Under the pieces are notes generated by a model that was not told the origin of the DNA, searched no databases, and saw nothing but the letters and a program-made list of their open reading frames with translations. The translations under genes and the position numbers were made by a program. A DNA stretch of 32,681 nucleotides from Ginkgo biloba (taxonomy: Eukaryota; Plantae; Ginkgophyta): positions 162,906,048 through 162,938,728 of the forward strand of contig JANKJI020000002.1 of the NCBI GenBank assembly GCA_024626585.2, read 5' to 3'. Numbering within the stretch: the stretch's first letter is position 1; each line of letters starts with the position of its first letter. Of this stretch, positions 1 to 32,681 are shown in pieces.

Positions 1-393
1 CTGCGTTGTATCAGACAACAAAATAAAGCTGAAAACCTTGAAGCATAATGTGCTTTGAGAACGACTAAGTTTTTGCAGACCCCTGACCATACGAGCAATT
101 GATCCAGTGACAAGACACCACAAACTTCAAAGTTTTGCCCCATTTTATTGAATAAATCAATACACATAAAATGCAGCATGCCAAACGTGCTTTGAGAAAA
201 CTTTTGGTCCAATACAGCAGATGATTAAGTTAATAACCAAGAGCAAAATAAATACAAGGATAAAAATGTCCCAGTGACTAAATCCCCCCCCAAAAAAATA
301 TAATTGAGGGAATACAAACCACTAACAGAAGCAAAAATGATATTTGGGGGAACATAAAACGAAAAAGAAGATACAGCAGCAGCAGCAGCATAC
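1..393 (-). other. CDKG intron; probable 3' acceptor exactly at window start
   Basis: Donor GTATG at 393. The minus strand ends TTTATTTTGTTGTCTGATACAACGCAG (branch-like CTGAT, CAG at 3-1), so the next exon (APE...) would begin just outside the window. Confidence 0.75.
374..390 (-). repeat. (TGC)5 microsatellite directly after the intron donor
   Basis: Plus strand reads cagcagcagcagcagca. Confidence 0.85.
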
Positions 394-522
394 CTGTACC
401 ATAAAGTGACCACGGTATTTGTGTAAGCTTTCAGTGGACTGCCATACTGACGAGCTAAACCAAAGTCACATATCTTTAACTCTCCCTTGTTGTTCAGAAG
501 GAGATTTGACGTCTTCAGATCC
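394..522 (-). CDS. CDKG: CDKG internal exon ([44 protein letters not shown])
   Basis: Acceptor GCAG|G at 523/522 and donor TACAG|GTATG at 394/393. 129 bp, phase 2/2; completes HRDLK and contains DFG. Confidence 0.95.
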
Positions 523-737
523 CTGCTTGAGGAAAGTCAGGAGACAGAGCAAGAAAGCACTCTTACTAGTATTACTTGTGGCACAAAATTCATGTTTTTT
601 TATTTTCTTTGTAAAGAAATGGAAAGAGCAATCAATCAGTATATGTGAACCATGTACTTAAATTAAATACTTGTTCCTTTCAAGAGAGAACATGAAAAAC
701 AATGTGTATGTAAATAAGAAACAAGAAAATAACATAC
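523..737 (-). other. CDKG intron (GT-AG, 215 bp)
   Basis: GTATG...GCAG, T-rich on the minus strand; splicing restores the HRDLK motif. Confidence 0.93.
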
Positions 738-2311
738 CTATGCAGTACCCAATTATCATGAAGGTACTTAACACCTTCAAGGAGTTGCAGCATCAGGCAT
801 TTTACTTCACTTTGGCTGAAAGGATGTTTCATAGATTCCAGAAGTGCCTTGAGATCATGTTCCATATACTCCATCACCATAAAAATACTATCCAAGTTGC
901 TGCCTACCACTACTTCCTTTACATCTACAACAGATGGGTGATGGAATGACAACAACACGTTGATCTCCCTCAACGAGGTCATGGGAAAACCCTCCCTCTC
1001 TTTTTCCATTTTTACCTTTTTCAAAGCAACAATCTCCCCTGTCTTCTTATTTCTGGCTCTATAAACAACGCCATAGGTACCTTCATCTATCCTGTTAAGC
1101 CTCTCAAATTCATCAACACTTCTGCAACCTTGCAACATATCAATTAACCGTTGAGGGGGTGATGGTGGGGAAGTTTGAGTTACAGGAGACTGCTCTTCCT
1201 CAGAATCTGATTCAGAAATTTGCTCGGGATAATCATCTTGGGCATCATCTTCCTCATCCAACTCCATAAGCTCTCTTCTATTCAATTCCCTATCATACTC
1301 TTCCTCTCGCCTGATAGTCTGTTCAAGTTCTCTGCCAGAACTTCCTCCACTACTTTCACCTCTGTCATTATCTGGACTTCTTGATCTCCCTTGGCCACCC
1401 TCCAATCTCTCACTAATATGATCTGCAGATTCAGCAGACAAACTCAGGTTGCTTCCCTGATTGCCTCCATTACGAGGAAAGAAACTAGAATCTTTGCTGT
1501 CCATGCTCACTGTATATTTCCTTGCTTTCTGTAAGCTTTCATCTTCAATAGACCTTGCATTTTTTGGTGAACTGTTTACATCTGCCCAGCGGGATGCAGC
1601 AATGTGTCTTGGTGGCAAAGTCTCTTCCTCATCCTTATATTTTAGCCTGTTTGAATGTCGTTCTAATTCTTGTCCACCACCCAGCATTGGAGACTCTAAA
1701 TGTTCTTGCATGTGACCATCTATATACTCTAAATCAGTATTGCTCTCAGCTTCAGGCGGTGGAGATTTAGGGTGCTGTTCTGAAGGCAACAACAGAGAAA
1801 CACGTTCTCCCACTCCAAAGGGCCAGGATGGTCTCTCCCCTGAACTGTTTGGCTGTATCTGACATGTGATAAAAGGATCCGGAGATACATTTCCCAGTTT
1901 TAGAGGGGGTAAAGGAGGTGGTGGTGGAAATTTTTGTGACAGATAAGACTGAGAAGACACCAGTCCTCCTGCATTCTGTCTCGCTGAAAATAATTTTTCT
2001 GGGCTAACCTTAGAACCATTGGCAACACCCAAGGACGATCCTAGGACACTTNNNNNNNNNNNNNNNNNNNNNNNNNNNNNNNNNNNNNNNNNNAGAATAT
2101 TTCCTCTTCTTTGGAATGGAATTGCCAGAGTCAGGTTTCTGCACCTCACCTTCAGACACATTTTGATTGGAAATAGGAATTACAACATAATCAGACATCC
2201 CACTGCCATCCTCAGAAAGACTCCCACTAGAAAGCTCTCCAGGCTCCCTGTCTGCAACCTTCCTAGCATGCATTCTCTCCCTCTCCATTTTGCTGACATC
2301 ACTTTCGCTCA
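738..2311 (-). CDS. CDKG: Cyclin-dependent kinase G (CDKG/CDK11-like), large coding exon: low-complexity N-terminal region plus kinase subdomains I-VIa; 5' end probably in the N gap 2312-2848
   Basis: Translation has DREPGELSS and KKRKYS (N-terminal CDKG-like motifs), then [42 protein letters not shown] and HDNWVLHR. It ends at donor CATAG|GTATG (phase 2) at 738/737. The frame change between ORFs 2010-2867 and 680-2161 falls on the 42-N gap (2052-2093). Confidence 0.93.
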
Positions 2312-2966
2312 NNNNNNNNNNNNNNNNNNNNNNNNNNNNNNNNNNNNNNNNNNNNNNNNNNNNNNNNNNNNNNNNNNNNNNNNNNNNNNNNNNNNNNNNN
2401 NNNNNNNNNNNNNNNNNNNNNNNNNNNNNNNNNNNNNNNNNNNNNNNNNNNNNNNNNNNNNNNNNNNNNNNNNNNNNNNNNNNNNNNNNNNNNNNNNNNN
2501 NNNNNNNNNNNNNNNNNNNNNNNNNNNNNNNNNNNNNNNNNNNNNNNNNNNNNNNNNNNNNNNNNNNNNNNNNNNNNNNNNNNNNNNNNNNNNNNNNNNN
2601 NNNNNNNNNNNNNNNNNNNNNNNNNNNNNNNNNNNNNNNNNNNNNNNNNNNNNNNNNNNNNNNNNNNNNNNNNNNNNNNNNNNNNNNNNNNNNNNNNNNN
2701 NNNNNNNNNNNNNNNNNNNNNNNNNNNNNNNNNNNNNNNNNNNNNNNNNNNNNNNNNNNNNNNNNNNNNNNNNNNNNNNNNNNNNNNNNNNNNNNNNNNN
2801 NNNNNNNNNNNNNNNNNNNNNNNNNNNNNNNNNNNNNNNNNNNNNNNNAACTCAGGGCCGAATTCATAGTACTCGGCTAGCAAGCTACACACTGGACAAT
2901 ACAGCGCTCGCACTGGTCGCATTTTCTCCATCATTCTCCCCAAAGAAAGAAATTTAGAATTCAGCC

Positions 2967-3122
2967 CTGTAAAGGAATTTTATCAAACAGTTGGTGTGCA
3001 CTGTGCAGTTTGGTTTACAATGGTTCTGGTACCAAGGATGAAGGCACTCCCGTGAAATAGCGCTGCCGCATGTTCTTCTCCCTGTTGAGTCTTCAATTGC
3101 AACCAATCTTGATAGGTTTCAC
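2967..3122 (-). other. Predicted 5' UTR intron of CDKG
   Basis: Donor AAG|GTGAAA at 3122 and strong acceptor ATTCCTTTACAG|G at 2967; motif-only prediction. Confidence 0.45.
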
Positions 3123-3187
3123 CTTTGTTCCGCTGGCACTCCAATCGAGTTCAATTTTAGAGTGATTTTCCGTCATCGACAGAATCT

Positions 3188-3452
3188 CTTGTCTAATTGA
3201 GCTATTTCACTCTTTCCATTAAACAGAGGTTCCTTCGCTAAAAGCTCCGCCATGATACATCCCAAGGACCACATATCAATAGCTGTTGAGTACTGCTTCG
3301 CTCCCAACAGAAGCTCTGGTGCTCTGTACCATAAAGTGACTACTGTATTTGTGTAAGCTTTCAATGGACTGCCATACTGACGAGCTAAACCAAAGTCACA
3401 TATCTTTAGTTCTCCCTTGTTATTCAAAAGGAGATTTGACGTCTTCAAATCC
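3188..3452 (-). pseudogene. Processed (spliced) CDKG kinase fragment, subdomains VIb-X (DLKTS...TLWYR|APELLLG...QLDK), upstream of the CDKG coding exon
   Basis: 3324-3452 matches exon 394-522 at 121/129 nt. It continues with no intron into [45 protein letters not shown]. There is an in-frame TAG immediately upstream and a stop four codons after the homology ends. Confidence 0.9.
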
Positions 3453-3602
3453 TAATTTCTGGAAGGTTGAGCCCGTATATTCAGAAATTGGTCCACCACC
3501 ATTGATGCATTCTGCACCAAGTGTCTCGCATGTCACTTGAAGATCGAAAGCCGTCTGGTTTGAAGCGCTCGGCGAGAGGTCCCTGTGAATCTTTAGCCTA
3601 GC

Positions 3603-3887
3603 CTGAGAATGAACAATTCAAAACCAAAACCTGTTTTGCCTACGCCTAAATTTTGCTCTATTTTTATGAATCTAAAATCTTCAGCCGCTGAAAACCTGAG
3701 ACCTTCGCTCCAGCCACAGGAAATCGTCTGTCCGAATCTCTAGAATTTCCAACTATCCCTTAAGTAAATATAACCAAAATAAATATCTTTAACCCTAGCT
3801 TTAGCACAAAATACTTTTCCCATAATTTTGTACAAAAGTATGATTCAACATGAGGAAAAAAATGTCGTGGGATGCTTGGAAGCTTAC
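3603..3887 (-). other. Predicted first 5' UTR intron of CDKG
   Basis: Donor TGG|GTAAGC at 3887, T-rich body on the minus strand, acceptor TTTTGAATTGTTCATTCTCAG|G at 3603; motif-only prediction. Confidence 0.5.
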
Positions 3888-4026
3888 CCAAACAGAACGG
3901 CTTGAATGAGAAGATGATTGCTGGTTCTTTGCGCCACTCCTGCAAGGTTTGGCACTCTCCAATCGTTACGCAGTAGCCGCCAGTTTCCTACCCGACAATG
4001 AAAATGTGACCAGAAATTTCAACGAT

Positions 4027-4408
4027 TCGGGCTTTGGCCAGTATATAGTCAAAGACTCGAATGAGCATGTGGTCACGTGGGACTCAAGGAGAGCGTATTT
4101 AGAATTTCACTTGGTCCATAGTGCTCAATGCTCTAGGGAACTTATAATTATAACATTAGGGATTTTGGGGTCCGGCTGAAATGGGTAGAAAGGATGATTA
4201 CTTATAATAATTAACGACGATTAACTATATTTTCATGACGTCAGTCCAAAGGCTTGCTATATCATGTTGAGGCCGCATTAACCTTTGGCCACAGCTAAGT
4301 TCACCCTTTACGTAGAGAGGAACCTGGATTCCATGTATTTATAGTGATTGATATCAATGGTATATCATTAATCTATGGTTTATCTCTAATTTTTTTTTTT
4401 GGCACGTG
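4027..4408 (-). promoter_or_regulatory. Putative CDKG proximal promoter
   Basis: TATA-like CTATATA (minus strand, 4042-4048), G-box CACGTG at 4074-4079 and 4403-4408, and palindromic TGACGTCA at 4236-4243, upstream of a GC-richer putative first exon (~3888-4010). Confidence 0.4.
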
Positions 4409-6979
4409 AGTTGAATTTTTGTGTTAAAAGAGGGAAGGGATTTNNNNNNNNNNNNNNNNNNNNNNNNNNNNNNNNNNNNNNNNNNNNNNNNNNNNNNNNN
4501 NNNNNNNNNNNNNNTCTTATATTTAATATATAATCTTATAGTATATTGTATACATATTATGAAATTCAATTGAATTGATCATATAATTATAATTTTTTTT
4601 AAATAACATATGTGGATCAATGATGCATGTGGATTTAGACAGAGCATAAATAATATTACATTTATAGATTTTGTTACACAAAATTAGACATCTTTTTAGG
4701 ACTATATTGTAAGAAGTTATGTGGCATGTAATAACATTAGGTGTAATAGGGTTTCCCCTTAAAAATGTTTATATATGTAAACCTTTTAGGTGATGGACTA
4801 ATTAGTAATGTAAGTTACATACAAGGCATTTGATGTCCATTTAGGTTGTCTAATGATGATTATGTTTAATTACCCCTTGAAGGCCATTTTTGTATAGTTT
4901 TTGTGACTTGCCATTACATGGCTCTTATTAATACTCGTCGAAGGTAGATTATTATAGTGACAGATAATGGATGTCTAATTAGTCATCATTCTTCTATCCA
5001 ATCATAGTGATTTATTTTTTAATCTTACTTTTGATTTGGTAGTATCAATATGCTGAATGTATAAATTTTTTAGTCTTTAAAAAAATATAACTTGTGAGAT
5101 TGGTGTGATTTCATTAATATGATTTATTCTTCTTATTATTGTTGAATGAAAATATGTGAATAAATTTATTTGTTTATGATGGCTCATCACATTTAAAGAT
5201 GGCTTATTATATAAATATCTTAAGAGATTTGATAATAAATGCAAGGAAGGTGATGTGATTTCTTTCTTTCTTATTATTATCTAATAGAAATAAATATGTT
5301 TACTTATATTTGTTGCCATATATTATACGCATCATATGTGTGGCCAATAGAGTAAGCTTGTTTACTTATATTATATCACTATGTTATGTTGTGGGGTAGC
5401 CACCTGGTATCAATCACTGAAATACCGAATGATGTAGCATGGATCATTAGTCCACCAAGCTACTCTCCTTATCCACCTCAAACACAGAGAAAAATAATGC
5501 AATAAAGCAAAACGCACAAGAATACGGAGGTTGAGTAAAGAAAGATAATATTGTTTATATGTGTGTGTATGTGTGTACACTAGTCCTTTTCCCGTGTTAA
5601 ATAATTGACATAGGAAAAGGACACCCCAGGGGNNNNNNNNNNNNNNNNNNNNNNNNNNNNNNNNNNNNNNNNNNNNNNNNNNNNNNNNNNNNNNNNNNNN
5701 NNNNNNNNNNNNNNNNNNNNNNNNNNNNNNNNNNNNNNNNNNNNNNNNNNNNNNNNNNNNNNNNNNNNNNNNNNNNNNNNNNNNNNNNNNNNNNNNNNNN
5801 NNNNNNNNNNNNNNNNNNNNNNNNNNNNNNNNNNNNNNNNNNNNNNNNNNNNNNNNNNNNNNNNNNNNNNNNNNNNNNNNNNNNNNNNNNNNNNNNNNNN
5901 NNNNNNNNNNNNNNNNNNNNNNNNNNNNNNNNNNNNNNNNNNNNNNNNNNNNNNNNNNNNNNNNNNNNNNNNNNNNNNNNNNNNNNNNNNNNNNNNNNNN
6001 NNNNNNNNNNNNNNNNNNNNNNNNNNNNNNNNNNNNNNNNNNNNNNNNNNNNNNNNNNNNNNNNNNNNNNNNNNNNNNNNNNNNNNNNNNNNNNNNNNNN
6101 NNNNNNNNNNNNNNNNNNNNNNNNNNNNNNNNNNNNNNNNNNNNNNNNNNNNNNNNNNNNNNNNNNNNNNNNNNNNNNNNNNNNNNNNNNNNNNNNNNNN
6201 NNNNNNNNNNNNNNNNNNNNNNNNNNNNNNNNNNNNNNNNNNNNNNNNNNNNNNNNNNNNNNNNNNNNNNNNNNNNNNNNNNNNNNNNNNNNNNNNNNNN
6301 NNNNNNNNNNNNNNNNNNNNNNNNNNNNNNNNNNNNNNNNNNNNNNNNNNNNNNNNNNNNNNNNNNNNNNNNNNNNAATTAAGCAACAAAGCCTTCTCTA
6401 GTTAAGTTTATTCCCAAAATTTATATTTTTGCATATTTAAAGGTAAAATATATATTTCAACATGGATTATACACTCGTAAAATTTAGAAATATGACATCA
6501 ACAGTAAGAATAGATCCTAAGAGGTTTTGAACTCAAAAATTTCATTTCTTTGAGATATTTACTATCAAATTCCAATTTGCATAACTAAGGGGGAGTCAAG
6601 GAGGCAAACATTCTATTTGTTTAAATGATTAAAAGGCTAACCTGTTTCTTTTCTAACTAAACTCCTATAACCTAATAATTATCCTTCTTCCCTAGATTAT
6701 TTTATAGAAGATAATATGCTTTTAAATGTTACTACCTTTAGTTTCATTCCCATCTCCATCACTATCTATTATTATTTCTATGAAGCATACTCTTAAACAA
6801 ATCTATAAACATTATTAAGCACCAAACTAGTTAACAATGTAGGGTGAATGTTGGACCAATAAAACTTTCCATTTCATCTTCTCTTAACAAACTCCCTAAT
6901 GCCCTCAATGGGATTTTTTCTTCTTCAATTCCATATGCTACACTCATGAGGAATACTATTGATCAATAGAGTTATTAAT

Positions 6980-7431
6980 TGATGCATACGATGGGCGCAG
7001 TGCGACCCTTGATCAACCAAACCACAAATTTAATCATGGAGGGTTAAACAATGCAATAGGAATATAGGAGTATTCACAAACAGTACCAAATACCTATAAA
7101 CTCGAGTTTAGCAAACTAAGATAGGGCACAGAGAAACACAAACATATTTATCTATTCAAATATGAAAGCATTTTCATTAAAAGTTCCCCATTGGGATTAA
7201 TAAAAATATCAAAGTAATACAAACTCCTCAGAGGATAATTTCAAATATGTATAGAATTTCTCTTCAGTCCCTTCCCCTCAGATCTCACATATTAGCACTC
7301 TACCACTCAATTTAGTTTGCGCCTCTTTCTTCTGCTCAATTCACCTCATCTACTCTCCTTCCTCCTTCTCTTCTCTCTCTCTCTCTACCTTCCTTCTTTC
7401 TGCCTTTTGCTCTTGTCTCTTACTCAATACA
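6980..7431 (-). repeat. 3' LTR of element A
   Basis: TG...CA termini. About 80% identical by eye to 13349-13636. A purine-rich PPT-like tract lies on the minus strand at ~7432-7453. Confidence 0.7.
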
Positions 7432-7820
7432 TCTCCCAACTCTAACTGCCCCCTTAAGCCTCAATAATGCCACTTTTGGAGTGTTCTCCCTCACTTCTCT
7501 TATTCCTAGTTTGTGAGGTCTTTATGATCATCATCAAATTCCTTACTTATCAAAACTAAAGACGATTCTTTAAATGCGCACTCACCTACCACTATTTATT
7601 CCTTTTAGATCAAAACTTCCTTTATTCTAACTCAACTTCTCTTCTCTGTTGGTCATCTTTCCTTCATTATTGGCATTCTCCCTATTTTATTTATCATTTT
7701 TATCGTTGATGTCAGTCCACNNNNNNNNNNNNNNNNNNNNNNNNNNNNNNNNNNNNNNNNNNNNNNNNNNNNNNNNNNNNNNNNNNNNNNNNNNNNNNNN
7801 NNNNNNNNNNNNNNNNNNNN

Positions 7821-8358
7821 ATCCATTTGCAATTCATCTTAGGAAACAACAAATCCCAAGTACACCAGACTTCGCTAAAAAAATTACACTTCTTCAAGTT
7901 AACAGATTGGTTCTCCTTTTAGAGTATTTCAAATACTTATCGAAGGCACTCCTCATGTTCTCTAACAATTTTGTTGAATACTAAGATGTCGTTTAAGTAA
8001 ACATTAACACTTTTCCCTAGGAGTGGTCTCAAGACAACGTTCATGAACCTCATGAACATGCTTGGTGCATTTGATAATCCAAATGGCATGACCCTCCATT
8101 TGTATAATCCATCTCTTATGTTGAATGCTATTTTTCACTCATCCCCTTCTCTGATTTGGATTTGATAATATCCGCTCCTCATATCTACCTTTGAAAAATA
8201 CAATGCTTCTGATAAGCAATCCATCATGTCACCCATGCATGGCATATAGAATCTGTATTTAATGGTGATCTTATTAATAACTCTCAAATTTGTACACATT
8301 TGCCATGATTTATCTTTCTTTGGCATCAACAGCACTCGCACTACACATGGACTCAAAC
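7821..8358 (-). pseudogene. Reverse transcriptase remnant of element A (C-terminal part)
   Basis: SLSPCVVRVLLMPKKDKSWQMC...YFSKVDMRSGYYQIQIREGDE, followed by MPFGLSNAP and a degenerate YxDD. Confidence 0.9.
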
Positions 8359-11118
8359 TGATACAACGTGATCGACGATATCCCCTACACATCGCACAGA
8401 CATGCGCACCCTCAAAATAACTCCTATGTTATATTCTGTCTGATGTCAGCCACAAAGTGTTCTATGCTGATGACATTGGTGAGGTAGACATTGGCCTCCC
8501 CCACTGAAACTATCAATGATCCTTAAAGATATTAGACATCAACCATAATAACTCTAACACTGACATGACTCTCTTCTCCACCGACAATGACACCTACTCC
8601 ATCGATCGTCCAACTGCTCCAAACCTCCACATCGACTTTATTGGTGAAATTTAAACTCTCGATGTCATTGCCACACCGCCCTCTAAGATCTTAGTAGACA
8701 GATCTTGCTGACAGTGTTGGCACACTCACAGGCAGAGTTATCAACCTATCACGTCGACTATAGCTTCACTAATAAACCCACATATATTTGATCACATAAT
8801 AAGCAATTATTCATTCATTCAATGACATGGATTAAACGATCAACACACCACAACATCAAAATGACACATAATATTTGTACTGGAGAAACCCTCTTGGGGA
8901 ATAAAACTCTAAGTATTTTAGCAATAAACCATTAGATTAGTTTTTCAAGAGCCTTTATGGCTAACCCTTGCTAATGAAGGTTGTTACAAGTAATTTTACT
9001 AAATTCATAGAAATGGGCCACTACCCTTGAACCCTCGAGTTGCCTGACACGGCATGTCTACTCAACAATCCCCAATTCTGCATCTTTGATAGATTCCTCA
9101 ATGCCTCCACTTCATATCCATAACTTCAGGACAAAATTTTACGTCATCCTAGTTGAGCTGCCTCTCCCCTAGTAATCTGCCCAATCTCTTAGGCTCTTTT
9201 GTCTTCTATGACTCCTTTGGTTCACTCGCTCGAGCCCTATAGGTATGCAAACACTCCTAACCTCTCTGATTTGCCTATGCTTGGCATTCTTCCAGTATTC
9301 TACACACATTCCTAGCTTGGGAATTTAATTAGCCTTGTAATTTCTCACCAGGGTTTGAATCCCTTGGTTCTACCTTTAAATCGAATGCCAAATCACACTA
9401 ACAAATGCCTTCAATGGCTTTAACACTCAACTCCTTAATCATCANNNNNNNNNNNNNNNNNNNNNNNNNNNNNNNNNCCATCAACCAACCAACACTCCAA
9501 CTATCCAACCCTTAATTTAATTAGCCAACCCCTAAATTAATTAGCCAACTTGTTCTTCTTCTATATACTGGCTTTTATAACTGAGCTCCAACGGACACAA
9601 ATGACTAGGGCACAACGTCTCCTACGAATCTAATGGGTGGGTTAAGTGACCAATTGATGTCTATAATGGATTTCAACCATACATNNNNNNNNNNNNNNNN
9701 NNNNNNNNNNNNNNNNNNNNNNNNNNNNNNNNNNNNNNNNNNNNNNNNNNNNNNNNNNNNNNNNNNNNNNNNNNNNNNNNNNNNAATTTAACATATCGGG
9801 CCACTACCCTTGAACCTCGATCTGCCTCACTCAGTGCCTCTACTCATCTTCCACAGTCACTCTGTGTCTCTAGCATATTATTCAATGCCTTAACTCCATA
9901 AGTCACACAGGATATAATTCCACATCGCCCACCTCCTTGAGATTCCTCTCTTGGTGGTATTCCCAGTCAATCAACCTCCATTGGCTGTTATAATACTATG
10001 TAGCTCACTCACTCAAACTGTACAAGTCTACAATCAACCCTCAATCTCTACAACTCACCTACACTTGGAATTCTCACACTATTATGCACACCATAAAAAT
10101 TTTACTAGCCAACCCACCAATAATTCACTAAGATAACATTCCAACATCTCTAGCTAGCCAATAGTTTATCCTTCAATGCAATGGATTTTATAGATGAGCT
10201 TCAATGATCATAAATAACTAGTGATCAATGTCTCCTTCAACTCCAATGGATGGATTAGGTGAGAAAATAATCCTTCAACAAGTTTCATTCATAAATTCCC
10301 TACAATGATATTCTATAGCTTCACCATCCTCTTCTTCATCTTACTTAGCCACTTAGTGGTTAAAATATTAAATACATCCATATACCACCAATGGTATCCT
10401 TCTCACCTTCCTTCTTAGCTCTTTTGGTGCATGCATATGAATTTAAATTATTTAATTGAGTCTCATAAGACTCTTTTTGACATCAGTCATCCAACATAGC
10501 CTTCTATTCATCCTTTATAACATTATTTTTATATCCTAAAACCATGTCAATGAACTTCTTTGCATCCAACAATGTCGATCCTCCATAATGCATGTCGGTG
10601 TCGATCTTGGCTTAACTTGTCTCTAAGCATGTCGATCTACAAGGTTTTATCAATGATGATGTTAGCCATATCACTAGTCCACTGATAATGTCTCTCTACA
10701 ATGCAACCTCACCGACGATGTCGACCTTGCTACAACTATTTCAATGATATTGAACTGTAGTTCATCGATGATGTCGGTCTTCACCTCTTAAGTCCCCAAT
10801 GATGTTAGCAAACTTTTGTCATTGTCGGGCTCCTCCATTATTCCACTGACAACATTGGTTTATGACATATCCTCATCGATGATGTCGGCCTACCATGCAT
10901 TTTTGTCAATGATGTCAGTCTTTGACATGTCTTCATCGATGACATCAATTTTAAAAAATACTTCCACCAATGTAGGTCACTGTAAAATGCTATCGATCTG
11001 CCAAAATGATCTATTTTTTATAATTAAATATCGCTCCACTAACTTAGACGTCGCTCTGCCTTGACATGTCAAAATTGTGCACGTTGTCGGTGTGCTACTG
11101 TGATTCTCCCGTATTACA
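8359..11118 (-). mobile_element. Nested non-coding insertion, probable large solo LTR, splitting the RT of element A
   Basis: TG...CA ends. The RT frame (GFI*ES|LSPC) rejoins across it with a duplicated aaact/aac. 8881-8915 is a 33/35 reverse-complement match to 14061-14095 in the LTR of element B. Confidence 0.72.
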
Positions 11119-13230
11119 AACTCTCTTAGATGAACCCCTTCTCCATCAATTACTGTACTTGTTAGTTTATCTCTTCATTCTTTAGTGGACTCAACTATTT
11201 GCATCTTGGTTCGACATACTAGATTATGGAACCAAGTTGATATGGTGTGTGATGCCTTTGCCTAGAGCTATCCCTGCCAGTAACTCCTCTAGCATGATAT
11301 CATTGAANNNNNNNNNNNNNNNNNNNNNNNNNNNNNNNNNNNNNNNNNNNNNNNNNNNNNNNNNNNNNNNNNNNNNNNNNNNNNNNNNNNNNNNNNNNNN
11401 NNNNNNNNNNNNNNNNNNNNNNNNNNNNNNNNNNNNNNNNNNNNNNNNNNNNNNNNNNNNNNNNNNNNNNNNNNNNNNNNNNNNNNNNNNNNNNNNNNNG
11501 GTGTATGTGTTCTTTATCCTATTGTGTACTATTTGTCGATCATACTGCCACAATCTTCCCAATAATAAATGGCATGCATCCATCAGCATGATGTCACACC
11601 ATACTTCATCTTTAGACTTCTCGATATGAAATACTACTAGGCACCTTTCCTTGATGGTGATCTCGCCTCCTTTCTTAAACCACAAAATTTGATATGGTAC
11701 ATTATGCTTCTATTAGTACAATCCTAATTTTAGACCATCTCTTCCGACACCATATTTTCACAATTACCTCCATTGATGATCACTTCACAGCGTTTTCCTC
11801 CAGATGTGCATTTCATCCTAAAGATTCTCTTCCTCTACTCCAAGTCATTTGTCAATCTCAAGTCTTTGTCGATGACACTCTATTTTCCATTCATTGGTCT
11901 CTTCTCTTCACTTATCGACATCCTCCCTTATTGATTGGTTGGTTTACTTCCCTCATTTACTAACAACCTTTGATCCCTAGTTGAATGGATTTTTTCTTTG
12001 GCCTTTAGTCTTTTGTTGGTTACTGATGTTCTTGCATTTGGTGTCAATAATACTTTGTTTTCCATTAGGTTCTCTAATTTCTCTATCATTGTATGCTCTG
12101 CCATCACTTCATCATGTGCTAAATCTGTCCTTCAATCCTCTTGCCTTGCTTTGTCATCAACTCTTATCAAGCATTCAAATGCTCTATGGCCTTCCTCGCC
12201 ACATTTAAAATAAATTTTTGATCTCCTTGGTGCATAAAATACCTTGACAAATCCTCTTCCTCATGGAAAAAAAACTCATCCTAATCTCTCATTCATCGAG
12301 TGGTGACTTCTCTCCTTGGCCTCGATGATATGTCTTGTTGGTTCTCAACTACTCTATCACTCTTGGAACTACTCTCTCCACTCCACATTATGGAACCATC
12401 TCTCCACCTTTTAATTGGGGACTCTTCTCATCTTGCGATTAGTCTCTTCCTCATGTTCTTGGTTAATTTCTCCTCTACCTTTAGTGTTAATTGATATTCT
12501 TCTTCCATTGACTTCATCTAATTCATGGTGATCTCATCATGAATAAGATTAATCCATTCATCTACCTCATTATTAGTTTCTCTTCTCCTTTATTGAGTTT
12601 GTTTTGGATGGATAGTTTATAAAACTTGTCAGTGTACCCTTGTGCATTTCTACCTCTTTGTCTTAAGTTCTATAATTACCAAAACAACCTTTGCCCATAA
12701 TCTGTTGGTGAGAATTTCCCTTTGAATTTTTCCACCATTTTATTCCATGTTCTATTTTTCTCCTTACTCCTTCTTATCCTCTCCTTTTGTAGATGTTCCC
12801 ACCACAGATCTATGNNNNNNNNNNNNNNNNNNNNNNNNNNNNNNNNNNNNNNNNNNNNNNNNNNNNNTCTTCCCATTCAAAATACTTCTCTAGGGTACCT
12901 ATCTAATCCAAGAAATCTTCTAGTTTTAAACTTCCCTCGAAACTCAGGACTTCCATCTTAGATCCACCTCTATGGTTCTTCAATAATACTACTAACAATG
13001 CAACCAAGTCTTTTAGCCTTGGTTCTACTTGCTCTTATACCTCTACCTCAGGCTCTAATTCACCTCCCCTTTTTGGCACTTGTCTTCGTNNNNNNNNNNN
13101 NNNNNNNNNNNNNNNNNNNNNNNNNNNNTCAATACGTCTTCTCAAAGCTTTGATTTCTTTATCGACTATGGATCCTCCTCTTCTACCTCCATTTTCTACT
13201 CTTAGTGGCATCTTCTTGCCCACTCATAGT
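11119..13230 (-). pseudogene. gag-protease-RT(N-term) remnant of element A
   Basis: ORF fragments 13035-13223, 12676-12876 and 11224-11685 resemble Ty3/gypsy gag, aspartic protease and the RT start (HHINLVP). Confidence 0.85.
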
Positions 13231-13348
13231 AAACCTAACTTTAGGATTTTTCTCCTCATAATTTTCCTCATTATGACATCCACACTCTTCCACACCCTTC
13301 CATGGTGTACTTCTTAAACAAGCCTTCAACCTCAACTTTGATACCGAC

Positions 13349-13636
13349 TGAAGCATATGGGTGAGCATGCTGCATCCCTTGACCAACCAACCCACATGAT
13401 TTAATCAGATAGGGTTAAATAATACAATAGGAATAGGGGAGTATTCACACATAATACCAGACACCTCTAAACCTCAGCTTTACAAACTAAGATAGGGTGC
13501 ATAGCAACATAAACACATTTATCTATTCGAATATAAAATCATTTTCATTAAAGGTTCCCCAAAGATTAATAAATACATCAAAGTGATACAACCTCCTTAG
13601 AGGAAAATTTTAAATATGCACATAATTTCTCTTCAG
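13349..13636 (-). repeat. 5' LTR of element A (truncated by N gap)
   Basis: Homologous to 6980-7267, with an adjacent Met-tRNA-type PBS remnant at ~13334-13346. Confidence 0.78.
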
Positions 13637-13736
13637 NNNNNNNNNNNNNNNNNNNNNNNNNNNNNNNNNNNNNNNNNNNNNNNNNNNNNNNNNNNNNNNN
13701 NNNNNNNNNNNNNNNNNNNNNNNNNNNNNNNNNNNN

Positions 13737-16113
13737 GTGAGGCATGATTGAGGGGTGACATTAGACTCACCCAGGTAGTTTACAGCTATGGAGGTAAAGG
13801 TATTGAGGTAGATTCACCATGGTGATCAAGTATTAGAGACCCCGAACAGACCGTCGAGTGAGGCAGTTCACGAATGTATGCGTAGTGGTTGTCATGTGTA
13901 AATCCCACCTAAAGTGTGGATGTAATACCTATGTGGTCGTGTTGTAAGTCATGAGNNNNNNNNNNNNNNNNNNNNNNNNNNNNNNNNNNNNNNNNNNNNN
14001 NNNNNNNNNNNNNNNNNNNNNNNNNNNNNNNNNNNNNNNNNNNNNNNNNNNNNNNNNNNNTACCTAGAGTTTTATTCCCCACGAGGGTTTCTCCAATTAA
14101 AACATCGTGTGCCCTAAATCTGTGATTTTATTTTTGTTTGATTCATATATATCTTTTTTATTTGTGGTCAATCGTTTAAGTGAGTGGCCCAGAAGGGAGT
14201 TATGCGATATAATATACTTCCTATGGCTTGGACGAGTGAAGCCCTAGTGTAATCCAAAGTGAGCTACGATGAGAGTTCCCTATATGTTGCCAAGAGATCC
14301 TGGAAGGTAGGGTGTATCTTTGAGGCTGGGGAGTCTCCTGGTGTTGGTGTTGACCAACACAACTCTGACCCCCCCACTACTGTCAATGGTATTAGAGCCC
14401 AGTTACAAAGTATTGTAACAAGTTTTTAGAGTACATCAGTAACATTTAATATCTCAATAGCACCTCAGGTGGACAAGACATTGGTGAACTTTTTGGAAAG
14501 TTTGGTGTAGAAGGTGAATGGCCTAGAAGAAGCCTTGAGGAGTCAGTGAACAATATTGGAGGCTAAAAAGGTGGTTGAGCCAAGGGCCAATGAATAAGAA
14601 GCTGGACCCTTTAGACAGAGTGTGGAAGAAGTGGTCATTTAGACATTAGGTAGTTTAAGGGGAAAAGCTAAAGTAGAAGCACCTTACTTTGGAGGCAGTT
14701 TAGATTTGGAAGATCTATTGGATTGGATTGGTGACATGGAGAAGTATTTTGAGTGGGAAGAAATTGAAAATCCTTGTCGGGTGAGATTTGCTTGCACACA
14801 ATTGAAAGGGCATGCTGCTAGATGGTGGGAGCACTTGTAGAAGGATTGAGTATAGAAGAAGAAAGAGAAGGTGGTGACTTGGTAAAAGATGGTTAGCAGA
14901 TTGAAAGGAAAGTTTCTACCGTCAAACTATGGTCAGTGTTTGTTTAGAGAATTTTAGAACTTGAAGAAGAAAGAGAAGATAGTGATGGAGTATATAGATG
15001 ACTTTTTTAAACTATCAATCTAGAGTGGTTAAGAGGAAGACAAACAATAGTCGGTAGCTAGGTATGTCAATGGTTTAAACTATACCATCCAAGATGAATT
15101 AGTGATGCAACATGTGGAGAGTGTAGACCAGGCATATCAGTTAGCTTTAAGAGTGGAAGATAAGCTAGCTTAGTAGTCAAGGGAAAGACCTCATGTCAGA
15201 AGTAGTCATGCCTGGAGATGGAAGCAGTGAAGGGGCATCAGACTTTGGCAAGTTGAGAAATAGAGTGTGGCGACAGAGCTGCATAGACAGTATGTAGAAA
15301 GTTACCATCTGACCCGTGGAGGAGGAAGTCATTATTCAGTCAGAGGCTGAGGTCAGTTTCCACGTAATTATCAAGAAAGCACCGACGGAGTACAATACAC
15401 CTTTAAGCATCCAGTGAAGTGTTATAGCTATGGCGAGGATGGAAATATATCTTTTGATTATCTTATGAAGAGGAATGGTGAGGTAGGGCTGGAAGCTTGA
15501 CGCACATAGTTAGCTAGGCCAGAATCAGACCTAGTGACATCAGTCATTGACAAGGCCAAAATAGTGCCAAAGAAAGTTGTGTTGTTGTCATTCGATAAGA
15601 AGGGAGAATCTAATGAACGTCGACAGAGGAAGGGAAAGTGGAAAGTGAAGTCAATGGATAACCATCATCCTTCGACAAGAAAAGGAGACAACAGTCAGTA
15701 TAATTTACACACAAAAATTGACGATGGCCAGCAGAAGAAAATTTTTATAGCTAAGTGCTTATCAAGGAAGGAAAGCATCAGTGTGATCGTGGATGGAGGC
15801 ATCTGTGAGAACATGGTGTCGGATGAATTGTTCATGAAGGCAGGGTTGCAAAAGTATCAGTTGAAGACACCTTACAGTATTTCCTAGTTTAAGAAAGGGG
15901 GAGAGATCACAGTCAGAAATAGATGTTTGGTACCTATTTAGCTGAGTGGCTATAAAGATGAAATATGGTATGATGTTGTTCCTATGGATGCATGTCATAT
16001 TCTGTTAGGAAGGTCATGGCAGTTTGACCGACAAGCTATTCACGATGGCAGATAGAACACGTACACTATTGTGAAAGGTGGATGATGACATATTTTCTGG
16101 CCGATGGACATGG
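13737..16113 (+). mobile_element. Degenerate Ty3/gypsy element B (CRM-like): LTR end, PBS, gag and protease; rest lost in gap
   Basis: LTR ends TGTCA at 14385 and PBS TGGTATTAGAGCC follows at 14387-14399. gag reads LLDWIGDMEKYFEW and LKGHAARWWEHL, with a decayed Zn knuckle near 15418. Protease reads VIVDGGICENMVS and PMDACHILLGRSWQFDR. Confidence 0.88.
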
Positions 16114-18019
16114 NNNNNNNNNNNNNNNNNNNNNNNNNNNNNNNNNNNNNNNNNNNNNNNNNNNNNNNNNNNNNNNNNNNNNNNNNNNNNNNNNNNNNNN
16201 NNNNNNNNNNNNNGTCGATAGACTTGGTGCCTCAACAATGGAAATCTCCAACTAACTTGTCAGCTCAATATTTTTAATCTCATTGAAGCACTTGGTAGAT
16301 CAATAATGGGAATCTCTGACTTACTCATTGGTGATAAAACCTATCATGAGCCTCTAATAAATTAATCTCACAAATTCATCAACATGGTACAAATAACAAC
16401 AAGAGTGCATAACACTACATTGGTTATATTNNNNNNNNNNCTTGTCTTATCAACCTACCTACACTATTACATTTAAAATACAAAGCCACTAATTCATCCT
16501 TGATAATAGAGGTCTTATAATGAACTCTTGGTTCTAACATATAAAGGTTTATCAAGGCTTGACGCGGTGCATTTTCTCATATTATCATTTTTTTTTAAGG
16601 AGTGGCTAATCACTCCAACTATTCAACACCTTCCTAAGATTCCTTGTCCATTGGTCCTTTCCTTGGCCTACTCTTTACTCTTCAATGATCTATGCCCAAA
16701 TGTGCTTACTCAACTTAAAGCTTTATTGGTCACTTGCCTTCAAATCCATCGATGGGGTCATAACACAAAATTAGTGCCAAATTTTGAACCTTTATAGACT
16801 CCTCAATGCCTTCCCCTTCGATTGCCTCCCTTAACATTCTATCAATATTCCTCCCTCGGTTCTCCTCCACATCCAACTTGATGGAATCATTGCTCCTTCA
16901 CACCCACTGAATTGACCAAACCAAATCAAATTAAACCCCTTATAAAAAAACCTTATATTCTTTCATTCAGATTATTTTGGGCACCAATGCTTCCCTCCAA
17001 TGAGGTTCATTACAATTGCAATAACTCCTACCATTAACATGCCTTCAATGACCATCTCTTGCTAAGGTGTATCCCTTACTGCTCTAGTGTAGCCTAGTGG
17101 TTATGCCATTAAGTCCACCTGAGTATCCACCTCAAGCCCAAAATTTCTCCTACTCTTGGATTATTTCATTATCAAGTGTGCAATTACCTACCACCATTGA
17201 TGTCCAAGTGTAATAATATTTCTTCAATGGATATGTATTCATCCACTGGCTTCCATCAATTTTTTTATCAGTTCTTCAAAATGACCATGTTGGTCGCTTG
17301 ACATGCTTGCCAACTTTTCCTTCATTGTCTACTTCGATGATGTCAATTTTCCTTCTATTGGTGGTCATGTCTTGACTGCATCCTTATTTATCCTTTGATG
17401 AGTATCATTATTGGACATCTTCCCACCTATTATCACTAGGCTTCCTTTTGATGATATCATACAACTATTTGAGTTTTCCATTCATAACTTATCCTTGTCG
17501 TTGGACTTTCTCTTTAATAATGTTGGACAACAATGCTCTCCACTGCCTACCTTCACCACCTTTCCTCCCAACTTCCTCTTTTAATGCTATCAATTTCCTT
17601 CTTGTCCTCATGATGCTTCTTCCATATTCTGTCCTCGTTAGACTACACCTTCCTCGACACATCCTACAACATNNNNNNNNNNGGTGCTTTCTGTCATTGT
17701 TTATCACTCATTATCCATCAATGACAATCAACATTCTTCTTTCTTTCCCTTATCTAAGTTTTTCATTGCTTCAAAGTCATCTACTTTTATATAAAATTAT
17801 GCTCCTTCATTATTGTCGGCCATTGGTCCTTCCATATTCCCTTCTTTTGATGACTGCCTCATGTTCGATGATCTATAACTACCTTTCTTCTTTGNNNNNN
17901 NNNNNNNNNNNNNNNNNNNNNNNNNNNNNNNNNNNNNNNNNNNNNNNNNNNNNNNNNNNNNNNNNNNNNNNNNNNNNNNNNNNNNNNNNNNNNNGCTCAT
18001 AATCTACAAGATATTTAAT

Positions 18020-19745
18020 TTAAAAGAGGGAGACAACAACAAAGCATTCAAAATATTTGGGTATTCCTATTAAATTCATAGATTTAAAAAATAAGGATTG
18101 GCACTTCATCCTAAAGAATATTTAGAATCACACAAAAAAATGGGCCGACGTTGGTTGACACTAACTAGAAAACTAACTCTAGTCAAATCAATATTAAATG
18201 CAATCCTTGCTTACTAGTGATAAGTTCTAATATCCCCAAAGTTGATTCTAGAATCAATACATAAGATGGTGCGAAGCTTCCTTTAGATAGGCAAAAAAGG
18301 GAACTTGCACAACTATCACTTGGTACAATGGGATATTGTTTGCACCTCTAAACTTCAAGGTCGACTGAGCATCTGTAAAGAAGAACTCCTAAACAAAGCA
18401 TTAAGTGCCATAGTAGCTTGATGAGTTTCCCAAGAGTAGAAAGCCCTTTAGTCTATCACCTTAAGAAAAAAATATTGTAATGGAATCATCCATTTGGACT
18501 TTCTTTCTCAAAACTTCCTAACTTTGAAAGGGACTCGGATATGGGAAAATATTACATAAGGTCTCCTAATCATCCAAAATAATGCAACTTGGCTTATAAG
18601 GGAAAGAAAGCATCATATCTTTAAATCCTCCATCACATGACACACCCCAATAATAGACAACTCATATGTTGATTAAGTCATTCCCACTCTTCAAGCAATT
18701 AATTTCAAGATAGTTAGTGAATTATTCACTCTTGGACAAAATCCAGGTGACTAGACAACCTATACTTTCAACCAAAACATCAGAGAATGAATTTCTTCTA
18801 ATCTTCATCTAATCCTTGACAATCTCAAATATGTCATAGAGGAGAGACAGATATATGTCTATAAAGGGTGCTATATTTAGGTATAATGTGAGGATAATAA
18901 ACTAGTTCCTTTCTCTATTTAGAGATATTATACCTCTCTAAATAAGACAACACATCAAGGTGCAAACCTTGAGGAGAAATGATGCAATTAAATCTAGAAT
19001 TCCCCACTGATACCCAAATTCAAGGTATTCTTATGGTGAGTTTCTCACCAGGAAATCCTCATTCAAGATAACTTGAAAGAAAGAGGGATATATGGTCCCT
19101 ATATATGCTACTTATGCAACGTAGAGGAGGAAATAATAGAACATTTTTTTATCTCATGATATATAGCTAAAGAAATCTGGATAAACTTTTTTACTCAGTT
19201 CAATTAAACTACTTTGCTCCTTCCTTAGTTAAATAAATATTTTATTATCAAAGGAATATCTCAAAGGAAAACACTTTATCATGAGTATCTATGGGGGTAC
19301 ACACCTCTGTGCACTTTGAGACATATGTGGATAGCCATAATTGAAAATTGTTTTAGAAATTCACAGGTAAACACTAACTCCTTATGGAGATGCATAATTA
19401 AAAGCATGAAGGAACAAATAATATCTCGGGTACCAGATTCTCTAACATCTTAGGATACATTAGAGCCTTCACTCATGACAATTCTAAATTCCTTTGACCT
19501 CAAGCTAAGTATCTAAAATCCAAAAGAAATAAATCCCCCTATTACACAGGAAGTAAATTACTAGGTGTTGTTGTTCTTCGATGGAGTAGCCAAAAGTAAC
19601 TTAGAAAAGGTAGGATATGGAGGCATCATTATTCATGTACAATAATAATGGAAACTAAAATATGCAATGGGACTAGGAACAACATCAAACAACTATGCAT
19701 AATTTAGAACCCTGATTGTAGGAATTAGATTAGCTCTAGAAAATA
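18020..19745 (+). mobile_element. L1-type LINE ORF2 3' remnant (post-RT region, zf-RVT, RNase H)
   Basis: KYLGIP, LVKSILNAI, HLVQWDIVC, ICYLCNVEEEIIEH and FFDGVAKSN...GLGTTSNNYA motifs, with stops and frameshifts. Confidence 0.85.
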
Positions 19746-20320
19746 AGTCTTCCAATCATTCGGCCTTCTACCTGGCATTTTTCTCATCTATCAGTCTTCT
19801 TACCAAACTGCTAGCCCGTAGCCTTCCCGTCTTCCCTCTTGATGCCAAACAAACTCCAAGGCCTTCGTATGACTGACCTCCAACACATGCGTTAGCGATC
19901 CACCAACCTGTTTCTATTTGATTTTCCTACCCAATTTTAGTCCATTCGTGTATCATTCAGTTCACACTTTCCCTCTCACCCTGGAGTTGGGTTTGGGTCT
20001 GCTTCTCCTAGATGAATTGCCTCAAGATTCTAGTTTAATGACATATTAGAGGATCCAACTCTCACCTCTATCATCTGAATAACTAAAAATTTGTTTCACC
20101 GTAATTGATGATTTGCTTCTTGTCACTAAAGCTGCCCACTACACTACAGTCAAAGATACACATAAATTGAACTCCTCCATAACATACTTCTTTGCTTATC
20201 GAGGACTCGACAGAACTCCCATCCCAAGATGGAAGTAGGATATCCTTCCTTATAACTATAAGGACCACTTCACATTCTCCTATATCTACAGCTAGAATAA
20301 ATTAATTATGGCACCATAAA

Positions 20321-20356
20321 ATTTCTTAAAGTACCTTTTGAGGTACTTTAAGAAAT
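20321..20356. repeat. Perfect 16-bp inverted repeat with 4-nt loop
   Basis: atttcttaaagtacct-tttg-aggtactttaagaaat. Confidence 0.9.
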
Positions 20357-20869
20357 AACGTAAAACTGTGTGAATTACTNNNNNNNNNNNNNNNNNNNNN
20401 NNNNNNNNNNNNNNNNNNNNNNNNNNNNNNNNNNNNNNNNNNNNNNNNNNNNNNNNNNNNNNNNNNNNNNAGTTAGAAGTCGCCCTAAGTGTAATAGGAT
20501 TAGATGTGAATGTCTAGTTAGAGCAAGTAGAAGACAAATTGTTAATAGAAGAATTGTGGTAATCTGCTATTGTGTTGACTGCAATCTCATATTGTCGTAG
20601 GAAGCCTGTAAGTTTCTTCAATTAAGTATGAGAAATTAAAGATTTAGGAATTCAGTAGAATTTCAAGAAAACGCTGTGAGGACAACAAAATTCAAAAAGT
20701 GTTGAAGGATTTCTTANNNNNNNNNNNNNNNNNNNNNNNNNNNNNNNNNNNNNNNNNNNNNNNNNNNNNNNNNNNNNNNNNNNNNNNNNNNNNNNNNNNN
20801 NNNNNNNNNNNNNNNNTAAATTAATATGAAAGTATAAATATTATAGATACTTAACTACACCAAACCTAT

Positions 20870-21152
20870 ATTTAACTATGGTTAGTATAATACATAATCA
20901 TAATTAGGTCAATATTTAACCATGGTTAGATAAACACTTGACCATGGTTGGATCCATCTAATTAAACCTATGCATTGCTATGGTTAGTTCAATACTTAAC
21001 TATGGTTAGGATAGCACTTAAACATGGTTACGTTAGCAATAAATAGTATTCATTTGACTATTTATCTAAACCTTTTATAAAAATACGAAAAGCATCTAAT
21101 TGATCATATCTTTATATAGTTATGTTTGTTGAATTCTTGACTATGGTTAATT
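20870..21152. repeat. Degenerate short repeat array with palindromic core (T)AACCATGGTTA
   Basis: About 7 copies of (A)AC(C/T)ATGGTT(A/G), mostly at ~22 or ~42 bp spacing. Confidence 0.7.
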
Positions 21153-21439
21153 TAATACTCAATTACGACTGACTCAATAATATGTGTATAATCTATATTA
21201 TGATCAAGATGGGAGACCTTAGCGATGAATGATCTGAGCTACATTGCTTACTATCTACCTATAGCCATGGTGCCCTTTATAGAGGGGGAGGCTGAATCTC
21301 TCTCTAACCCATTTAAGGGTCTCATCCCTTCATAAACAATCCATAAAATTTCTAGAATGTTTAGGAAGTTTGAAGCTCAAAATGACCCTTAAGAATTCAA
21401 CTTTTGTAAAGAAGTGAACATATAACCCTAGATGAAATA

Positions 21440-22021
21440 TTTTAATGGAAAATATTAGTAGCAAACTTATTTGTCTAAAAATGAGGGCCTTAAGAAGATG
21501 TTTCTATGGTTTGTGGTCAAACCCTATTAGCTTGAAGGTGTGGGTGGAATCCTCCAAGGAACCACTGGTAAAGAACCCAATTGAAGTCATCAAAGTTGGT
21601 CGGGGTTACTTCATCACCATTTTCAACTCTACAACAAAAATATAACTTATTTTTTACTAAGTCCTATATTTTATGGGATGAAGTAGTCTTTATCTAGTTC
21701 ATTTGCACCCAAACTTCAACCCTTTAATGGAGAAGCCATTTGTAGTACTTGTGTGGGTATGTTCACCTTTACTACCTTTGTATTTATAGGATGAATAAAT
21801 CCTTAAAATTATAGGAAATCAACTTGCCTCCTTTGTCAAAGTAGGTGAAAATATGAAGGACACAACAATAGTTGCTCGCATTTGTGTCAAAGTGGATTTG
21901 GTATTGGGATTTCTAGACTCCATTATCTTAGAGATTAGGAGCTTTACCTTGGACAAAAAATTGGATTATGAATTCATCCCATTCAATTGTTTGCAATGCC
22001 ATGAATATAAGCATTTTGCAT
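21440..22021 (+). mobile_element. L1-type LINE ORF1 remnant (DUF4283-like region plus CCHC knuckle)
   Basis: GRGYFITIF, ARICVKVDL and YEFIPFNCLQCHEYKH motifs, typical of plant LINE ORF1. Confidence 0.82.
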
Positions 22022-22121
22022 NNNNNNNNNNNNNNNNNNNNNNNNNNNNNNNNNNNNNNNNNNNNNNNNNNNNNNNNNNNNNNNNNNNNNNNNNNNNNNN
22101 NNNNNNNNNNNNNNNNNNNNN

Positions 22122-22400
22122 GCCCTCTGGTTTTGACTCATTGTTACCTTCTGGTATTTGCCTTTGTAACTCATTCTCAAGCTCTTCGACCCTTCTTAAT
22201 AAGGTCTCAACTACTTGGATAATTTCTCTATCCATTCTGGGAGCCATCTTTGACACTCTCTTTGAGTTCTCTCTGCGAGCTCTAACTCACTCTCCTTGAT
22301 TGATGCTTAGACACCCCACACAACTATGCAATAGATAGTGTTCTCAAACTTCCTTTGCCAATACCATAATGAGAAATTATGATTTGATACCATATGGTGG
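22122..22400 (-). mobile_element. 5' end of another LTR retrotransposon (PBS plus gag N-terminus)
   Basis: PBS TGGTATCAAATC on the minus strand at 22381-22392 next to an LTR-like end. MAPRMDREIIQVVETLLRRVEELENEL resembles the gag starts of elements A and B. Confidence 0.65.
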
Positions 22401-25013
22401 TATCATATAGACTTGATGGCACCTTCCTTGAGATTTAACTGATCTCTAATACTGGATGGTAAAGTCAAATGATGTTGGGTGGTTCGATCACTCGTTAGTG
22501 ATAAGTTACAAAGACCAACACTATCGTTAGTCATCTCTAGGACCTCAGTAGATAGCCCCCGCTGACATTGTCAGTGATCCACTCCAAAGGTATACACGAA
22601 ATATATTTTTATCATTGTTCAGTATGAGTACCTCCAATGACGTGGAAATAAAATAAACGATAATTGGAGCTTATGCAGAAGGCTTTGTCATGGGATGGAT
22701 AGAACTAACAACAAGTGCTTGCAAGCAAATGCAACTTCCACAAATACACAAAATGCTCAAAACACTGGACTATTATATTATGATGAAATTATGCAAATAC
22801 AACTTTGCTCATCAATTATTTTACATGAATACATTTGAAAGTATTATCCCATATATCAATTGTCCCTTTGATGGAGAATTTGCTCATAAGTTTGCCTAGC
22901 TCCACAAACCAGAACCTTGCATGCATACACTTTGCTAGTTGTATCAATTTTATCTCCTCAAGTTACCTTCACTGTTGGCAATCTTCCTCTATGTTCTTCA
23001 TCTTTCTCCTAAGTTGACTTACATTCGACATTCTACCCAGTCTTCCCTTGCTACTAAGCTTAGTTCCTTCGGCTTCAACACTTGATCCCAATAGGTGCTT
23101 TCCAACTTCCTTTCAACACAACCTCTAGGGTGCCTCACAATCAAATTTTAACCTAACTTTCTTCTTCACTGCTCCTCCTAAGGATCCTCTTGGTAGAATT
23201 TTCGCTTCACCAAGTTTTATCTCCTCCCAACTCTACCCCTTATGACTCCTCTCTAGACCAATTGTCTACCAACTGACTAAAAAATGCCTCCAAAAAATGA
23301 TCGAACACCTTCTTCTTCTCCTCTTTGAGATTANNNNNNNNNNNNNNNNNNNNNNNNNNNNNNNNNNNNNNNNNNNNNNNNNNNNNNNNNNNNNNNNNNN
23401 NNNNNNNNNNNNNNNNNNNNNNNNNNNNNNNNNGGGAAGGATATTGATTCGCGGGAACCATCCATGTGGCACACTATCATATTATCTTAAGAAATGTGTG
23501 AATGAAATAATTGAAAATCCCTCCCCCTAATTTTGGTAAAGGATCACCCAGAGTTATCATGATAGCGATGTGTAGTAGTATCTCACATTGTCCTTTCTCA
23601 TGGCTCATAGCACTTGGCAAAAAAAAACTCATAAGGGTGCAAGTTTAAGAGGGCCGATAGACCACCAAGTGGAAGATTCCTAAGGCTTCTTCCTCCTATG
23701 ACATTTTAAAATAGGGAAATCACTTGGTGAAACAATCATAAGGAACAAGTTCATGAGATATCACCACATGGTGAAATCTCATTATCTACCTCCTCATGGT
23801 GGTGGAAGACATTGAGGAAATCCCAAAGGGATGCGAGCATGAGAGACCACAAAGGGACGATAGGTGTAAATAACCCATGAGTTCTCTCCTCGCAATGGTG
23901 TTAGGAAGTGGAATATTTATTTGAGGTGATGAAAAAATATGCCATCCTTAGGGGATCAAAAGGATTCCAAGTGTCATGATCTTGGGCTCTCTTGGCCACA
24001 TGGTAGAAAGGAGGCCGCAGGGGTCTCACCTAGAGATGGTGACACTTAGCACCATCACAGAGCCCCTGTGCTCCAAGCCCCAAGGCAGAAGAGATAGAGA
24101 AAGACCATAGGGTCCCATCCCCTTGTTGGTGTCACATAGTGCCATCTCAGGGTCCCTTCTCTCACGCCCATCTTAAATAGTGCCATAAAATTAAAAGGGA
24201 CTTGTGAGCCCAAATTGTAGGGTAGTGATAGATAGAAGAGCCTCAGGGCTTCCCCTAGCTTAGTTTAAATGGGAAAAATCATGAAGAGTTTTTTTAGCAG
24301 CGACTCTTACCACTTGATTTACAAGGAAATTCTACACGAATGAATAAGAAGGTAATGTGGATAAATCTACAGTGACAGTCCTCCTTCATAGAGGGAGATG
24401 TTTCAATCATTTAGTTTGGATTTTGACGTCCTCTTCCAAATAGTTAACAACCATATGCACAGGAGGATCAATCAGTTCGTCAATACAACTCAAAGAGATA
24501 AAGAAGGGGACATATATAGTTGCATGTATCTACCCAAAATTGGTAAATAATCTTGAATCCCAACAAAGTCGCTCAGGATTATGCATGACAACCGAATTCA
24601 ACTATAATTCTCTATTAAAAGTTAGAAAATCTCATGCATACTCTATTTTGAGAATAAAGCTAAAGAAGAGAAACAAATCATTTTAGAAATATCCTCGAGA
24701 GTTGGGGGTTAAGTTAGAGTATTCACCCATTAATAGGGAAGGGAGGAGTGATTAGAGATGTAATAAAAGGAAAAGGTTGAATCCTTTGAAGGGGTTTGAC
24801 CCATTATGCAATTGCTCCCAGAGAGTTTCTTGTGAGATCGTCCCATCCAGTGTATTCATCTATGATTATTACTCAACTGGAGGATTTTCCTCTGAGTCAT
24901 TGGAACTTCTCCTNNNNNNNNNNNNNNNNNNNNNNNNNNNNNNNNNNNNNNNNNNNNNNNNNNNNNNNNNNNNNNNNNNNNNNNNNNNNNNNNNNNNNNN
25001 NNNNNNNNNNNNN

Positions 25014-25600
25014 TGACATATTGTGATCGATCTTCAACTTTTGGAAGAGTTCATTCATCATTTCATTAATGAAATGGGAACTATGATTAGAAATAATTTG
25101 TCAAGGGACACTAATTTGACATATTATGTGGTTAAATATGAACATTATTATAGTGTGTATATCAACTCTATGAATTCCTCCCAATTGGTGAAACAATCAA
25201 TAGTGATAATAATATAATTGCGTTGACCACTTGATGGGGGTCTATATTCCATGAAAATAATTCCCAATTTAGAGAATGGACCTATAGAAACGATTAGATA
25301 GAGAGGCATAGATGATGCTAATTATTTAAACATTGAACACTGGTAGTTAGCACATCGCTTGATTTCATAATGACAAACTTTAAATATTATTAACTAGTAA
25401 TATCCTACGTGAAATATTTTTACAATTCTGGTCATGCTAGCTTGGTGACTGCCATATGCCCCCATATGATAGTCATTTAAAACTTTAATAATTTTAGAAT
25501 AATCAAGGTAATGTTGTATAACTCCACTAATGACACATTTATAAAGTGTGTATGCCATGATAATGTAACATGGCACTTATTATCAAATTCTTCTTTTATC
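25014..25600 (-). mobile_element. Ty3/gypsy (Athila/Tat-like) integrase remnant
   Basis: Zn-binding-like VLNDYHMGAYGSH...GYY, then PFSKLGI, YIITIDCFTNWEE and VP*QIISNHSSHF (decayed DDE core). Confidence 0.78.
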
Positions 25601-28600
25601 CTCTTTTGATTCATAAGATTTATAATTTTGAGTTCATGGATAAGAGGATAATATATTTGTGGATTGAAGGTCGAGTGGAAATGAAAAAGAGGCTCTGCTA
25701 AGGATTATCCTTATAGAGGGTTATGGCGGCTAAGATTTTTTGGATTTCTCTATCAAAGTATGCGTTAAGGTTCGTGTGGTGCTTCAAATGGAGGCTTCAA
25801 GGATCATTGGTTTTTAAAGTCTACTTTAAAGGTGCTCATGGCAGGGTCTTCATCTCTTATTTCATTTGGCTTCTATGTGGGTCTTCTCTTGTCCTTTCCC
25901 TTGTTGTTTCGTTACTTGCAATGAGGTGTTTCATTGTTCTAAGGTGCCTCCCTAGCCCTTCTCTGTTAGGGGAACTACTTGAGTGGCAGCTTGGCCTTTA
26001 GGTATATTTCTTAGTGTTTGGGGTCTTCAGGATTTTACTTTGGCCACTTTCTCCTCTGTTGTGATGGTAGCAACTGAGAATGGTGGGAGGTTTCTCCTTT
26101 GGTGGTGACCCATTAAAGGGTGTGTCCTCAGATCGAATGTTTGGCTCTTTTAAGGGCCTTTTTTGACTTGTTNNNNNNNNNNNNNNNNNNNNNNNNNNNN
26201 NNNNNNNNNNNNNNNNNNNNNNNNNNNNNNNNNNNNNNNNNNNNNNNNNNNNNNNNNNNNNNNNNNNNNNNNAGTATGCATGCATGGGCTATGGAAGTGT
26301 GTATGGGCATATTTATTTATAGGGCCTATGTTACTATGTATGTGATATGGAATTTTACATTTGAAAATCAAAATCTTGTGTTATCACACATTATATACTT
26401 TTTTCACTTGTTATCTTACAAAATTATAATAAAGATCTTCTTCTTCTTCTAATTCTTTGATTTCATGAGATCTTGACAAGATTATTTGAGATTTATATTC
26501 TTGTCCACTTGTGAGAATATTTTTGAACTAAGAATATTATGTAGGTAACTATGTGGGTGTTGTGGTTGATTCGTGAGTATTGACAGATCATTTATCAAGC
26601 TATGTATAAGGAATGACATGTGTGAAGAATCTACATGCATGATTTTTAGTCTTCAAGAAAATATGTGACAACACTTCTAGAGAAATTTTGATGCAATTAG
26701 GGAAACCCATGTAACTTATAGGAAGTGCCACACCTTTTATCTAACTCCATACAAACTCAAATTTAGCAAAATATCTTCTTGTTGATAGGGATAGGACCAT
26801 ACAATTTGTACACAAGTTTTTACAACAAAGTTTGTAAAGAATATAGAGAGGCAAAGAGATGATTACCCCTTGGCTAATGCATCTTAAAGGTTTATTTCAA
26901 TCCACTACCATCAGGTACATCATGTTATGATAAAATCNNNNNNNNNNGTCATGAGATCTATCTTTAATTATTTAAAGGCATATGATCCTTTTAGACCTAC
27001 TTAAAAGGGACATAATTCCTAAGAAGATGAAGCAACCCTTCAAATTTGACTACATAATCCTAGATGAATCTCCTCAAATAGTTAACTCTTTGTTAGAAAC
27101 TTTGAACTTCTCTAATTATGCATGGTGGTGACAAATGAATTATTCATTTTATCTCATTGTGTGTTATGAGAAAGGACCAAACTTCTATATAGTCATACTA
27201 CAACTATTAGCCACTACAAAATTAGGAATTCATAACACTTTAAGGAAAAGAGAATTCAAAGAGAGGTAGAAGAAATACCTATCAACATTTTGTTTATATA
27301 TTTGAGTTTATGATTCTCCAAAATTCCTATTTTAGGATGATAATATTTCCTTAAAATCTATGTAGCTATAAAGAGTAAGTTAAATAACAAGTGAGAGTGC
27401 CATAAGGTCTTAATTTAAAGCTTAATATAATGGAAACAAACACATGGATTGGTAATAAATAAACCTCCCATTATTTAAAAATGAATTAAAAAGTTATAAA
27501 TAATGAAATATAAAAATAAAGAAAATAAGTTATGAAATTGTGGTGTCAATCAATTCCTCAAAACATTTCTCCCTCCTTTACACTAGTGTACCAAGTAATT
27601 ACATCAATCTTCAAGCTACAATAGAAATTTTAGCAAAGATTTTATGTCTAGTTACTTTTTATCCTTCTTATCCCTTGTATGAAGAGGTATTTATATATCC
27701 AAATATAGAAGATTATATCCATTGTTTATCTCATATTGTGAGTTATCTACTCCAAGATTATTAGGATTAGTACCCATCTCTAACTTATTTCCTCCTTGTG
27801 AGGAAAGGAAGCTTCCGTTTATGAGGGTAATTACATAATTATATTTTATTATTTTTTACCAATTATTCCACACCTTCCAAGAAGTTCATTTCTTTCCATG
27901 TACTATAGTGAGACCCTGCAAAGAGAAACTATAGGATAATGACCTACCATTTAGGGTAATATGCCACCTAGTTCTTTTAGGCATATCATACTCAATTTCC
28001 AATGGAAAGTTCTTTTTGATATTAACAAATTTCCCCTTGAAGTATGAGGATAGTAGAGGATTAGATCGCTAATATACTTTAGCATTCAAATACCCAAGTT
28101 GGTTCTAGGATTCATATTAACTATGTAGCTAATATAATATCTAGAGATAGACATCTTTATTAAATATTCTACTTTTGATGTTGATGTTAATGATAAAGTT
28201 TAAAGGAGAAATAGAGGGCTTAAGCCATTGATTTTTACTTGTAATAATCACAAGACTCCTACTCCTTCTTATATTGTAATAATGTAAAGGGGACATTCTC
28301 CATGCTCACTTATTATATTTAAAGGGTTAGACAAGTCCCAATCTCAATAGTTGAATATTATTTCAGATCAAGAGTTAGATAGGTACCTTATGGATTTTAT
28401 TTTAAGTTTTAAATATAGTAACTATAAAATATAATTGTGTAGTACTAGTTTGAATTATTAGGAATAATGTTTAATTATTAAGTAATTATTTATAGTATTT
28501 ATTTTCCTAAATGTGAGTTAGGACATTATTCAAGGTATGTGGTCCATACACATTTTTAACTCTCAAATACATGTATCATTATTCTCAACTAGGTGTCCTC

Positions 28601-31600
28601 CTTCTATGTTTTTATTATTTTCTCACATGTATGTATGTAGCCCCTATTTTTGATGTGTCATCTTATAAATTATAAATCCTCAACCTTAGATTATTCTCAT
28701 GTTATATAAATACATTCATTTTACTCCACTCTATATTAAAATGAGAGACAATTTGGAGTAATGATATCACAAATATTTCTTGATAGACAAAGTTTACAAT
28801 TTAGCACAACCGTATAAATTGTTAGGATTACATGAGAAGACATTTGGACGCATTGGACAGTGCCAAAAAAACACCAGAAGGCATGGCACAATCCATATAC
28901 AAGATCCATCAGTTTAAGGAGACTTGCTACTACCATAGGAAACTTGTATAACAGTGGTCTGCACAAGAATGAGTGTTATTGCCAAAGGTAGCAGATGGCA
29001 TAGACAATACTTGTATCATCAATGGCAGTTGCTTGCAGCTTGTTCATAGAGATAATAGTTACAATTAAAAATTGCGGAAAAATAACAATTGGAAAACTTA
29101 GAAAAACAAGTCAACCATGCATGTCATCCCAAAAGACAACTAGTTTGAATCACGATGAAATAGCAATTTCAAGCATACAGATAAATGTGATGTTAAAATA
29201 TTGGTGTCGTTTCAAAAAGATTTCACAGCAAGTCAATCATGGAAAGCGGGAAAAGTGCAATATTCCTTATTAACTTCAGATTTGGCAATTAAGGAGGTAG
29301 TTATGAGAAACCTATAATCCATTCATTGAATGGTTGTAGTTGAATTACAGTTTAAGTGTGCACTTGCTGATTGTGATGCAGGAAACTAGAGTTGCAATTT
29401 CAATGGTTGTATTGAGTTGTGACTATCACNNNNNNNNNNTGTAATCATGAGATTGTAGTTAGGGTGCAGGAATTTTGCAAGCCAAATTTTAGCTAATAGA
29501 TCATGAGACAAATGTTACGCATGGACAGAACACTAAGATCATAAAGATTGAAAGAGCTTATTCAATCATAAATCGATGAGACAATTGTTGAGAGAAATCC
29601 GTTTTTCCAATGCAGGGGATATGAAAGTCTTGACACATCAATTGTTAAAGAAATCAAGTGTTTGCTCAAGCAAGAGAATAGTCAAAAGAGATGTTGGGAT
29701 TGTGAAGAGCTAGTGGTGACAACAAGTGTCGATGTGCCCTTAGAAGTCCCAATTAAACAAGTGACTGAGTCAATGTTGTTAAGGAGGTTCAACAGTTCCC
29801 AGCCAATGGACAAAATTGATAGGAATTTTTACACATCACAGAAACACGGTATAGAGCTCATGGTTGAAGATAATGAATAAGTGCCTATGGACAAGAACTC
29901 TTAGGGCTCCCAATTAACAACAACAACTGGATAAAATTCACCCCAAGGAGTAGTTCTAAAAGAAGGGTGAGAACCTTCTAGGAAAGAAAGAAATTATAGT
30001 AATGCCCACAAATGACCAGAATTGATCAATGGGACTATGAAGAACAATAAAATCCCCAACACATACATGGGGATGTCATTTGGAAAGTGATCTATTACAA
30101 TGGGACCATGTTGCAAGGCATCTAAATAGCAAAAGAAGTGGTAGAGGAGGTGCCTCTCCTACCATCCAAGGTCAATGTACCTCCCATTGAAGTGATAAAG
30201 CTAATACTTGATTATTAAAGGATCTAAGAGTATAGTTCCATTCCTTCAAAGAGGCATACCATGATAGAGAACAATGTATCATGCATTTGTGAGTGTTGTC
30301 ATGAGTATTAGCAAGTGGCACCTATGTCCAATAACCTCAATAATAGGATAGAAAAAAATAAGTAAAATGCATATCAATCTTTGACCATCCCTCAATAAAC
30401 GTTGACTATGAAAAACTACATCCTTGATGAAAAATACTAAACGTATCAGGCTCTCCAATCTAAATAAAAGTGGAAAGAGAACCCTTTGCACTCTTAGACA
30501 AACAATAATACTTGCCTCTATTGTTATAATACACCGAATACTTGAAAATGAAGCATTCATTCATCTCCACCTCCAAAGAACAAAGTCTACAAATATGTCA
30601 ATCACTAGGCATATGGTATTCTACAACTCTACACTAGTGTGAGCAAACTCGCAATTGTGTATGAGCAATGTCATCAACGGTAGTCCAAGAGAACAATGAT
30701 ACCATCTAAAATATGGAGTAAATGCTTAAAATGGAAGTCCAACTTGGCACTAAGTGGTTGAGAAGGAGAAATCCATGTAGTCTCGACATGCATCCTTTAT
30801 ATGTCATCTCTAATATTGTAACTAACCTCCTTGTTGGGTGAAGGAGATCAAGGAGTAGCATCCAAGGAAATTATGTGAGGTAGGTAGATAGTCANNNNNN
30901 NNNNNNNNNNNNNNNNNNNNNNNNNNNNNNNNNNNNNNNNNNNNNNNNNNNNNNNNNNNNNNNNNNNNNNNNNNNNNNNNNNNNNNNNNNNNNNTGCTCA
31001 TTGGGCTCTTCAAGTCATTCATTTTGCTCCTTTACATTGCTTGTTAGACTCCTTGTTGGTCATTCATTAGGCTTCTTCACACTGCTCCTTGGCTTGATGA
31101 AAAATTAATTAGAACATTCACTAAGTCTTCTTTCCCTTTCAGTTCTTTAGGTCATTTTTCATAGCCCCTTTACACTATTTGCAAGACTTCTTTAGGTCAT
31201 TATTTAGGCTTCATAAGCTCATTCGCCATAATGGTTCGACTTTCCGTTCTTATTTGTCTGCTCCATAACTTTCATAAAAGGAACTAACTTGTCAATCCTT
31301 CACTCAGCCAATTCATTGTCCATCAATGGTGTTGCCTAGACGTGCTCACATATTTAAAAAGGTTATAACACAAGAACATGAGAATGACTCCTCCCATTAA
31401 CAAAATCCTCAACTCCTTCCCTGATTGCCTCACATTTGGAGATTTTATAGTTTATCTCGATTATCCTTCCAGTACTTTCTCTTAAAATTGCCTCATGGTT
31501 AGCATTTGGTTCCTTATCCCCTTAGCTCTACAAGTGCACACTTTACCTTATGCATCAACTTGTCTCCTTAGGCTACCTCTCAATCGACGATATGTCCCTT

Positions 31601-32170
31601 CTTAATTGAGCCACCACACGGCATCTACATTGAACCCACTTAAAAAGAGTAAAAAATAAAAGATGCAATAGATCGAACCCTTTCCTCTCCTTTTCAGTGC
31701 TTATATACTTCATTCAAATTACCTAGAAGGCAACGCTTCCCTCCAACAACTTAGTTGGTGAGAATTCATTACAACTCCAATAATTATGCTAATAAGATGC
31801 TCTTAACTGATACCTCCCACTAAGGCATAGCCTTCTCCTTCTCTGGTATAGCCTAATGGTAGGGTTAGTTAAAGTTTCACTATACACCCACCTACAATGA
31901 CTATGCTTAGTATCTTTTCCTTTGACTCCTACATGTAGTTTTTTACCTAACTCTCTCGCTTAAACTTCTAGTTGTTGATCTTTAATGGAAACTTCATTAA
32001 GTCTTTACCCATCACCTTCTCTTCTTTCCTCAATGAGTTAATTTATCTATCATTGGTTCTCCATGACTTATTATTTTCCACCTTATCCTCCTTGTCTTGC
32101 ATCTCGTACTTTCCCTATTTATGGTCTTCCACCACTTATTGGTCATATTCCTCTCATGGCCCTTCCTAAT

Positions 32171-32238
32171 ATTATCACCTAACATTGTCACCTAACATTA
32201 TCTTCTGACATTGTCACCTTACCTTGTCACCTAACATC
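32171..32238. repeat. ~13-bp degenerate tandem repeat (ATTGTCACCTAAC)x~5
   Basis: attatcacctaac attgtcacctaac attatcttctgac attgtcaccttac cttgtcacctaac. Confidence 0.75.
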
Positions 32239-32681
32239 CTTGTCAGTGTTTTTGTCAATCATCCTCTGTCGATGATGGATTCCTTCTGACTTTCTTGTGT
32301 TTACCAACTACCTCATGTCCAATGCTCAATTGTTGACTTCACCATTTGGCCTTCGTCAGACCATCTCCACCTTTTATTTGGTGCCTTCATCTCTAACGAA
32401 TATTTTGACAAGTGACTTTATGAGTCACTTCCTTGCATTTCTCTTTGTCGATGTCAATCTCTTAGATTTTCCTCATCGATCATTAGTCGTCGATCCTTTT
32501 ATCTCCAACATGGTATTGTTGTATCCCTTTTCAAGTTCCTTCATTGACGATTGATCATCGCTATGCCACTATCACTGAACTCACCTTCTTGGCAAGCCAC
32601 TCAATCTACCCATGTATCAAATATTATATTCTTCTTTCATCGTACATTTTATTGGTGCCCTCTGAAGAGTCCCTTACTCAT

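Follow-up and report, generated by a model that had tools for sequence, protein, structure and literature searches.

Does a spliced, intron-free piece of a kinase gene that stands beside a gene of its own family record DNA made from RNA at that place, or was it brought there by the assembly? The question is raised by a stretch of 32,681 nucleotides of the Ginkgo biloba draft genome (called here the window), an AT-rich plant DNA that holds 25 runs of N and debris of retrotransposons. An earlier note, made from the letters alone, had described positions 3188-3452 as an RNA-derived fragment lying next to a gene of its own family, and had proposed that it came from an exon circle, an exon-scrambled transcript or cDNA-templated repair.

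The gene concerned is a CDKG (CDK11-like) kinase gene on the minus strand, which leaves the window at its left end (Table 1). Plant CDKG genes are known splicing regulators. The exons were searched separately, one at a time, and the top protein match of exon 1 was G. biloba Gb_36477, with 70% identity; a full-length protein for the window's own CDKG gene or for the donor of the copy was not found in the protein searches. A gap of 42 N at 2052-2093 breaks the frame of exon 1, but the gene is probably intact across it, because reads and contigs hold five more letters there. The gene needs about 100 further N-terminal codons, within the interval made up of the larger gap and the filled letters that follow it. 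The leader intron at 3740-3887 is spliced in RNA, with weak support, and is also retained (contig over 3711-3917). Elsewhere in the window, direct repeats at 7028-7267 and 13399-13636 (82-86% identical, 6.4 kb apart) are possible LTRs, gypsy-like protease and reverse transcriptase remnants in opposite orientations occupy 11224-16066, and degenerate tandem repeats lie at 20862-21052 (unit of ∼22 nt) and 32153-32237 (unit of ∼13 nt).

Table 1. Coordinates of the CDKG gene, the two-exon copy and its neighbouring pieces in the window
Feature	Positions	Strand	Remarks
CDKG exon 2, flanked by introns	394-522	-	Probably sequence of the paralogue Gb_36477
CDKG first coding exon	737-2311	-	Start hidden in gap; 931-2311 from a single gene
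Assembly gap	2312-2848		537 N; 1140 nt together with the filled letters (2312-3451)
Decayed DENR (TMA22) gene start	2852-2938	-	PF21023, E=9.8e-5, below the curated cut-off; multi-copy in DNA
High-copy genomic repeat	2939-3081		DNA depth up to ∼410, against ∼9 for single copy
Piece Y, fragment of another expressed sequence	3082-3189	-	Matches an X15 contig of depth 86, both ends of which are loose
Copy of CDKG kinase exon 3 (APELL...QLDK)	3188-3323	-	136 nt; intronless join to the exon 2 copy
Copy of CDKG kinase exon 2 (DLKTSN...TLWYR)	3324-3452	-	129 nt; begins at the exon's first base
CDKG 5' leader, genuine and expressed	3453-4020	-	Upstream end approximate; intron at ∼3740-3887

A spliced copy of two kinase exons

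The sequence features reported for the copy itself were reproduced. Its exon 2 part repeats exon 394-522 at an offset of 2930, with 121 of 129 positions identical. The junction TACAG|AGCA then leads straight into the 136 nt encoding RAPELL...QLDK, for which the Pkinase match (E=7.5e-30) is far beyond chance; the intron is missing here, whereas the paralogue's genomic contig aligns as one block over 3188-3326 only, with introns of 204 and 366 nt upstream, the 366-nt intron standing directly before this block. The suggestion that QLDK also marks an exon end is borne out by fern and lycophyte gene models, which run into an intron straight after QLDK, by the paralogue contig, and by mRNA reads, which go on into IFRTLGTPNEK where the window does not. 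Both ends of the copy are exon ends, and therefore the copy consists of exactly two exons. No poly(A) follows its 3' end in the window sequence, as the earlier note had stated, and the copy halts at the end of exon 3. At the other side, the 5' seam passes from the leader into exon 2 as A|G. An RNA-derived copy with exon-exact ends is supported by these data.

At the protein level, all 88 residues of the copy are identical to Gb_36477 (46 of 46 in the exon 3 part), and its exon boundaries are those of the plant CDKG (CDK11/PITSLRE-like) family. Unlike full CDKG kinases, it is a fragment only, without a start codon and a C-terminal lobe, and a stop directly precedes its frame. The eight differences between the copy and the adjacent exon 394-522 are all synonymous. 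Two candidate features of the flanks were rejected. The match AGAAATT/AGAGATT is not a target-site duplication, its 3' side being piece Y of another sequence, and an apparent run-on from the copy into exon 4 (AGATT versus ATATT) is likewise accounted for by piece Y.

The interval between exon 1 and the leader

The letters between the assembly gap and the leader (2849-3451) form a four-part mosaic, in which the kinase exons are accompanied by piece Y, a repeat of high copy number and the decayed start of a DENR gene. Piece Y has at least five differences from its expressed source, which runs on upstream as AT-rich, acceptor-like sequence; the AG at 3188-3189 is common to Y and the kinase copy, and a Pfam search of Y gave no match. 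The DENR piece is ∼10% diverged from its expressed source, eight of the nine listed differences are nonsynonymous, and the loose end of a read contig goes on as the DENR-like FEKCKPWLI. DNA depth is 80-410 across 2852-3120, against ∼9 for single copy. A Rfam search of 2849-5632 gave no match, and the leaders of four conifer mRNAs gave none to 2849-3187 or 3453-4443. The Ginkgo gene model Gb_26613, in which an N-terminal CDKG fragment is joined to ankyrin-like and other pieces, is likely to be another CDKG fragment in mosaic cargo.

Reads and contigs were aligned to positions 1-4443 from a polyA RNA run, a second RNA run (15 reads), an RNA-like contig set and X2, a genome-sized contig set of another individual, of which 41% was read. 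In X2, contig 9 (2178 nt) shows 0 differences over 1318-2311 and rejoins the window at 3452, with no alignment to 2849-3451. If the 39 matching letters end this contig, its leftover (2178-999-39=1140) equals the 537 N plus the 603 filled letters of the window, a comparison made by length alone. The independent genome therefore has an uninterrupted CDKG allele, of equal length, across this interval. In RNA, 3453-4020 and exon 1 are covered and no read lies over 2972-3071; at each listed site within 2867-2931 and 3102-3178 all RNA reads carry another letter, and in a paralogue's transcript 2306 is joined to 3905 with the copy absent. Contig 9 and the RNA pattern thus show that the fill is missing here in the independent genome and in the transcripts seen. 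A second X2 contig of single-copy depth, contig 11, covers 3097-3242 across the QLDK-to-Y junction with 11 differences, and therefore such cargo is present elsewhere in the genome, in more than one version.

The copy and the mosaic around it seem to have been assembled into the CDKG gap by mistake. The RNA origin put forward in the earlier note is supported; insertion beside the gene is not, and misassembly, which the note itself had named as what would overturn its reading, is largely what contig 9 and the RNA gap over the fill indicate. As part of an apparently misplaced patchwork, the copy is therefore not evidence for DNA made from circular RNA.

We consider it probable (about 0.62) that a multi-gene retro-cargo similar to maize Bs1 was drawn into the CDKG gap during assembly. 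A multi-copy element elsewhere would carry pieces of host RNA, namely spliced CDKG exons 2-3, Y, the repeat and the DENR start. A retroelement that copies host transcripts, or splices them, may give rise to such cargo, as in Bs1, and splicing of a chimeric transcript would give exon-exact ends. The CDKG gene in the short-read draft would have had a gap of ∼1.1 kb over the true end of the leader and the N-terminus, and gap filling may then have drawn reads by similarity to the kinase exons and written 603 nt of cargo into it. The published Ginkgo draft was built with SOAPdenovo2, KGF and GapCloser (PMC5118899), and exon capture by transposable elements is common in gymnosperms (PMC13477047). 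At this position the fragment would be without function.

Paralogue classes and the intact kinase frame

A second seam, near position 900, points to a possible chimera of paralogues at this locus and lends support to a misfill. CDKG classes were told apart, by inference, from contig depth in the RNA-like set. The class of depth 56-78 equals the window over 1013-2256; the class of depth 136-177 is diverged there, and so is Gb_36477. To the left of ∼900 the opposite holds: across intron 1 it is the deep class that equals the window, and the class of depth 73 departs from it at five listed sites and has an exon 2 that fits the copy better. At position 3265, the copy agrees with the class of depth 65 but not with the deep class. 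Reads that carry the variants at 931 and 941 show just one further difference. In translation, the window equals Gb_36477 over 746-930 (the sole counted mismatch is the codon at 931) and is only 57-64% identical to it over 1151-2050, and for 26 codons the translated start of intron 2 is identical to the Gb_36477 read-through. This suggests that the window from 1 to ∼900 is Gb_36477 sequence, and that the copy is more like the other gene, the one that has its 5' part here. The probable paralogue seam falls between ∼887 and 931, with Gb_36477 to the left and another CDKG gene to the right; it could be an assembly chimera or the product of gene conversion, and real conversion could give the same seam. 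The Gb_36477 model terminates at QLDK, includes a read-through of intron 2 and carries DRDDF where EREGF is conserved. It is either a truncated model or a diverging paralogue, though the matching transcript class is abundant.

The copy and exon 394-522 would then come from different genes, so that their comparison would be one of two working paralogues, for which synonymous-only differences are expected. If the copy were instead a neutral copy of the adjacent exon, differences confined to synonymous sites would have P∼0.02-0.04, and the chance that a neutral 264-nt piece keeps all its residues is 0.02 at 2% divergence and ∼0.005 at 3%. The kinase piece is intact while the Y and DENR pieces have decayed by 5-10%. 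The capture may have been recent, or the piece may owe its state to conversion, to selection or to a consensus called from reads of the true exons; the first and the last would fit misfilled cargo, in which the kinase letters may be like the working CDKG gene through recent capture or a consensus set by reads of the real exons. Nevertheless, an intact kinase frame beside decayed cargo weighs against misfilled cargo, and so does the exon-exact 5' seam, which blind gap filling does not predict; the cargo must already have had that end. It is conceivable, but very unlikely, that in some haplotypes the spliced CDKG exon 2-3 cDNA and its scraps truly lie in the CDKG leader, with the residues kept by selection or by conversion from the parental gene.

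Other origins and comparison with known systems

The cargo could also be a real insertion into the CDKG leader of the sequenced haplotype, X2 then carrying the empty allele. The cargo family is multi-copy; of the words of 2849-4443, run X1 contains a share of 0.90, and in seven further runs the share exceeds 0.61, the maximum that 3452-4443 alone would give. However, the surplus words can stem from the real CDKG exons and the repeat family, and a true insertion should add length, yet gap plus fill equals the length of the empty allele. Moreover, position 3452 shows neither a target-site duplication nor an element end, the fill is skipped by the RNA of two samples, and a chance landing 3 kb from the gene of its own cargo is improbable. 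We regard a polymorphic insertion as unlikely.

Somewhat less credence is given to cDNA contamination of the DNA libraries, or to a retrocopy of an exon-1-skipping CDKG transcript (the leader spliced to exon 2), misleading the gap filler by its homology to the leader. Such a source would account for the pristine frame, for the leader seam into exon 2, and for the agreement of the copy with the expressed CDKG class of depth ∼65-73 at informative sites. However, a splice from leader to exon 2 is inseparable from the window sequence itself, and the exon 3-to-Y junction occurs in a DNA contig of single-copy depth from another individual, so that a genomic mosaic does exist.

The sources that the earlier note had favoured, cDNA of a circle of exons 2 and 3, an exon-scrambled transcript or cDNA-templated repair, with insertion beside its own gene, fare much worse and appear highly improbable. 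What defines circRNA-derived pseudogenes is an exon junction in reversed order, and low-confidence cases without a back-splice junction have also been described (PMC4897178). The copy resembles them in having internal exons only, exon-exact ends, a lost intron and no poly(A). Unlike them, it has exon 2 and then exon 3 in normal, colinear order, and its flanks are fragments of other genes in a four-part mosaic for which an uninterrupted allele exists. No exon 3-to-exon 2 joint (3188 to 3452 or 3188 to 522) is listed in the polyA run or in the second run with its 15 reads. A backward joint from 3451 to 737 (14 reads, two contigs) was rejected as a back-splice, being the ordinary exon 1-exon 2 splice aligned onto the copy.

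Equally hard to credit is a conserved upstream ORF or autoregulatory module in the CDKG leader exon, which would keep changes synonymous as observed and would suit a position between leader and coding sequence in the window, since the frame has no ATG and is preceded by a stop, no RNA read crosses 2972-3071, synonymous-only differences are expected of two working paralogues, and the piece is missing from the leaders of the paralogue mRNA and of four conifer mRNAs; a conserved peptide uORF was rejected on the same points of start codon, presence in the mRNA leader and conservation in the leaders of relatives.

Misfilled retro-cargo, the reading that we prefer, has its closest counterpart in maize Bs1, an element that has acquired parts of three host genes (PMC13317346). 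As in Bs1-type transduced cargo, unrelated host gene fragments stand in a row, none with a full ORF, in a multi-copy family, and at least one of them, the CDKG piece, is spliced and intron-free. Unlike Bs1, no LTR, primer site or reverse transcriptase is tied to the cargo, of which 603 nt are visible; in the window, no flanking repeat pair was found and one primer-site pattern gave no match, the cargo's true locus probably lying elsewhere. The ATPase piece of Bs1 reportedly shows biased mutation. The loss of the intron is shared with L1-type processed pseudogenes, but the copy differs from these in having no mRNA 3' end, poly(A) or target-site duplication and in running into Y. It also differs from Helitron or Pack-type DNA capture, as the intron is gone and no terminus lies at 3452; later retroposition of a chimera of that type is possible. 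Finally, gymnosperm transposable elements hold captured exon fragments, and a minority of elements carry two or more (PMC13477047). The copy is like these captures and processed pseudogenes in being exon pieces within the repeats of a giant genome, and unlike them in lying in a gap within a member of its own gene family, where the assembly most likely put it.

A warning for users of the draft is that gaps within its genes seem to have been filled with retro-cargo and paralogue sequence, so that other spliced copies next to their own gene in this assembly need independent reads or a long-read assembly. If the linkage were true, it would point to a homology-guided cDNA insertion in a plant, and be notable as such. 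Most likely, however, the locus adds one more retro-captured mosaic of gene fragments in a gymnosperm, of a known type.
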